Translations under genes and position numbers: made by a program
Source: a virus
Taxonomy: Duplodnaviria > Caudoviricetes
Virus record (IMG/VR): IMGVR_UViG_3300014205_000025
Coordinates: 860-64,859 of that record
Reading direction: 5' to 3' (one strand)
DNA length: 64,000 nucleotides
Part shown: in pieces, positions 1 to 64,000 of the stretch
How positions within the stretch are numbered: the first letter of the stretch is position 1
Layout: each line of letters starts with the position of its first letter
Notes under the pieces: model-generated
Told to the model about the DNA's origin: nothing
What the model saw: only the letters and a program-made list of their open reading frames with translations
Database searches by the model: none

Positions 1-788
1 GATGCTGTTGCCAGCCAATAGCCGCCGGCAGGAAAGACCAGCTTTTTCCCGGTTGCAACTGCCTTAGCAAACGCGGCCGTCACGGCAGCGGTGTCGTCAG
101 TCCCGTAGACAAACCGGCCCGCCACCGGATAGCCGGATGTCGTGAATGTCGCGCCCGTGCCGCCGCCGCCGGTCGTGGCCGCCGCGCTTGACGGGGCCAC
201 GCTGCACACACCCGGCGTGACCATACCCAGCACCGCCGTCACGACGTTCCCAGCGACCGTGACGCTCACCTGCGGCTGCGTGGTGCAGGTCCCGCCCGTG
301 ATCGTCAGCGTCTGTGTGCCATTCGTATACCCTGAGCCAGCCGAGGCGATCGTGACGGGAGCGGCCGGCGCACTGTAGATGCCACTTTGCGGCGATGCCA
401 CCACAGCTGCGTTGGAGACATTCATGCTCGTTGAGGAAACATAGCTGACGAGCGTTCCTGTCTGCGGCACATTCGCCGCTCCGGTGCCCTGCAAATAGTA
501 ACGTTTCCCGGCGTCCGCCGCGGTAAACGCGGCGCTGCCACACGTCAGAAGAGTGCTTCCTGCCGCGATGGTGCAGCTAGACACTCCTACCGTATCACCC
601 TTGGCCCCAGGTGCGCCGCCCCAGCCGTATTTGACGTTGATGACGTCAGCCTCGATCGTGGCCAGTGTCCGAGATGCTGTTGCTCCCGTCGGGGTGACCC
701 GCCCCTCGGTGACGTTCGGGCTTTGGGCTACAGCGACGGAAACCGCCAGCAAGGCCGAAGAAAATAGAAGAAAAGCGCGGAACATCAT
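1..788 (-). CDS. Tailspike/depolymerase-like beta-helix protein, N-terminal part (runs off the window start), with a signal-peptide-like N-terminus
   Basis: Manually translated; absent from the ORF track because it has no stop in the window. MMFRAFLLFSSALLAVSVAVAQSP...GTDDTAAVTAAFAKAVATGKKLVFPAGGYW matches the pectate_lyase_3-type entry motif. ATG overlaps the upstream TGA and has a GAGG RBS. Confidence 0.75.
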   Translation of the reverse strand, partial: MMFRAFLLFSSALLAVSVAVAQSPNVTEGRVTPTGATASRTLATIEADVINVKYGWGGAPGAKGDTVGVSSCTIAAGSTLLTCGSAAFTAADAGKRYYLQGTGAANVPQTGTLVSYVSSTSMNVSNAAVVASPQSGIYSAPAAPVTIASAGSGYTNGTQTLTITGGTCTTQPQVSVTVAGNVVTAVLGMVTPGVCSVAPSSAAATTGGGGTGATFTTSGYPVAGRFVYGTDDTAAVTAAFAKAVATGKKLVFPAGGYWLATA

Positions 789-3397
789 GTCGACCTCACC
801 ACCAAGAAACCGCCGTTTGAGTAGATTTCACCAAGCTCCACGCCGCCGGCGGCCGCTGCCGCGTCGTCATCATACGTGGTTGATAGGTGCAGAGTTGTCC
901 GAATGACCCCCCCGATCACCAACGCCCCGCCGCCTGGCTGCAATGCCAGCGTGTCCAACTGTGTCCATGTGTGGTTGACGGTCAAGGGTACCGCCTCCAC
1001 GCCCGCCCGGATGCCCAGCAGGATGGCAGATCCGGACGTGCTATCGGCGCACCTGACGTTGCGGATCTTCGCGGTGATCGTGCTGGTGTTCTCGATCCGC
1101 AGCCATACCGTGGTGCCCGCCGAATAGAACGTCTGTTCTTCCGGGACAAAGGGATAGTCCTCATCATTGTCTGGCGCCTCGGCCTCGACATACACGTCCA
1201 GCAGGTCGGATGCGCCGCGCGTGGTTCCGAGCATGATCCTATAGTTGCCGGCCGCGACCAGGTACAGCACGCCATCAGTGGCAGCCGGCCATGCGAATGT
1301 CTGATCCAGAGAGGCCGCGTTCGTGCCATCACCCGTCAGGTTCGCGCTGTTCGGGCTAGTCTGGCGGACCACCGTGCCGGTGCCGCCGTTCAAGGTGTAC
1401 TGCCAGGAATTGACGATAGTGTCTTCGACCGTCGGCAGGGCGGCAGCGAAGTTGAAGTTGCCGATCACATTCACGGAAGCCGTGGGCGCGGTCGTGAAGG
1501 CGTTGGTGGTCAGGACATGCGTGGTCTCATCATACGCCGTGATCAGTTGCTTCTCGCCCGCGCAGACGCCCGTGTAGTACGCGAGATACCGGCCGACATA
1601 GTAATCCGCGATCGTCGCCGTCAGCTCCGTCGGGTGGCTGGTAGTCGTCGCCGTGTCGGTGACAGGAAACTCGACCTTAGCCGACGAATTATAGCGCAGC
1701 CGGACCTCAATGGGATTGGATGGGGCTGCGCCATTGGTCCGCGGCGGGTTCAAAACCTTAACCGCCCGGAACTCGTTGGTCGCATAGTTTGGCGAGTAGA
1801 ATTGGTAGGTCCCACCATAATCATCATCGCCGACGCTGTTGTTGCGGATATCGACGGCGGGATCGCCGTTCACCAAGTTTCCGCCGAGCGTCATGATCGT
1901 GCCGGAAGGGCTGCCACGATATCCGACAGCATCAATCTCCAGACCGGTGGCCGAGGGCGTCAGGTAGCCATTGCCTAGGCGCAGGCGGCCCGAACTGACT
2001 GTGCCATGCGCGCCGCCGGAAATGTCGCCGCCGACCCACTTGATCGCTCGGCCTGAGAAATTGACGTCCTGGATGTCGATGCCGTTGCGGGCCTGCGGCA
2101 CGGGGGCGGCATGTGATGCCTTGAAGCCCAGCAGCGTGCCGTTGAGCGGATCGATGCCACCCCAGCCTGTCTCACCGATCCCGAACACCGTGCGCCACGA
2201 ATGCGACGTCTTGCCGCCGGCTCCGGTCGTGTAGGCGGTGTAGACCTCGGCCGGTGCCGCGCCGGCTGTCAAGGGCGTGTTCAAAGCCCACCCGAACGCG
2301 TTACGGACCGACGTGCCGGCCTGCCAGAACAGGGACCCCTCATAAAGCCGGCTGTTCGTCAGGTTGGTCGATCCCGTGACGTGCGAGACCATGCCGTAAT
2401 CGAGGAAGTTGGACCCGCGCGCCCGGCCGTATTCCGGCGCAGTTCCGCCCCGATTGTACTTTGCGAAGATGGTCGACCATGTGACATTGACCGCCGGCGT
2501 AACCCTACCATTATCGGGTCCTTCCAGCGATTCGATCGGTGCATTGTCCTCCGACCAAGTGGTCCGCAACATCGTCCTGGATCCGCCCCAGGAGTCGGCC
2601 ACGGCGCCGCCGGCAACGCCGGACCGCTGGATGATTTCCAGAGCATTGACGGACGGCCCCTGGTTCGCCGCGGCGACGGGGGAAGCACGATCCTGCAGGA
2701 TCGCCATCTGCATGATGTTCCGCTTGCCGGGCGGGGCGCTGGCGCCATCCACGCGCGGCAGCGTCATCGACACCGCGAAGGGTGACGTCCCGGCGGAGAA
2801 CGTATCCTCCATAGAATACGCGCCGGCCGTGACCCAGAGATTTGTGATCCTGGCAGTTGTCGACGCGACGAACTGGCCAGCAACAGTCAGACCACCGGTA
2901 ATGGTGCCGCCGGCGATCGGGAGGTAGTCCGTCCCATCGAAGGCCTCGACGGTCAGCAGCCACGTCCCAGCCGCCAGGTCATCCGCCCAATCCTCGGATG
3001 TATGTGTCGTTGTGCAGATATACTGGTTGCCGGTGTTATTGCCCGCCGCGCCATCCAGGACCGTGTCACCGTAGAGGTAGACAACATCAGCCTCCCAATC
3101 CCCGCGGAACGATGCGCGCGTGCCCACGATGCCGGTGGTGTGCGTCGCCAGGTCCGAGCCCAGCACGGACATGACAACGGGGCCATCGACATAGATGGGC
3201 TGCTGCCACTTTCCGTCGTTGTCCAGGCTTTGGGGATTGGAGAGCGTCGAAGATCCAACCGGATCGGCATAGAGCGTCGCAAGCGTGGTCGTGACGGTCT
3301 GCGTGTCCTCATCGACGGTGTAAACCGCGACTTGCGCCGTCGAATAGATCGGGTTTGCGAGCGAGAAGTCCTGGAGGCTGAAACGCAACCCGGCCAT
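785..3397 (-). CDS. Tail fibre/tailspike protein with an N-terminal virion-anchoring (P22 head-binding-like) domain
   Basis: 870 aa, G/T/A/S-rich beta-type composition. N-terminal LYADP..NPQSL..GKW..PIY motif is shared with 59954..61912. Lies directly after the adaptor gene. Confidence 0.75.
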   Translation of the reverse strand: MAGLRFSLQDFSLANPIYSTAQVAVYTVDEDTQTVTTTLATLYADPVGSSTLSNPQSLDNDGKWQQPIYVDGPVVMSVLGSDLATHTTGIVGTRASFRGDWEADVVYLYGDTVLDGAAGNNTGNQYICTTTHTSEDWADDLAAGTWLLTVEAFDGTDYLPIAGGTITGGLTVAGQFVASTTARITNLWVTAGAYSMEDTFSAGTSPFAVSMTLPRVDGASAPPGKRNIMQMAILQDRASPVAAANQGPSVNALEIIQRSGVAGGAVADSWGGSRTMLRTTWSEDNAPIESLEGPDNGRVTPAVNVTWSTIFAKYNRGGTAPEYGRARGSNFLDYGMVSHVTGSTNLTNSRLYEGSLFWQAGTSVRNAFGWALNTPLTAGAAPAEVYTAYTTGAGGKTSHSWRTVFGIGETGWGGIDPLNGTLLGFKASHAAPVPQARNGIDIQDVNFSGRAIKWVGGDISGGAHGTVSSGRLRLGNGYLTPSATGLEIDAVGYRGSPSGTIMTLGGNLVNGDPAVDIRNNSVGDDDYGGTYQFYSPNYATNEFRAVKVLNPPRTNGAAPSNPIEVRLRYNSSAKVEFPVTDTATTTSHPTELTATIADYYVGRYLAYYTGVCAGEKQLITAYDETTHVLTTNAFTTAPTASVNVIGNFNFAAALPTVEDTIVNSWQYTLNGGTGTVVRQTSPNSANLTGDGTNAASLDQTFAWPAATDGVLYLVAAGNYRIMLGTTRGASDLLDVYVEAEAPDNDEDYPFVPEEQTFYSAGTTVWLRIENTSTITAKIRNVRCADSTSGSAILLGIRAGVEAVPLTVNHTWTQLDTLALQPGGGALVIGGVIRTTLHLSTTYDDDAAAAAGGVELGEIYSNGGFLVVRST

Positions 3398-3408
3398 GTG
3401 ATGGTCCC

Positions 3409-4200
3409 TCAGAAATCGGTGTAAGTGACCCGCTTGCCCTGGGTCTGGTTCTCATGGGCGTCATAGGCCTCAAGCTCGGTACGCAGGTCTCGCGCCTCCT
3501 GCTTCATGTCCCGGACCTCATCGGCCGGCAGTTTGCGGACCGGGCCATTGCCGATCTGCGCGGCCAGCGCGGTCACCAGCCACAGGTTCCAGGTGCTGCG
3601 GATGCTATCGAGACGATCGTTGGCGGCGGCCGTGACCGAGTCCGGGGTATAGGACTGGAACAGCACGCGCACGCCATAGGTCACCAGGGCATCGGGTGCG
3701 GGCGAAATGTGCATCACCGGGTTCTGGTCCCGGGTGATGTAGCAGACATTCGGAGAGCCGGCCTGGTCCGCGCCGACGCCAGACCGATCGATGTCATCCC
3801 AGGTCCACGGCGAGACGTCCTGCGCCTGCGCGGACTGCGGGAAGTTGCGAAGCTCGAACTCCTGGCGGCGGACGATCGGGATCTCGTGAATATCCTGGCC
3901 GGTTGTCACGTTGTAGAGGATCACCCGGATGACGAACGCAATGCCGTTCGGCGCCTGCGTGGCGCCCACCGACGCCAGCAGGTCATAGGATGAACCCCCG
4001 GCGGTCAGGGTGAACGCGGCGGTTCCGGGCACCAGGGGCCACCAGCGTTGCCGGGCACTCTGATGCCCGATCAGCATGTCGAGCCAATAGCGCGCCTCCT
4101 CCACGTCGGCCGCGCGAGCGCCGGACGATCGGGTTGCCCTCTGTCCGATCTTTCCGAGCGCCCGGTCGACAATCTCTCCGACGGAAAGCAGGTGCGCCAT
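3409..4200 (-). CDS. Head-to-tail adaptor (P22 gp4-like)
   Basis: N-terminus EIVDRALGKIG...DVEEARYWLDMLI resembles P22 gp4 (DLVRAALRKLG...DDLEAMM). Position downstream of the capsid genes fits. Confidence 0.7.
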   Translation of the reverse strand: MAHLLSVGEIVDRALGKIGQRATRSSGARAADVEEARYWLDMLIGHQSARQRWWPLVPGTAAFTLTAGGSSYDLLASVGATQAPNGIAFVIRVILYNVTTGQDIHEIPIVRRQEFELRNFPQSAQAQDVSPWTWDDIDRSGVGADQAGSPNVCYITRDQNPVMHISPAPDALVTYGVRVLFQSYTPDSVTAAANDRLDSIRSTWNLWLVTALAAQIGNGPVRKLPADEVRDMKQEARDLRTELEAYDAHENQTQGKRVTYTDF

Positions 4201-4203
4201 GCG

Positions 4204-4749
4204 TTAGGTTCCGAACAGGCTGTCGACGGCGGCGCCCGTGATCTCCTCAAGCTCGCCGTCGCCGTCATCGCCGCCGCCGGACGCCGGCCGGCCGGCATCG
4301 CCTTCGGCCTCATAGGAGGCAAGCAGGAACTCGATCATCGCCTCGCGCTTGCTGCGGGTGGTGAACTTCGGCGCGTTCGGTCGGATCAGGCTGCGGTTGA
4401 CCAGCGCCTCCTGGTTCAGCTCATTCAGGTCAGCGATGACCTGGTTCGGCTTGAGCATCGGCGGCAGATCGCGGGTCTTCACCTGGTCGGAGAGCGGCGC
4501 CAGGCGGGTATTGTCGGGCGCGAGGACCGTAAAGGCCGGATCGACCAGGAAGCGGCGCGCGTGTTCCTCGGGCATCGGGGTGTCGCGGTCGAAGAACAGC
4601 TTGTAGATGATCCCAGGCAGGATTTCGTGATCACGCCCGAGAACTTCGCCACCGATCACGGTGCGCGCGTTCATATCGCGGACGCGCCACAAGCCATTCG
4701 CCGCGGCATGCTCATGCGCCCGGTTCGGAACGGTGATGCTTGCGCTCAT
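4204..4749 (-). CDS. Hypothetical head-associated protein, possible C-terminal HeH/LEM-like helical motif
   Basis: 181-aa ORF in the operon with a GAGGG RBS and an acidic C-terminus. Confidence 0.55.
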   Translation of the reverse strand: MSASITVPNRAHEHAAANGLWRVRDMNARTVIGGEVLGRDHEILPGIIYKLFFDRDTPMPEEHARRFLVDPAFTVLAPDNTRLAPLSDQVKTRDLPPMLKPNQVIADLNELNQEALVNRSLIRPNAPKFTTRSKREAMIEFLLASYEAEGDAGRPASGGGDDGDGELEEITGAAVDSLFGT

Positions 4750-4821
4750 GCGTATATTCCCTCTTGGTTGGTGTGATGTCCCCCAGGCCTATCAGCCCGG
4801 GGGATGATCAGCAGGCGGACC

Positions 4822-5586
4822 TTACGCCGGGACGATCGGGCGCGAATACCCGATGTTGATGAAGCCGGCGGCGGTATCGGTGCCGGCCGTCAGCGTATAG
4901 GTCAGGCTGGTCGCGGTCGACGTGATGACGTGCTGACGCGGCACCAGGCCAGTGCCGGCATCCGCGGTCGCTGCCACCCGCAACAGCGCGCCGAGCGTCT
5001 CGGCGGAAGCCGCCAGGGTGGGAGTGACCACCACAGCCGTTGCCACCGAGAGGGTGACGGCAAAGCCGTCGGCATCGCCGCCGCTCTCGCTGCTCAGAAG
5101 GCCAACATCGATGGTCTCCGTCGCGTCGAGCGTCTTGGTATAGACCGAAAGGTTCAGCGGGTTGATCGCCATGCCAGCGGTGAAATCAAACCCGGTGTCG
5201 GTCTCGGCCGCGGCCGTCGTGTCCGCGATGTTGAACGGCACGATCAGCGTGTGGGTGACCGCGGTATTGTCCACGCTGATGGTGTTCATGCCGGGTTTCC
5301 ACCCGCGGCGCTGGAAGGCGATGCCCTCGGCGGACATGCCGTAGATATCCACCTGCGGCTCCGCCGCCTGGCCGAACGTCGACGCGCCCATGACGGCGAA
5401 CCGGAGCCGGCCGTTGGTGATCGAAATCGGGTTGGACAGGGCGGCATAGTCATTATCGGGATTGTAGAGCGTCGCCTTCGCCGTGCCGCCGGACGTTGTG
5501 ATGTAGGCCTTACCGCCGCTCGCGCTCATCTTTTCACCGGTCATCATGTCCCGGATCTGGATGTCGTAATCGTTGTAGCTTGCCAT
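4822..5586 (-). CDS. Capsid decoration/cement-like protein
   Basis: 254 aa, A/T/G-rich beta-type composition, immediately after the major capsid gene, good RBS. Confidence 0.55.
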   Translation of the reverse strand: MASYNDYDIQIRDMMTGEKMSASGGKAYITTSGGTAKATLYNPDNDYAALSNPISITNGRLRFAVMGASTFGQAAEPQVDIYGMSAEGIAFQRRGWKPGMNTISVDNTAVTHTLIVPFNIADTTAAAETDTGFDFTAGMAINPLNLSVYTKTLDATETIDVGLLSSESGGDADGFAVTLSVATAVVVTPTLAASAETLGALLRVAATADAGTGLVPRQHVITSTATSLTYTLTAGTDTAAGFINIGYSRPIVPA

Positions 5587-5606
5587 GGGGTGACCCCTTT
5601 CCTCTG

Positions 5607-5628
5607 TGACGGCGCCAGGGCGCCGTCA
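5607..5628. terminator. Perfect GC hairpin downstream of the capsid gene (terminator or mRNA stabiliser)
   Basis: TGACGGCGC-CAGG-GCGCCGTCA inverted repeat; no clear U-tract. Confidence 0.45.
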
Positions 5629-5651
5629 GGATTGTTCAGATGGGATGACGG

Positions 5652-6761
5652 TTACGAACCGGCGCCGGCGTACGTGTAGAGCGAGATCACGCCGAAATCC
5701 TGTTTCGTATTGCTGTCCGTCGGGGACACGAACTGCGGCTTGATCGTCCCGAGGATCATGCCCACCCCGATGCCGGGCTGGTTCTTATAGTCGTTGATGT
5801 CCGACTCCTCGTAGGCGGGGTCGCCCAATTCCGCGATGCCCATGGCTTGCGCGCCCAGCAGCAGCGCCTGCGCGCCGTCCAGGGTGAAGCCCGATCCCCA
5901 CTTGCTGCCGCTGGCCAAGCCGAGGGTGGTCGGCACGCGGTTGTGCTCATAGAGGATGACGCCGTCGACCACCGCCATGGCGTTGGTGAACAGCGGGTTT
6001 TGGGGCCCGCGGTTGCCAGCGCGTCCCACGTTGGTCTGATAGGTGCTGTCCGAGCGAAGGTCGCGGGCCTGCTCGGTCGACATGACCAGGGCATAGTGGT
6101 CCTTGCCGCCGGCACGGATGGGCTTCATCAGCTTCCGCTTTGCCATGGCCTGCGTCGCCACGATCAGGTTCCACGTCATCTTGTCGGAACTGGTCAGGGT
6201 GGCGGTGCTGGTGGCGCTGCCGGCGTACTTGATCCGGCCCGAGCTTGGCGCAACCACGTCGTTGGCGAACGTCAGTTGCGGCAGGGTCGTGCTGGAACGG
6301 GTGGAGCCGTCCAGGTTCTTGGTGAACGCGATGCCCGCGGCGGTGATGAACATCATCTCGTCGGTGATGCGCGCCGCCCAATAGCCGAGCTTGTCGCGGG
6401 CCTGCTCGCGAAAGCGGATGATGGTCCGCTGTTCGTCCATCTTGCCCTTGCGCTTCACGCCATGCCGGATCTGATCGATGCGGATGCGAATGGCATCCTG
6501 GTACATCGCCTCCTCATTCCCGGTCAGGATCTGGTCACCGGCGACGCCGTCTTCGACCAGGTCGGGAACAAGCTGCATGATGCACTCGTCGCCCGCATCG
6601 GTCCGCGTCAGTTCCTTGATGCGCTGCACGGGGGAATTGGTGCCGTCCCCCATGAAGCCGTTTTGCGGCCAGAAAGCCATTTCCCGGCCGGCCCGACGGA
6701 TATCCATCGACCAGACCTTCTTCTGGGCCGAGGACAAAGCTCCGAACGCTGTGGTTGCCAT
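5652..6761 (-). CDS. Major capsid protein, N4-gp56/DUF4043 family
   Basis: 369 aa. KVWS...FMG.G.NSPVQRI.EL...GD...G...GNEE.M...I.IDQIRHGV...GKM.EQRT...FREQARDKL.YW pattern is typical of this family. Confidence 0.9.
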   Translation of the reverse strand: MATTAFGALSSAQKKVWSMDIRRAGREMAFWPQNGFMGDGTNSPVQRIKELTRTDAGDECIMQLVPDLVEDGVAGDQILTGNEEAMYQDAIRIRIDQIRHGVKRKGKMDEQRTIIRFREQARDKLGYWAARITDEMMFITAAGIAFTKNLDGSTRSSTTLPQLTFANDVVAPSSGRIKYAGSATSTATLTSSDKMTWNLIVATQAMAKRKLMKPIRAGGKDHYALVMSTEQARDLRSDSTYQTNVGRAGNRGPQNPLFTNAMAVVDGVILYEHNRVPTTLGLASGSKWGSGFTLDGAQALLLGAQAMGIAELGDPAYEESDINDYKNQPGIGVGMILGTIKPQFVSPTDSNTKQDFGVISLYTYAGAGS

Positions 6762-6765
6762 GGTG

Positions 6766-7893
6766 TTACCCGCTAAGTGCTCGCGCCCGCACCGATGCGG
6801 GCAACGCGTCCCATTCTTCCTGGGACATTTTTGCGATTTGGTCGTCGGTCAGATCGCCCGATGGGGGCGCAGCGTGGCCGATACCGGTGGGGTTCGGGGG
6901 GTGACGCAATGCAAGATCGATCTTGCCGTTGCCCTGCGCGCGCGGCGGCTGCGGCGGCGACTGGTTGGCTGGCACGATCGCTTGGGGCGCCTGCCCCGTT
7001 GGGGGGGTAGCCGCGGCTCCGCCTGGCGCTTTCCCGATCCAGTCGGGATGCCATGTCGGGCCGAAGAAATTGCTCATCTGAGCGACCAGTTCACGCAGCC
7101 GCATCGTGCCGGCCGGGGACTGCTCAATCGGCGTGCCCAGGGCGTCCTGCTGCGCGAAGGCCATCTGTGCCAGGGTTTGCAGTTCCTGCTTTGGCAGGAC
7201 TGCTACCCATGGATGGGCCTTGGCGAGCTCCGCCATGTGCTGCCGCATCACAAGCTCGTCCGCGACACCGACCTGGGCCGATGCCGGCGGACTAGCCTGT
7301 GACGCCATGCCGCGAAGCCGGTCAATTTCATTCCCGACTTCGATCTGGATGGCTGTCCATGCTTCCATGGTCAGCTCGCCTTCGTCGAACGACTTGGCTG
7401 CTCCAAGCAGTCGCGCTTGCTGCTCGGCAATCAGTTCCCTGGCGTTCTTCGCAGGCGAAGGTGCTGCATGCCCGGTTCCGCCATCGGCTGGAGCGTTGCC
7501 GCCCTGTGCGATGGCTTGCCGGGCATGCGCGACGCCCTTCCAGTAATTTGCCTCATCGCTGGCCTGCTTGAGTTCCGCGGCGGCTTGACGGGCCTGGGCA
7601 ACAACCTGCTGGAACCGAACGAACGGCACGGCTGGTTGGGGAGAAGGCCCGCCGGCAGGAGGCGTGGCCTGGGTGCCCGCGGGTGTCCGAGGAGCGGCCG
7701 CGGGCGGGTTGCCCTGCTGCTGTTCCTCGGCTTCCGCGGCTGCCCGTGCCGCAATCAGGTCTGCCTGTGCGTCGCGGATCAAGTCGGGAACCAGCGACTC
7801 CTGCTGGCTGTCCTGCCCGGGATGATCAGTCCTGGTAGGAATGCCGGCCGGGATCCCCGGAACCTGACGGTCAGTGGTAAGAGACAACGACAT
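6766..7893 (-). CDS. Scaffolding protein
   Basis: 375 aa, P/A/Q-rich with coiled coil (VPFVRFQQV...), ends with MSQEEWDALP..RARAL. Directly upstream of the capsid gene. Confidence 0.75.
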   Translation of the reverse strand: MSLSLTTDRQVPGIPAGIPTRTDHPGQDSQQESLVPDLIRDAQADLIAARAAAEAEEQQQGNPPAAAPRTPAGTQATPPAGGPSPQPAVPFVRFQQVVAQARQAAAELKQASDEANYWKGVAHARQAIAQGGNAPADGGTGHAAPSPAKNARELIAEQQARLLGAAKSFDEGELTMEAWTAIQIEVGNEIDRLRGMASQASPPASAQVGVADELVMRQHMAELAKAHPWVAVLPKQELQTLAQMAFAQQDALGTPIEQSPAGTMRLRELVAQMSNFFGPTWHPDWIGKAPGGAAATPPTGQAPQAIVPANQSPPQPPRAQGNGKIDLALRHPPNPTGIGHAAPPSGDLTDDQIAKMSQEEWDALPASVRARALSG

Positions 7894-7959
7894 GATTTCT
7901 CCCTAACGTGGTGAGATACGAGAAACGCCCGAAGCCCGGCGACGGCACCGTGATATCGT

Positions 7960-8475
7960 TCACGGCTGACGAACCAATGGCGCCGCCTCGCCCAGCGCGC
8001 GCTTGTGCGCCTGCGCCGGGGAGAACTGGTGCCGCTTCATGTGTTCTTGCCACCGGTCCCATGCGAGCGCCGCACGGCCGGCAAATTCGAGCGTCGGCCA
8101 TAGGCGGATGCGCGCCCATGGTTCATCGACCTCCCAGGTGCATTGCAGGTCACCATCGCGATCGCGCCAGTAGGCGGACAGCGTGTGGTTGGACCACAGC
8201 ACGATCCAGTGCCCGTCCATGTGCATGTCCCGGTTCAGCACCACCGCCAGGTCCATCATTCTGGCCAGGGGTTCCTCGGGGGGGGCCGGCGTGAAATCGC
8301 TGGTCCCGCGCATGAAGCCCGAACCATCCGCGTGCATCACGACGGCAAACCAGGGACCGGCGCACATTTCGTCCAGGTCCTCGCGCAGCGACGCGGTGAC
8401 GGTGTCCCGCTCGACATTGTGCAGCCGCTGGCCGCAGTTGAATGCGAGGTAGGTTGAAGCCGGGTTCCGTTCCAT
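7960..8475 (-). CDS. Hypothetical Trp-rich protein (171 aa, start re-called at the ATG at 8475)
   Basis: The track ORF 7960..8877 is over-extended. ATG at 8475 overlaps the TGA of the upstream gene (TGATG). Confidence 0.65.
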   Translation of the reverse strand: MERNPASTYLAFNCGQRLHNVERDTVTASLREDLDEMCAGPWFAVVMHADGSGFMRGTSDFTPAPPEEPLARMMDLAVVLNRDMHMDGHWIVLWSNHTLSAYWRDRDGDLQCTWEVDEPWARIRLWPTLEFAGRAALAWDRWQEHMKRHQFSPAQAHKRALGEAAPLVRQP

Positions 8476-8750
8476 CAGGCGCCGTCCTTCCTCGGGGCAG
8501 TTGGGGCCTGGGGGGGCATCTTCTCCGCCAGTTCCTTCATCTGCTTCTTGGTCCACTTGTGCGCGTCGTCTTCCTTTGTAAGCACACCTATGATGGTCGA
8601 CACAAATAATCCGCCCATGGCCCAGACTTCCCGATCGGTGTCGGAAAGGACCACGCCGGAAATCGAGGCTCCGGCGTTGATGATGTGCAGCCAGGTCCCG
8701 CGCTCCTGCATGCGGTTCATCAGCGCCTGCATGGCGGGCGACCGGCGCAT
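8475..8750 (-). CDS. Small membrane protein with 1-2 hydrophobic segments
   Basis: WLHIINAGASISGVVLS and VWAMGGLFVSTIIGVLT; translationally coupled to the next gene. Confidence 0.55.
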   Translation of the reverse strand: MRRSPAMQALMNRMQERGTWLHIINAGASISGVVLSDTDREVWAMGGLFVSTIIGVLTKEDDAHKWTKKQMKELAEKMPPQAPTAPRKDGA

Positions 8751-8753
8751 GGA

Positions 8754-8912
8754 TCAGGGCCCCCCGATGACGCGGATCAGCGCGGTCAAGCATTCCTTGG
8801 GGGGCGTCGAGTAGCCGGTCATCAGGAACACGGACTCGGCAATGATGGCGGCGGATATGCCGAAGACGACAAGGCATGTCACGACCGGCCGCTTGTTTGC
8901 CACGGCTACCAC
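8754..8912 (-). CDS. Small single-TM membrane protein
   Basis: VVTCLVVFGISAAIIAESVFLM; GTG start at 8912 or 8903, overlapping or adjacent to the upstream TAG. Confidence 0.5.
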   Translation of the reverse strand: MVAVANKRPVVTCLVVFGISAAIIAESVFLMTGYSTPPKECLTALIRVIGGP

Positions 8913-9163
8913 CTGATCGCGCCAGCCCATTCCAGGAGCCACTCGCCCCATTCCAGGAAGAAGTCGCTGAAATTCGCCCCGATCGCGCCCGCCAGCCCTG
9001 TGATGAAGGCGATCCGCGCCTTGCGACATTCTTCTAGCCGCCACGCCCATCTGAGCCTCCGTCTGAGCGGAAAATTACCGCCAGTTTCACGAGTTTCGGG
9101 AGAGCGAGAGCCGACGCCGAGGTTGAACATACGCGTTCGCTCACGCTCATGGTGCATCACCAC
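8906..9163 (-). CDS. Small membrane protein
   Basis: IAFITGLAGAIGANFSDFFLEWGEWLLEW; lies between the portal and the other small genes. Confidence 0.5.
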   Translation of the reverse strand: MVMHHERERTRMFNLGVGSRSPETRETGGNFPLRRRLRWAWRLEECRKARIAFITGLAGAIGANFSDFFLEWGEWLLEWAGAIRW

Positions 9164-9187
9164 TCGCCATCTTGGTTCCGGACGGTG

Positions 9188-11140
9188 TCATCCTGGCATA
9201 GATCCACCATCGGCGCCAACAGCGGAGCCACCTGGACCACCGCCGGTTGCTTTGCTGCCAGGCGCATCCCCCGCTGGGATGCCCTGCGCGGCCATCGCCT
9301 CGCGCTCTGCCTTCATCATCGCCAGCAGCTCCTCCTTGCGTCCGAGCGACGACGCCTCGACGATGAACTCGTCCGGCATGGGCATGCCCGCGGCCTTCAT
9401 CGTCATCAACTCGTTGAACTGGCCTTCCAGGAAGCTCTCCGACAGCGAGGTTTCATCGACCTTCACCGAATACTGTCCGAGCGTGACGTCGTTGACGATG
9501 CCCGCGGCCGTCCGCTGGTTGATCACCACCTGCGCGGGGGACCGACCCTTGCCGGTGACCCGGATGATGCGCTGCTCGGTATAGTACCCCTGGATCAGTT
9601 CCAGCTTCTTTGTGCCCATCATGCGCTTCGAGCGGCGGTAATTCGCCATGAAGCCTTCAAGCCCGATCACGCTCTGCTGCTGACGCGCCTTGATCGCGCG
9701 CCCCGAGTCATTCGACCGCTCGGACTGGCCCAGCAGCGCGGGGTTGATGCCGGCGACCTCCTTGATATCGCCGGTCGCCTCCTTCTCAAGCTCGGCAATC
9801 GATACCGGTGTCTGCTGCGGCGTGATCTGCTTGGGCTCGGATAGCGTCGTGCCGTTCGGGCCGAGCGTCTTGTATTTCAGCACGAACCCAGGACGCCCAC
9901 CGTTCTTCTCCAGGTTCTCCGTCTCCTCGGGTGTCAGCCCGCCTTCCGGCACCATCCACCCGCTGTTGCTCGACCGGCCGATGATGTTCTGGCGCGCCGA
10001 GCGGCGCACGTTGATCTCGCGGTTCAAATCGATCAGCGGTTCCACCATCCCCTGCGTCATGCCGCGGCGGAAATACGGGAAGTACGGCACCAGCGTCATG
10101 CTGTCATACGGCGACCACTCATCGAAAACGATGATGTCCCCGATCATGTGCGTCCAGCGCAGCCGCCGCACCGACTTGCGCTGCACCACCAGCGGCATGC
10201 GCTCCTGCTGCGCCCACATCATCACGCGCTCGATGCGCGCCGAGTCCCACGCATCCGGTATCGGCTTCTGATCGCCGGTCTCCATGTCCACAAAGAACCA
10301 CCGGTTCGTCTGCTGCCAGTGCTGCATGTCAATCAGCCGCACCGTTTTCCGGTAGGTATCCACCCAATCGTAAAGCTGATCGGTGAACACGCCCCACACG
10401 CCGCGCTCGAACTGGTCGCCGCCGAAGTTCCGCCACGGCGTGATCTCGATACCGTCGTTGTAGATCCCGCCAGGCATCGCCATCACCGACATGCCACCCA
10501 CCAGCGGCCGCACCCAATCGGCGGCCATCTTCCCATAGCAATGGTGGATCTCGTCGATCGATATCCACCGCGACGTCGAGGCATGGTTGCTGGTGTTGAT
10601 GTCGTACTTGTCCCCGTCCGGGTCCAGATACGTCGCGAACGGGTCCTGCGCCGTCACCGCCACATTGCCGAGCGCGTTCTTCGAGAAGTCGAGCCGGATG
10701 TCGTAGAAGCCCCGCCCGGTCAGCAGCCCGTCCAAGAACACTTCCGCGTCGATGAACTGCGACTCGTTCATCTCATCGATCTGCTGTGTCACCGCCGACA
10801 GCGCCGCGGCGATCTCCGCCGTCCCCGTCCCATCGTGACCTGGCAAGAACCGGTCGTGCGTCTGATTGTTCAGATGATAGCCCATCGCCAGATTGATCAA
10901 CGGCCGGATCTTGTTGATCGTCAGCGCCGGGCGCTTCTCGTCATGCAGCTTCCGCAGATCCTCGGCCGTCCACTGCCGCCCCTCATAGAAATCAACCGCC
11001 TGCGTGGCGATCTTGGCCCAATCCGACATGCCCGATTGCGACCTCAAGAACCGCGACGCCACCAACAGCACCAGGTTCATGTCCTGCCGAGGCAACGGAC
11101 GGTCCGACAGATCGTAAATCCCGGATGTGGTCATCGACAT
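9188..11140 (-). CDS. Portal protein, P22-like
   Basis: 650 aa. FYEG.QW....RPALTINKIRP.IN, F.DGL.TGRG, PYFPYF, N..RS, EGFM.N.RR motifs. Follows TerL. Confidence 0.93.
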   Translation of the reverse strand: MSMTTSGIYDLSDRPLPRQDMNLVLLVASRFLRSQSGMSDWAKIATQAVDFYEGRQWTAEDLRKLHDEKRPALTINKIRPLINLAMGYHLNNQTHDRFLPGHDGTGTAEIAAALSAVTQQIDEMNESQFIDAEVFLDGLLTGRGFYDIRLDFSKNALGNVAVTAQDPFATYLDPDGDKYDINTSNHASTSRWISIDEIHHCYGKMAADWVRPLVGGMSVMAMPGGIYNDGIEITPWRNFGGDQFERGVWGVFTDQLYDWVDTYRKTVRLIDMQHWQQTNRWFFVDMETGDQKPIPDAWDSARIERVMMWAQQERMPLVVQRKSVRRLRWTHMIGDIIVFDEWSPYDSMTLVPYFPYFRRGMTQGMVEPLIDLNREINVRRSARQNIIGRSSNSGWMVPEGGLTPEETENLEKNGGRPGFVLKYKTLGPNGTTLSEPKQITPQQTPVSIAELEKEATGDIKEVAGINPALLGQSERSNDSGRAIKARQQQSVIGLEGFMANYRRSKRMMGTKKLELIQGYYTEQRIIRVTGKGRSPAQVVINQRTAAGIVNDVTLGQYSVKVDETSLSESFLEGQFNELMTMKAAGMPMPDEFIVEASSLGRKEELLAMMKAEREAMAAQGIPAGDAPGSKATGGGPGGSAVGADGGSMPG

Positions 11141-11141
11141 A

Positions 11142-12737
11142 TCAGTTGCTCATCCATGTCTCGGAAAACGCGCCCGCATGCTGGAACCGGCTGCGCTCTT
11201 TCGCAACCCGGGCCGCAGCCTCCTCCCGCCGGCGGTTCGGCGCCACCGGCATATAGAACGTCATCGACAAGCAATCACCCGAGTCCGGCGACGGCAGACC
11301 TCGCGCACGCATGTCGTCCTTGCTCTCCAGCTTGATCTTCTCGCCCCGCAACGTATAGCCGTACTCCGGCGCAATCAGATCATCATGAAGCTCGGTGTCG
11401 TCCTCGATCGACCCGCCATCGACCAGCCAGTCCTTCATCGAGCACCACATCTCAGACCGCCGGTTGTCGAACTTCTTGTCATCGAGCGCCGTCCGCCCAC
11501 CGTTCACCGCGATCGGCTCATATCCAACATCGACCAGCGTGTCATAGCAGCTCGACCCCTCGCCCACCGCATCGACGAACACAGCATCCGGCTTCAACAC
11601 CTTCCACCACTCGATCACCCGATACGCCAACTGTGGCCCGTTCAGCCCCCGGAACTTCGCCAATATCACGAACGTCCGACCCACCCGGATCCCCAGCACG
11701 CTCTGATCCCCGCCAAACCGCGACACGTCCAGGCTCAAGATCCGCGGCGCATACAAGTCCTCATCAAACTTGACCTGGGCGAACGCAGCCGGCCCCTCCG
11801 TCACCGCCTTCTTGAACAGATCAGCACCATACCGACGACGGAACTCCCGCTCCGCAGTCTCAACCAGGTCCTCCCCGATCAACTGCAGCGTCGCCTGCTG
11901 TGGAAACTGCCCCCGAACACGCACCCGGACGAAATCCGAGTCCTCCCCGTAATCCTCGATCCAGGCCTGCATCTGGGCCTTGTTCTTCGCCACCTTCGCC
12001 GTCCGGCTGTCCACATGCCTGGTGTTCCACCGGTGCCGATACCGCCGAAAGCACTCCCGGAACCGGCCCGTGTGACGAGTAGGATTCCCAAACACCAACC
12101 AATACGAACCCTTCGTGGTCAGAACGCCCTCCGAAGCCTCCCAGATCGCGTCCTCGATCTTCGACGCCTCATCGAAAATCATCAGCATGTGCGGCGAATG
12201 CTTCCCCTGGAACCCCTCCGGCCGCTCCTTCGACCAAGGCACCGCACTCGCACGCCACTTCTCCGGACTCCCCTTCATCGAGAACGTCGTCGCCGTCCAA
12301 GTGAACCAGTCCGTGTTCAGCGCCCAACCATGCCAAATGCTCAACTCGCGCCACGTCGTCGAACTCAACTGGTCCGCCGTGTTCGCCGTCACCGTCACCA
12401 CCGGAAATCGATGCACCGACATGAACCAAATGATGATCCACGCAATCAACGTCGTCTTGCCAACACCATGCCCGCTCGCCGTCGCCATCAACACACTGCC
12501 CAAGGCCTCATCCACGCCCCGAGCCCTGATCTCCCTCCCCAGGTCCATTAAAAAATCCCGCTGCCAAACGTCCGGACCATCCTCCCCCTCCAGCGGCCCC
12601 CCCTCCTCACCCCAAGGGAAAATGAACATCACAAAACCCAGAGGATCATCCCGATACCTCATCACCGCCTCAAGCAACGCGTCCGTCACACTCGCCGTGC
12701 TCGGACCCGTCGCACCCGTTACCCGCACCCGACCCAT
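11142..12737 (-). CDS. terL: Terminase large subunit
   Basis: Walker A SGHGVGKT, Walker B MIFDEAS, GNPT coupling motif, nuclease LDVSRFGGD and PDSGD motifs. Confidence 0.95.
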   Translation of the reverse strand: MGRVRVTGATGPSTASVTDALLEAVMRYRDDPLGFVMFIFPWGEEGGPLEGEDGPDVWQRDFLMDLGREIRARGVDEALGSVLMATASGHGVGKTTLIAWIIIWFMSVHRFPVVTVTANTADQLSSTTWRELSIWHGWALNTDWFTWTATTFSMKGSPEKWRASAVPWSKERPEGFQGKHSPHMLMIFDEASKIEDAIWEASEGVLTTKGSYWLVFGNPTRHTGRFRECFRRYRHRWNTRHVDSRTAKVAKNKAQMQAWIEDYGEDSDFVRVRVRGQFPQQATLQLIGEDLVETAEREFRRRYGADLFKKAVTEGPAAFAQVKFDEDLYAPRILSLDVSRFGGDQSVLGIRVGRTFVILAKFRGLNGPQLAYRVIEWWKVLKPDAVFVDAVGEGSSCYDTLVDVGYEPIAVNGGRTALDDKKFDNRRSEMWCSMKDWLVDGGSIEDDTELHDDLIAPEYGYTLRGEKIKLESKDDMRARGLPSPDSGDCLSMTFYMPVAPNRRREEAAARVAKERSRFQHAGAFSETWMSN

Positions 12738-13020
12738 CGATCCACCAGCCCCCTCAACCCGTCCTCACCATTAGATGACCCAACAATCTGCAAATCAGAC
12801 AAGAATTTTTGTGGGGGTATGTTCAGAGCCAGGGGTAGGGGGGGTGTCGAAGGTGCCGGGGGGGGTGGTGCCCGCCTGCGCGTCGCCCCGCGCGTTCCGT
12901 CCCATCGCACCGCCTCGCCTGCCCATCGCCTGTGCTGGATCGGTGCGCCTGGTGCTCGCCTGGCTCCCCTCGCCCCTGCCTGCCCCCTCGCATGGGGTGC
13001 GCTCGCCTCTGCCCCCCTGC

Positions 13021-14103
13021 CTACCGTGGCCACGATGGATCGGACGGCGCCGGCTCCTGTCCGTCGTCGGTGGTCGAGCGGCGGCGGACCGGTCGCATCC
13101 GCCTCGGTCGGTCGTCCTCGGGCTGGATCGGCGGCGAGGACGGGCGAGGCGGCGGCGCGTCGTCATCTAATAGGGTCCGTCGGTCCCTATTTACGCTGGC
13201 CATCGCCGCGCCATGCTCGGCCAGGAACCGCCGTCGGAGTGCAGCCGGGTCGTCCTGCCCATCATCACCGGGTTTCGACGACACAAAATGAGCATCCTGC
13301 GAACCGTGACCAGATGTTGGCGTTGTAATAGGTGACTGACGGTTACCTATTCGGGGGAGGGAAGGTGTCTCATCCTCCCCATCGACCACCGCGTCGAGCG
13401 TCAGCCCGTCCTCGAACCGGTCAACGCCGCCCAGCCCCGACCGTCCCGCCAGGATGCGCCCTGACGCCTCAGCACGGGCGATGGCAGCCGACACCCGATC
13501 CTGGATGGTCTTGCCCATGTCCGCCGCATCCTCGGCCGTCATGCCACCCGCAGCCCCTCGGGAACCGGACGGGTGCGACCAGGGCGCGTCAACCAGTCGC
13601 CAGAATGCGGCACGATCGGCCGTCCCGAACGAACCGGGCGACAGGCCACCCTTCACCTGCGCCACCACCATCCCGGCCAGGGTCTCGTCGGGGATCAGCG
13701 CCGCGATGTCCTGGCGCCTCGAGTACCGACGGATCGCTGCGGCCAGGGCTGACACGCCGCCAGGGGCGAGCAAGCGCGCCTCGAACCGAGCCATGCCGCG
13801 TCGCATGAGCTTGGTTCCCTTGTCGTCCTGATCCTCGGCGGGTGGTGACGAGGCCGCAACGCTAACATCGTTGTCCTTCAACGGCTTACGGGCCGTGGAA
13901 ACCGCGGACTTGCCTCGCTGGAGTTCGGTTGTCGTTGTTTTCGGTGTTGCTGCGTGTTTGTGGTTGGGTTCGGTACTGGGATCGGTGTCGCGTGGCTGCG
14001 TGGGTGTGTGGATGGGGGCTTGGGGGATTGGTTGCTTCTTGGTTCGTGCGGCTGCCTTGGCGCGTCGGATGTTGGCCAGGGTTTTGTGATCTGGCTCTGG
14101 CAT
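13021..14103 (-). CDS. Hypothetical largely disordered protein; terminase small subunit candidate by position
   Basis: Start re-called at MPEPDH (14103). Central folded-looking segment flanked by P/T/R/D-rich tails. No TerS motif recognised. Confidence 0.45.
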   Translation of the reverse strand: MPEPDHKTLANIRRAKAAARTKKQPIPQAPIHTPTQPRDTDPSTEPNHKHAATPKTTTTELQRGKSAVSTARKPLKDNDVSVAASSPPAEDQDDKGTKLMRRGMARFEARLLAPGGVSALAAAIRRYSRRQDIAALIPDETLAGMVVAQVKGGLSPGSFGTADRAAFWRLVDAPWSHPSGSRGAAGGMTAEDAADMGKTIQDRVSAAIARAEASGRILAGRSGLGGVDRFEDGLTLDAVVDGEDETPSLPRIGNRQSPITTPTSGHGSQDAHFVSSKPGDDGQDDPAALRRRFLAEHGAAMASVNRDRRTLLDDDAPPPRPSSPPIQPEDDRPRRMRPVRRRSTTDDGQEPAPSDPSWPR

Positions 14104-14408
14104 GGGTTGATCCTGATGGTGTGTGGTTGGTGACGGGTGTTGGGATGACGTGCGTTGACGCGTCGCGCGCTCGCCCGTGCGTATCCTGTGTAGGGGATAG
14201 ACTGTCGTCTGATGATAGACCGATGACCGGCCCCCCGCCCCTGCCCCTCCCCCCATGTTGAGGGGTTCTGTGGATGGTGTGTCAAGGGGGGTGTGAATTG
14301 GGCATTGACGGCCGTGTGCATAATATGGTCACCTTCACTCGGATGCACATTTTGTGTCGGGGATCACCCTTGATCGAGCATCCAAGGTTGGAAGGACCTT
14401 TGAAGACC

Positions 14409-14627
14409 ATGAACACCACAACATCCAAGCCCCGGCCGCTGCTGATCCGTCACCTGAAGCGGGGCGATCACGTCATGGGCATCGGGACGGTCGGGCGCAT
14501 CGAGAACATCTTTGACGATCGGTTCCATGTGGTCTGGATTGACCACGCGCGCCGCCGGGTCGTGGGTCGGCACCATGACGGTCATGTGCGAGTGACCGAC
14601 CTGCCTGCCACCATGGGCGAGGGGTGA
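14409..14627 (+). CDS. Early hypothetical protein (72 aa)
   Basis: ATG with upstream GGAAGG; first gene of the plus-strand block. Confidence 0.6.
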   Translation: MNTTTSKPRPLLIRHLKRGDHVMGIGTVGRIENIFDDRFHVVWIDHARRRVVGRHHDGHVRVTDLPATMGEG

Positions 14628-14632
14628 GGACC

Positions 14633-14866
14633 ATGCGACCGCACCACACGAATGAGGCCGGCGCGCTTGTCCCGAACATGGCCGCGCGCCTGCATGTGCA
14701 GCGCCACTGGCACAACAGGGGCTGGCAGTTGATTTGGGCTGTCCCTGGCGAGACTTGCTATGTCGGCGCGTATGGGTCGTGTTCCGAACCGTTCCTGCGG
14801 ACCCGGCGCGAGGCCATCGCGCATGGCGAGCGGCACTTTGGCGAACGGGCGACGCCTTACCGCTGA
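14633..14866 (+). CDS. Early hypothetical protein
   Basis: GAGGA RBS overlapping the previous stop; protein-like sequence. Confidence 0.65.
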   Translation: MRPHHTNEAGALVPNMAARLHVQRHWHNRGWQLIWAVPGETCYVGAYGSCSEPFLRTRREAIAHGERHFGERATPYR

Positions 14867-14950
14867 CACGGACGGTGCGGGAGGGCAGTGCTTCCTCCCG
14901 CTTCGCCTGTGCCGAGCATGGCCAGGACTGCATCTGGAAGGGATGACACC

Positions 14951-15154
14951 ATGACCACCGACACCACGCTGATACCCGTGACGATCGAGGTTGACGCGAC
15001 GGACGACATGCCTGCGAACGGGATCGGACTGCTGTGCAGCTACGTGCCCGAGGCGAGCCTGCGGCAGATCATGAAACACGCGACGAACATCCGGCGCATC
15101 CGGTATCTGTCCGAGGGCGTGATCGTGACGATTGAGCGGCCCGCAGAGGGCTGA
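14951..15154 (+). CDS. Early hypothetical protein (67 aa)
   Basis: GAAGGGA RBS then ATG ACC ACC. Confidence 0.6.
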   Translation: MTTDTTLIPVTIEVDATDDMPANGIGLLCSYVPEASLRQIMKHATNIRRIRYLSEGVIVTIERPAEG

Positions 15155-15160
15155 GTGACA

Positions 15161-15195
15161 CGGGCGGGGTTCTTGGGAGCCTCGCCCTTTCTCGT
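15161..15195 (+). terminator. Rho-independent terminator-like hairpin
   Basis: GGGCGGGGTT...AGCCTCGCCC stem with G-U pairs, followed by TTTCTCGTTT. Confidence 0.5.
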
Positions 15196-15211
15196 TTGAA
15201 GGGGAACGACG

Positions 15212-15442
15212 ATGAAGACGGTCGAACAGGCCAAGGCCGAAAGGAAGGCGGTCATGCAAGAGATCAGGCGGGCCTTCGCGCCCCTCTGTGCGTGGTACTA
15301 CCCGCCCGGACGCGCGGCACACAACATCGAATGGAAGCAGGCTCCAGCCACCAACTTGCGGGCGATCGCCAACATCATGTCCCGTCGCTGGTTGGAGGCA
15401 GAGGCGAACCTCAACACCGCACTCGACCAGCAGGCGCAATAG
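15212..15442 (+). CDS. Early hypothetical protein
   Basis: GAAGGGG RBS; helical, charged sequence. Confidence 0.65.
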   Translation: MKTVEQAKAERKAVMQEIRRAFAPLCAWYYPPGRAAHNIEWKQAPATNLRAIANIMSRRWLEAEANLNTALDQQAQ

Positions 15443-15452
15443 GAGAACGACG

Positions 15453-15956
15453 ATGACGAACGACAACACGACGATCCATCCGGACGCGATCGGGCCGACG
15501 ATCAAGGCGGGCGATCTGCTGTTTGGCGACCGCTGGCTGGTCACGTCACCAACATTGAGCCGCACCACCGAGACCAAGCTGGTGGAGTTCCTGGAGTTCC
15601 AGCCGGTGACGGGGGGGACATTTCTGCTGGCAACTGTGCTGGACCCGAGCGCGGGCGAGACGCACGACATCGTGCTGCTCGACACCGACCGCATCGGGCC
15701 TGTCAGCCGGGCGGCGACACGCCCTGATGATCGGCTGCCTCGCTCGTGCGTGGTGCAGCATCCGACACAGGAGTCGAAGATGGTGATCGTGACGCGCGGG
15801 GCGCATGGCTACCGGGAGTGGGGCGCAAGCCTGCGGGCGGCGGTACTGCACAACACCGCGCACGGGGCGACGCCTGCGATCCACGCGGCGATGCTGGCTG
15901 GTGCGACGCTTGGGTGGGATCACCCGACCGCTCGCCTGCCGGGAGGCGCGTCATGA
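15453..15956 (+). CDS. Early hypothetical protein (167 aa)
   Basis: AGGAG RBS; start re-called at MTNDN. Confidence 0.65.
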   Translation: MTNDNTTIHPDAIGPTIKAGDLLFGDRWLVTSPTLSRTTETKLVEFLEFQPVTGGTFLLATVLDPSAGETHDIVLLDTDRIGPVSRAATRPDDRLPRSCVVQHPTQESKMVIVTRGAHGYREWGASLRAAVLHNTAHGATPAIHAAMLAGATLGWDHPTARLPGGAS

Positions 15957-16294
15957 CGACATACCGCTACCGGTGTGAGGCCATGCGCCCGATCACCGAT
16001 GCTCCTGGCTACAGCGAAAGCGCATGTTGGCGGTTCGCCCGGCGACAGGCGCGGCAGCGGTTCGGGAAGGCCGGCCGGGTAGTGTCCATCGCGGCAGCCC
16101 ATTGGACCAAGGACGGCAGTTCCACCACCTACAACGTGTCGATTGGTCGGGCTGGCAAGCCGGGACAGCCGGCCAGCGACTGCAAGACGATCCGGTTGAC
16201 GGTCACACGCGAACCCGTCGCCACACCGGTCTACGATCCGGGGCCGTCCGAACGGTTGTGGCAGGCCAGGATGGCAGGGGACATGAGCGCCTGA
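15953..16294 (+). CDS. Early hypothetical protein (113 aa)
   Basis: ATGA overlap with the previous gene; GGAGG RBS. Confidence 0.65.
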   Translation: MTTYRYRCEAMRPITDAPGYSESACWRFARRQARQRFGKAGRVVSIAAAHWTKDGSSTTYNVSIGRAGKPGQPASDCKTIRLTVTREPVATPVYDPGPSERLWQARMAGDMSA

Positions 16295-16386
16295 CGCGTT
16301 CTGACGTTTCCGGCCGGGTCGCATGGCCCGGCCGGTTCCGCCAGGACACGAGTAGCCTGGGGCTCTGATCTGGAAAGGATCAACGC

Positions 16387-16719
16387 ATGAAGAAGCCACC
16401 TGATCGCAAAATCGGGACATTCGACCGCACGATTAACCCGTGGGCCGGCCTGGGAATATTCGCCGTGCAGGGCGAGTGGGTGGAGCGCGGCATCCGCCTG
16501 GGCGAGCGCGGCATGATCATGGTCATCCCCCGTAATGGCGTGCCGCACGATGCTCAAGCTCCGCTTGCCGAAATCTTTGGGACGATGCTGCGGCTGGTCG
16601 ATGGAGTTCTCAACGTCGGGGACCACGGTGGGCTGAACGGCCTGCTGCTGACCGATGCCAGCCTCATGCGCCTCGCGCGCCTGGGAGCACCGCCGTCCTC
16701 GGAAGGATCAACGCCATGA
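16387..16719 (+). CDS. Early hypothetical protein
   Basis: AAAGGA RBS; 110 aa. Confidence 0.6.
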   Translation: MKKPPDRKIGTFDRTINPWAGLGIFAVQGEWVERGIRLGERGMIMVIPRNGVPHDAQAPLAEIFGTMLRLVDGVLNVGDHGGLNGLLLTDASLMRLARLGAPPSSEGSTP

Positions 16720-16904
16720 CCGAGCCCAATCGCTGCCTCTATACCGACGAGTATTGCGATGGCTGGCACGCGCATCAGCGCGGCGAGCCGGCGGAGGGGA
16801 ACCCCTACGAAAGCGCGACCGGCGCCTTCTACCACAAGCGGTACAACTGGCGGGCCGGCTGGTTCGACGCCCAGCTTGAGACCGCGAAGGACCAGCAGGC
16901 ATGA
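16716..16904 (+). CDS. Ribosome modulation factor (RMF)-like small protein
   Basis: DGW.A...G.....NPY...W.AGW pattern parallels E. coli RMF (RGYQAG..G.....CPY...W.GGW). ATGA overlap. Confidence 0.6.
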   Translation: MTEPNRCLYTDEYCDGWHAHQRGEPAEGNPYESATGAFYHKRYNWRAGWFDAQLETAKDQQA

Positions 16905-17212
16905 GCAACGCAGCGGCTATCTCCACCATGATGATGGCGAGCGTTGACCACCTGACACCCGAGGAGCGGGAGAGGCTGACGTCACGCACCATGATCGGCT
17001 GTCTCGTGCAGGACGGTGCCTCTGCCCTGGCACTGATCCACAACACCGGCCGGCTCCTCCAGCACACGCCCGAACCCGGCTACAGCCCGAACCGCTGGTT
17101 GGTTGAGCAGTACGCCCGGCGCGAGGGCTGCACCTGGGTTTTGTGGGAGCCCGAGGGCTATGTGCTGGACGGGTTCTCGACGCCAAGCGCACCGAAGGGA
17201 GACGCGCCATGA
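16901..17212 (+). CDS. Hypothetical protein (possibly DUF5983-like)
   Basis: S.DHLT...YARREGC.WV.WEPEG..LDGF resembles that family; coupled start. Confidence 0.55.
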   Translation: MSNAAAISTMMMASVDHLTPEERERLTSRTMIGCLVQDGASALALIHNTGRLLQHTPEPGYSPNRWLVEQYARREGCTWVLWEPEGYVLDGFSTPSAPKGDAP

Positions 17213-17622
17213 ACCGCTATCGCGTGACGCTGACCGCAATCACATCAAAGAGCTTTACCCGGGATTTGGAGGCTGTGGACCAGTACGCAGCGGCCAGCGC
17301 GGCGCAAATGATGGCGGACCGAGAATATCCCGACGCGGACGAAATCCGGTTCGATAAAGTGGAGCTGCTGGAGGCTGCGCCCGAACCCACGCCAGACCCG
17401 CTTGCCCAGGCCCGGGACATCATCGCGGGGCTGCTGGATGCGGCTGACCATGGCGTGACGGAACTGGAGAGCCTCGCCGTTGACGCACTGGATGATGAGG
17501 GGATTGTGGAGACCCGCACCTTGCGCGACGAGTACGAACAGCGATCGCAGGACGCATGGAAGGCCATCGAAGCCGCCCGCGCCTTCCTGGCCAGCCAGGA
17601 GGACCCGACATGCCAGGGATAA
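17209..17622 (+). CDS. Hypothetical protein, N-terminal domain paralogous to 18494..19051
   Basis: ATGA overlap; acidic helical C-terminal half. Confidence 0.65.
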   Translation: MNRYRVTLTAITSKSFTRDLEAVDQYAAASAAQMMADREYPDADEIRFDKVELLEAAPEPTPDPLAQARDIIAGLLDAADHGVTELESLAVDALDDEGIVETRTLRDEYEQRSQDAWKAIEAARAFLASQEDPTCQG

Positions 17623-17978
17623 GAAGGGACACGCCCCGGCATCGCCTGGACATGACGGGATCAGAGGCCAAGGTGGTGCGGCGCCTGCTGATGGCCGCCA
17701 AGTGGCCCGATACCGTCGACGCCGACAGGCGCACGATCGCGATCGCCGCCCGCCTGCTGCGGAGCTTCCAGCCGATAGTGCCGCAGGGTCACAAGCTCGC
17801 CAGGGTCTGGATCGTCGAGTCCGAACACAAGGAGGTTCCGGGCCGGCAGGTGTCCGTGTTCGAGGCCCAGGCCGACGCCGAGCGGCACCAGGGGCGGATG
17901 CAGGATCGCTACCCTGGCGCGCTCGAGTACTGCGAATGCGACGAACATCCGGTGGAGCCGACGACATGCCCCGAGTGA
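17610..17978 (+). CDS. Hypothetical protein
   Basis: GGAGGA RBS; N-terminus paralogous to 17966..18154. Confidence 0.6.
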   Translation: MPGIRRDTPRHRLDMTGSEAKVVRRLLMAAKWPDTVDADRRTIAIAARLLRSFQPIVPQGHKLARVWIVESEHKEVPGRQVSVFEAQADAERHQGRMQDRYPGALEYCECDEHPVEPTTCPE

Positions 17979-18154
17979 CCAAGACCCCCGCCCGCTATCG
18001 CGTCGACCTGACGGAGCGGGAGGCTGAACTGGTCCGCCGTGTTCTGGATCAGACGGTTTCCACATCCGAGTTGAGCAACCGCACGATCGGGGTGCTGGAG
18101 CGGGTCCTTCGCCGCATCCAGTTCCCGAACCTGCCAGTGAAGAAGGAGGGCTGA
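17966..18154 (+). CDS. Small hypothetical protein (62 aa)
   Basis: GGAG RBS; C-terminal part of the over-extended track ORF 17480..18154. Confidence 0.6.
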   Translation: MPRVTKTPARYRVDLTEREAELVRRVLDQTVSTSELSNRTIGVLERVLRRIQFPNLPVKKEG

Positions 18155-18157
18155 ACC

Positions 18158-18412
18158 ATGCCGATCGAGAACCCCGTTCCCGCGACCAAGGCCGCGTTCC
18201 TGGCCGAGTACGAGAAGCGGATCGCGCTGAACCAGGAGTGGGCACGGGACGCCGGCCGCCTGGAGAGGGCAATGGAGAAGGTCCGCGCCACCATCACCAC
18301 CGATCGGGCGCCATGGATGGCCAGCGGTCCGACATTGATCGAGGTGTGGAAGCGCATGGGCTTCAAGGGCCGGCCGACGCTCAAGGCGTTGCGCGCGCTG
18401 CCGGACGCTTGA
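18158..18412 (+). CDS. Hypothetical protein
   Basis: AAGGAGG RBS; 84 aa. Confidence 0.7.
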   Translation: MPIENPVPATKAAFLAEYEKRIALNQEWARDAGRLERAMEKVRATITTDRAPWMASGPTLIEVWKRMGFKGRPTLKALRALPDA

Positions 18413-18493
18413 GCTTGTCGTGACGGCGCGGGGGGAACGCCATCCCCCCGCCTCGCCTGGACACGCCAGGGGACACACACAGAGGCAACCGCC

Positions 18494-19051
18494 ATGACGA
18501 ACCAATACCGAGTCGGCATGACCATCCACATGGTCGAGACGTTCGAGCATGTCACCGAGTCCATTGACCGCCCCGCCGCCGAGAAGGCCGCCATCGAGGC
18601 CGCTGAACGCCAATACCCGAACGCATCCGAAATCCTCGTGCATGAATGCGAGCTGCTGGCCAAGGGCGCGCCGGCACCCGTCGACCCGGTCAAGCTGCTG
18701 ACCGACGCGCTGCTGACGATCTACCAGGGCAGTTGCACGCCTTCTGGTCGGTGGCTGACGCTCGACGGCGATGACGATGCCGGATCGAACGTGGACCACC
18801 CAGACGATGGGTTCTACGATTCCGAGGAACCGCCCGAGGGGTACAATGATGAGGGCTGGGCGAACGGCGATGACTGCCCCCACGATCCACCTTTGCAGCC
18901 CGCGCAATGGCACCCGTACACAGCGTCCGAGCAGCGGGACTGGCTGAATACGGTTGCCCATGAGGCGAGGCGCGCGCTGCTGACGCAGGGCATCGACCCG
19001 GACAAGGCGCCGGAACCGCCGATCGCCAGCGGCCAGGGCGGAGCGTCATGA
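18494..19051 (+). CDS. Hypothetical protein with an acidic central region
   Basis: GAGG RBS; N-terminal domain paralogous to 17209..17622. Confidence 0.7.
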   Translation: MTNQYRVGMTIHMVETFEHVTESIDRPAAEKAAIEAAERQYPNASEILVHECELLAKGAPAPVDPVKLLTDALLTIYQGSCTPSGRWLTLDGDDDAGSNVDHPDDGFYDSEEPPEGYNDEGWANGDDCPHDPPLQPAQWHPYTASEQRDWLNTVAHEARRALLTQGIDPDKAPEPPIASGQGGAS

Positions 19052-19305
19052 CAGCCCGCCCCGCCGATCTGCTCTACGCGCGGGAGGGCTACTATTCCCG
19101 CCTGGAGCCGGCCCGGCTGATCTGGGCACTCGGCTATTCCAGCCCAGGCCGGTCACGGTTCGACCCGATCTTGAACGCGACGAACACCGCGCCGCTGCGG
19201 TTTCGGTCCTACCGAACGGCGTGCCTGTTCGCCGCCGGCTCGCACACGCACTTGCCGCCCCCGATCCGGTGGCCGGACGGTGTAAACCGCGCGCCGAACC
19301 CCTGA
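19048..19305 (+). CDS. Hypothetical protein
   Basis: ATGA overlap with the previous gene. Confidence 0.5.
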   Translation: MTARPADLLYAREGYYSRLEPARLIWALGYSSPGRSRFDPILNATNTAPLRFRSYRTACLFAAGSHTHLPPPIRWPDGVNRAPNP

Positions 19306-19387
19306 CCCATACCCTTCCCCGCGCCCGGCTATGCGCGGGGTTTGGCCTGGATCAGATCTGACTGGCCAGGATCAAGGAGCAACACCC

Positions 19388-19630
19388 ATGCCTGACGAAC
19401 ACGACAAGCCGGCCGAGACGCCGCGATCCGCGCTGCTGCTGCCAACACTCTACCAGGAGCATTATCTGGGCGACGGTCTCTATGTCTGCTTCGACGGCCA
19501 TTCCGTCTGGCTGCGCGCGCCGCGTGGCAACGGGGATCATCGCGTTGCGCTGGACCCCGCAGTGCTGGCCGGGTTCATACAGTGGACCCAGCCCATCCGT
19601 GACGCGCAGAAGCAGCAGGGAGGCGGCTGA
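19388..19630 (+). CDS. Hypothetical protein
   Basis: AAGGAG RBS; YLGDGLYV.FDG...WLRA motif is common in phage small proteins. Confidence 0.7.
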   Translation: MPDEHDKPAETPRSALLLPTLYQEHYLGDGLYVCFDGHSVWLRAPRGNGDHRVALDPAVLAGFIQWTQPIRDAQKQQGGG

Positions 19631-19974
19631 TGGAGACCAAGTACACGATCCTGGTGCCAGGACAGCCCGCGCGTGAAGGCACCGTCGATATCCCGATGCG
19701 GCCCAGCTACGGAAACCTCAAGACCGCCGTCGTGCCGATGCTGCGGACGATCATCGACGGGGCATGGGAGCACGTCACCATCATGCTGGAGGACGGCAGC
19801 CGGTCCGATATGTTCGTCGATGAGCATTTCGTCGCCAAGCGCCTGCCTCTCAACCCCGAGGCGACGGCGCACTACCGCCGGGCGACATTGACGCAGGAGC
19901 CTGGCACCAACCCGAACGGGATGCCGGCGATCCTCGGGCCGGCGGTGGTCTTCCACCGGCAGATTTGGTTCTGA
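19630..19974 (+). CDS. DUF3846-like protein
   Basis: G..E.V...MFVDE.....LP.N..AT...I.GPAVVF pattern; TGATG coupling. Confidence 0.7.
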   Translation: METKYTILVPGQPAREGTVDIPMRPSYGNLKTAVVPMLRTIIDGAWEHVTIMLEDGSRSDMFVDEHFVAKRLPLNPEATAHYRRATLTQEPGTNPNGMPAILGPAVVFHRQIWF

Positions 19975-19982
19975 CAAGGAGC

Positions 19983-21212
19983 ATGAGCATGAAACGATAC
20001 AAGATCACCGCCATCATGACCGACGAATGCGTGTGTGTCGGCCACTCGGCCGCTGACGCGCTCGCCCTGGTGCTGGATCACGCGGAGACGCGCTGGTTCC
20101 TGCACTGGAAGCAGAAGCCGAGAGCCACCACCAGGACATGGCATCTGGTGATAACGAACCTGCCGCCGCTGATCGTCAGCTCCTACGTGCCTTACTCGGT
20201 CGACGCCGAGGACGCGAACGAAGCGATGGTGGCGCTGGGCAAGATGCTGATCGAGGACCGGCCGGAAGGCCTGCTGGACTGGCTGGGCGGGCAATACTTC
20301 TGCCGTCAGATCAGGCCGACTGGCTGTGCCATACCCGTGGAAGTGCCGCAGCCGATCGTCGTTCCTGATACCGCGGTCTGCCTGCTCGGAGACCAGTTGA
20401 CGGAGGATGAGCTCGAGGGGATCAGGAAGAAAGGACTGACGGGACCGGTCATCATCAACCGGATTCCGACTGGATCGGGGATCACGAATGAGCAGGCGGA
20501 TCAGCTTCGAACGACAGCGCGGAAGCGCACGGAAGTGGAGATCAACGCGTTTGGACGGTCGGACCCGCTTCGCGATATGAGAACGATCATGGCGGCAGAA
20601 ACCACCATCGGCCCCTTCGATGCCGAGCCATTGCGGGGTGAAGGACGCGCCGGCGATCAGCCGCTCACGCCCGAGGTCCTGATCCCGGAACTGAATGTGG
20701 CGGGCCGGCTGGTGCAGGGGTTCGGCGGCTTCGCGGACGAGACACTATCCTCGCTCGGTGGCGCTGGTGGCCAGCCGATCAACGAGACGGACACGGGATT
20801 CGTCCAGGCCCGCTCTACCGGGCATTCGGTCACGGATGCCGGCGACGGCTTCAATGAGCCGGTGCTGGGAGAGGCGCAGTACACGGGATATCCCGGTCCC
20901 TGGACGGTCACCGTCGTGATGGCGGACCGGTCGTGGGGCGGGCGCGAGGAGGGAGGCTGGTGGTTCGACACCTTCGATCCGTTCGACGGACACGCCAGGG
21001 AGCGCGCCATCGACGAGAAGATCGACCGCCTGTTTTGGAACATGGCCGAGGCCATCGCCTACAGCCTGAAGGTCGACGAGAAGTGCAAGGAGTGGAACAC
21101 CGAGGAGCGCCGCCGGCGGAAGGACTCGGTGGCGTCGATCGGGGTCTATGAAGCCTACGTCTATGAGGGCTACCCGGTTCGCATTCCGGCGGAAAAGCCG
21201 ATGTACGAGTAG
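19983..21212 (+). CDS. Multi-domain hypothetical protein
   Basis: AAGGAG RBS; C-terminal DRSWGGREEGGWW...P..KPMYE domain. Confidence 0.7.
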   Translation: MSMKRYKITAIMTDECVCVGHSAADALALVLDHAETRWFLHWKQKPRATTRTWHLVITNLPPLIVSSYVPYSVDAEDANEAMVALGKMLIEDRPEGLLDWLGGQYFCRQIRPTGCAIPVEVPQPIVVPDTAVCLLGDQLTEDELEGIRKKGLTGPVIINRIPTGSGITNEQADQLRTTARKRTEVEINAFGRSDPLRDMRTIMAAETTIGPFDAEPLRGEGRAGDQPLTPEVLIPELNVAGRLVQGFGGFADETLSSLGGAGGQPINETDTGFVQARSTGHSVTDAGDGFNEPVLGEAQYTGYPGPWTVTVVMADRSWGGREEGGWWFDTFDPFDGHARERAIDEKIDRLFWNMAEAIAYSLKVDEKCKEWNTEERRRRKDSVASIGVYEAYVYEGYPVRIPAEKPMYE

Positions 21213-21293
21213 CCTCCTCCTGCCCTGACTGCGACGGATACCGCCTTGCCCCAGCGGGGCGGTATCAGCCACGGCCAGCACAAGGAGGATACC

Positions 21294-21761
21294 ATGCCGA
21301 TGGATTACGACCGTCTACGGACAGCCGCGCAGAGGGTGGTGGTGGCCTGGGGGGCCGCTCGCGGCAAGGACGACATGACCGACGCTATTGTCGAGTTGCG
21401 TGATGTGCTTGATGACCCGCTCTACATGCTGTCCGACAAGTTCCGAGAACCGCACCCACCGTTGAGCGACGATCTGCCCATCCACGTCACGGCACCGACC
21501 GCGATCAGCTATCGCCGCAACCTGGCTCATGTGGGCGGCGGTCATTGGAACATGGAGATTGTCCGAACGGCACACGACGATGCGGCGCTGCTGCATCATG
21601 CTCTGGTCGGGATGTTTCAATCGGCCAACCAGGACACGCTGGAAGCCATCATGCCGATCCTGACAACAGGACAGCGCGCCACCCGGCATTCCATGGTCTG
21701 GTTCGCGCGCGCCACGCCGATCTGCTGGGTCAAGATGACGCTTGAGCGCGGGCGATGGTGA
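21294..21761 (+). CDS. Hypothetical protein
   Basis: AAGGAGG RBS; start re-called at MPMDY. Confidence 0.65.
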   Translation: MPMDYDRLRTAAQRVVVAWGAARGKDDMTDAIVELRDVLDDPLYMLSDKFREPHPPLSDDLPIHVTAPTAISYRRNLAHVGGGHWNMEIVRTAHDDAALLHHALVGMFQSANQDTLEAIMPILTTGQRATRHSMVWFARATPICWVKMTLERGRW

Positions 21762-22036
21762 TGAGCAAGCGATACATCGCCTGCTCGATGGCAACCGGGA
21801 GGTCCCTTGCGATAGCGGGGACCGCCCGGGAGGCCGCCGACGAAGCCATGCGGCGATACCCTGGCGTGCCGCTGCGGTGGATCGAAGTGATCCGGGCAGC
21901 GTCACCGGAACGCGCTACACGGCTCTACACGCTACACAAGCCGCTGGCTCTCTGCCGGGTCGACAACGGGGCAGTGACCGTGTTCCGCGGTGACCGTGGA
22001 GGCACGGGCTTGGCACCGATCGACTGGCGCGAATGA
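21755..22036 (+). CDS. Hypothetical protein
   Basis: Overlaps the stop of the previous gene; true start at 21755 or 21761. Confidence 0.55.
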   Translation: MVMSKRYIACSMATGRSLAIAGTAREAADEAMRRYPGVPLRWIEVIRAASPERATRLYTLHKPLALCRVDNGAVTVFRGDRGGTGLAPIDWRE

Positions 22037-22284
22037 AGCCACCCAAGAACATGCCCCCGATCGTGCTGACGGCGGAAATGGCCACGGCGTTGACGCTGGC
22101 CGCCGCCGCTGGCCGACCGCGTGAACTGGCCATGATACCGGTGGTGGCGCGCAACATGCTGGTGCTGCATGGGCTGCTGTCCGAGGTCACGCCCCGTGGG
22201 GCCAAGCAGCGCGTCTACCGGATAACCCGGCGGGGCGACAACGTGCGGCAGAAATGGGCCAACACCCGGCCGGCTGACGAGTGA
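22033..22284 (+). CDS. Small winged-helix-like protein
   Basis: ATGA overlap; LVLHGLL...YRITRRG ending resembles wHTH wings. Confidence 0.55.
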   Translation: MKPPKNMPPIVLTAEMATALTLAAAAGRPRELAMIPVVARNMLVLHGLLSEVTPRGAKQRVYRITRRGDNVRQKWANTRPADE

Positions 22285-22401
22285 CGGCAGGGAGAAGGAA
22301 GACGCGACGGGGTGCCGGAACGTATCCTGCCGCCCCCCGCCGCGCCACAGGTCCAGCGTCGGGGTTCAGGCGCACCCGAGGCCGGACCGTGTTCTAGCCC
22401 G

Positions 22402-22560
22402 TCACATTCCGTCTTTCGGTGGCCACTCCCGCAGCCGCGACGCGTCCCGACCACACTGTTCGATAATCCCGTCTTGGACGCCAAACTTGTGTCCAACCCA
22501 CCAGCCCACCATGAAGGCGATGGGGATGCCGACGACGATGGTGATGATTAACCCCGTCAT
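22402..22560 (-). CDS. 52-aa single-TM membrane peptide (not in the ORF track)
   Basis: MTGLIITIVVGIPIAFMVGWWVGHKFG...KDGM*; TAATG overlap with the upstream gene. Confidence 0.65.
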   Translation of the reverse strand: MTGLIITIVVGIPIAFMVGWWVGHKFGVQDGIIEQCGRDASRLREWPPKDGM

Positions 22561-22856
22561 TAGAGCCTCCCAGCCCAGAATCCCTCAATCCACACCGCGT
22601 TCAGATGGTCCGCCGTCTCCTCCGCCTCGGTGAACGCCTCGGCATGACTCCAGCTTGTGCTGATCCCCGTGGCAGTGGCGAGGTTGAGCACCGTCGCGCC
22701 GGTGACGGTCGAGCCGCATTGCCCACATGGAGCATCGTCCAGGCGATAGACCCGGAACGGCCCCCGTTTGTCCTCCATGGGATCAATCCGTGCCGGATCG
22801 TAACCCGCCTCCCGCAATTCATCGTCCGTCTTTGGTGAGAACAGTTCGTCGCTCAT
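22560..22856 (-). CDS. Hypothetical protein with CxxC
   Basis: 98 aa; AAGGA RBS. Confidence 0.6.
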   Translation of the reverse strand: MSDELFSPKTDDELREAGYDPARIDPMEDKRGPFRVYRLDDAPCGQCGSTVTGATVLNLATATGISTSWSHAEAFTEAEETADHLNAVWIEGFWAGRL

Positions 22857-22875
22857 TGGCTTGGTCCTTCTGGTT

Positions 22876-23484
22876 TCAGTTCAGCCGGTTTGCGCTCGGG
22901 TCATAAGTCCGATCGTCCGGCGACATGCGGCGTCGAGCACTCGACACCAGCATCTGCTCAACATCCGCGATGACCAGCGACGGCATGAACGTCACCATGT
23001 CCTCCTGCGTCTTCGCCAGGAATGCCTGCGCTGCATCGGTGTCGATGCCGTGCGCCAGCAGTGTGGTCTGCGCCTCCAGCGCCAGGCGCTCGATGCTGGC
23101 AACGGCCTGCGCCTCCATCGCCTCGATGCGCTTCTTCGCGGCCCGCCGCAGTTCCGCCATGCGTTGGACAAAGGCGTTCTCGCCCCGCCCGTACCAGGAC
23201 AGGTTCAGCGTTGGGGCAAATTCCTTCGGGATACCCAGCGCCTCGCAACGCTTGGCGACCATTTCCGCCGCCTGCCGCACAGCATCGGCCGCCTCACGCT
23301 GGGCCGCTGCCCACACGGCGTCATCGTTGAACGAATAGGCGGCGGCGGCTTGCGCCTCAAACTCCGCCAGCATCTGGGCCGAGCGTTCCGCCGCCATCGA
23401 CTTCATGACGCGCTCGCGCTTGCGAACAAGCGACAGCAGTTCAGCCCGCTCGCCCTTGGTCATTCTGGTATCGTTCGCGCTCAT
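22876..23484 (-). CDS. Coiled-coil hypothetical protein
   Basis: Start re-called at MSANDT; ATGA overlap; A/E/R-rich helices. Confidence 0.7.
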   Translation of the reverse strand: MSANDTRMTKGERAELLSLVRKRERVMKSMAAERSAQMLAEFEAQAAAAYSFNDDAVWAAAQREAADAVRQAAEMVAKRCEALGIPKEFAPTLNLSWYGRGENAFVQRMAELRRAAKKRIEAMEAQAVASIERLALEAQTTLLAHGIDTDAAQAFLAKTQEDMVTFMPSLVIADVEQMLVSSARRRMSPDDRTYDPSANRLN

Positions 23485-24008
23485 ATGATTGCCCCCTGTC
23501 TCGGTCCCCGTGATCGCTGCGCCAGCAAGATCGGCCGGCAAATCTCAACGACCCGGAAGCATGTGGCCACGTCCATCATGCCGATGTGGCAGTCCGCCGG
23601 CTCAAGGCCGAGCTGCCCGGCCAGCCACTTGTATCCCTTCCCCCGCGCGTGCCCCTGCGTCAGCCCGGATATCTCCATCCGCCGCTTCCACAACGGGTCG
23701 AACGCCGCGTGTGCCATTTTCTTCGCCTCGCGCAGTTCCTCATTCGCCAGCCGGCCGAGGGGGCGATCGGTGCCCTTGTGGCAGCCCACCCAGGCGTGGC
23801 ACGGGTCGCAGTACCAAACCGGCCCCCAATCCCGCCGGTAGAGCGACTCGCTGCTCGCCAGGAACACCGATGCCAGGTTGCAGTACGGGCAGATCGGCGG
23901 CGGTGTCGGTGCCTTCTGCTTCGGCGGCTTCGGTGCCCTTGGCGCCCTCGGCTCGCGTGGGGCACGGGGCTTGCGCGCGCGTCTCGGCGCGGGATCTTTC
24001 TTGGTCAC
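23481..24008 (-). CDS. Zinc-finger protein, DUF3268 family
   Basis: CPYC...C..C.AWVGCH.GT..PLG.LA...LR..K..AH.AFDPLW...Y.WLA.QLG...CHIGM pattern. Confidence 0.85.
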   Translation of the reverse strand: MTKKDPAPRRARKPRAPREPRAPRAPKPPKQKAPTPPPICPYCNLASVFLASSESLYRRDWGPVWYCDPCHAWVGCHKGTDRPLGRLANEELREAKKMAHAAFDPLWKRRMEISGLTQGHARGKGYKWLAGQLGLEPADCHIGMMDVATCFRVVEICRPILLAQRSRGPRQGAII

Positions 24009-24415
24009 TTCTCCCTCCTGCCATCCAGCACGCCCCAGGCAAGGGCCGCTCGGTCCGCTTCCTTCCGATTGTCCTCGATGATCCTCGAAATGCGCGCCGC
24101 GATTTCGTCGGTCTCCTCCCCGCGCGAGGTTCGGTAATCACACCCGAACCCAGCGCCGATCAGGACCGCGGCCCCATCCGACAAGGCTTTCTTGCCCTTC
24201 ACCATCGCCCGCGCCTTCGCATACTTGGCTGGATTGGCCACCAGCCCGCACCGATACGCGCCGTCGGCATGTTCCAGCGCGGGACAGCGGCCGGACTCGT
24301 AGCTGACCCGGAGAACCCGCACGGCGAGCGGGCACGGCTCCTGTTTGCAGCAGACCCCGCAGCCATTGCAGGGCGAGCCATAGGCTGGACGGTCTGGGGC
24401 TTCTTCCATCGTCAC
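24005..24415 (-). CDS. Cys-cluster (YkgJ/Fe-S or Zn-binding-like) protein
   Basis: CNGCGVCC...C...CPAL...C motif. Confidence 0.7.
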   Translation of the reverse strand: MTMEEAPDRPAYGSPCNGCGVCCKQEPCPLAVRVLRVSYESGRCPALEHADGAYRCGLVANPAKYAKARAMVKGKKALSDGAAVLIGAGFGCDYRTSRGEETDEIAARISRIIEDNRKEADRAALAWGVLDGRREK

Positions 24416-26259
24416 GTTCCTCCGAACAGATCAGGCGCCTCGGGGTCGGCCTGCGATGCCCCGCTCGCCAGATCGAAGTAGCGGCCGCAGGTGTCATCAA
24501 AGCCGATTAAGGCCTTGTTGCCCTTGCGGCCGAGGCGCTGGTAGCGCGCCTTCCATATGTGAATTTCGGTAATGTCGGTCGGCGTGTGGACGGTGATGCC
24601 CAGGTCCGGCTTGTTCGCCCAATGCGCCGATGAGGCGATGTCATAGGGGCCGGGGGCCTGGAGCGGAGCGCCAGGTTTCGGCGGGACCATCTTGCTCGGA
24701 TGGGCGATCACCCAGACGTTGACGCCGTGCCGGTTGGCGAACACGCGAATGCGCTGGAGGCACAAGCCGATGTATTCGGTCTCTGTCATCTTGTCCGGCC
24801 GCGCGTGATCCATCTCGTTCCAGGGATCGACCAGGATATCGGTGATGCCGTACTGCAGGATCGCCAGCCGCGCCCGGTCGAACAGCCAGGACAGCGTCGG
24901 CGGATTGTCCTCGTCGTCGGACACCAGCATCGTGACCGCGTTCTCGATCCACGCTTCGGCGTGCGCTATCTCCGCATCGGACATAGCCTCGATGCCCCGC
25001 GCCCGGCGGGCGTAGAACGGCTTGCCGATCAGCACTTCCGCGATCTGCGCCGTGAACTGCTCCCAGGGGAACATTTCCGGGCTGTAGACCAGCCAGCGGC
25101 GCTTATGCCACGACGCGGTGTGGACCATCACGAACCGCACCCAGGACGTCTTCCCGGCGTTGGGGATGCCGGTCACGATGATCAACATGCCCTCGGTCGG
25201 CAGCCGCAGCGCCGCATCGGTGGATTTCGTGCCGGTTCGCATCGTGCTCGGTGGCGGGCGCAGCCGCAGCTTGGCCAGCGTGCCAGCCTGGACCCGCTGC
25301 ACGCCCTCGATCGGCCAAGGCTTCGCCCCCGCGATCAGTTCGGCCAGGCGCTCGGGGCCATGCAGGCGCAGCACGTCGCCGGCGTCCTTGCAGCCTTCCG
25401 GCCAGTCGACCAGCCAGACCCGGTGCCGGCCGAGGCGACGGGCAAGCTCCTCGCGCAGCACATGACCTGGTGCATCGTTGTCGCCGGCCAGGATGATCCT
25501 GCTGAACCGCTGTAGCTCCTCGGCGTGCAGCTCCAGCGCCGCGAATCGCTTGTCATGCTCCCGGGCCGGATCATCCTCGGCGCGCAGCTTGTCGGGGGCG
25601 CCGTCCTTGAGCGTGACCGTGAATCGGTATCCCGCCTCATGGCAGGCCATCACATCGGGCTCGCCTTCAACCCAGACCACCCAGCCGTCATCCGGGCAGT
25701 CTGCCAGGGCATCCACGTTGAACAGGGTCGGCAGCGCGTCCTTGTCCTGCATCTGCGGGTTCTTGAACGGGGGCCGGTACTTCCGGTTCACCAGCTCGCC
25801 GCGCCACACGTACGGGAACGTGATCGCCGGCCACTCTTTCGCCGGGTGATCGCCGCTGGCGGGAAACCAGTGCTGGGAAATGTAGACGCCGAAGTGGTCG
25901 ACCGTCTCCCGGCTGATCCCCCGTTTCTCAAAGAACGTGTAGAGCGGTTCCGGCCGCGCCAGGACCGGGTGCGGAGTCGGGCGGGTGTATTCCTCGGGGC
26001 TCCGCCGCCTCTCGGGTTCGCGCCTCACGGGACGAGCGCGGTCGGTGCGAATCCCCTCCGCCCAGCCGCAGCTACCGCGGTGACATTTCCAGACGACACC
26101 TTCGCCGTCCTGGTCGATGCTGACGGTCAAGCTGGGCTCGCGCCTGCGGCCGCCATCGCATTTCGGGCAGAGGATTTGCTCGGTATGCCCGGGGCGCTGG
26201 GATTTCAGCTTGAGCCCATGATCCGCCAGGATGGCGGCAACGTCGGGGAAGTTGCTCAT
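24412..26259 (-). CDS. Primase-helicase, T7 gp4/Twinkle-like
   Basis: Zn finger CPKC...CHRGSC; TOPRIM EGEPD and DND; SF4 helicase TGIPNAGKT, VDPWN, AHP.K, DIASSAHW motifs. Confidence 0.92.
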   Translation of the reverse strand: MSNFPDVAAILADHGLKLKSQRPGHTEQILCPKCDGGRRREPSLTVSIDQDGEGVVWKCHRGSCGWAEGIRTDRARPVRREPERRRSPEEYTRPTPHPVLARPEPLYTFFEKRGISRETVDHFGVYISQHWFPASGDHPAKEWPAITFPYVWRGELVNRKYRPPFKNPQMQDKDALPTLFNVDALADCPDDGWVVWVEGEPDVMACHEAGYRFTVTLKDGAPDKLRAEDDPAREHDKRFAALELHAEELQRFSRIILAGDNDAPGHVLREELARRLGRHRVWLVDWPEGCKDAGDVLRLHGPERLAELIAGAKPWPIEGVQRVQAGTLAKLRLRPPPSTMRTGTKSTDAALRLPTEGMLIIVTGIPNAGKTSWVRFVMVHTASWHKRRWLVYSPEMFPWEQFTAQIAEVLIGKPFYARRARGIEAMSDAEIAHAEAWIENAVTMLVSDDEDNPPTLSWLFDRARLAILQYGITDILVDPWNEMDHARPDKMTETEYIGLCLQRIRVFANRHGVNVWVIAHPSKMVPPKPGAPLQAPGPYDIASSAHWANKPDLGITVHTPTDITEIHIWKARYQRLGRKGNKALIGFDDTCGRYFDLASGASQADPEAPDLFGGT

Positions 26260-26414
26260 GACCGCTCCACCCTCCTGGAAGGAGTCGGCCGGCGCGCGTC
26301 CCCAGGACTGCCCGCGCCGGCCGCCATAGCCGGGTTCCCGAGCTGCTTACAACGGGCGGTGTTGCAAACGACATCCCGGCTATTGGTCATCATCATCGAG
26401 GTCCGAAGGGTCAT
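26256..26414 (-). CDS. Small coupled ORF (52 aa)
   Basis: TGATG overlap with the initiator stop and ATGA overlap with the primase start. Confidence 0.45.
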   Translation of the reverse strand: MTLRTSMMMTNSRDVVCNTARCKQLGNPAMAAGAGSPGDARRPTPSRRVERS

Positions 26415-27337
26415 CACAGCGAGGTCCGAAGGGTCGATGCTTGATAACGCTCGCCCCGGGCTACTTCCTTCGCCGTCACGCCCCGCGCACGCTCCAGGTC
26501 CTCTTTCCGCCACCGCTCCTGGTTCAAGCACCAGGTCCGCCATGCCGCGTCCCACGATGCCATCACGCTTCCCTTCGCCTGATGGTGAGCGACGAACCGG
26601 GGGGCTTCATGGGCCGCGATGGACCCGTGCTTGGCGGCAAACTCCAGTCCCTTCTCCGACGGCTCCCAGGTCTCCGGGATCGGCGTCAACGCGGCCTTGG
26701 GCCGGGGGGATGCGCGCTTGGGCTTCGGCTCGCTAACACTAACGGGGGCTGCGGGCGTTAGTGTTAGCGGGGGCTCTGTCTGCGGTTGCGTCGGCTCTGA
26801 AATTTCAGCCTCGCGCGTTGTAGTCGGTATAGGATTCTCTGGTGGTACAGGGGTAGGAAGATTGGATAAGATATTCTTACTTAAGGAATCTGTACTAGAA
26901 GATTCAGTACTACTCGAAGCGGGCAATAGGGAACCGAGAGACCCTATTTCGGCGGAACCGAGAGACCCTATTTCGGCCGGAATAGGGGAACCAGGGACCC
27001 CATTTAATAGGGGCCTGAGAGACCCTATTGGCCGCATTTTCACCGGCGCCTTTGTTAGCGTCTCGTTAGCCGCCTCGGGTGTGGACAGGCGATAGACGAT
27101 AACCCGGTTCGTCCCCCCCGACCGCTCTCCGGTGTCGATCAGCCACCCCGCATCACGCAGCTTCCTGATCGATACCCGGACCGTCTTCCGGCACAGTTCG
27201 GTTGCGCCCACCATGTCATCCCAGGTCGGGGCCGCGCAACCGTCCGGTGACGCTATCCTGGCCATCATGATCAACACGAGCTTGTCGATGGGATTCCCGA
27301 TGCGGGCCGCCGCGATCTGATCCAACATCGATGTCAT
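26414..27337 (-). CDS. Replication initiator (N-terminal wHTH, central repeat linker, DnaT-like C-terminal domain)
   Basis: KLVLIMMA...P....M...TELCRKTV..SI..L...GWL (HTH_36-like); C-terminal WEP...F..HH.AKG....W.AAWRTW. Start re-called at 27337. Confidence 0.8.
   Translation of the reverse strand: MTSMLDQIAAARIGNPIDKLVLIMMARIASPDGCAAPTWDDMVGATELCRKTVRVSIRKLRDAGWLIDTGERSGGTNRVIVYRLSTPEAANETLTKAPVKMRPIGSLRPLLNGVPGSPIPAEIGSLGSAEIGSLGSLLPASSSTESSSTDSLSKNILSNLPTPVPPENPIPTTTREAEISEPTQPQTEPPLTLTPAAPVSVSEPKPKRASPRPKAALTPIPETWEPSEKGLEFAAKHGSIAAHEAPRFVAHHQAKGSVMASWDAAWRTWCLNQERWRKEDLERARGVTAKEVARGERYQASTLRTSL
26858..27029. repeat. Putative replication origin: iterons plus AT-rich tract inside the initiator gene
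   Basis: 24-bp tandem GGAACCGAGAGACCCTATTTCGGC at 26930-26953 and 26954-26977. CCCTATT/AATAGGG core occurs six times between 26925 and 27029. AT-rich stretch at about 26858-26912. Confidence 0.7.
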
Positions 27338-27738
27338 GGCATCTGGTCCCCGATCATGCTGCGGTAGATCGCCAGGATAACCTGCGCCTGCCGTGGGGAC
27401 ACTACGATGACGTCGGGCCGGGCGGCGGCATCGGCGGCCAGGCGATCGAGAAGGCGGTTCTCGGCATTGGTCCGACCGGCGCGCCGGGAGCAGAGGAACG
27501 TCAGCGTCTCCGCCCAGGTCCGTCCGACGGGCGGTTTGAAGCTGACACCACCGCGGCCGAACACGGTCTGTAGCGGCGCGGCTGTCAGGCCTGGCGGCGC
27601 GACGATCAGATCCGTCCAGGTCAAGCCGGCGGTCTGGATGTGGCGCACGGCGGCACGGGCAGCGGCAAGCGCCTCGCCATCCGAGTCGGATGACATGAGG
27701 GACAACAGATTCCGCAATCGGATTGGATCGAAGGACAT
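27334..27738 (-). CDS. Hypothetical protein
   Basis: RLRNLL.L.SSD.DGEALAAARA...GLTW.DL motif is seen in phage replication operons; GGAG RBS. Confidence 0.7.
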   Translation of the reverse strand: MSFDPIRLRNLLSLMSSDSDGEALAAARAAVRHIQTAGLTWTDLIVAPPGLTAAPLQTVFGRGGVSFKPPVGRTWAETLTFLCSRRAGRTNAENRLLDRLAADAAARPDVIVVSPRQAQVILAIYRSMIGDQMP

Positions 27739-27896
27739 AGACGCACTCCCTAGGACCGGGCGCCCCCTGCGTCCTCCTGGAAGGGAGAAACAGGGAGACG
27801 CAGGGGGCTAGCGCGGGGGCCAATCCGCTACCCAGCCGTGCGCCATGCTGCGCGTGATTTTCCACCCCCGTCAAGCCCGTTCCGCCGTGCATTATG

Positions 27897-27924
27897 TTGA
27901 CGTTCGGCCGTGATGTGCCATTAT
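27897..27924 (+). promoter_or_regulatory. Sigma70-like promoter in the divergent intergenic region
   Basis: TTGACG-N16-CATTAT upstream of the rightward HTH gene. Confidence 0.45.
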
Positions 27925-27967
27925 CTGGTCAATCGCTTGCATCGTTTGTGATACATGGAGCCGGCCG

Positions 27968-28336
27968 TTGCTCAAGGAACAAGCCTTGTTAGACCCTGGA
28001 TTAGAGGGGCGAAAAGCCAAGACGATCCGCAATCGATGGGACATTCCATACAGCCATGTCGCTTATCGGGCGGGCTGTCATCCGAGCGCCGTCGAGCGGT
28101 GGGAATCCACCAACAATCAGTTCCCATTGCCGGCGGAAACCACCGAGGCGCTGCGGTGGGCACTGCGGCACATGATCTTTGAGCGCGCCCTTCGCATTGC
28201 GGTGATGCTGGCCCCCCCCGACGATCCGCGCACCAAGCACCTGGAAATCCGTGTCGGCCGTCCCCCCTTCCGGGGGCCGAACCAGGACGAGACCAGGAAC
28301 AAGGGCCTGGTCACGATCAAGCCGGGGTACCGGTGA
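27968..28336 (+). CDS. XRE/Cro-like HTH regulator
   Basis: IRNRWDIPYSHVAYRAGCHPSAVERWE; TTG start 7 nt after GGAG. Confidence 0.65.
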   Translation: MLKEQALLDPGLEGRKAKTIRNRWDIPYSHVAYRAGCHPSAVERWESTNNQFPLPAETTEALRWALRHMIFERALRIAVMLAPPDDPRTKHLEIRVGRPPFRGPNQDETRNKGLVTIKPGYR

Positions 28337-29169
28337 CCGACCGGGTCATCCGCCCGTCGTCGCTGACGACATACGCTGACTGCGCCAGGCGGTGGGCAGC
28401 GCACCACCTGAGCGGCGAGGTCGCGACGGCGGGGTACACGCTCCAGGCCCAGCGCGTCACGCATGTCGGCGCCGCGATCGGGTCTGGGGTGCATGCGGCT
28501 GCGTCCTATACGCTGGAGGTCAAGCGCAGTTCAGGCGAGCTTGGGAACGACACCGAAGCCGAGCAGCGTGCTGTGGCCGAGTTCGAGAACCGAGCCGAAT
28601 ACGGCCTGGATTGGGATGAAGCGACGGGCAACCTATCGACCGCACACCGGCAGATCGTGCGTATGACCAAGTCCTACCGCCGGTACCTGGCACCCGAGAT
28701 CGACCCCATCATCATTGAACAGCGCCTGGAGGCGCACGTTGCAGAGGGGTGGACACTGTCGGGCCAGATGGACGACACGACCGGCGACCCCGACACCATC
28801 ATTCGGGACCTTAAAACCGGCACCCGCCAGCGCGCGAACAACATCCAGTACGGGGCCTATGGGCTGATCCTGCATGCCCACGGATACAAGGTTCGGGGGC
28901 TGATCGAGGATTACATCCCACGATCGAAGATCAAGGATGAGCAGTTGCCTCCGCATTCCACCGAAATCCCGCTCCAGGCCGCAGCCGTGGACGCCATGGA
29001 GACGATGGAGGACATCATCCGTTCGACCAACGAGTTCGAGCGGCGCCTTGCGTCCCAGACCGGGCGCGCGCCGCATTCAGCATTCCGGGCCAATCCGGGA
29101 TCTTCCCTTTGCTCGCCGCGGTGGTGCCGCGCCTGGGGAACCGACTTCTGCACCGCCCATAGGAAATAG
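28333..29169 (+). CDS. Cas4-like PD-(D/E)XK exonuclease
   Basis: RPSSL..Y.DC.RRW, G..VH, G.MD....IRDLKTG, Q.G.Y motifs; C-terminal C....C.......C giving a 1+3 Cys arrangement. Confidence 0.85.
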   Translation: MTDRVIRPSSLTTYADCARRWAAHHLSGEVATAGYTLQAQRVTHVGAAIGSGVHAAASYTLEVKRSSGELGNDTEAEQRAVAEFENRAEYGLDWDEATGNLSTAHRQIVRMTKSYRRYLAPEIDPIIIEQRLEAHVAEGWTLSGQMDDTTGDPDTIIRDLKTGTRQRANNIQYGAYGLILHAHGYKVRGLIEDYIPRSKIKDEQLPPHSTEIPLQAAAVDAMETMEDIIRSTNEFERRLASQTGRAPHSAFRANPGSSLCSPRWCRAWGTDFCTAHRK

Positions 29170-29175
29170 AACCGC

Positions 29176-30429
29176 ATGAGTGGAACCAGAACACAGACCG
29201 CCGCCAATCCCACCATCGACGAGTTGGGGTTCAGCAGCACGCGGTTCGGTGACGGCCCCGTTTCCGAGCATGGGAACATGCCGATGCTACAGCCCGGCGG
29301 GAGCGGTTCGCGCACCGATGCCGCCATGGCCCAGATCATCACGGCGCAGCGTTGCGCGGTGAAGCGCGAGTTGCCGCGTATCTTGTCGGCCATTGATCAG
29401 GCCGCAGCCGTCGCCAATGACGACTTCTACTACCGCTGGGAGACGAAAAACCGCGATGGCACTCGGGGCGAGGTCATCGGCGCCTCGATCAAGTGCGCTA
29501 TGGCGATCGCCAATATCTGGGGCAACTGCATGGTGGAAGCCTTCCCCGCGCAGGAGACCATGACCCATTGGACCTTCATTGCGCGGTTTATCGATTACGA
29601 AACCGGGGTGACGATCACCCGCAGCTACCAACAGCGGAAAAGCCAGCGGGCCGGCGGGAAGATGGGCGACGATCGCGCGCAGGACATGGCGTTCCAGATC
29701 GGCCAGTCCAAGGCCATGCGGAACGTCGTTGTGGGCGCTCTCGGCACTTTCACCGATCGTGCGGTGGAGTCCGCGAAGGCGTCCGCGTTTGCCTGGATCT
29801 CGAAGAACATCGACCGTGCCCGTGCCGTCGTGCTGGAGCGGGCCCAAAAGGTGGGCGCACCGATCGCCGTGATGGAACGGTTCGTTGCCCGGACCAAGGA
29901 CAAGTGGCTGGCGCAGGATATCCTGCTGCTGGGCGGGAAGCTGCAAAGCATCCTGGACGGCATGGATGATATCGACACCGCGTTCGGCACGGGCGAGGAA
30001 GACGAAGGCGTTGCCGGCGTCGCCACCGATGGCATGAAAGCCACGACGACGACGACGGACCAGACCAAGGCCGACCAGCAGCAGCAGCAGCAGCCGACGG
30101 ACACCCAGGCTGGCGGGCAGACCGAGCAGGGTGGGCAGCAGCAGACCCAGCAGCAGCCGACACAGACCGGCCGCCAGCGCCCCTCCCGTGCCCAGCAGCC
30201 GGCGAAGAATGCCGCCAAGGCCGATCCGCAGCCGCAGCAGACCAGCGCCCCGGTTGAGGACAAGCCGGCGCCGACCACTGCCGCGACCACCACGGACGGC
30301 CCGCCTGCAGGCCAGTTTGCCGAGGAGGACAATCGCTTCCCCGGTGACGCGCCGACCAAGCAGGAGGCTCCCACCAAGGACACGCCGCCGGCCGATGACG
30401 GCAATCCTGACGAATTGAGCTTCGAGTAA
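29176..30429 (+). CDS. Putative ssDNA-annealing/recombination protein with a Gln/Pro-rich acidic tail
   Basis: FYY.W...G.SIK.A.AIA..WGN motif of a family usually found next to phage exonucleases; ends DELSFE. Confidence 0.6.
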   Translation: MSGTRTQTAANPTIDELGFSSTRFGDGPVSEHGNMPMLQPGGSGSRTDAAMAQIITAQRCAVKRELPRILSAIDQAAAVANDDFYYRWETKNRDGTRGEVIGASIKCAMAIANIWGNCMVEAFPAQETMTHWTFIARFIDYETGVTITRSYQQRKSQRAGGKMGDDRAQDMAFQIGQSKAMRNVVVGALGTFTDRAVESAKASAFAWISKNIDRARAVVLERAQKVGAPIAVMERFVARTKDKWLAQDILLLGGKLQSILDGMDDIDTAFGTGEEDEGVAGVATDGMKATTTTTDQTKADQQQQQQPTDTQAGGQTEQGGQQQTQQQPTQTGRQRPSRAQQPAKNAAKADPQPQQTSAPVEDKPAPTTAATTTDGPPAGQFAEEDNRFPGDAPTKQEAPTKDTPPADDGNPDELSFE

Positions 30430-30443
30430 GGGGGGTAACCAGC

Positions 30444-32144
30444 ATGGATATGCGTTTGCGAGTGAGGAATTTCCTCGGGATCAAGGAAGCCGACCTTGAC
30501 CTGGGGGCCATCGCGCTGATCGGCGGGCCCAATGCCGCGGGCAAGTCCAGCATCATCGAAGCCATTGCCTGCGCCGCCTCAATGTCTCCCGAGGCGCGCG
30601 GGTTCAACACGAAGAAGGCCACGGCCGCCCTGCTGCACGAAGGCACAAAGGCCGGCTCGGTGTCGCTGCGCTATGAAGGCGGATCGATCACCGTTGCCTA
30701 CCCGGGCGGGGACGTCGAGCAGCAGGGGAGGCCGACGCAGCTCGGCTCTCGCCTGGCGCTCGGCGCGACCAAGTTCATGGACCTGCCGGCGGCGAAGCGG
30801 ACAGCCGAGATCGCCAGCCGGATGGAAACCGACCCGTCCGAACAGGATGTGCGGGACTGGTTCAAGGACCGGAAAACCGGCGTCACGGTGCCCGACGACA
30901 AGATCAACGACATGATCCAGCGGATCGGGGACTCGGGCTGGGATGCCGTGCATACCGCGCTCCGGGAGGAAGGCACGCTGGCCAAGGGCCGGTGGCAGCA
31001 GGTGACCGGCCAGCGGTGGGGCACCAAGATCGGGGACGATTGGTGCCCGGAAGTGCTGTACGTCGACGAGGAATACATCCTGGCCGAAGAACAGGAGCAT
31101 CTGGAGGGCATCCGGCAGCAGCAGGAACAGATGCGGGCCGCGGGCGCGGGGTCCCAGGCACTGGCGGCGCAGCGGCAGGAGATCGCCGCGCGCCTGCCGT
31201 CGCTCCGCGCGCAGCTTGCAAGCGCAGAGGCCGAGGAGAAGGACCATCAGGCGAAGTCCGAGGCCAACGTCATCCTGCGAGCCAAGCACATCGACACCGC
31301 CGACGCTCATGGCGCGTTGCAGTGCCCGCACTGCAAGAAGTCGCTCCGCCTGGTGCCCAGCCAGAAGGACCAGCGGGGCACGCTGGAGGCGCTGCCCACG
31401 TTGAAGGGCGATGATATCGCCGCGTCGCGGAAGATCGTCGAGAACATCGACGAAGACCAAGGTGTTGTTCTGGCGGAACTGCGCCGCTTGGGGACCCTGA
31501 TCGCCAGCCTGCGGGCGGAGATCGCGGCGGCCGAGCGGGCCGCCGAGGCGCCGGCGCCGAGCGAGGGCATTGCCGAAGATGCCGACGCGCGACTCGCCAA
31601 GTTCGTTGAGGATGAACGGCTCCAGCAGGAGAAGATCCAGGCCATCCGCGCGCTTGGCCAGGCTCGCCTGATCCAGTCCGAGATCAAGGTTCTCGGCGAG
31701 TTGATCGAGGCCGCCTCTGCCGACGGCGTGCGGTTGAGTGCCATGGATACCAAGCTGGCGACGATCAACGAGACGCTGGAGCAGATTTCCGCGGCTGCCG
31801 AGTTCAAGACGGTGGCGCTGGTCGCGGACGGCATGAGGGCGACCTATGCCGGCCGCGCCTTCGAGCTGCTGTCCGAGAGCGAGCAGTGGCGGGTCAATCT
31901 CGTCATTTCGGTGATGCTCTACGAGACCGAGCGTTGCCGCGTGCCGCTCCTGATCGACCGGCTGGACGTGCTGCATCCGGCAAACCGGGTCGGGCCGTTG
32001 AAGATGCTCAAGCAGCGCCGGATTTCGGCTGTCATCACCCAGACCACCAAGGACGCCGCCACGATGCCGAACCTGCCGAAAGCCAGGTTTGGCTCGGTCT
32101 ACTGGCTGTCCGGCGGTGTTCTGGAACCGTTCACCCACGCGTAA
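30444..32144 (+). CDS. Rad50/SbcC-like ABC ATPase with zinc hook
   Basis: Walker A GPNAAGKS, coiled coils around CPHC, signature LSESE, Walker B LLIDRLD. Confidence 0.82.
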   Translation: MDMRLRVRNFLGIKEADLDLGAIALIGGPNAAGKSSIIEAIACAASMSPEARGFNTKKATAALLHEGTKAGSVSLRYEGGSITVAYPGGDVEQQGRPTQLGSRLALGATKFMDLPAAKRTAEIASRMETDPSEQDVRDWFKDRKTGVTVPDDKINDMIQRIGDSGWDAVHTALREEGTLAKGRWQQVTGQRWGTKIGDDWCPEVLYVDEEYILAEEQEHLEGIRQQQEQMRAAGAGSQALAAQRQEIAARLPSLRAQLASAEAEEKDHQAKSEANVILRAKHIDTADAHGALQCPHCKKSLRLVPSQKDQRGTLEALPTLKGDDIAASRKIVENIDEDQGVVLAELRRLGTLIASLRAEIAAAERAAEAPAPSEGIAEDADARLAKFVEDERLQQEKIQAIRALGQARLIQSEIKVLGELIEAASADGVRLSAMDTKLATINETLEQISAAAEFKTVALVADGMRATYAGRAFELLSESEQWRVNLVISVMLYETERCRVPLLIDRLDVLHPANRVGPLKMLKQRRISAVITQTTKDAATMPNLPKARFGSVYWLSGGVLEPFTHA

Positions 32145-32159
32145 GGAACACTCACGATC

Positions 32160-32774
32160 ATGGCTGGTAAATTGATGGACGATGCTGACGGCGCCCCAGG
32201 TGGAGGCGAAGGCATCAATCTGAACCCGGAGAGCTTCCTGGAAGTCCTGCGGGAATGGCGCGAGGTCCGACGGGATCAGAGTTCGTCCGCGATGGCGGTT
32301 GCGCGTGTCGGGAAGAAAATGAAAACGATCGGCGTCCCCAAGGATGCCTTTGATATTTTCATCAAGCTCTCTGACATGGAGCCCGACGAAGCCGTCGGCG
32401 TTGTGAAGTGCGTAGTGCGCTTTGCAAAGTGGGCCAATCGGCCGTTTGTCGCGCAACTCGATATGTTCAAGGGGTTGGCTGTCGAGGTCCCGAAGGAGAA
32501 GGCCAAGGCCGAGTTCGAGGCGTTCGAGGTCGAGGACCAGGGATACGTCGCTGGCTTCCATGGCCATAAGATCGAGTCGAACCCCTACCCGCATGAAGAA
32601 GCAGACAGCCCGAATTACGCGATCTGGCGGACGGGCTGGAACAAGGGGCAGGCCGAGCGCGTCAAGAAGTCCTTTGGCGGCGACGCAGCGGCAGCCGACG
32701 GCACCGGCGAGGTCAAGGCCGCCACCGGCGCCAAGGGCCGCGGCCGGAAGGCAAAGGGGGCCCGTGGTGGCTGA
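32160..32774 (+). CDS. GapR/DUF2312-like DNA-binding domain fused to an RMF-like domain
   Basis: N-terminal ...KKMKTIGVPKDAFDIFIKLSDMEPDE; C-terminal GYVAGFHG.....NPY.......W.TGW. Confidence 0.62.
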   Translation: MAGKLMDDADGAPGGGEGINLNPESFLEVLREWREVRRDQSSSAMAVARVGKKMKTIGVPKDAFDIFIKLSDMEPDEAVGVVKCVVRFAKWANRPFVAQLDMFKGLAVEVPKEKAKAEFEAFEVEDQGYVAGFHGHKIESNPYPHEEADSPNYAIWRTGWNKGQAERVKKSFGGDAAAADGTGEVKAATGAKGRGRKAKGARGG

Positions 32775-33255
32775 ACAGCGCCAGCCGGTCCTGGCGCTTG
32801 ATCTTGGGAGCGCCACGGGCTGGGCCTGTGGCGTCCCGGGGACCAAGCCCGTGATGGGCGCGGTGAAGCTCGGCATCGCTGGCAACTATGGCTCGATCGG
32901 CGGCGCCCTGCACACATGGCTCTGGGACGCGATCGATATTCACAAGCCTGGCTACATCGTGTTCGAGGCGCCGTTGCCCTCGCACCGCGGCATCGCGGCC
33001 GGTCGGATCGCCCTTGGCCTGGCCATGATGGTCGAGACCGTTGGATATCAAGCCGAAATCATGACGCGCGAGTGTGCGGTGAAGACCGTTCGCAAGCGGA
33101 TCATCGGGACCGGAAATGCCGACAAGGAAGACGTCATGGCTTGGTGCCAAGCCCAGGGATGGAAACCACCGACCCACGACGCAGCCGATGCGGCTGCACT
33201 CTGGGAACTGGCCTGCCGCGTGCGGCTCGGGAAAGCCCGGTTCGACGACAAATAA
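32767..33255 (+). CDS. ruvC: Holliday junction resolvase, RuvC-like
   Basis: VLALDLG..TGWA, FEAP, V.TVRK...G.GNADK, HDAADA. GTG start at 32767. Confidence 0.85.
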   Translation: MAEQRQPVLALDLGSATGWACGVPGTKPVMGAVKLGIAGNYGSIGGALHTWLWDAIDIHKPGYIVFEAPLPSHRGIAAGRIALGLAMMVETVGYQAEIMTRECAVKTVRKRIIGTGNADKEDVMAWCQAQGWKPPTHDAADAAALWELACRVRLGKARFDDK

Positions 33256-33264
33256 CGAAGGGGA

Positions 33265-33534
33265 ATGACGACAATGCGGATTGTCACATTGAGGATCTTG
33301 GTCCCTGCCGAGGAAGGCGTGAAGGTCGAGACGGTGCAGGCGGCTTTGCAGGCAAGCCTGCGGCGCCGGGGCACGATCAAGATGGACACGTCGGGCGAGG
33401 AGGAGGAGGCATCCGCCGAGGACTCGCTGATGAACGACCGGCTTGTGTTCTGGGGCGCGGTCGATGTCCGGCGCGGCGCCGAGACCAGGGCCGCCAAGGC
33501 GAAGAAGACGGCGGGGGCAGCATCCGATGGCTGA
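33265..33534 (+). CDS. Hypothetical protein
   Basis: GAAGGG RBS; 89 aa. Confidence 0.5.
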   Translation: MTTMRIVTLRILVPAEEGVKVETVQAALQASLRRRGTIKMDTSGEEEEASAEDSLMNDRLVFWGAVDVRRGAETRAAKAKKTAGAASDG

Positions 33535-34036
33535 ACGGAAGAAGCTGCGCCCGGCCCCGGCGAGCAAAAGCCGCACGGCGCCCGTTTCCGACTCCTTTGT
33601 TCCGGTCGGTGTCACGGTGGCGGATGAACCCAGCATCATCGACGCATTCGTCGGGTCGCGCGTGGTTGTCGCGCGCCAGGAGGCAGGCCTGACGAAAGCC
33701 GGCGCGGCGGCGAAGCTGGGCGTGTCGCGCACGACCTATCACCGCTGGGAAGTCGGCTTTTCCGGCCTGACGGTCGGCAATCTCTATGCCGTCGCACAAC
33801 TGGTCGCCAAGCCGGTGTCATGGTTCTTCGAGGGCCTGGACGGGCTGCTGGAGCATGCCGCGGCCGACGAGGAGATCGATGGGCTGGTGACCAGCGAGTC
33901 GATGCAGGTGCTGCGCTACTTCGCGCTGCTCGACCCGGACCAGCAGCGCGCCACGAAGACGCTGATGCTCGGCTGTGTCGAGGGTATCAGCAGCCGCGTG
34001 GGGTTAAGCGTCACGGGCCCCGACGATGGGACGTGA
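33527..34036 (+). CDS. XRE-family HTH regulator
   Basis: D..VGSRV..AR...GLT....A.KLGVS..T..RWE.G......L..VA.....PVSWFFEG; start re-called at 33527. Confidence 0.85.
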   Translation: MAERKKLRPAPASKSRTAPVSDSFVPVGVTVADEPSIIDAFVGSRVVVARQEAGLTKAGAAAKLGVSRTTYHRWEVGFSGLTVGNLYAVAQLVAKPVSWFFEGLDGLLEHAAADEEIDGLVTSESMQVLRYFALLDPDQQRATKTLMLGCVEGISSRVGLSVTGPDDGT

Positions 34037-34049
34037 CAGGGAGGGATCA

Positions 34050-34406
34050 ATGAACGAACTGAACCGCCTGATTGAAGACATAAGACAGCAAACCGCCGGC
34101 ATGGCGCCCGGGTACCGCTTTCTGGAATTCCGAGCCGGCACCGAGCCCGACGACGTCACGGCGATCGGCATCATCGACCGGGAGGGCGGAATCCACATCA
34201 TGGCCCCGGACCAAATGATCGAGGCTGCTGACAAGGCCAAGCGGATGATCCGCGAGGCGATCGACGCCGCGACGAACCGGAAAACCCCGTACCTTGAGTT
34301 CCCCCAGCCGCCGGTAACCTTGGCGTTCGAGATCCTGTTCGGGGAGATCGCGCGGCTACGGATGGACGCCGCCAAGGACAAGGCGGGGCGGAATTCTACC
34401 GACTGA
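34050..34406 (+). CDS. Hypothetical protein
   Basis: GGAGGGA RBS. Confidence 0.6.
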   Translation: MNELNRLIEDIRQQTAGMAPGYRFLEFRAGTEPDDVTAIGIIDREGGIHIMAPDQMIEAADKAKRMIREAIDAATNRKTPYLEFPQPPVTLAFEILFGEIARLRMDAAKDKAGRNSTD

Positions 34407-34448
34407 ACACCCGGCACTACGGCCTAATACAACGAAGGGATAACAGAC

Positions 34449-34697
34449 ATGAGAACACTAGAGGACGTAATCTCCGCATCTGACGCCTGCGAAATGCTCA
34501 GTAAGCGCGAAAAGAGCCTTGGGTATTTGCGGGATAATTCCACTATGTCGATTGGAGATTTAGATAATCTTCTGTCTCGATGCGAGCTTAGACATATCTC
34601 TCGGCCGCTATTCCATCGACTGGCGTTTGCCTTGGTTGAGCAGGCCATTGCCGGCGACAAGGCCAAGCTGCTGGCCATGGGGATCGAAGTGCCATGA
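34449..34697 (+). CDS. Hypothetical protein, lower GC than its neighbours
   Basis: GAAGGGA RBS; ATGA overlap with the next gene. Confidence 0.55.
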   Translation: MRTLEDVISASDACEMLSKREKSLGYLRDNSTMSIGDLDNLLSRCELRHISRPLFHRLAFALVEQAIAGDKAKLLAMGIEVP

Positions 34698-35086
34698 GCG
34701 ACGCACAGCCCGCCGCGGCCCCGGTGATTCCGCCGCACAAGCCCGTTGAGAGCGTCACCATCAAGGGCCTGCGGGAATCCCACCTGTCCCTCTCCAGGCT
34801 CCTGGATGACGTCACCCTTCGCCTGCGCGACATGATCGCTGCGGAATGTGGCGTGGCGGTGGGGGACACCGTGGAATACCCGGAGGGCAAGACCATAGGC
34901 GAACACTGGCAGGTGGTGGTGACGTCGCTGTCCCTTGCCATTGAGCGCGTCGGGCCCAAGGCGGAGAAGCCTGGCAACGTGGTCTTGATCGTGCGGGGGC
35001 AGATGGCCGACCTGCCCGCGGCGGAAGTCACCATCCACTGGAACCCGGCCACCTGCCGGGTGACGAAGAAGGCGCCGCAGCCGTGA
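34694..35086 (+). CDS. Hypothetical protein
   Basis: Coupled start; 130 aa. Confidence 0.6.
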   Translation: MSDAQPAAAPVIPPHKPVESVTIKGLRESHLSLSRLLDDVTLRLRDMIAAECGVAVGDTVEYPEGKTIGEHWQVVVTSLSLAIERVGPKAEKPGNVVLIVRGQMADLPAAEVTIHWNPATCRVTKKAPQP

Positions 35087-35577
35087 GCGCGCCCGGCGAT
35101 GACCGGGCCATGCCCAGGCGGAGAAGCCCTCACTCCCATGACGCGTGGAAGCGCGTCTGGGACCTGTGGCTGGGAACGGACGTCGAAATACGGGAGATTG
35201 CCGAGAAGACCGGCATTTCCCAGGCCAGGATCAGCAGCCGCGCCAAGTGGGTGCGACAGATTGACGAGACGTTCCCTTCCGGCCGCGACCGGGAACGCGC
35301 GCGCACGCTGCGCCTGGCAGCCGACGAGAGCCGACTGAACGCTCCAGGACTCTTGGGCCAGGTCCGGCGCACGCGGGCACGGCAGCGGGGCCTTGACGTC
35401 CCCCTTCGCAAGAACGGGCTGCCAGTGCCCCCGGCCGAGCTGCTGCAGGCGATCGACGACGCCCTCGCCGCCGGCAAGCGAGCCCGGCAGATCGCGGACG
35501 AGACCGGCGAGAAGCTGCCTCGCATTCAGGGCATCCTCTACCGGCGGAAGATCAAGGAATGGGAGCAACGGGCATGA
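35083..35577 (+). CDS. Protein with two HTH-like motifs
   Basis: IREIAEKTGISQARIS and ARQIADETG..LPRIQGIL. Confidence 0.65.
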   Translation: MSAPGDDRAMPRRRSPHSHDAWKRVWDLWLGTDVEIREIAEKTGISQARISSRAKWVRQIDETFPSGRDRERARTLRLAADESRLNAPGLLGQVRRTRARQRGLDVPLRKNGLPVPPAELLQAIDDALAAGKRARQIADETGEKLPRIQGILYRRKIKEWEQRA

Positions 35578-35768
35578 CCACCACCATCATCGTCATGCTG
35601 ATCTGGGTTGGGCACCATGACGGCGGCCCCGCCACCATCCAGGGGTTCCGGTCTCTCGCGGCCTGCGAACGGGCAATCCCGGTTGTAATGGCCCCTGCCT
35701 GGCAGCGGTTTTCTTTCACGAAAACCGAAGCGAAAGGCGCGACCTGCGTTGAAATGAGGACAGAATGA
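35574..35768 (+). CDS. Small protein with a hydrophobic N-terminus
   Basis: MTTTIIVMLIW...F.S..ACE.A motif; ATGA overlap. Confidence 0.55.
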   Translation: MTTTIIVMLIWVGHHDGGPATIQGFRSLAACERAIPVVMAPAWQRFSFTKTEAKGATCVEMRTE

Positions 35769-36100
35769 CAACCACTGACACCCCCGCGCTCCTGCCGCCG
35801 GACCCGAGCAGGCCGGGGCGGTATTGGCTTCGCGCGTCAAATGGGCTTGAAGTAATAGCGAATTTCCGCTGTGGCTCGTGGCTCGTGATGGGACAGCCGA
35901 CCTATTACGGCGCGCGGTTCATTCGCGAACAGGGCTACACCCTCGCCAGCCCCCACCCCATCCCCGGCCCGGCCGCGTTGGAGGCTGTGTATGCGCTGGT
36001 GTCGGCGCTGGATGACGCGGCACGTATCTCCGACTTTGTTCTGGCGACAATTATCAGCGACAGGCTCCGCGCGGCCCTCGAAACGAAGGAGACGACATGA
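35765..36100 (+). CDS. Hypothetical protein
   Basis: P..PGRYW motif; coupled start. Confidence 0.6.
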   Translation: MTTTDTPALLPPDPSRPGRYWLRASNGLEVIANFRCGSWLVMGQPTYYGARFIREQGYTLASPHPIPGPAALEAVYALVSALDDAARISDFVLATIISDRLRAALETKETT

Positions 36101-36318
36101 CCACCATCACCGACCCACCGCGCACGGATGAAGTCTGGCGGGCGCGGAACGGAACCACGCGGACGGTCGTTGGCGTAGGAGAGGATGGCTATTGGGTCAT
36201 GTATTCCAGGCCGGCACCAGCCCCGATCGAAGCCGTCACCACGTCGGGCCGCAAGTGGCATGAATGGGTGGAGCGTGAAGGCGCGACACGCATCAAAAAA
36301 GCATGGAGGGCGCCATGA
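36097..36318 (+). CDS. Hypothetical protein
   Basis: AAGGAG RBS; P...EVWR motif. Confidence 0.6.
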   Translation: MTTITDPPRTDEVWRARNGTTRTVVGVGEDGYWVMYSRPAPAPIEAVTTSGRKWHEWVEREGATRIKKAWRAP

Positions 36319-36662
36319 CCCCCGCCGACCTATCCCGCCTCGAAAGCCTCGCGCGGAAGGCGACGCCGGGGCCTTGGTTCCGGCCGATCGCGAATGACAC
36401 GGCGGTCAGAAGCGATGATGTCGATATCGCGCAGACCGTGGGCGCCTACGAACTGGAATGGGAGCGCATGGAGGCAGACGCCGCCTACATCGCCGCCGCG
36501 AACCCCGCCGCCGTGCTGGCGTTGATTGAGAGGGTGCGGGAATTGGAGGGGAAACTTGAAGCCATTCGCGACGAGTGCGACGGCAAGGAAGATGCCGACG
36601 ACGGGATACCGAATACCGCTATGCGGTGCATGATGATCGTAGAAGGGACGAACAAGCCATGA
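36315..36662 (+). CDS. Ead/Ea22-like protein
   Basis: L..LA.KATPGPW...DA.YIAAANPA.VLALI motif. Confidence 0.8.
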   Translation: MTPADLSRLESLARKATPGPWFRPIANDTAVRSDDVDIAQTVGAYELEWERMEADAAYIAAANPAAVLALIERVRELEGKLEAIRDECDGKEDADDGIPNTAMRCMMIVEGTNKP

Positions 36663-36874
36663 CGCTTCTGGAATTTTGCGAGTTGTGCCAGTCGGAAGCG
36701 ACGTTCGCTCACGACCACAAGCCCGACAACAGCGGCCTTGACGATGGGCCTCCACTTCCTTGGCGCGGACCACGGAAGAAGGCCGATCCGGTCCCGGCTG
36801 AGATTGCTGCCGATCGTCGCAAGCGAGCATGGGAAACGAGGCGCGCGAAGTGGGGGCAGCATGGGCACCGATAA
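36659..36874 (+). CDS. Hypothetical protein
   Basis: ATGA overlap; CxxC near the N-terminus. Confidence 0.45.
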   Translation: MTLLEFCELCQSEATFAHDHKPDNSGLDDGPPLPWRGPRKKADPVPAEIAADRRKRAWETRRAKWGQHGHR

Positions 36875-36887
36875 GGATGAGAAAGCC

Positions 36888-37148
36888 ATGACCGACGAAA
36901 CCGGCGGGAAGCCGCGCCCATTCGACAAGATGCACGCCGGACTGATGGATGCGCTGGAATACGCCAAGGCGGACCCGATGACCCACGTCACCATCCCCAC
37001 CGCCGCCCTCACCGAACTGCTCGCGGCGGCCGAGGAATGCGCGGATGACCTGTTCTATTTTCTCGACGGGGAACCTGTCGACGGCGAACGGGGGTTTGCA
37101 ACCGTCCGCCGCCTCCGCGCGGCAGTGGCGCGGGTGAGGGGGGAGTGA
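36888..37148 (+). CDS. Hypothetical protein
   Basis: FDK..AGL.DAL.YAK motif; start re-called at 36888. Confidence 0.6.
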   Translation: MTDETGGKPRPFDKMHAGLMDALEYAKADPMTHVTIPTAALTELLAAAEECADDLFYFLDGEPVDGERGFATVRRLRAAVARVRGE

Positions 37149-37384
37149 TGGACATGCGGGAGAAGATCGCGCGGGCAATGTTTGGCACGTCTGCGTCGCT
37201 GGCCAGTTGGGAAGAACTGTTGCCGGAAATTCAAGGCTTCTGGTTGGACCTTGCCGACGCCGCCCTGTCCGCGATGGAGGAACCGACAGAGGCGATGGTG
37301 GATGCGGGGACGCGCGCCTACGACGAAGGGGACGGGGAATATGGCATCTTCTGCGCCATGATCCGCAAGGCAAAGGAGCGGTGA
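37145..37384 (+). CDS. Hypothetical protein
   Basis: REKIARA...A.AA..AM.EPTEAM..AG motif is common in alphaproteobacterial phages. Confidence 0.7.
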   Translation: MMDMREKIARAMFGTSASLASWEELLPEIQGFWLDLADAALSAMEEPTEAMVDAGTRAYDEGDGEYGIFCAMIRKAKER

Positions 37385-37456
37385 TGCGGTTGCGCTACCA
37401 CCCACCCACTCGCGTAATCGAACTACCCGAAATTTTCGGGTAGTTGCCCCACACAA

Positions 37457-37717
37457 GCCGCACGGCGGCAGGGAGAGAGTATGAGCAACCTCACGCCATT
37501 CCAGCGCAGCCAGATCGCGATGATGGAGCGGGTCATCCGCTTCCTTGCGTCCGTAGATCCCGCTGATGCCGAGGCACTGATATCCGACATGCCGGCAGAC
37601 CAGAAGGCCGCAATCATGAAGATTATGGCCGCGTCTCGTGCGGCCGTCGCGGAAGAGGCATCCGAACTTGTGAGCAATCCTCAATAGTTGCCGCACGGCG
37701 GCAGGGAGAGAGTATGA
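37457..37717 (+). repeat. 28-bp direct repeat covering RBS and start codon (37457-37484 and 37690-37717)
   Basis: GCCGCACGGCGGCAGGGAGAGAGTATGA is identical at both sites. Confidence 0.85.
37481..37687 (+). CDS. Small helical hypothetical protein
   Basis: Starts within the first repeat copy. Confidence 0.6.
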   Translation: MSNLTPFQRSQIAMMERVIRFLASVDPADAEALISDMPADQKAAIMKIMAASRAAVAEEASELVSNPQ

Positions 37718-37959
37718 CGGACCTATCAAGCCTGTCTAAGCATGCACTGGCCGCAGCAATGACAGGCGGAACCGAATCGTGGGGGGAGTGGGGATCGGCA
37801 GTGGATCATGTCCGATACATGGAAGCGAACACGTCCAAGCGGATGTGTCGGTGCGGATGCCGGAAGCGGGCCAATTGGTCCGGCCGTGCGAATGGCATCA
37901 CGCTGACGATGGGTTGCGAACTGACCATCCGCCGCTGGGTCAAAACCGGGCATCGGTAA
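37714..37959 (+). CDS. Small Cys-containing protein
   Basis: CRCGC...C motif; starts within the second repeat copy. Confidence 0.6.
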   Translation: MTDLSSLSKHALAAAMTGGTESWGEWGSAVDHVRYMEANTSKRMCRCGCRKRANWSGRANGITLTMGCELTIRRWVKTGHR

Positions 37960-37966
37960 AACAGAA

Positions 37967-37998
37967 ACCCCGCGAGCGCCTTGCGGCAGTCGCGGGGT
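37967..37998. terminator. Hairpin between convergent gene blocks
   Basis: ACCCCGCGA...TCGCGGGGT stem. Confidence 0.6.
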
Positions 37999-38063
37999 CC
38001 TATTGTCCGGCGCCGTGTGATCCAGTGACGGCGGCCGGCTCATTGGCGCCGGGCCGGTCTATT

Positions 38064-38444
38064 TCAGAACCACACACCCAGCACGGCAGCACTCTCTACC
38101 GCGCTGACCGGCTCCATCCCGTATGCGCTCAGGTCTACCCCGATTGCCTCCGGTGGGGTTGTGGCGCGGACATGGAGATAGATGTAGGCCGGATCGCCGC
38201 ACGCGGGACTGGTCTGCGGGTCGCCGTTCTCGTCCACGTATTCCACCGCCGCCCGCCCCCGCCGGCCGAGGAAGGCCGCATTCGTGAGGCTGGTCGGGTT
38301 GCCTGTGGCGTCGAGAGGGTCGCCCAGCATGTTGGTCGGGTGCTCCCCATCCAGCACGCCAGCCGCACGCAACGCGGCCAGGACAGCTACGGCCTGCGTC
38401 ACATTCGCGACCAGGAACCGATACCGATAATCGTGATAGGTCAT
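38064..38444 (-). CDS. Tail-fibre-associated small protein (assembly chaperone-like)
   Basis: Start re-called at MTYHD; ATGA overlap with the fibre gene; ends with an aromatic residue (GVWF). Confidence 0.6.
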   Translation of the reverse strand: MTYHDYRYRFLVANVTQAVAVLAALRAAGVLDGEHPTNMLGDPLDATGNPTSLTNAAFLGRRGRAAVEYVDENGDPQTSPACGDPAYIYLHVRATTPPEAIGVDLSAYGMEPVSAVESAAVLGVWF

Positions 38445-39427
38445 CCGATCCTCCGCATGGACACGCGTTGCAGGTGCCGCTCGCCGGCTGTTACGGCGGC
38501 AGTCGGCCACGCAAATGACCAGGACGTGCCGGTCACAGTAACCGTATCGGTGTATCGCGTGCCAGCCAACAATACAGACCCGCCGATCACATCGACTGAG
38601 TAGGTTCCCGACGGCACTGCCAGGGACAGAGCATCGACGGCGCGGGTGACGGCTGCGCCTGCGGTGCGAATAGGGGATGTGGCGAAGCCGCCAAGCTCCG
38701 CCTGCGACCACGCAATCCGAAGGGTGAAATCCAGGGTCCCGCCTGAGCTGAATATAGGCTGGATGGCTGGAACTACACGTTCAACACTCGCCCCGCCAGC
38801 CAGTGTGCCTGAGAACGAGAACCTCTTTGCCTCAAATGTCAATGATGGGGCTATATCCGACCCATACAGCACCGAAACGTAAACACCCGCTGCCGTGTGG
38901 GTCAGCATCGCGGGATAAATCCAGGTAATGCCGGTCAAGCTGCCAGCACGCAGCCCAACGGAAATGGAGTTAGACCACGCCTGCCCGCTTGCAGCAACGA
39001 TTTGAGTTAGCGTGTCGAACCGGAATATCAAATTTGTTCCGACTGTGGTCCCAGACACCCTGATGTCGATATATTCCTCTCCGATTGCGGTGGTCCCTAG
39101 CGCCTGCACGGCATAGGACAAGCCACCCGGGAGAGACGCGGCCCAGTTTGTCGGCAACGTCCCCGGGGTTCCGACCGCCGCCCCGACCATTGTGTTGTTG
39201 CGAACACCGTTTTCACGGGCAGGCTCAATCAGCAATCCGCGCAATGATCCCGTTGTCGGGTCGTAATCGTAACGCAACCCGTTCGTGCCGATCGTCTCCC
39301 ACGATCCAGCCGGATTGACCCTCATTCCGTCACTCGCCCGCGTGAAATCCCACACGCGCGATCCGTCGCCCATGAAGCTCCATGCGACCCGGTTGGACAG
39401 GATGATATCTCGGACGGCCGGCGTCAT
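38441..39427 (-). CDS. Fibre/spike protein with a lectin-like C-terminal region
   Basis: FTRAS.G..V...G.......RYDYDP.TG..RGLLIE..REN motif; QAELGGFATSPIRT....VTRA.D; TAATG coupling. Confidence 0.75.
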   Translation of the reverse strand: MTPAVRDIILSNRVAWSFMGDGSRVWDFTRASDGMRVNPAGSWETIGTNGLRYDYDPTTGSLRGLLIEPARENGVRNNTMVGAAVGTPGTLPTNWAASLPGGLSYAVQALGTTAIGEEYIDIRVSGTTVGTNLIFRFDTLTQIVAASGQAWSNSISVGLRAGSLTGITWIYPAMLTHTAAGVYVSVLYGSDIAPSLTFEAKRFSFSGTLAGGASVERVVPAIQPIFSSGGTLDFTLRIAWSQAELGGFATSPIRTAGAAVTRAVDALSLAVPSGTYSVDVIGGSVLLAGTRYTDTVTVTGTSWSFAWPTAAVTAGERHLQRVSMRRIG

Positions 39428-40035
39428 TACAGCACCACCGCATGAAGACGGACCTGACGCGCGACAGCCGCAGCAGTGTGTGCTCCGGCAGTGACCAGGA
39501 CGCCGTAGATGCTGGTGCCGGCCAACCTCATGTCGAAGTCGATATACTGCGCCTTGACGTAGAGCGCCGCGCCCCAATCGACCGGCGTGCCGAGGGCAAT
39601 CGACCCTAGGTAGGACGCCAGATCGCCGCTCGCCAGCGTCCAGGCGTCGTTGTCAGCCTGCGCTGACGGGGGCGTGACGCTGTAGAGGTGCAGGGTGTAG
39701 CTGGTCTGGCCGCCCGGGACGCTGGTCACGTCGATCTTGAGCGTGGTCGTCAGGATGCGGAGCAGGGATGCGCTCGGGATCGCGCTACCATCGGCGAACG
39801 TGAACGCAAGCGCCTGCGCGACGCCCATCAGATCGCCAGCGCCATAGGCAGCCGCCGCCGGGGTGAAGGAGGCGGAGGCGGATACTCCTGACGCGCCGAC
39901 CAGCAGCGCGCCGGAAGCCGCCACCGCCATCCCAGCGACCAGACCAGCCGGCGTCTTGCCGCCGATCACCATGACGTCTTCACCGCTCGGATCGGCGGAT
40001 GGCGTTGAGCCAACGGGGCGAATGGGTCCGGCCAT
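39427..40035 (-). CDS. Putative structural beta-sandwich protein
   Basis: 202 aa; AAGGAG RBS; lies in the tail operon. Confidence 0.6.
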   Translation of the reverse strand: MAGPIRPVGSTPSADPSGEDVMVIGGKTPAGLVAGMAVAASGALLVGASGVSASASFTPAAAAYGAGDLMGVAQALAFTFADGSAIPSASLLRILTTTLKIDVTSVPGGQTSYTLHLYSVTPPSAQADNDAWTLASGDLASYLGSIALGTPVDWGAALYVKAQYIDFDMRLAGTSIYGVLVTAGAHTAAAVARQVRLHAVVL

Positions 40036-40074
40036 GACGATGTGCTCCTTGTTCTCGGGTTGTTGGTGCGGCCC

Positions 40075-43000
40075 CTATCGGGCAGGGGGGCCGCCCATCA
40101 TGTTCTCCGCGCCGCGGCGGAACTGGTCAATCTGCGGCCTCAGATGCTTCGGCGCCTCCTCCAGCATCCTCCAGCCAGCCGGCATGTTGGCCGTGCCCAC
40201 GGCGTCGGACACCTGCTTTCTCGTGATCGGATGCCCTTCCCCGTTCGCCTTGGCGATGATTTCTCCCGCCCGGCGATAGTCCTTGTTCCGAACCGCCTGG
40301 ATGATATCGGCCATGTAGGCGGCTCGGTCGCGACGGTATTCCTCGATCGTCTGGGCAGTCTGCCGCATGCCGCTCCGCAGCGCCGTGACGCCTGGTGGCG
40401 TGAAGTTGAACGCCGCCCCCAGCAGTTGCAGGTTCGTCGGCTCATAGAGCAGCTTGCCCTGGCGCCTCCAGTCCGTCCATGCGGACTTCCCATCACCCAG
40501 CGCGTCGATGAACCCCCGCGATCCGATCGTCATGCCGTTGGCGGCTGCTTCCAGCGCCTTGAGCGGGTTCAGCCCTGGCGATAGCGCGGCCAGGCGGTCG
40601 ACCAGACCAGCGTTCTTGGCCGCGGCCTGCTGCTGCGCTGCCACCTTGCTCCACCAGGGGCCTGACAGATCTGACATGGCTTCCGGTAGCGCGCCGACAC
40701 CGAGCCCGACCGACTGCGAGATATCGGTGTAGAGCGCCGGCAGGCCTCGGGCGAACACCGTTGCCGTGTTGGCCGTCCAGCCGCCGACCGCCTGCCATTC
40801 CAGGACGGTCTGTTCGATGGCGCCTTGCGGGCTCCAGCCGTTGGTCAGCAGCTTGACGCCGGCGTTCATGACCTGGAAGCCCGGCAGCGCCAGCGCGCCA
40901 CCCAGAACAGCCATCATGGCGACCGTCTTTGCCACCTTCGCCGCCGGGATGGAAAATACCCGCGCGATCAGTTGGAACAGGAAGTTCTTGAACTGACCAG
41001 GCATGCGCGCCCACTGCTGGCGCAAAATCTCAGGCTTGTTCGCGTTGCCCATGTGGAACTGCGTGTCGCGCACCACCTTGGTTGCCTGCTCGAAGGCGTC
41101 CCGCGGAGTGTGCCCGGCATCGGTCGCGCGGGCATAGCCACCGAAGAAAGCGACGGCCCGGTTGATGTTTTCAGCCGACTGGAAAGCCCACATGCTGAAC
41201 TTCGCCAGCTTGCTCTCATGCTCGGCCAGCACCGGACCGGCTTCCGTGATGCGATAGAGCGTCTGGATCCCGGCCCGCTCCATCAGCCTGGTGTCGGACG
41301 TCGACTGTCCGCGCATGGCGGCCCAGGTCGCCGCGGCAGCCCGGTTCATGCCCCGCAGCGTGTACTTCAACCCGATTTCCGGGTAGGTGTTCACTGCGGT
41401 CTGCATCAGGTTGACCAGGGCGGATTTGATGTTGATCACCATGCCAAGCAGCATGTGCGCCATGCCGGTTGTCATGTGCGACGTGAACTGCCGGAACGGG
41501 AAGTCGGTGTAATGCTCGGGCGGCTGCCAGGGCACCGCCTTGCCGGTCAGGGTCTTGTACATCTGGTATCCGGCATACCCGCCGAATGCCGCGGAAATCA
41601 GCGGCGAGGCAGCGCCGGCAACGCCGAAGATGCCGGTGACGCTGGCCAGCGCGGTGCCAGCCAGGCCGGTCATCAGCACCGTTGCCGGCACCGGGAACCG
41701 GCGCAGGGCGGCGTCGATGGTTTCCTCGAACCCCTGCTTGCGGCCCATGACGTCATCCAGCCAGGACGCGAACGCCCGTTGCAGGGTCTTCCGCTCCTGC
41801 GTGACGATCCGATACGGCCCGATCCCCGCCTTCTCCATCGCCGTGATCGCCTGGAATTTCAGCTTGTCCATGGTGACATAGCGCACGGTCTGCCCGATGT
41901 GCGTCCGCATCACCCGGTCCATTTCCCGGGAGTAGCCCTCGGCACCTTCACGGTGCAGGCCTGGGCCATACATGCGCCTGCGGTTCTGCCGCCGGGCTAC
42001 ACCGGTCAGGATTTCATCGAGCGCCGGCCCGCGCAGCTCGACCTTTGACGCCAGGTTGCGCGCCAAGCGACCGAACGCCGCGTCCGATACCGTCGTGCCC
42101 TCGATGCCGACAGGCCACTGGATCTGCTTCGGCGCGATCAGCATTTCAGCGTCCGGGTTCTCGGCCTTGTAGGCAACGGCCGCGTCGATCGCCTCCTCGC
42201 GCGTGTTGTAGAAACCCTGGTCGGATGTGATCTCCGTTTTCTCGCGCTCGCCGGTCTCGGGATCTTCCTCGCCCAGCACCCACAGCCGCCAGGAGCCGTA
42301 GAACTTGTGTGGGACGTAACCCTTGACCCGCCCGCGCACGCCCGAGGCGTTCAGGCGAGCCTCCAGCGCGTCGATGTTGTCCTGCATGTCCGAAATCCGG
42401 GCCTGGATATCGGGGTCCTGCGCGCGCATGGCGCGGAGCTGGACGTTGATCGCCTGGATGGCCGCGGAGTCGACCGCCGGGTTTTTGCTCTTGCCGCGTG
42501 CAATGCGCCTGGTGAGCGTGGCACGCCGGCGATAGAGCCGGCCGGCCTCCGATCCGGGAACCTTGGCGTGATCCAGGATGCGCTCCAGCGCGTCGATCAG
42601 CCTCTGCTTCTCGGCGCGAACCTTGGGCATCATGTATCGACGGTGGTTGTCCACCAGCCGCGCCTGGGCCTCCAGTAGCTTGTGGAACGACATGAAGGCC
42701 TCGGCCTCGGCGTCGTCCAGGTCAAACTCGTTGAACAGGTCCGCCCTGGCATCGGCGTCGGCAATGTCCACCTGGTCGGCGTCACCCGCCCATAGCGCCT
42801 CTGTCACCTTGTCGAAGCTGCCTTCGGCGTCGTCGAGCGTCTTGCGGATCTGGTCATAGCGATGCACCAGCCTGGTGATCCACCGGCTTTGCAGTTCCTC
42901 CGCGCGAATCCCCGCCGCGATCACGGGGGCCAGTTCCGTATGCTGGAACACCAGCGTCGGCGTCTTGAACGGCGCCGTCAGGCTGGAAATGTCGCGCCGC

Positions 43001-46000
43001 TCAAGCGGCTGTTCGACCGTCACGCCATCCGGGACCTTGGTGCCGCTCCACAGCTTGGAGACAGCCGCATCGGTCGCCCGCTTGGTCCGCGCCGCCGCCT
43101 CCGCCAGCATCCGCTTCAACTCAGGAGACATGCCCGCCATGAGGCTGACGTCCCCTTCATCGGTGGGCAGTGTCAGGGCGCGCTCCAGTTCCGCCGCACG
43201 GCGGTCCTGCTCGGCCATATCCTGCGGGCCGCGGGGTGCCATGCGCGCCGTGGCGCGTGACCCTACCCGACCAGCCGTCGTCCTCTCGAAGACACCTTCG
43301 GCGGTCCGCAGCCCGCGGCCTTCCAGCGCGTTGCGGAAAGCACCCAGGAACCGCTGCGTCTTCTGCCAGGCCCGGCCCAGCACGCCACCGGTCGGAGCGT
43401 CCTTGTCGCCCCGGCTGGCAGAGGCGAAGGCCTCGGCAATCGCCTCCTCGATCTGGCGATCTTCCGGCAGGTTCGGATACCGCTTTGCCACATCGAAGCG
43501 TTCAACCCAGCCCTGCCGCCGGGCGGCCGCCTCCAGCGTCTTCCATTCCCCCGGGGAGAACAGTCCGAGGTTCCGCAGGACGTGGATGCTCTCGTGATGC
43601 AGGTTCCAGTGGAATCGCTCCGCCCGCGGCGCCTCGGCCACGCGCATGAGCCCGCCCATGGCGAACCCGCCGATATCGGCGCCTGCGTTCGTCGACATGC
43701 CGGCCTGTGCCGTCATCGTGCGGGGGATCGTCTGCACCCGGCCCTTGGGCCCGACGATCTTCTGCACGGCTTCGATAGAGGCTTGGGTTACGGCCGGATC
43801 GGTGGGGGCGATCGGCTCACTCTCGACGCTCTCCCAGCCTGACAGCGCCCGCGCCTGTTCTGGCGTCTGGCCGGCGGACAGCATGGGCTGGATGAACTCG
43901 CCCGTGTCGTCGAGCGTCATCGTCCATTTCAGGGAGAACGCTACCGCCTTGTCCGGGTCCTTGAGCGCGTCCGAGAAAGACGTTCCGGCCAGTTGAGCGG
44001 TTACGATCGCGAGGCGCTCGCGCTTGGCGTCCAGATCGGCAGCCTTCGCCCACGGCTTCCCCACCTGCTCGCGCAATTCGGGGATGCGCTTCCCAGCCGT
44101 CGCGGCGTGTGAGCGGACCTCGTCGGCCGTGCCCTTGAAGTCTACCAACCGCGTCCGGTTCAGCAAAACATCCAGGCCACCGCGGATCATGCCGACCCTT
44201 ACCTCGTGGCCCTCATTGTCCGACCAGTACGGGATCATCGTGCGGCCTGATTTCTCCTCCTTCAGAGAAAAGGCATACTCGGTAGTCGGATTGCGTCTGA
44301 AACTGCTGTGCCGCGCGTCGACCTCAACCGGCATGCCGTTGATCGTGATGCCATCGACAGTCATCCCCCGGCTTATGTGGGCATCAAAGGCCGCCACGAC
44401 GTCCACGGCCAGGACGCCAACGTCGATGTAGCTCTTGCCCTTGAAGGTCGCCTGGAAGTCCTCGGTCCCGAACGCCTGCGCGATCGCCCGATCAATGTTC
44501 GCCTGGGTTGTGTGCTTCTCGCCCCCGATCTCGATCGAATAGCGCGCCTTCTCGTCACCAGCCCTCTGGCGGACGATTGCGGCATCTGCGGCAGCCTTTG
44601 CCGACGTCCGGCTCCTGACAGTGCCCCCCTCGACGGTGGTGCTGCGCTTGTTGCTCGCTTCCCGCGCGTCTTCGATGCCCTTCTTCAATTCCGCATCGAA
44701 TGCTTCGTACCACGCCGCCGTTGCCGGTGCGTCCGCCACTGCCTTCTCGGCGGTGGCCAGTTCATCCCTCATGGCGGCCTGGGACTTGGTATAGGCGCGC
44801 TGCTGGATCTCCAGCTTCTGGATGTCGCCATCCAGCGTCACGCGCTCCACCATCAGCGGGTTTCCGGTCGCACGCGCCGCCATCTCGGCCATGCTTTCCG
44901 CCTCGGTGTCCTCGAACTCCATCATGAAGGAGCCGTCGTACTTGCGGATGCCGTTGATCGTCTTGAGCTTGCCCGCATTGAGCGACCACATTTTCGCGTC
45001 GGTGGTCATCTCGGTGGCGTAGGCGATGATCTCTACGGCGAAGTCGTCGCCGTATTTCTTCAACAGCAGGTTGCCCTGGCGGATGATGCGGCCTTCGCGC
45101 TGCTCGATGTCGGACGGCTTCCACGTCACGTCGACATGGTGCAAGCCGACAAGCCGGTCCTGCACGTTCGTCCCGGCGCCCATCCGCTGCGTCGATCCGA
45201 TCAATACCCGGATCTTGCCCGACCGCACCTGCGAGAACAGCGCCTTTTTCTGTTCGTCGGTCCCGGCCTCCTGGATGAACCTGATCTCGTCAGCCGGAAT
45301 ACCTTGCTGCACAAGCTGCTTCTTGATCTCCGCATAGGCGTTCCAGCCGCCGGCCAGTGCATCACGCAGCGCCTCGACCTCGGATGCGTTGAACTTCTCC
45401 AGCTTGTCCGCGGCGACGCCCTGGGCCTTCTCGTCCTGGTCCTCTATCGCCTTCTGCATCGCAGCGCGGGCCGCGTCATAGGCCTGAACGATCTTGTCGT
45501 CGCCCTTGGACGTGGGCACCGATCGATCCAGGAAGATCACCTGCGTCCCCAGGTCCTTCTCCCACTCTCGGTAGATGCGCGTGACGTTCTTGACCACGGC
45601 GCCGATCTTGCCCGTGCCGTCCTGCACCCTGGTCCTGGGATTGATCGCGCGCGCATCGAGCGACACCTTCCGCCCGCGATCCATGAGCCGGAACATTTCG
45701 GCGGACCGTTCCTTCGGGTCCCTGATGTCTTTCAGTCCCTCGAACCCTACCACCAGGTCCCGCAGGATGGCCCGCTGCTCAGGCGTCGGCGCGATCGTGA
45801 TCTGCTCGCGTTCGTCCCCATTGCGGCGATCTGACAGCACATCCGGGACCGGGAACTTCTGGCCCGGATTGTCCTCCGCAAATACCTCCTTCAAGTCCTG
45901 CAAGGTCACGGCATCCGTGACCGAATAGTACAGGTCCATGAGGGACTTCATGTTCATCCACTCGCGGCCGAGGCGGGTGACCTCCTTCATGCCGCCAGCC

Positions 46001-49000
46001 TCGGTCGGCTCCCACGCCGAGGCATAAGCCACGAACATCGACCGCCAGGCGTCGAAGTTGTCCAGGCCAAGCTCTTTCAGTTCCTTCGGCGCCAGGTTCT
46101 TGAGGACCAGATACATTTCCGAGGCGGAATTGCTGATCGGCGTGCCCGTCAGGAACGCAACCGACGAACCCGGCCGCTCGCGCAGCGACCGCAGTTTCAG
46201 ATGCAGGTCCATGGCCTTGTTCGACCCGGCCTTGTTCCCCATGCCTGATACATTGGTCAGGCGGGATGAATAGGACAGGTTCTTGAACTCGTGCGCCTCG
46301 TCGATGGTCAGATCGTCGATGCCCATTTCCTCGAACGTCAGCAGCCGATCCCGGTTGCCATCGCGCAGCTTTGCCAACCGAGCCTCAATCTTGGCGATCA
46401 GACGCTCCGCCTCGGCCACGCCGAATGGCTTACCCCAGCCGCCTTCTCCGCTTGCCGCCGCGGCTTCCTCCGCCTCTATGGCTGCGGCCATCGCGTCGGC
46501 CAGTTCCTCCATGAGGAAGCGTTCTTCGGTCGCCTGGTCCAGATCGATGAACCCGAACGAACTGTGCCCGATGATGACCATGTCATAGTCAGCGGACGCG
46601 ATCTTCGCGAACAGCCGGCGGCGGTTCTTGCGGTCAAAGTCGGCCTCGCCCGCCACCAGGATCTTCGCCCCGGGATAGAGCTTGGCAACATCGCCGCCCC
46701 ACTGCTCGGTCAGATGCTTGGGCACCACGACCAGGGCCTTGCGCGTCAGACCCATGCGCCGGCGTTCCATGATCCGGGCGATGGCAACGAACGTCTTGCC
46801 CGCGCCGACGACATGGTCATAGAGCACCACCGGATCGGTGACGCCTCGCCAGATGGCATTCATCTGGTGACGGCGCATCTTGATCATGCTGTCCGGGACC
46901 TTGCCCGGCAGCGTCAGATGCGATCCGTCCCGTTGGCGCAGGACACGGGTGTTGAACTTCTCGTTGAACACCTTGACCAGCCTTTGCCGCCGATCGTCGT
47001 CGCTATATGCCCAATCCAGGAACTCGTTGAAGATCTCGGCCGCCTTGGCTTCCGTCTCGGCCGTGGCTTCTTCCGCGAAGATCAAATTATCATCCTGGTC
47101 CCTATAGGTCACTCGCATCGACTGCGAGTTGAGCAGCCGGCTGACGATATCGTCCGTCTTTCGTGCGCGAGCAACGCTGGTCGACCACTGCACCTTCGCC
47201 GTGCCATCGGCCATCACCGAGAAGCTGTTGGTCTTCTCGCTGTACAGCACGGTGGCATGGTCATAGCCGAGCGACATGAGGAAGTCGGCGTAGATATCGG
47301 GCGGTATCCACCCGCTACCGATGTTCGGCGTGATCTGCCCGGCGTTCCAGTCCTCGGGCATGACCCCTTCCAGGGCCTTCACGTTCGCCTCCAGGCGGGC
47401 GTCCCTGGCGGCGTTCAGCTTGCGCCGCACCTGCCCAGACAGATAGCCGTCCTTCGGCTCCCACAGGTTCGTCTCGGGATCGAAGAACGCCAGCGGCGAG
47501 GCGCCCCCGGAAATGGCCTTCTCCGCGCCCGCGGCATCCGTGCCCAGCAATTCCGCCAGGCGGTCCAGGTCCAGCACCCCGCGCTCGCTCAACACCAATG
47601 CGATGGCGTCGGACGGACTATCCGCCTTCTCCGCCATCTTCGGGGGCGACGTGACCCGGCGGCTCATGATCGCCGCCTTGGTATACTTCGGGTCCTCTCG
47701 GGTCCCCACGTTCTCCTCCACCGAGAGGATCAACGCGCCGTCGGGCATGGTCGTGGCGATAGCGATGGATTTGGCGTTGTGCAGCAGGCCATGCTTCTTC
47801 ACGAAGGCGTCATAGGCCTTGTTCAGCTTCTCCCGGTTGGCGGTCAGCATTCGGTCGGGTGAGTCCTGCGTCTCCAAGGACAACTGCGTTTTCAGCAGTT
47901 CCCGGATGGGCAGCATGTCGGTCATCATTTCGATGCGCTCGGCGCCCCACTTGTCCCTGGTCGGGATGTCGGCGGTGGTGGCGTATGTCGTCGTGACCTT
48001 CTGGTTGTAGCGGGTCGGCTTGCCGTCGGCGTCCAGCACCTTCAGCGGCTTCTTGTCCGGCCCCTTTCGGTCCTGGGTCCGCTCCCACTTGCCGTCTCGC
48101 GTGTAGCTGTACTCGGGATTGAACGGCGTGTCGGCGGTCAGCGGGATCTCGCGCATCAGGGGCTTGCCGCCGCCGTAGACGGACACCACAACCTTGAGCC
48201 CGCCCTTGTCGGTGCGCGTGACGGCACCGACCTCCGCCCGATCGACGGCCAGGCGCATGGCGTCGGCCATCAGGTTGAACTGCTCCAGCGTCCTTTCCGC
48301 GATGTCGTCCCGCGGCCGCCCTGACGGCAGGCGTGCGATGGCCTTTGCCAGCATCGGCTCAAACTGCGCCGGGTCATCCAAGGTCACATTCAGCGCGGGG
48401 TCAGAACCATACATCGTGCCCGCCGCGGTGATCTTGCCGATGACCATGTCCGGTCGGCGGATGAAGTACTGGTTGGCGTTGATCATCGCATCAGACCCGG
48501 ACGGATCCCGGGTTGCCTCCGCGACGGTCCATGCCTCGATTTCGGCCTTGATCCGCGTGTAGAGCGCGTCCGGTTCCTTCGGCGCCTTACCCCCGGCTAG
48601 TTCAACGGCGACCTGTTGCGCGACAGATGCCTCCTCCCCGCTCCGCTTGCGGAAGAACAGGATGTCAGTCACGACCTCGGTGCCGGCATTCTCCTTGAAC
48701 GCCGTGTCAGGCAACCGGATTGCCCCGACAAGGTCGGCTCGCTTGGCCAGTTCAAGGCGGTTGCTGCGGTCAAGCGCGTCCATCAGGAAGTGCGACACGA
48801 CCATGGCCACCAGACCGCCTTCCTCGACGGCATCAAGCGATGCCTGGAAGAACTGGTTGTGGATGGTCTTCCGGTTGACCTCGGGGTTGTAGCGGAAATA
48901 CAGGCTCTCGTTGCCGAACGGCGGATTGCCGATCGCCAGGGCAAACTGGTTGCGAGGCAGCGGCACGCTCTGAATACCCGAGTGCAGCACCGAGGCGTTG

Positions 49001-52000
49001 GGATACAGGTTCTTGGCGATGCGCGCGGTGAGGCTGTCATATTCGACCGCCAGCACCTTGGACGTGCCGCGCAGTTCCTGCGGCATCAGGCCGAGGAAGT
49101 TGCCGGTCCCGACCGACGGCTCCAGCACCGCGCCGCCGGTGAAGCCCAGCCGCTGCACGCCAGACCAGATGGCCTCAACGACCGCCTGGCTGGTGTAGTG
49201 CGCCGCCCTGGTCGACGCGCGGGCCGCGCGCAGTTCCGGCGCCGTCAGCAGTTCTTCAAGCTCGGCTACCCGCTTCTCCCAGCCCTTCGCGACGCCCTCG
49301 CCTTCCCCCGAGCCGGCGACACGAAAGGCGTTCTTCAAGCCGCCCCAGCCGACATACCGGGCAAGGACGCGCTGTTCGTCCGGCGTCGCGCGCCGGTTCT
49401 CGTCCTCGATCTTCTTGAGCGTCTTGATGGCCGCGACGTTGTCCCGGTACTTCTCGCCCTCTGAGCCCTTCCCAAGCTCCAGGCTGTCATCGATGACGAA
49501 ATCGATCGCCGGGATGTTGCCAGACGATGCGTCCTCAAGCGGCGGGGCAGCGTCGGGTTCCGGCGGCGGCTTGGCGGCCTTCTGCTTGGCTGCGGCCTTC
49601 TCCTTCTTCGGCCGCGGGGCCTTCGGCGCTACGCCAGTTCCGGTTCCGGCGTCAGGTAGATCAGTTCCCGTAGAACCATCTCCTCCGCCTCGAACTGTTG
49701 CATCCCCGCCTGCATCAGTTCCGACACCTGCCGTGCTGCTTCCTTGCTCGCCGCCTGCACTTCCTGATCCAGCGTCCCCGACCGGAGCATCTCCGCCACC
49801 ATCTTCGGGCGCCACTGCTTCCAGTGTTTCAGGGCTGTCTCCGTATACTGTAGGCCCAGCATTCTCCAGTTCCTCCTGCGTCATGTATTCGGGCGAGCGT
49901 TCCCTAACCGTGATGCCGCCTGCCGGGTTAATCGAGACCGGCTCCGTCACCCGGATACCGTCCTCGGTGTAGGAGCGAACGCCGCGGCCGTCCTCGAATA
50001 GAGGATTGTCGTAGAAGTTGGTGCCGATCCGCGTCCATTCCAGCCGAGGCGGGGTAGCGGGCGCCGGGGGCGCAAGGGCAGGCTGCGGCGCCGGCGGCTT
50101 GCCTACACCCGCTCCTGGGGCTTCAACGGTTTCGACGGCCGGCCGCCCCTGTTCCCCTGGTCCCTGAACGCTGGGGCTGGGGCTTGGGGCGCTCGGCTCG
50201 GGATCCCGTCGGGGGCCCCGGTCGGGTTCGGTGGTGACGGTCGGCCGGCCTTGATTGTCGGCAGGCCGTGGCCGAGCGACCGGAGGACGCTGCCCGCCGC
50301 CGTCTCCAGCCTCGCCGCCAGGTTCCTGGCCTGCGCCCTCTGCTGTGGTCTCAGGCCGGGTTGGCGGTTCGCTCGCATCCGCAGGCGCTTGGCCGCCATT
50401 GTCGCCGTCGCCACCGCTTCGTGTGGATCCTCCATCTTGTTCCTCCTCGATCGTCACCGGGATCTGCACCTGATCCCATGCGTCGTTGCTGCCCGGCGTG
50501 CCCTGCGCGGCCAGGTCCATCTCCAGCAGCTCGGCTTCGACCATCAACTGCTGGATCGGCTCGGGTTCTGGCTCCGGTGGGACTGGTGCCGGCCCGGCTG
50601 GCGCATCCACCGATGCGGGGATTCCCATATCGGTCGGGGCTGGTCCCGGCATGTCCGACACTGGTTCTGGCGTGCCAGCCGGCTGTGTCGCCGGCGGCTG
50701 ATAGCGCAGGGGATCGGTGGTGTTTCCGCGTCGGGCCCAGCGGATGAACTGCGGCCAGCCCATGTCCGACACGGCGCCCATGCGAGACTGGCCGGACCCG
50801 TTGGAGAAGCCAGCGCGATATGCCGTCTCGGCAGCCTGGCGCGTCGGATACCCGATCATCGCCTTGTGTTCGTCGAACTGGCCCGTCTTTGGGTCGATCT
50901 GATCGACGATCCAGACCGGGTGCTGGTTTGCCTCATGCGCGCTGGGACCGAGGTAGACGTCAACCGGATCGCCGTCGGCGCCCTTGCTGCGCTTGATCTC
51001 GCCATAGTCGCCGGGCATCACCGTCGTCCACGGCTTGCCGTCCGGGTCGATGCCGTGCCGCTCTCCGCCCGCCGGCGTCTCGATCGCGATGTCGAGACCG
51101 TGCAGCTTGGCGTGGACCTTCTGGTAATTGCCGGCCGCGGCCTGATCTGGCGTCGGCGGCTTGGCGATCAGGGGCGCCACGGCCGCAAGGTCGTTTGGCT
51201 GAACCACGTTGATTGGTGACGCCTTCGTCCCGTCGCCATCGCGCAGCGCGTCGGACCAGTCGACGTCCTGGGCTAGTCCCTCGGCGTCGGTGATCCACTT
51301 GTCCAGGTCGGCTTGCGTCGGCACGTCCAGCACCGAGCCGACCGGATCCCCGGCAGGATCAAACAGCGTCCACTCGCCGCCCGGCTGCTCCTGAATTGTG
51401 AAGCCTTCGGGGAGGCGCGAACGGGCATCATCCACCGCGCCGGTCTGCTGCGCCGCAATCTCGGCCGCGATCTCCTCATTCGGCCGCGGGTCGTTCAGCA
51501 TGTTGCCGAGGCTTGTCTTGCGCGCGGCGATGGTTGCGGCCGTGTTGATCGGAAGCATCAGGCCTTCAAACACCTGCCGCACGCGCGCCATGAACGCATC
51601 CGGCGTCATGCCCGGCGTGCCCGGCGGCGCCTTTTGCATCGTCTCCTTGACGGCTTGGTCCAGCACTACCGCCAGTTCCGCGTCCGGGACATGAGGGTAC
51701 GTCTGGCGGCGCTCGGCCGCTGGCATCATCGCATCCAAGGCCGCTACGGGAGAGACCGGCGGCGCGACGGGCTCCGCAACCATGACCGGCGACTGTTGCT
51801 GCGGACGGGGCGCGGCCGATGGCGCTGCGGGGGCGGTTGGCGCCGGCTCGACGGGGCGAGGGGCCGCCGGCGGCGGCGTGCCTTCGTTGGTCTGCTGGAG
51901 AACTTCACCCCATGTGGTCGGAAGCGGCCCTGCCGGGCGAGGCGCCCCCGGAGAACCCGGCGGACTGCCAGGGGCCGGACCGCTCGGCATGGGCGAGTCC

Positions 52001-52563
52001 GGCCCGGTCAGCCGGAGCGTGCCTGGGCCGGAAGGGCCACGGGCAACAGGCGCGGCGCGCGGCGGCGCCGGAATGGACGGCCCGCCCATGAACGCTTCCG
52101 GCATGGCCGCAACATCGCGCCCAAGCTGTGGATTGCCGAACTCGTCGAACAACTGCTGAACGCCGGCCTGCGCGCCACGGAACAGGCCTGCGCCGGCACG
52201 GGCCGCCAGATCGACGCCGGCGCCGAGCGTCGCAATCGGGTAGGCGATCGGCCCCCACTCTTGAACCGCGCGAGCCTGTTCCTCGCGCGATAGGTTGATG
52301 ACGCCGCCTTCCCGGAACCCCTGGACGCCACCGCGCATGGCCGACTCCAGCACGCGCCCTGGAGCCGCGTTCACCGAGTCCATAAACGACGGCGCCGGTT
52401 CATCCGGCGTGATCCAGTCATCGACCTCGGGCATTGCTGGAGCTGCTGCGGCCATCGGCTCCGCTGGCGTGATCCAGTCGTCCACTTCGGTCGGCGAGGC
52501 CGGGGGCGGCGCTGCCTGCTGGCCAGCGATCATGGCTTCAACGCGAGGGCGCCAGTCGCTCAT
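40075..52563 (-). CDS. darB: Giant polyvalent internal virion protein, DarB-like (InPase-like domain, N6-adenine MTase, SNF2-type helicase, HExxH domain, ejection-protein C-terminus)
   Basis: 4162 aa. IAIETP.G..R.G.DP.G..W...M...YG.I....GADGD.VDVY.G; EPSVGTG and GNPPFG; HVVGAGKT, IDEAHEFKN, GTPISN, IGST...GAGTNVQ; HHESIH. Confidence 0.92.
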   Translation of the reverse strand: MSDWRPRVEAMIAGQQAAPPPASPTEVDDWITPAEPMAAAAPAMPEVDDWITPDEPAPSFMDSVNAAPGRVLESAMRGGVQGFREGGVINLSREEQARAVQEWGPIAYPIATLGAGVDLAARAGAGLFRGAQAGVQQLFDEFGNPQLGRDVAAMPEAFMGGPSIPAPPRAAPVARGPSGPGTLRLTGPDSPMPSGPAPGSPPGSPGAPRPAGPLPTTWGEVLQQTNEGTPPPAAPRPVEPAPTAPAAPSAAPRPQQQSPVMVAEPVAPPVSPVAALDAMMPAAERRQTYPHVPDAELAVVLDQAVKETMQKAPPGTPGMTPDAFMARVRQVFEGLMLPINTAATIAARKTSLGNMLNDPRPNEEIAAEIAAQQTGAVDDARSRLPEGFTIQEQPGGEWTLFDPAGDPVGSVLDVPTQADLDKWITDAEGLAQDVDWSDALRDGDGTKASPINVVQPNDLAAVAPLIAKPPTPDQAAAGNYQKVHAKLHGLDIAIETPAGGERHGIDPDGKPWTTVMPGDYGEIKRSKGADGDPVDVYLGPSAHEANQHPVWIVDQIDPKTGQFDEHKAMIGYPTRQAAETAYRAGFSNGSGQSRMGAVSDMGWPQFIRWARRGNTTDPLRYQPPATQPAGTPEPVSDMPGPAPTDMGIPASVDAPAGPAPVPPEPEPEPIQQLMVEAELLEMDLAAQGTPGSNDAWDQVQIPVTIEEEQDGGSTRSGGDGDNGGQAPADASEPPTRPETTAEGAGQEPGGEAGDGGGQRPPVARPRPADNQGRPTVTTEPDRGPRRDPEPSAPSPSPSVQGPGEQGRPAVETVEAPGAGVGKPPAPQPALAPPAPATPPRLEWTRIGTNFYDNPLFEDGRGVRSYTEDGIRVTEPVSINPAGGITVRERSPEYMTQEELENAGPTVYGDSPETLEAVAPEDGGGDAPVGDAGSGSAGGEQGSSTAGVGTDAGGDATVRGGGDGSTGTDLPDAGTGTGVAPKAPRPKKEKAAAKQKAAKPPPEPDAAPPLEDASSGNIPAIDFVIDDSLELGKGSEGEKYRDNVAAIKTLKKIEDENRRATPDEQRVLARYVGWGGLKNAFRVAGSGEGEGVAKGWEKRVAELEELLTAPELRAARASTRAAHYTSQAVVEAIWSGVQRLGFTGGAVLEPSVGTGNFLGLMPQELRGTSKVLAVEYDSLTARIAKNLYPNASVLHSGIQSVPLPRNQFALAIGNPPFGNESLYFRYNPEVNRKTIHNQFFQASLDAVEEGGLVAMVVSHFLMDALDRSNRLELAKRADLVGAIRLPDTAFKENAGTEVVTDILFFRKRSGEEASVAQQVAVELAGGKAPKEPDALYTRIKAEIEAWTVAEATRDPSGSDAMINANQYFIRRPDMVIGKITAAGTMYGSDPALNVTLDDPAQFEPMLAKAIARLPSGRPRDDIAERTLEQFNLMADAMRLAVDRAEVGAVTRTDKGGLKVVVSVYGGGKPLMREIPLTADTPFNPEYSYTRDGKWERTQDRKGPDKKPLKVLDADGKPTRYNQKVTTTYATTADIPTRDKWGAERIEMMTDMLPIRELLKTQLSLETQDSPDRMLTANREKLNKAYDAFVKKHGLLHNAKSIAIATTMPDGALILSVEENVGTREDPKYTKAAIMSRRVTSPPKMAEKADSPSDAIALVLSERGVLDLDRLAELLGTDAAGAEKAISGGASPLAFFDPETNLWEPKDGYLSGQVRRKLNAARDARLEANVKALEGVMPEDWNAGQITPNIGSGWIPPDIYADFLMSLGYDHATVLYSEKTNSFSVMADGTAKVQWSTSVARARKTDDIVSRLLNSQSMRVTYRDQDDNLIFAEEATAETEAKAAEIFNEFLDWAYSDDDRRQRLVKVFNEKFNTRVLRQRDGSHLTLPGKVPDSMIKMRRHQMNAIWRGVTDPVVLYDHVVGAGKTFVAIARIMERRRMGLTRKALVVVPKHLTEQWGGDVAKLYPGAKILVAGEADFDRKNRRRLFAKIASADYDMVIIGHSSFGFIDLDQATEERFLMEELADAMAAAIEAEEAAAASGEGGWGKPFGVAEAERLIAKIEARLAKLRDGNRDRLLTFEEMGIDDLTIDEAHEFKNLSYSSRLTNVSGMGNKAGSNKAMDLHLKLRSLRERPGSSVAFLTGTPISNSASEMYLVLKNLAPKELKELGLDNFDAWRSMFVAYASAWEPTEAGGMKEVTRLGREWMNMKSLMDLYYSVTDAVTLQDLKEVFAEDNPGQKFPVPDVLSDRRNGDEREQITIAPTPEQRAILRDLVVGFEGLKDIRDPKERSAEMFRLMDRGRKVSLDARAINPRTRVQDGTGKIGAVVKNVTRIYREWEKDLGTQVIFLDRSVPTSKGDDKIVQAYDAARAAMQKAIEDQDEKAQGVAADKLEKFNASEVEALRDALAGGWNAYAEIKKQLVQQGIPADEIRFIQEAGTDEQKKALFSQVRSGKIRVLIGSTQRMGAGTNVQDRLVGLHHVDVTWKPSDIEQREGRIIRQGNLLLKKYGDDFAVEIIAYATEMTTDAKMWSLNAGKLKTINGIRKYDGSFMMEFEDTEAESMAEMAARATGNPLMVERVTLDGDIQKLEIQQRAYTKSQAAMRDELATAEKAVADAPATAAWYEAFDAELKKGIEDAREASNKRSTTVEGGTVRSRTSAKAAADAAIVRQRAGDEKARYSIEIGGEKHTTQANIDRAIAQAFGTEDFQATFKGKSYIDVGVLAVDVVAAFDAHISRGMTVDGITINGMPVEVDARHSSFRRNPTTEYAFSLKEEKSGRTMIPYWSDNEGHEVRVGMIRGGLDVLLNRTRLVDFKGTADEVRSHAATAGKRIPELREQVGKPWAKAADLDAKRERLAIVTAQLAGTSFSDALKDPDKAVAFSLKWTMTLDDTGEFIQPMLSAGQTPEQARALSGWESVESEPIAPTDPAVTQASIEAVQKIVGPKGRVQTIPRTMTAQAGMSTNAGADIGGFAMGGLMRVAEAPRAERFHWNLHHESIHVLRNLGLFSPGEWKTLEAAARRQGWVERFDVAKRYPNLPEDRQIEEAIAEAFASASRGDKDAPTGGVLGRAWQKTQRFLGAFRNALEGRGLRTAEGVFERTTAGRVGSRATARMAPRGPQDMAEQDRRAAELERALTLPTDEGDVSLMAGMSPELKRMLAEAAARTKRATDAAVSKLWSGTKVPDGVTVEQPLERRDISSLTAPFKTPTLVFQHTELAPVIAAGIRAEELQSRWITRLVHRYDQIRKTLDDAEGSFDKVTEALWAGDADQVDIADADARADLFNEFDLDDAEAEAFMSFHKLLEAQARLVDNHRRYMMPKVRAEKQRLIDALERILDHAKVPGSEAGRLYRRRATLTRRIARGKSKNPAVDSAAIQAINVQLRAMRAQDPDIQARISDMQDNIDALEARLNASGVRGRVKGYVPHKFYGSWRLWVLGEEDPETGEREKTEITSDQGFYNTREEAIDAAVAYKAENPDAEMLIAPKQIQWPVGIEGTTVSDAAFGRLARNLASKVELRGPALDEILTGVARRQNRRRMYGPGLHREGAEGYSREMDRVMRTHIGQTVRYVTMDKLKFQAITAMEKAGIGPYRIVTQERKTLQRAFASWLDDVMGRKQGFEETIDAALRRFPVPATVLMTGLAGTALASVTGIFGVAGAASPLISAAFGGYAGYQMYKTLTGKAVPWQPPEHYTDFPFRQFTSHMTTGMAHMLLGMVINIKSALVNLMQTAVNTYPEIGLKYTLRGMNRAAAATWAAMRGQSTSDTRLMERAGIQTLYRITEAGPVLAEHESKLAKFSMWAFQSAENINRAVAFFGGYARATDAGHTPRDAFEQATKVVRDTQFHMGNANKPEILRQQWARMPGQFKNFLFQLIARVFSIPAAKVAKTVAMMAVLGGALALPGFQVMNAGVKLLTNGWSPQGAIEQTVLEWQAVGGWTANTATVFARGLPALYTDISQSVGLGVGALPEAMSDLSGPWWSKVAAQQQAAAKNAGLVDRLAALSPGLNPLKALEAAANGMTIGSRGFIDALGDGKSAWTDWRRQGKLLYEPTNLQLLGAAFNFTPPGVTALRSGMRQTAQTIEEYRRDRAAYMADIIQAVRNKDYRRAGEIIAKANGEGHPITRKQVSDAVGTANMPAGWRMLEEAPKHLRPQIDQFRRGAENMMGGPPAR
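49629..49862 (-). CDS. TnpV-like protein overprinted in the +1 frame of the giant gene
   Basis: AGGAGG 9 nt upstream of ATG; RPKMVAEMLRSGTL...EAEEMVLRELIY matches the TnpV pattern (RP..Y.ELL.SG.L...AEEIVL.ELIY). Confidence 0.75.
   Translation of the reverse strand: MLGLQYTETALKHWKQWRPKMVAEMLRSGTLDQEVQAASKEAARQVSELMQAGMQQFEAEEMVLRELIYLTPEPELA
50103..50435 (-). CDS. Second overprinted +1-frame gene in the giant gene (110 aa, basic helical N-terminal half)
   Basis: GAGGAGG 6 nt upstream of ATG; AAKRLRMRANRQPGL...ARNLAARLETAA is helix-like while the host frame is low-complexity. Confidence 0.55.
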   Translation of the reverse strand: MEDPHEAVATATMAAKRLRMRANRQPGLRPQQRAQARNLAARLETAAGSVLRSLGHGLPTIKAGRPSPPNPTGAPDGIPSRAPQAPAPAFRDQGNRGGRPSKPLKPQERV

Positions 52564-54608
52564 TACAAGGGGTTCCCGTTCTGGTCATACATGCGGCCCG
52601 TCGGATCGCGCCAACGGCCAAGCGTCGGGCTGAACTGACTGCCACGGGGGACGCTCGGCGGCCTAGGCGGGGCCTGCGGTTGAGCCTGGGGCGACGGCGT
52701 TTCACCTGGCACAAACCCAGCCGGCGGACCGGATGGCGGCGGCATTGGCGCAGGGGCCGGTGCGGGAGGCGCGGCGGCAGGTGCGGCCGGCGCTACCGGT
52801 GCGGCCGGCGGCGTCGCCGTGATGGTGCCAAGCGCCCCGGTCTGGGGCGGGGCTCCGGGCGCTGGCGCTGCCGCAGTCGGTGTCGAAATCAGATCCCGGA
52901 CTTCGGCCAGGCGCCTCCGCTTCTCCTGCGCCTTCTGTTCAGGCGTCATTTCAGCGAGCCGGAAATCCCCCTCAACGTCGCTCGATATTTTCTGAGCGAT
53001 ATTCGCCAAAGAGTTGCCCGACGGGGTGGCTCCTGCTGCCATCGCTGCCGCATCGCGCGGACTGAACCCCGCGGAAACCAGCATCTTCTCCTTCACCTGG
53101 ATGGCAAGCTGCCGCCCGCCTCCAGCGGCACCAGCAGGCTTGGGCGACCTGGTAACGTCCCCTCCGCCTTCCCATTGCATCGGCCGCGCAACACCATCGG
53201 GACCGACGATCATGCCCTGTTCGGTCCCGTCCGGGTTCCGCGACCACTGTATGTTGGGCCTGACAGGCTTCTCAGGACGAACCACCTGTTCGCCGGCGCC
53301 GTCCAGGATCGGGGTGGCGTTGCCGTAGGCATCAACCATCATGGCTACGGATTTGCCGTCCGGCCCCACGGAATAGAGCACTTTTCCCCCGGTCATGCCC
53401 TGCCTCGCTGGCACGCCCGCTTGATTGATCGCCTCCACCGCATCGCCGGTTTGCAGGTAGGACTGCACGAACCGGGCGGCGCCGGCCTTGTCCGTGCCAT
53501 AGAGCCGCGTCGCCATCGTCGTGGCATCGCCCAGCCGCTTGAGCGCCCCGGTGTTGTTCATGACCTCGGGGGGAAGCTGGATCCCGCTCTGATCGGCATA
53601 GTACTTGCCGGCATCGACGTCACCGCGGGCGAACGCCTCCATCGCCATTTTCTGGTAACCGTCCCGGCGGGCCTGATCCTGCTGCGTCAATCGGTCCGTG
53701 CGGGTGGTGTCCCAATTCCCCTGCTGGCGCTGCTGCTCGGCCTGCCGGTCAGCCCGGGTGATGCTCTTGTCGATCTGCTGGCCCTGCTGCTGGAGCGTTT
53801 GCAGTCCGACCGTGCTTCCACCCGGCGTCGCCGCCACGCGCCGGATGATCGGGGAATAGTCGATCCCGCTCAGGCCAGGCCCTGGTGTCGGCTGCGCTGC
53901 CGGCGCGCCACCCACTTTCTGCAGGTACTGCGACACGTTCGTCCGGTTCGCGTCCGCCGGGTTGGCGGTCCCGCCCGACCGAAGATACCTCTCCGCGCCC
54001 GTCGGTCCGGCAAAGTGCATCGCCGAATACAGGTCCTCGCGCGTGATCGTTCGTCCACCTACATTCTGCCCGACGTACTTATCGAGCCCGCGCGCCGCGA
54101 TCTCCCTGTCCAGGTTCTTCTGGTGGATCTCGAACGCCGTGTCCTGCGCGCCGCCGTCCGCCAGGAACTGCGCGTGCGACATGACCCGACCATCCGGGAG
54201 GCTGATCGTCCCCTTCCACTGGTTGGTTTTCAGGTCTTCGCCTGGGAGCGGATCGTAAATGCCGGCGGCATTCAGCGCCGCGGTGCCGAACTGGTACTTG
54301 CCCGAGAAGCCCTGCTTGTTCACCGCGGTCCCGGTCGGGTCTTCCACGGACTGGATGCGGGACCGGAAGGTGGTCCGATCGTCGGGGCTGACAAGCGGCC
54401 TGGCTGGTGCGGGGGCGGCCGGCGCTGGCTGTTGCGGCTGCGCCGTGATCTCCTGCAACCCACCGCGCACGGCTTCATCAACCGCGCGCTGTTCGTCACG
54501 CTTCCGGGCTTCATCCTGCTGGCGGCGCTGCCTGTCGAGGGTGTCGGTCTGCTGATCGAACGCCCGGCCGGCCATGTTCGACGTGATGAACCCCAGGCTA
54601 CCGCTCAT
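52563..54608 (-). CDS. Internal virion protein with a lysozyme/lytic-transglycosylase-like domain
   Basis: I.SVE......VN..G.SGKYQFG..AL and AMHF.G..GA..YL.SGG..N.ADAN.T.V..Y motifs; start re-called at MSGSL. Confidence 0.8.
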   Translation of the reverse strand: MSGSLGFITSNMAGRAFDQQTDTLDRQRRQQDEARKRDEQRAVDEAVRGGLQEITAQPQQPAPAAPAPARPLVSPDDRTTFRSRIQSVEDPTGTAVNKQGFSGKYQFGTAALNAAGIYDPLPGEDLKTNQWKGTISLPDGRVMSHAQFLADGGAQDTAFEIHQKNLDREIAARGLDKYVGQNVGGRTITREDLYSAMHFAGPTGAERYLRSGGTANPADANRTNVSQYLQKVGGAPAAQPTPGPGLSGIDYSPIIRRVAATPGGSTVGLQTLQQQGQQIDKSITRADRQAEQQRQQGNWDTTRTDRLTQQDQARRDGYQKMAMEAFARGDVDAGKYYADQSGIQLPPEVMNNTGALKRLGDATTMATRLYGTDKAGAARFVQSYLQTGDAVEAINQAGVPARQGMTGGKVLYSVGPDGKSVAMMVDAYGNATPILDGAGEQVVRPEKPVRPNIQWSRNPDGTEQGMIVGPDGVARPMQWEGGGDVTRSPKPAGAAGGGRQLAIQVKEKMLVSAGFSPRDAAAMAAGATPSGNSLANIAQKISSDVEGDFRLAEMTPEQKAQEKRRRLAEVRDLISTPTAAAPAPGAPPQTGALGTITATPPAAPVAPAAPAAAPPAPAPAPMPPPSGPPAGFVPGETPSPQAQPQAPPRPPSVPRGSQFSPTLGRWRDPTGRMYDQNGNPL

Positions 54609-54612
54609 GGTC

Positions 54613-55581
54613 TCAGACTCCCCAGGAACTGCCAGGGGACGAATACCGCCGCTGGTCCGCAATGATTGCCCCAAGCTGGCCGACCGTGTCACCCAGCACG
54701 TTGGCCGTGGACGTCGTGGCGTTTGCCCCGATTGCCCCGGTGGTGCGCGCCGCGTCCGCCGCCGACTGTCCGGTTTGGGCGGTCAGCGATCCGGCCGACT
54801 GCCCGCCGCTGGTAATCGAGCTGGCCAGGTTGTTGCCGACCATCATGTTGGCGTTTGCCTTGGCGCCGCCGGTCTGTAGCTCGCCGGCCGCCATGGTCCC
54901 GCGGGCCGAGTCCGCCACGCCTTGCGCGCGTCGCAGCTCCTGCCGGGTATCCGCGTCGTTGCCAGCCGCGGCTGCCGCCCGATACCGGCGCTCCTGGTCC
55001 ATGAGCGTCCCGATGCCAGCCCGCCCAGCGCCGCGCATGCCGGTGGCAGACAGAGAGGCGAGCCCCGACCGGCGAAGGTCCTCAAGCCCGATCTGCTGCT
55101 GGTCCGTCAGGCCGCGATGCTGCTGGAGCACCTGCGGGTTCGGCGTGAGCAACGGGTTCAGCGTCGTCTTGAACGATCCAAGGCCTGCATCGATGTCAGC
55201 GAGCCCGCGATCGGACCGCTGAACCATGACGTCGCGCGCCTCCTTGTTCGCCGCGAGGATCTTGTCGAGCGCCGCCGCGTTGGCCGCCGCCTGAATGGCC
55301 GCCGCTTGGTTGGCGCCGGCCTGGGCTTGGTTGCTGGCCAGGATGTTGCCGCCGGCACCGAGCGCGCCGCCGACCAGGCGGGTAATGCCTGACGTGCCGC
55401 CGAGGGCATTGGTCAGGCTGCCCCACCAGGAACTGTCGCCACCGCTCGCCAGGTCAAAGCTGCCAGTGTCGACCGCGCTGCCCCAATCCCAACCGCTGGT
55501 ATCGACGCTGGCGGCCGGGATCGAGTCGGCAATCGAGCCCGCGTCCCAGCCCGAAAAAATGTCCGCGAACCAATCACTCAT
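54613..55581 (-). CDS. DNA ejection/pilot protein (P22 gp7-like)
   Basis: G/A/Q-rich (GALGAGGNILASNQAQAGANQAA); GGGAGG RBS; start re-called at MSDWF. Confidence 0.65.
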   Translation of the reverse strand: MSDWFADIFSGWDAGSIADSIPAASVDTSGWDWGSAVDTGSFDLASGGDSSWWGSLTNALGGTSGITRLVGGALGAGGNILASNQAQAGANQAAAIQAAANAAALDKILAANKEARDVMVQRSDRGLADIDAGLGSFKTTLNPLLTPNPQVLQQHRGLTDQQQIGLEDLRRSGLASLSATGMRGAGRAGIGTLMDQERRYRAAAAAGNDADTRQELRRAQGVADSARGTMAAGELQTGGAKANANMMVGNNLASSITSGGQSAGSLTAQTGQSAADAARTTGAIGANATTSTANVLGDTVGQLGAIIADQRRYSSPGSSWGV

Positions 55582-55597
55582 GATCGCTTCCTCCCGG

Positions 55598-58279
55598 TCA
55601 ACGCTGCATCGGGTGCGTCGACGGCGACGGCGGACCACCCATCGCCGTGACGCTACCGAGCCCGCCGGCACCAGCCGCGCCAGGTGCCCCCATCATGGGA
55701 CTTCCGCCCATACCGGGAAACGCCGGATCAGGCATTACCTCGCCCGGCTGCCCGGCGCCCCCTTGGATCTCCTGCAAGATCGGCAGGAACCCCGGGCCAA
55801 GCACGCCGACCAAGGCCTGCGCCGCCGCGGGGGAACTGAACAGGGCCGCGGCCAGGGCTGTGCGGTTCTGCTCGGGCATGGCGCGCGCGCGGGTCATCAT
55901 GGTCCCACCGACGGCGTCGCCACCGGCCGGCGGCATGAACTGCGACGGCATGTCGTCATCGTCCATCATGCCGCCGTCGTCCGCCCGGATGGATTCCAGC
56001 GTGCCGGAATGGCGCTGCGCCTGCTCGGCCGGGACAACGAACTCACCCACATCCAGCGGGACATGGCCATCGTCCGGGCCAGGCGGGTTGGGTCCGCTCA
56101 ACCGCTCTGGCGTCACCCAGCCACCGAGATACATGCCGCTGCCGTCCCCGCCGCCCATATCTCCGCCGCCCATGTCGCCACCACCCATATCTCCGCCGCC
56201 CATGTCGCCACCAGCGCCACCACCGCCGCCACCGCTTTCTCCTTCGGCTGCGCCTTCAGCCGCCCCTTCGGGTGCCTCCCCTTCGGGTGCATCCTGTCCG
56301 TCGAATGACCCAATATCGACCGCGTCGGGCGCGCCCCAATCGACCCCTGCGAGATCTGGGGCAGCAACATCGGTGCCCCAATCGTTTGTTGTCGATGTGG
56401 CCGCGTCGTCGTCGGCCAGATCGAAAGTCGCAAATACGCTAAGCGGACCGGTGAATGGTCCTGCCGGCATGGCAGCGTCTTTCGCGCCGCTCACTTCGAC
56501 CGGATCAATGCCGATGTTTGTCTGTCCGGTAACCGCGGACGAACCCATCAGGTCTGCCACGCTCGATACCCCGGCGGCAGCCATGGCGTTTTCGATGTCG
56601 CCAACACTGACGCCAGCGGCGGCGGCCAGATCGGACACGGACATATCGCTATAGCCGCCTCCAGGCGTTCCCCCACCTGCCGCTCCAGTGCCGGCGCTGG
56701 CATCCCCGGTTCCGGCGCCACCACTAGCACCGCCTCCGGTGCCGGCTCCTCCGCTGGCATCGCCGCCAGGCCCATCACCTGCGCCACCGCCACTGCCTCC
56801 GCCCGATCCGCCCCCACCGGAGCCACCTCCGGTACCGGCCCCAGCAGACCCTGCGGAGCCTCCGCCACCAGGACCCGATCCAGCGCCCTGCCCGCCGACG
56901 CTGTCTTCGCTGCCGGCACCACCGCCACTGCCGCCTCCAGACGGGCTTGCCGCCGCCGCGGCTTGCGCCTGTGCCTGCGCGGCTGCCTGTGCATCTGCCG
57001 CCGCCTGCGCTTGTGCAACAGCCTGCGCGCCGGCGGCTGCCTGCGTCTGCGCCTGGTTCAAGGACTGAGCCTGGGCTGCGGCTTGCGCCGTGGATGCCGG
57101 GTTAGTGCCGGTCAGGGCCGTCGTCGATGCGCGCGCGGCACGCTGGGCAGGCGTCAGATTTGCCAGCGGATCGGCGCGCAGCATGGCGGCGGCACGCTGG
57201 GCCGTCGGTGATGCAGCAGCAGCGGCCATCGCCGCACGCTGCGCCTCGACCTGGGCTGCTGCCTGGGCCGCTGCTGGATCAGGTGCCGGCGCTACCGGGA
57301 CACCAGGCAGCCCGCCCGTCTGGCCTGGAGCCGGTGTGCCCGTGCCTGCGCCCGGCGTGCCTCCCGTCGTGTCCGGCGTCGTGCCCGTGCCACCGCCTTG
57401 CGAACCGGTCCCCGTCCCGCCCCCGGTGTTCCCCGCCCCCGGTGTCTCCCCCGCTCCCGTGCCAGTCCCGGTGCCCGCCCCAGCGTCGTCCCAGCCGCCC
57501 GTATCGACGCCCGACCCGACCTGGTCGGCGGGAATGTCGAACAGCCCGCCAAGTTTCGCTCCAAGGGTTCGACCGGTAAAGCCGCCGACCAGAGCGCCAA
57601 CGGGACCGGCCACGGCACCGCCCAGGGCTCCGACGATTGCACCAACAAGCGTCCGTCCAACGCCCGCGCCAGTGCCGATGCCAAAGAAATCCAGAAGACC
57701 CTTGAAGGCTCCAGGCTCCTGCTCGATAGCAGTAGCAACGTCATCCCACGCTCCTCCCTGGTTGCCGGGGGATCCAGGAGCGCCCCCGGTTGATCCTGTT
57801 CCAGTTCCGGGGCCCGGCGTTCCAGGCACCCCAGGCAGGCCGGTGCCAGGCACGTTCTCGCTGCCTCCAGCCCCGCCGGTTCCGCCAGTCCCACCCGGTC
57901 CGGTGGTTCCCGTCCCGGGCACCCCTTCGCTGCTGATTGGATCGCCCGAACCAGAGCCGTCACCCGCGCCAGTATCGGTGCCGGTTCCGGCTCCAGTATC
58001 GGTCCCTGTCCCTGTTCCAGTGCCCGTCCCGGTCCCGGTGCCAGTACCGGTACCCGTCCCGGTGCCGCCACCAGGAGGCGCGGGCGCGGCCTGTCCCGGG
58101 CGATAGCCGAACGTCGGGTACAGGTAGCTGCCCCAATCCGCGCGCCAGGTCGGCACCTGATAGGCCGGCGTCGATGGATCTGCGTTGATCGCACCAAGCC
58201 CGGTTGCGGGGACGCCATTGCGGGGCGCGAACGGCGCGGGCGGCAAAGCCTCCAGCACGCGATAGGGATTGTCGGACAT
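55598..58279 (-). CDS. Low-complexity ejection protein with a glycine zipper and a GG.V...GP.D...L..GEFVVP motif
   Basis: 893 aa; (GT)n, AQAQ and GGDMG repeats; lies between the tail hub gene and the pilot genes. Confidence 0.7.
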   Translation of the reverse strand: MSDNPYRVLEALPPAPFAPRNGVPATGLGAINADPSTPAYQVPTWRADWGSYLYPTFGYRPGQAAPAPPGGGTGTGTGTGTGTGTGTGTGTGTDTGAGTGTDTGAGDGSGSGDPISSEGVPGTGTTGPGGTGGTGGAGGSENVPGTGLPGVPGTPGPGTGTGSTGGAPGSPGNQGGAWDDVATAIEQEPGAFKGLLDFFGIGTGAGVGRTLVGAIVGALGGAVAGPVGALVGGFTGRTLGAKLGGLFDIPADQVGSGVDTGGWDDAGAGTGTGTGAGETPGAGNTGGGTGTGSQGGGTGTTPDTTGGTPGAGTGTPAPGQTGGLPGVPVAPAPDPAAAQAAAQVEAQRAAMAAAAASPTAQRAAAMLRADPLANLTPAQRAARASTTALTGTNPASTAQAAAQAQSLNQAQTQAAAGAQAVAQAQAAADAQAAAQAQAQAAAAASPSGGGSGGGAGSEDSVGGQGAGSGPGGGGSAGSAGAGTGGGSGGGGSGGGSGGGAGDGPGGDASGGAGTGGGASGGAGTGDASAGTGAAGGGTPGGGYSDMSVSDLAAAAGVSVGDIENAMAAAGVSSVADLMGSSAVTGQTNIGIDPVEVSGAKDAAMPAGPFTGPLSVFATFDLADDDAATSTTNDWGTDVAAPDLAGVDWGAPDAVDIGSFDGQDAPEGEAPEGAAEGAAEGESGGGGGGAGGDMGGGDMGGGDMGGGDMGGGDGSGMYLGGWVTPERLSGPNPPGPDDGHVPLDVGEFVVPAEQAQRHSGTLESIRADDGGMMDDDDMPSQFMPPAGGDAVGGTMMTRARAMPEQNRTALAAALFSSPAAAQALVGVLGPGFLPILQEIQGGAGQPGEVMPDPAFPGMGGSPMMGAPGAAGAGGLGSVTAMGGPPSPSTHPMQR

Positions 58280-58282
58280 GCG

Positions 58283-58507
58283 TTATGGCCCTTCCAGGTC
58301 TGTGACCCGAGCCGTCAGGGCAAGCACCTGCGCCTCAAGGTTCGTGATGCGGGTTTCGTGATCGGTCAGCGTTCCGGTGACGTTCGCGCCCAGGACCAGG
58401 GTGTTGTAAAGGTCCTGCATCCACTTGTTGAGAACCTGCCGATCGCCGTCCTTATCGCCGGTCAGGCGAGGCGGCCGCGGCAGTGTGTTCCCGGTTTCAA
58501 CTGGCAT
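58283..58507 (-). CDS. Small coiled-coil tail protein
   Basis: PRPP...W...LY...; C-terminal heptads HETRITNLEAQVLALTARVTDLE. Confidence 0.65.
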   Translation of the reverse strand: MPVETGNTLPRPPRLTGDKDGDRQVLNKWMQDLYNTLVLGANVTGTLTDHETRITNLEAQVLALTARVTDLEGP

Positions 58508-58539
58508 CGCGGCGTCTCCTCAAAGGCAGCGCCGTCGCC

Positions 58540-59952
58540 CTACCAGCTAAGGCGCTCGACCTGGATCTTCATCCCACTGAACTCGACCTCGACGTTGTCG
58601 GACACGGCGATCTCGAACTGCCATGTGTCGGCCGATCCGACCGAACCAAACCGGATCATCATATCCCGTTCGCCCGGCCGGCCCAGGTCTTCGAACATCC
58701 ATTGATCGAAGCCCATGTTGTCCCGGTTCACGCGCATGCCGATCCGGGGCATCCGGGCGCTGTCATTGTCGTATGGACCGCCGCCGCGCTTGATCCGAAC
58801 CTCGACGTCATCGATCCGGGACGCGCCAAACTTGTCGACATGGGCCGAGCGGATCAGGAACGGATAGGGCTTGCCGAGAAGCTGAAACGACTGGTCGGTC
58901 AGTTCCGCGATGCCACCTTGCACGCCCACGAACATCCGGCCCCACAGGCGCTGGATGGACCAGCCTGGCCAGCGCGCCGGCCGCTTGTCCACGTCATCCC
59001 AGCCATACAGGAACGACCACCGCTTGTTGCGATAGTCGAGCAGCATTGTCAGGCCCTTGGTGCCGTAGGCGTTCGACGCATTCGGCATCTGCAGCATGAT
59101 CAGCTTCTGGCCGCGGATGCCGCACTCGGCCGCCCAGGCATCCGTCCAATCGTCAACGCGTTCGAACAGGAGAGCTACGTTGGCGGACTGGTCCTCCGTC
59201 ACCTGGCCGACAAAGCGGGCGAACTCGAACCGGCTGTTGATGCCATAGGTTCCGGTCTCGTCGGCCAGCAGGGTGTATGGCGCATAGACGCCGGTGCCGG
59301 TGGTCCACCGCCGCGCGAAGGGCTGGTTGCCATTGGCGAAGGTCTCGTATTGCTCGACCGAGTCCTGTCCCGCCAGCAGGATTTCCCGGAACGGGGTGAC
59401 CACCAGCGAATTAAGATCGTCCGGCTTCCCGTTGGCCGAGAACATCGAGAGCGGGTTCCAGACCGTGTATTCGCCAGGGTCGCAATAGTAGAACCTCCCG
59501 CTGAACGGCTCGATCGCCACCAGATACCCGTCGATGAAAGCAACGTGCGTGCTTTCCGGCGCGGTCGGCGCCAGGCGCTTGGTCCGCGTCCCGGAAAGCT
59601 GGAGCAGCGGGCCGCCGGCTGCCATGACAAGCTGATCGTCGGTCTGCGCGAAGATGGTTCGCTTGCCACCCGAAAGCGGCACGCCGGTCATGTCCGTCAC
59701 GGTGCCGGACCGGTCGATGCGATAGACCCGCCCCTGGTCCGTCGCCGCGATCAGGTTGCCTCGGAACGCGGTCTGATAGGTCCGGTTGCCGCCGAGGCCG
59801 GTCACGAAACTCGTCAGGCCGGGGAACCGGCTCATGCCACCGGCGGCGTTTGCATAGGCGTTCTCGACCGCGGCCACCGCCTTGGACAAGATCGCTTCAT
59901 CCGACGACACAAACATCTTCGTGTCCCACGGGAAGTCAGCCCACTGCGCCAT
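58540..59952 (-). CDS. Tail hub/nozzle, P22 gp10-like packaged-DNA stabilisation protein
   Basis: RFPGL..F; VAFIDGYLV; E..PD.L...; FG..S.E; beta-propeller-like pattern. Start re-called at 59952. Confidence 0.8.
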   Translation of the reverse strand: MAQWADFPWDTKMFVSSDEAILSKAVAAVENAYANAAGGMSRFPGLTSFVTGLGGNRTYQTAFRGNLIAATDQGRVYRIDRSGTVTDMTGVPLSGGKRTIFAQTDDQLVMAAGGPLLQLSGTRTKRLAPTAPESTHVAFIDGYLVAIEPFSGRFYYCDPGEYTVWNPLSMFSANGKPDDLNSLVVTPFREILLAGQDSVEQYETFANGNQPFARRWTTGTGVYAPYTLLADETGTYGINSRFEFARFVGQVTEDQSANVALLFERVDDWTDAWAAECGIRGQKLIMLQMPNASNAYGTKGLTMLLDYRNKRWSFLYGWDDVDKRPARWPGWSIQRLWGRMFVGVQGGIAELTDQSFQLLGKPYPFLIRSAHVDKFGASRIDDVEVRIKRGGGPYDNDSARMPRIGMRVNRDNMGFDQWMFEDLGRPGERDMMIRFGSVGSADTWQFEIAVSDNVEVEFSGMKIQVERLSW

Positions 59953-59953
59953 G

Positions 59954-61912
59954 TCAGGATACCAGCCGTTCGACATGAACCGTCCAGTCGATCGTGACGC
60001 TCGCCTCGCCGGTCACCTTCAACTGCATCATCGAGCCCGATACATCGAAGGCGACGTCCCAGGCCGTTCCCGTGATGGTGTCCGCGCGCACCGGATCGGA
60101 CCCGGTGGCATCGAGCGCCACGGCCGATGTGGAGATGGAACCGGAAACCCGGGCGCTTCCCGTGCTGGTATCGGTCAGCAGCTCGCCACTGGTGAATGTG
60201 CCGGTGATATCGCGAAGGGTCATGTTGCCGGATCCTGCCGCCTGAGTGATTGCCTGGATGCGCGCGGATGCCCCGGACGATGCTCCGGTGACCACGTTGC
60301 CCGCGGTATAGTTCCCGGTCTGCAAGTTGAAGTTCAGCACGGCGCCAGGGCGCGCGCAGCCGGCCACAACCCAGAAGATCCCGTAGGTGACCGCGTTGCG
60401 CGCGTTGCCGACGGCGCGGGCCGTGAACAGGCCGATCTCGCCTGAGCCGATCTCCTGCTGCCAGGCTACCGTCGCCGTCGCGTCGGTCGTGATTCCCGTC
60501 CACTCGCCGTGATCGAAGGTGGATTGCCGTGCCAGCTTCTTCGTGTCGCCGGTGCTGGTGGTGTCCGTGTCCTCGATGCAGTTCCGCAGGACGATCGGGA
60601 CCTCGGGAACCTCAAGCACGAAATCCACGTTCACGATGCCAACGCCGTCGAACATCACGTTGCGGCAGGCACCATCAAAGGTCACCGTGCCGGCGTTGAT
60701 CTGCCCGCCTCGGATGCTGATGCGCTGCGTCGTGTTCTGGTCCGAATAGTTGGCGTCATCGCCATCCATGATGGAAATGGCCGCGGTGTTGCCGGTCCAG
60801 TAGCAATTCTCGGTGGTGATCCCGCGCGCGCCGACCATCTTCAATCCGGGCCCGACATTCGAGACGAACCCGAACCCCTGGATGATGATCTCGCGCACGG
60901 GCAGATCCACGAATTTCAGTTGAAGCCCGGCCTCGGTGCAGAGCGAGGCGGAGCCGCCGACCATGGTGACGTTCGCGATTTCCGCGCCGTCGCCGTCCCC
61001 GGACGAGTCGCTATCGCCCAACAGCTCGCATCCGATCCGGCAGTCCGATACCGAGACGTTGTGCCAGACCGCCGACGATGTCCCCTGGAGCGAAATGCCG
61101 ACGTCGAACCGCTTGACCAGGATGTCGTTCATCCAGGGCTCGGACACGTCATGGCCATGCACGCCGATCGACCCGGAGCGCGTGATCTGGCCGTCCAGCG
61201 TCATGGCTTCCAGGCCCGCGCCATCGCCGTCCAGGGTGATGACCGCCTCGGCGTCCCGGCAGACGAGCGTCGTGGCGCTTTGGCCATGCCCGCGCAGGCG
61301 GACGCCCTGTGCCAAGGTCAGCGCCTCGATCTCGATGGTGCCGGCGGGAAGCTGCACATACCCCCCGCCTTGCGCTGCCGCCGCGCCGATCGCCGCTACC
61401 AGGGTGGCGGTCGATATCGCCGTTCCAGCATCGCCGCCGATGGCCCCGAACATGGCGGCATAGATGGTCTGGTCAACCACGCTCTCGACGGTTCGGGGAT
61501 AGTTCCCCCGGGTCCCCGCCACGAGAGCCAGTGAGGCATCCTCGCCGGCCAGTGTCAGCAGTGGCGGGCGGACGATCCCGCCATTGTCGGTTTCACGGAT
61601 CAGCAGCCGGTATGGGACGTTCGTGTAGATCGGGACCGCCCACTTCCCATAGATGACGCCGGCGGCATCCGTGTAGCTCAGAAGGGTCTGCGGGTTGGCG
61701 ACCGAAACCGCCAGGAATGGATCGCTGTAGAGCGGGGCTCGATCCGTTGTATCAGCGATCAGGACCTCAACCGACATGCCGCCATACCCGGGGCGCCAGG
61801 TGTCGAACTCCGCGATGCGGAAGCCGTATGTCGGCAGGCCGAGCGTAGGCTTGGCTCCGATCGCCCCCGGCGACGTGATCGGCAGGCCAAGGAGCGATAG
61901 CGATGTGGTCAT
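59954..61912 (-). CDS. Tailspike with an anchoring domain and a pectate-lyase-like beta-helix
   Basis: FGAIGGD.....T..L.AAI.AA...GGG.V.LPAG.......L...V.L.G.G...T motif. Confidence 0.85.
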   Translation of the reverse strand: MTTSLSLLGLPITSPGAIGAKPTLGLPTYGFRIAEFDTWRPGYGGMSVEVLIADTTDRAPLYSDPFLAVSVANPQTLLSYTDAAGVIYGKWAVPIYTNVPYRLLIRETDNGGIVRPPLLTLAGEDASLALVAGTRGNYPRTVESVVDQTIYAAMFGAIGGDAGTAISTATLVAAIGAAAAQGGGYVQLPAGTIEIEALTLAQGVRLRGHGQSATTLVCRDAEAVITLDGDGAGLEAMTLDGQITRSGSIGVHGHDVSEPWMNDILVKRFDVGISLQGTSSAVWHNVSVSDCRIGCELLGDSDSSGDGDGAEIANVTMVGGSASLCTEAGLQLKFVDLPVREIIIQGFGFVSNVGPGLKMVGARGITTENCYWTGNTAAISIMDGDDANYSDQNTTQRISIRGGQINAGTVTFDGACRNVMFDGVGIVNVDFVLEVPEVPIVLRNCIEDTDTTSTGDTKKLARQSTFDHGEWTGITTDATATVAWQQEIGSGEIGLFTARAVGNARNAVTYGIFWVVAGCARPGAVLNFNLQTGNYTAGNVVTGASSGASARIQAITQAAGSGNMTLRDITGTFTSGELLTDTSTGSARVSGSISTSAVALDATGSDPVRADTITGTAWDVAFDVSGSMMQLKVTGEASVTIDWTVHVERLVS

Positions 61913-61937
61913 GTCGGTGTCCTTGGCCTGGCTGCGA

Positions 61938-62561
61938 TCAAACGATGACGCCGGTGATGCCCGTTCCAGGCGCCGCCGTCAGAGCCGCCACCGTCAGGTA
62001 TTTGGTGGTCCCGTTATAGGCGGTGATGGTCGTGGCCTGGCCCTTGAGAGGACCGGACGTGATGATCAGCGTCCGACCAGCGAAGAAGTTGTTGTCGGTC
62101 TGCGTCAGGTTCGTCGGGATGGACGTGGTGGTTGCGCCGGTCTGGATCGTCAGCGTCTGGATGCCCAGCGCCGAGGATGCCAGGTTCGCCGCGGCGGTGG
62201 CGTCGCTGTTGACCTGGGTGACATTGGCGGCCAGGGCGGATCCGGTCGTCAGGGTGTTGAAGGCGGTGTCCTCCAGCACGTCCGCGCGCAGCACGATCGG
62301 GACCGCCCCGGACGGGTGGATATGGATCAGCAGGGGCCCGACGATGGACGTGTTCGATGACGTCAGCGTCAGGGCATAGACGCCGCCGCTGATGTGCGTC
62401 CAGGTGTTGGCATGGATGGCGGTCGCTGATGTCGCGCCGGCCGTGTAAAGCTCGGCCGTGCCGCTGGAAAGCGTCAGGGCGGTCTCGACGGTGACCATGT
62501 CGGTTGCGTCCACCAGGGGACCGATATGCACCACGACCCCGGTGCTTTTTTTCAGAATCAT
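61938..62561 (-). CDS. Putative structural protein
   Basis: 207 aa; C-terminal module shared with the 870-aa fibre. Confidence 0.65.
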   Translation of the reverse strand: MILKKSTGVVVHIGPLVDATDMVTVETALTLSSGTAELYTAGATSATAIHANTWTHISGGVYALTLTSSNTSIVGPLLIHIHPSGAVPIVLRADVLEDTAFNTLTTGSALAANVTQVNSDATAAANLASSALGIQTLTIQTGATTTSIPTNLTQTDNNFFAGRTLIITSGPLKGQATTITAYNGTTKYLTVAALTAAPGTGITGVIV

Positions 62562-62589
62562 GTGTCAGTCCCCCGATGGGTGTTGTGTA

Positions 62590-62940
62590 TCAGGCCTTGG
62601 ACGGCCGAGCCGCGCCGTTGGCTTTCCCGCGGCGCTGGTTGATCGCATGCTGCACGGCGATCGCCGCCGCCGCCTTGGCCTGCTTGGCGGCAGCCGCTTC
62701 CGCATTTGCTTCGTCCGCCTCGCTTTGCAGGGCGGTCGGCGGATCGGTCTTCTGCTTTTTGGGATCGGGATTGGACGGCGGCGCATAGAAGGCCTGCGAC
62801 CTCTCCAGCTTCTGGAGGATCTGGGCCGCCATGGCATAGGGCACGTTGGTATGAATAAAGCCGATCATCTCGTTATAGTCCCCGATCGGGACCGCAACGT
62901 GTGTCGGCTGCAACCTCTCGTCTTCCGGCTTCTTGCTCAT
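62590..62940 (-). CDS. Hypothetical protein
   Basis: AAAGGTG RBS; start re-called at MSKKP; Ala-rich helical C-terminus. Confidence 0.55.
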   Translation of the reverse strand: MSKKPEDERLQPTHVAVPIGDYNEMIGFIHTNVPYAMAAQILQKLERSQAFYAPPSNPDPKKQKTDPPTALQSEADEANAEAAAAKQAKAAAAIAVQHAINQRRGKANGAARPSKA

Positions 62941-62994
62941 CGCGTGTTCACCTTTCAAACATCCTCGACCGTTGATAGCCCCATATAGGTCAAA

Positions 62995-63231
62995 TCACCG
63001 TTGTCCATTGGCGCCTTCCGCGGTCGTGTTCATGATCTCGGTCTTCCGCGCGGAGCCGGATGACGACCCCACCCAGTAGCTGACCACCTGAACCGACATG
63101 CTGCCGAGGGCGCCTAGCATCACGTTCAGGATCGTCTCTGCGCCGGCCGGCGCTGCCTTGGTGAAGGCGAGCACCAGGCCCAACGCGAAGATTGTCAGCA
63201 CAACCGTTGAGATCCATGCCTGAGCAGTCAT
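62995..63231 (-). CDS. Holin-like 2-TM protein
   Basis: Two hydrophobic helices then V.SYW.GSS.GS..K, typical of holin-like small proteins. Confidence 0.65.
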   Translation of the reverse strand: MTAQAWISTVVLTIFALGLVLAFTKAAPAGAETILNVMLGALGSMSVQVVSYWVGSSSGSARKTEIMNTTAEGANGQR

Positions 63232-63232
63232 C

Positions 63233-64000
63233 TTACAGTTCGCACCGATACCGCAGGACGCCGCTAGACAGATCGGCGGAGAACCCGAACGCAACGGCAG
63301 TCGTGTCGATGCTCGTGACGCCAGCGGTGACGGTCGCTGAGTTGGTTGTTGCGTAGCACTTCGGAGTGCGTGGGAGCGTGCCCGTAAATGTCAGAGTGCA
63401 AGCCGTAATACCGCCTGTGCCGATGGTGATCGTGCCAGATTGGTTGCTAGAGCCTGTAGATGCAGAGGGCGACGTGCCGCAACTGCTAATCGTCGGCGCA
63501 CGAGTGGACACAGCCGCTACATCAAACACATTCCCAGACTGCCATAGCAACATATCAGCGGTCGAATTATCCAGGACGTTCGACCCCGCTGTGCCTTTGG
63601 ATACGTTACCGGACAGCGAAACAGTCCCCGCACCGCCTTGCAAGACAAAGCCATTCCCGCAGGAAGTCAGAAAATTTCCAGTGATGTTGCCCGAAAATGC
63701 GGCGTTCGCAGTGGTCAACACGCCAGAGACCGTCGCGGGCACGATGTCGTTGCAGTTCAACGTATTCCCACTAAAGGTCATCTCTGTCCCAGGGCCGCCA
63801 GCGCCGGTCTGCACGGCGTAGTATGTGCCGGCTGTGCTTGTCCGCCCCCAGCTATTCAGCGACATACCGGACATCGTGAGTTTGCGATATCCTGCGCCGG
63901 TATCGTAGACGATGCCACCAAGCGCATAGGATACGTTGCCACCGGACAAAGACAGGTCTACGCGGCCTGTTGACGGGGTATTGTAGACTGCGCCGGACGC
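63233..64000 (-). CDS. C-terminal part of a beta-helix tailspike (runs off the window end)
   Basis: Open frame to 64000. SGN/GN-rich parallel beta-helix repeats, then a PTISSCGT....GSSNQSG.ITIG.G....CTLTF domain. Confidence 0.8.
   Translation of the reverse strand, partial: ASGAVYNTPSTGRVDLSLSGGNVSYALGGIVYDTGAGYRKLTMSGMSLNSWGRTSTAGTYYAVQTGAGGPGTEMTFSGNTLNCNDIVPATVSGVLTTANAAFSGNITGNFLTSCGNGFVLQGGAGTVSLSGNVSKGTAGSNVLDNSTADMLLWQSGNVFDVAAVSTRAPTISSCGTSPSASTGSSNQSGTITIGTGGITACTLTFTGTLPRTPKCYATTNSATVTAGVTSIDTTAVAFGFSADLSSGVLRYRCEL

Follow-up and report, generated by a model that had tools for sequence, protein, structure and literature searches.

We identified what is very probably a real protein-coding gene hidden inside another, in the +1 frame of DNA that encodes an inter-domain linker in a giant polyvalent phage protein. 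This nested open reading frame (ORF A, encoding protein P0001) occupies positions 50435 to 50103 on the minus strand of the window, the 64,000-nucleotide stretch of DNA analyzed here, whose phage genome is complete (64.9 kb). At least seven related phage lineages retain ORF A, and its evolution is that of a real protein; the "linker" DNA thus serves chiefly to encode a second protein that lies hidden in it. A first-pass annotation of the window had described it as the second overprinted gene in this frame, equipped with its own Shine-Dalgarno sequence (SD) and ATG and paired with a TnpV-like ORF. This description is borne out by the conservation of the SD, ATG, stop and open frame, by substitutions that follow the codon periodicity of the +1 frame, and by distant homologues that are themselves nested. 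The coordinates of the features are given in Table 1.

Table 1. Features of the polyvalent-protein gene and its two nested ORFs (window coordinates)
Feature	Coordinates	Strand	Remarks
Host gene, polyvalent protein	52563..40075	-	4162 aa; single ORF
InPase domain, host aa 473-609	50737..51147	-	Pfam PF18823; module inherited with ORF A
Conserved acidic host-frame helix, ~aa 670-687	50503..50556	-	IQQLMVEAELLEMDLAAQ; followed by a P-G-x-x-D-A-W motif just upstream of the nested start
+1-frame TGA stop	50454..50456	-	six codons ahead of the nested ATG; shuts +1 upstream
ORF A SD, GAGGAGG	50448..50442	-	host codons Glu-Glu-Glu
SD-to-ATG spacer of ORF A, AACAAG	50441..50436	-	6 nt
ORF A start, ATG	50435..50433	-	made by host codons GAT-GGA (Asp-Gly)
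Nested ORF A	50103..50435	-	110 codons + TAG; +1 frame of host gene; protein P0001
ORF A residues 1-58, basic helical hairpin	50262..50435	-	core (A)KRLRMRA(N/T)RQPGLxPxQRxxARxxAxRLE
ORF A residues 59-110, Pro-rich basic tail	50106..50261	-	motif SPPxP...PDG(I/L)P...AP(R/Q)A
ORF A stop, TAG	50105..50103	-	
Small beta domain of host frame, ~aa 842-900	49864..50040	-	AlphaFold2 beta strands, pLDDT 81-90; parts ORF A from ORF B
Nested ORF B, TnpV-like, P0073	49629..49862	-	77 codons; +1 frame like ORF A; AGGAGG at 49877..49872

The host protein runs from a P/A-rich N-terminus through an InPase domain, a linker, a small beta domain, an N6-adenine MTase and an SNF2 helicase to a C-terminal helical or membrane-like part. 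Pfam recognizes the InPase domain (E=3.7e-43) as well as SNF2-rel_dom, ResIII and Helicase_C, and full-length homologues measure 4050-4351 aa. The many unrelated conflict-related domains, including the phage-only InPase, are those of a phage polyvalent protein. Residues 710-820, between the InPase and small beta domains, are rich in G, P, E, D and R and are modeled by AlphaFold2 at pLDDT 33-40 with no secondary structure. Composition, Pfam match and predicted disorder agree with the first-pass reading of this stretch as a G/P/E/R linker following an InPase-like domain. The host-segment model also contains a helix (22-37, at low pLDDT) that corresponds to the acidic helix, a region whose invariant columns (alignment A3) are E199, L204, A208, L211, E212, L215, A216, P221, G222, D225 and W227. 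The small beta domain is missing between the nested ORFs in L017, L018 and L021; further L010-type relatives, left out of the independent evidence, carry an extra copy of it.

ORF A lies wholly inside the host coding sequence, on the same strand and out of frame, with start signals of its own. The GAGGAGG, 6-nt spacer and ATG reported at first pass are all present on the minus strand, and the host frame reads E-E-E-Q-D-G across SD and ATG as had been stated. The pairing of SD and ATG is unusual: across the 12.5-kb host gene, a 5-mer SD core stands 3-10 nt ahead of just three ATGs, namely one in the host frame and those that start ORF A and the +1 ORF at 49862. The host Asp or Asn codon at the nested ATG ends in T in all lineages, and GAT accounts for only 31% of Asp codons here (L010 was left out of this tally). 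Searches around ORF A and in L014, a 616-bp contig that carries a homologue, turned up neither a sigma-70 promoter nor an intrinsic terminator. ORF A is annotated only on short contig fragments on which the giant ORF is truncated, and standard annotation otherwise misses it.

The copy in the window (WIN) and those in L010, L011, L012/L013, L014 and L015, which represent only about four independent branches, share the same ATG, an open frame of 110-111 codons and the codon position of the stop, whose context comes in three versions (GTG TAG, GTT TAA and ATC TAA). The SD is retained across three differing upstream contexts. Among ten copies from seven lineages, nine have the 5-mer SD core, compared with about 4% of positions in these genes. 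The first-pass annotation had proposed conservation of the SD, ATG and open frame as a check, and had counted an SD that is a by-product of Glu-Glu codons against the gene. The signals are kept, and in other lineages the SD is encoded with different host residues (DGG, TEA, QEE, QEQ, KEA, WS) and is therefore no by-product of Glu-Glu codons.

An internal SD can also stimulate +1 shifts, as in prfB. The same signals could in principle direct a programmed +1 frameshift out of the host frame, yielding a protein composed of the N-terminus and InPase domain with ORF A as an alternative C-terminus. The SD does lie a few nucleotides ahead of the frame junction, 6-44 codons of the +1 frame ahead of the ATG, depending on the lineage, are free of stops, and the selection signature in +1 would look identical. 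However, there is no common slippery or hungry/stop codon motif and no host-frame stop, and a prfB-like arrangement of a slippery codon and a stop or rare codon 3' of the internal SD was not found. The SD-ATG spacers all differ (AACAAG, CAGG, CCGTCG, CCGACCG, CAACCAGCCG, CGCCAA, TGCAGAAG), while an ATG at canonical distance from the SD is always there. Additionally, the TGA in the window shuts the +1 frame only six codons upstream, and the flank upstream of ORF A in L014 has stops in all frames. We consider a frameshift unlikely, and internal initiation at the ATG of ORF A is the reading followed below.

Searching 1.84 billion representatives with hmmsearch, we found five more small homologues of ORF A (E=1.6e-12 to 1e-3, 38-43% identity). 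All of those that could be placed, together with one match from a genome collection, are nested in the +1 frame of a polyvalent-protein linker with their own SD, in a fully open host frame behind the InPase/'DAW' segment. In cross-lineage blastp comparisons the +1 translations score 26-83 bits and the other two frames 8-40 bits, and conservation between lineages is limited to the +1 translation. ORF A follows the InPase module in WIN, L010, L011, L012, L017, L018 and L021. A counterpart is absent from the IMG/VR relatives L002-L009, and in L006 the linker is a P/S/A/T repeat with +1 stops. ORF A is accessory, as most of the InPase polyvalent proteins examined are without it (L006-L009). Scans of IMG/VR using P0001 and profile A2 gave no match. 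With blastn the region matched no plasmid in PLSDB, and among INPHARED phages only its InPase part gave a hit, a single weak one. These searches show that the family is so far almost only nested, the exception being the ambiguous contig L014.

The upstream flank in L014 looks intergenic, the SD and stop of ORF A match module boundaries, and the GC pattern of the +1 frame is coding-like. All three would suit a relic, that is, a free-standing gene swallowed recently and unexpressed when nested, its signal dating from the past or from recombination with free-standing copies. However, comparisons between nested copies still show an excess of +1 synonymous over non-synonymous changes (10.5 versus 2.5 for L010/L011 and 12.5 versus 5.5 for WIN/L012). 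In all seven lineages the gene is nested and its SD, ATG and stop persist, with proteins about 40% identical, which implies long persistence in the nested state, and apart from the ambiguous L014 no free-standing homologue occurs among the 1.84 billion representatives. A relic is very unlikely on these grounds; a gene still maintained in its nested position accounts for the comparisons.

The substitutions within ORF A follow the nested frame. In every pair the NG86 dN/dS is low for the +1 frame (0.08-0.28) but not for the host frame (1.1-5.7) or the +2 frame (1.2-2.1); because the method is biased when frames overlap, these ratios are to be read only qualitatively. Counting only phylogenetically independent events gives 81 substitutions, with 43, 19 and 19 at the first, second and third host codon positions (chi-square p=8e-4). 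Eighty of them could be classified, and 49 of these are synonymous in +1; 20,000 randomisations give 24.2 ± 4.0 such changes and never more than 41. Elsewhere over the 4162 codons host-frame pN/pS is 0.02-0.7; the sole strong frame reversal falls at aa 708-842, with a weaker one at aa 858-1010 (ORF B). GC1/2/3 is 0.71/0.63/0.85 in the nested frame, 0.64/0.46/0.85 in the bulk of the gene and 0.85/0.72/0.63 in the host frame over ORF A, and the coding-like pattern of the nested frame is present in all lineages. Between L017 and L021, ORF A shows no frame asymmetry, each frame having about 21 synonymous and 45 non-synonymous changes; this alignment followed the host protein, and the two copies of ORF A diverge strongly in their central part. 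As far as can be read from the alignments, these data show that the +1 frame of ORF A is under protein-level purifying selection.

A chance open frame in a 69% G+C linker, with an SD-like string left by Glu-Glu codons and no product, was our first expectation and seemed by far the likeliest; it was dropped on the conservation of the signals and on dN/dS. The length of ORF A is within the range of chance, as the alternative frames of the host gene often hold ORFs this long: three open stretches in the +1 frame are longer than its 116 codons, and longer ones exist in +2. As +1 acquires no stop in 24% of trials with randomised substitutions, an open frame shared by close relatives is little proof by itself, and off-frame GC-rich DNA typically gives products rich in R, A and P. 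An accidental frame is nevertheless highly improbable, given that substitution periodicity favors +1, that homologues of about 40% identity are conserved in +1 only, that the SD persists despite different host residues and the stop through sequence change, and that GC3 is coding-like and the frame reversal unique along the gene. It is scarcely credible that the constraint acts on the nucleic acid (RNA structure, or a packaging or recombination signal) in place of the +1 protein, since, although parts of the segment show high nucleotide identity, such constraint would not yield 3-nt periodicity centered on +1 third positions or conservative amino-acid replacements in one frame, nor hold about 40% protein identity over diverged DNA.

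The host frame is open across ORF A in all lineages, with conserved host-frame domains on both sides. Given the ORF A protein, the probability that the host frame would be open is 0.16-0.47 per lineage, and the product over lineages is about 1e-4, so the openness of the host frame is itself selected. The results show a host frame that is kept open over ORF A, is otherwise unconstrained and behaves as a disordered spacer.

The predicted product of ORF A (12 kDa, pI 11.9) consists of a hairpin and a tail. AlphaFold2 models helices at residues 4-24 and 30-53 (pLDDT 84-91), and the tail at pLDDT 51-58 with no secondary structure; the high pI and two helices accord with the first-pass description of the first 55 aa as basic and helical. 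Residues R21, A22, R24, Q25, P26, L28, R33, R37 and A40 are invariant (alignment A2). The tail motif is retained in the L016, L017 and L021 lineages, and the host-frame translation of L016 differs. Searches of Pfam, PHROGs, NCBIfam, PADLOC, a PDB sequence profile, Foldseek against the PDB, and the ESM Atlas gave no usable match for ORF A. The best family match, TetR_C_31, is under its cut-off (E=0.021), and the Foldseek rows from the PDB, generic helical hairpins at E>1, were discarded. By these searches ORF A is a new orphan protein family in the polyvalent-protein toolkit.

Further along the host gene, ORF B resembles TnpV (Pfam PF14198) over 57 residues (E=9e-4, 19.6 bits), under the 27-bit cut-off. 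This sub-threshold likeness is confined to ORF B; ORF A has no match to TnpV at E<=1. Homologues of ORF B nested in +1 are found in L002-L005, L010, L011, L017, L018 and L021. Between L017 and L021, ORF B has 12 synonymous and 3 non-synonymous changes in +1, and 2 and 13 in the host frame. Inheritance is modular: the InPase module brings ORF A along and the MTase-SNF2 module brings ORF B, which is consistent with the first-pass idea of one partner per adjacent domain. That linkers of the polyvalent protein serve as coding space, as the first-pass annotation suggested, holds for both nested ORFs.

Ribosomes would start ORF A internally, using its own strong SD and ATG, on the same long late mRNA that encodes the polyvalent protein; starting within an ORF that is itself being translated may be inefficient. 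The predicted product is a very basic 12-kDa helical hairpin with an Arg-rich tip, followed by the Pro-rich tail. Its partner may be the InPase module upstream, where the conserved acidic helix could, for instance, offer a docking site, and it could conceivably be a chaperone, a packaging adaptor or a neutraliser. ORF B might play the same part for the MTase-SNF2 module. The likely origin of ORF A would be a small-gene cassette, from SD to stop, that the fused polyvalent ORF absorbed and now crosses in a different frame. Such capture predicts free-standing homologues of ORF A, for which the ambiguous contig L014 is the only candidate found.

A close parallel is lambda Rz1, a spanin gene embedded in Rz, where both products work together. 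Like Rz1, ORF A is a small gene wholly inside a larger one, on the same strand and in +1, with its own SD and start, and in both cases a phage uses one DNA stretch twice. However, the host of ORF A is a 4162-aa polyvalent protein of anti-restriction type and not a lysis protein, the overlap is a disordered, unconstrained inter-domain linker, and two embedded genes occur in a row. ORF A is unrelated to Rz1 in sequence and fold and lacks both a lipobox and a signal peptide. To our knowledge well-supported embedded genes in tailed phages are few, with Rz1 as the textbook case, and the comparative support for ORF A is unusually clean for such a gene.

Overprinted accessory genes are familiar from small viruses, such as B, K and E of phiX174 and the overlaps reviewed for RNA viruses (PMC8227390, PMC3494269). 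ORF A shares with them the maintenance of both frames, asymmetric constraint, disorder in one frame and a narrow taxonomic spread. Unlike those genes, it resides in a 65-kb dsDNA phage without strong genome-size pressure. It also reverses the usual picture of overprinting, in which the novel frame is disordered: here the embedded frame is ordered, constrained and normal in GC3, and this favors cassette capture over de novo birth, although no free-standing relative was found.

Polyvalent proteins of phages and conjugative elements, such as P1 DarB, are inferred to be packaged and injected (Iyer et al. 2017, PMC5512222). The host gene resembles those described in that work in its InPase, N6-MTase and SNF2 helicase domains. 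However, overlapping genes, frameshifts, TnpV and linkers each receive no mention in PMC5512222, and linker-embedded genes lie outside the polyvalent architecture described there.

A polyvalent anti-defence linker can thus be dual-coding, with the embedded frame being the constrained one. Low-complexity linkers of giant phage proteins may need a second reading and should not be treated as free sequence in phage engineering or in inferring selection. Host-silent changes can abolish the nested start. We suggest tentatively, as a possibility with the odds somewhat against it, that the giant polyvalent "linkers" of this clade are first of all small, independently translated genes such as ORF A and ORF B. 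Each would be the dedicated partner (chaperone, packaging adaptor or inhibitor) of an adjacent enzymatic module and co-inherited with it as a recombination unit, and polyvalent proteins would grow by fusing neighbors across small genes without losing them. If true, this would be a general route to gene-in-gene architecture that gene callers have overlooked.

The nested ORF that the first-pass annotation had described in the +1 frame of the giant polyvalent-protein gene is present in the window as claimed. ORF A (product P0001) comprises 110 codons in +1 relative to the host frame, and its ATG is preceded by a Shine-Dalgarno sequence (SD), GAGGAGG, and the 6-nt spacer AACAAG. Its open stretch of 116 codons ranks fourth by length among those in +1 of the host gene, the +2 frame contains open stretches of up to 201 codons, and the length of ORF A by itself means little. 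The start signal is unusual within the host gene. A 5-mer SD core is found 3–10 nt upstream of 3 of its 215 ATG triplets; one of the three is in frame, and the others head ORF A and a second nested ORF, the TnpV-like ORF B (product P0073).

Features of the polyvalent gene and its nested ORFs (window coordinates unless given as host residues)
Feature	Position	Strand	Remarks
Host polyvalent gene	52563..40075	-	single ORF of 4162 codons
InPase domain	host aa 473-609		Pfam E=3.7e-43
SD of ORF A	50448..50442	-	GAGGAGG
ORF A	50435..50103	-	ATG at 50435
ORF A stop	50105..50103	-	TAG
Small beta domain	49864-50040		one copy
SD of ORF B	49872-49877	-	AGGAGG, 9 nt upstream
ORF B	49862..49629	-	77 aa, +1 frame as ORF A

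The virus record is complete (64,859 bp, with direct terminal repeats), and the window covers nearly all of it. The host ORF also carries SNF2, ResIII and Helicase_C signatures (Pfam), and its full-length homologues (4050–4351 aa) have an identical Pfam set. The product belongs to the phage-type polyvalent proteins as defined by Iyer et al. 2017 (PMC5512222). Its start is almost without an SD (gggaaccccttgtaATG) and shares one base (52563) with the stop of an upstream 709-aa ORF, an overlap that suggests translational coupling of the 4162-aa gene.

Host residues 470–1000, used as query in a word-indexed search of proteins, identified three close relatives of full length (P0003, P0004 and P0005), whose DNA is represented by loci L010, L011 and L012/L013. 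Searching with the +1 product returned a 110-aa protein (P0067) called on the 616-bp scaffold L014, and L015 was found by a metagenome scan. The source assemblies of the relatives are marine and freshwater; the phage itself may come from a landfill, since one landfill sequencing run contains the entire window. The first-pass annotation had named conservation of the start, open frame and SD in homologues as a check, and all close relatives do share the ATG, an open frame of 110–111 codons and the codon at which it stops. The stop context varies (GTG TAG; GTT TAA in L011; ATC TAA in L014). Upstream of ORF A the host frame of the window copy and L010 reads ...IEEE directly followed by QDG, with the SD GAGGAGG-N6. 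An 85-codon host-frame insertion ending ...GEDDGG directly precedes QDG in L011, L012 and L015, and L014 has an AT-richer flank. All three upstream contexts provide an SD (GAGGAGG-N6, GGAGGG-N4 and AGGAGGG-N4). The insertion (PPISQWQRDNIQAVKDLLDKAPLIRAQIKYLHEEGMVAKEIAKVIGWDVD...; L011:4200-4452, L012:4134-4392) lies precisely at the junction of the IEEE motif with the start of ORF A and resembles a small, helical domain of HTH type. In L011 and L012 it re-forms the SD GGAGGG out of Gly-Gly codons and, four codons upstream, adds another in-frame ATG (MEGRMEDPH).

Substitutions among the close relatives indicate selection on the +1 frame. In a 339-nt alignment, NG86, which is not designed for overlapping frames, gave every pair a dN/dS of 0.08–0.28 in +1, 1.1–5.7 in the host frame and 1.2–2.1 in +2. 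The window copy and L010 differ at 54 sites, distributed 29/11/14 on host codon positions 1/2/3; host position 1 coincides with third codon positions in +1. Four phylogenetically independent contrasts, drawn from a close-relative sample with few independent branches, yielded 81 substitutions split 43/19/19 on these positions (chi-square p=8e-4). In +1, 49 of the 80 classifiable substitutions are synonymous; in the host frame the 81 comprise 18 synonymous, 61 non-synonymous and 2 that create a stop when applied singly. When the base changes were re-dealt to random sites with no host-frame stops allowed, the count synonymous in +1 was 24.2 ± 4.0 and peaked at 41 over 20,000 trials. The +1 frame stays stop-free in 24% of these randomisations, so an open +1 frame alone is weak evidence; the strong evidence for coding in +1 is the substitution periodicity.

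As a control, a 110-codon window was moved across the codon alignments of the window copy with L011 and with L010. Outside the reversed regions host-frame pN/pS is 0.02–0.7 and is exceeded by the off-frames, which are at least 1 through most of the gene. The sole strong frame reversal is at aa 708–842 (host ~1.0, +1 0.34–0.43). A weaker reversal at aa 858–1010, seen against L011, covers ORF B. Against L010, three windows at host aa 1435–1583 (window ~47815-48260, minus strand) show host pN/pS of 0.7–0.86 and +1 of 0.5. This signal consists of only 14–15 substitutions, is absent against L011 and is probably noise.

A profile of five +1 products (A1), scored against 1.84 billion representative proteins, matched five small proteins beyond P0067 (82–124 aa, E=1.6e-12 to 9.7e-4), which are 38–43% identical to P0001 and share with it the core (A)KRLRMRA(N/T)RQPGLxPxQRxxARxxAxRLE. 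ORF A has no match to any described protein family. On the distant contigs L016–L020, and on L021, a match from a species-genome collection, the small ORF is always in +1 of a contig-wide open frame. Where sequenced, the host-frame order in these lineages is InPase, a conserved acidic helix, a P-G-x-x-D-A-W motif and a low-complexity stretch. Cross-lineage pairwise blastp gives 26–83 bits for +1 translations and 8–40 bits when the same DNA is translated in the host or third frame, and between L017 and L021 ORF A is without frame asymmetry. A 5-mer SD core lies within -15..-4 in 9 of 10 copies, the background in these genes being ~4% of positions and 1.4–3% of ATGs. The alternative raised by the first-pass annotation, that the SD is a by-product of Glu-Glu codons, is ruled out because the host residues encoding it vary by lineage (EEE, DGG, TEA, QEE, QEQ, KEA, WS). 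At the level of sequence, these comparisons establish ORF A as an embedded coding frame that is conserved and selected, with conserved initiation signals.

We recoded each ORF A protein from seven lineages using the codon usage of this phage. The host frame remains open in 16–47% of recodings per lineage, a joint probability of ~1e-4, and is observed open in 7/7; in none of the seven is the third frame open. GC at codon positions 1/2/3 is 0.71/0.63/0.85 in the nested frame, similar to the bulk of the gene (0.64/0.46/0.85), and 0.85/0.72/0.63 in the host frame over ORF A. ORF B and all distant lineages have the same pattern as ORF A. Together, the recoding test and the GC pattern show that this DNA is primarily ORF A coding sequence, which the polyvalent protein crosses as a spacer whose sole amino-acid constraint is staying open.

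Homologues of ORF B occur 12–34 nt after ORF A in L017, L018, L019 and L021, with no beta domain between, and tblastn also identified ORF B nested in +1 in the related loci L002–L005, L010 and L011. By the same tblastn comparison, ORF B is missing where an AAA_34/Helicase_C_4 helicase replaces the MTase-SNF2 part, namely in L012, L013 and L015. L016 and L020 contain ORF A without ORF B and have other host domains downstream. By this pattern of presence and absence, ORF A is co-inherited with the InPase module, and the MTase-SNF2 module is accompanied by ORF B. Such co-inheritance is consistent with the earlier suggestion of one partner per adjacent domain without proving such partnership. ORF B is also under +1-frame selection; its changes between L017 and L021 are synonymous in 12 cases and non-synonymous in 3 when read in +1, against 2 and 13 when read in the host frame. 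A PHROGs match of ORF B is to positions 2094–2154 of phrog_938 (E=2.8e-5), a profile of length 2185 annotated 'endolysin'. Since this is the end of the profile, the TnpV-like module may in other phages be fused in frame at the end of a large protein.

The AlphaFold2 model of ORF A, built from five-sequence input only, consists of a helical hairpin (H4-24 and H30-53, pLDDT 84–91) and a disordered, Pro-rich tail (residues 56–110). The invariant residues R21, A22, R24, Q25, P26, L28, R33, R37 and A40 cluster about the hairpin turn. Host-frame aa 710–820, encoded by the same DNA, are modelled without secondary structure (pLDDT 33–40), and the next host domain is the small beta domain (pLDDT 81–90). 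The pI is 11.9 for ORF A, 4.4 for the host-frame linker and 4.9 for ORF B. The beta domain (W-x-R-I-G-x-N...LFED...VRS) occurs as two tandem copies in relatives (L010:4465-4860 and the equivalents in L011 and L012), and contigs from two other metagenomes likewise have two copies (434 or 313+78 letters in place of at most 179).

We favor capture of ORF A as a cassette, as the module boundaries coincide with the SD and stop, the GC pattern is coding-like, and the flank of L014 resembles intergenic DNA. However, no free-standing homologue of ORF A was found in the 1.84 billion representatives. De novo overprinting followed by takeover of the constraint is a possible alternative origin. In L014, homology to other copies is confined to the region from 10–17 nt before the ATG through 9 nt past the stop, and the upstream flank is AT-richer, every frame being interrupted by stops up to nt 157. 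This scaffold would be a chimeric assembly or else carry ORF A as a free-standing copy. Its upstream part contains a 9-bp inverted repeat (GAAAAGTCT...AGACTTTTC), and from nt 158 through the contig end its host frame has no stop and no ATG, GTG or TTG. Just 3' of ORF A (L014:557-597), a 14-nt sequence (GCGGAAATCGCGGC) is perfectly repeated in direct orientation with a period of 21 nt; the host-frame reading of this repeat, AEIAARD/AEIAARI, is heptad-like.

Lambda Rz1, which lies inside Rz in the +1 frame and has its own SD, is the nearest analogue in kind. ORF A is likewise an embedded phage gene, but it occupies a polyvalent-protein linker, is in tandem with a second nested gene, and has an embedded frame that is the constrained one. 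The overprinted genes of small viruses are also comparable (PMC8227390, PMC3494269). Our literature search found no description of embedded genes in polyvalent proteins, and 'overlap', 'frameshift', 'TnpV' and 'linker' have zero occurrences in the survey that defined these proteins (PMC5512222).

ORF A would be translated through internal initiation on the late polyvalent mRNA; searches for promoter and terminator patterns near it found none. The SDs of the two nested ORFs are the strongest among eleven starts compared and that of the giant gene is weak, so the small nested proteins could be made in excess of the giant protein. More tentatively, the basic hairpin might bind the conserved acidic helix/InPase module just upstream, or nucleic acid, and might help to fold, package or restrain the polyvalent protein, a role that we propose with low confidence.
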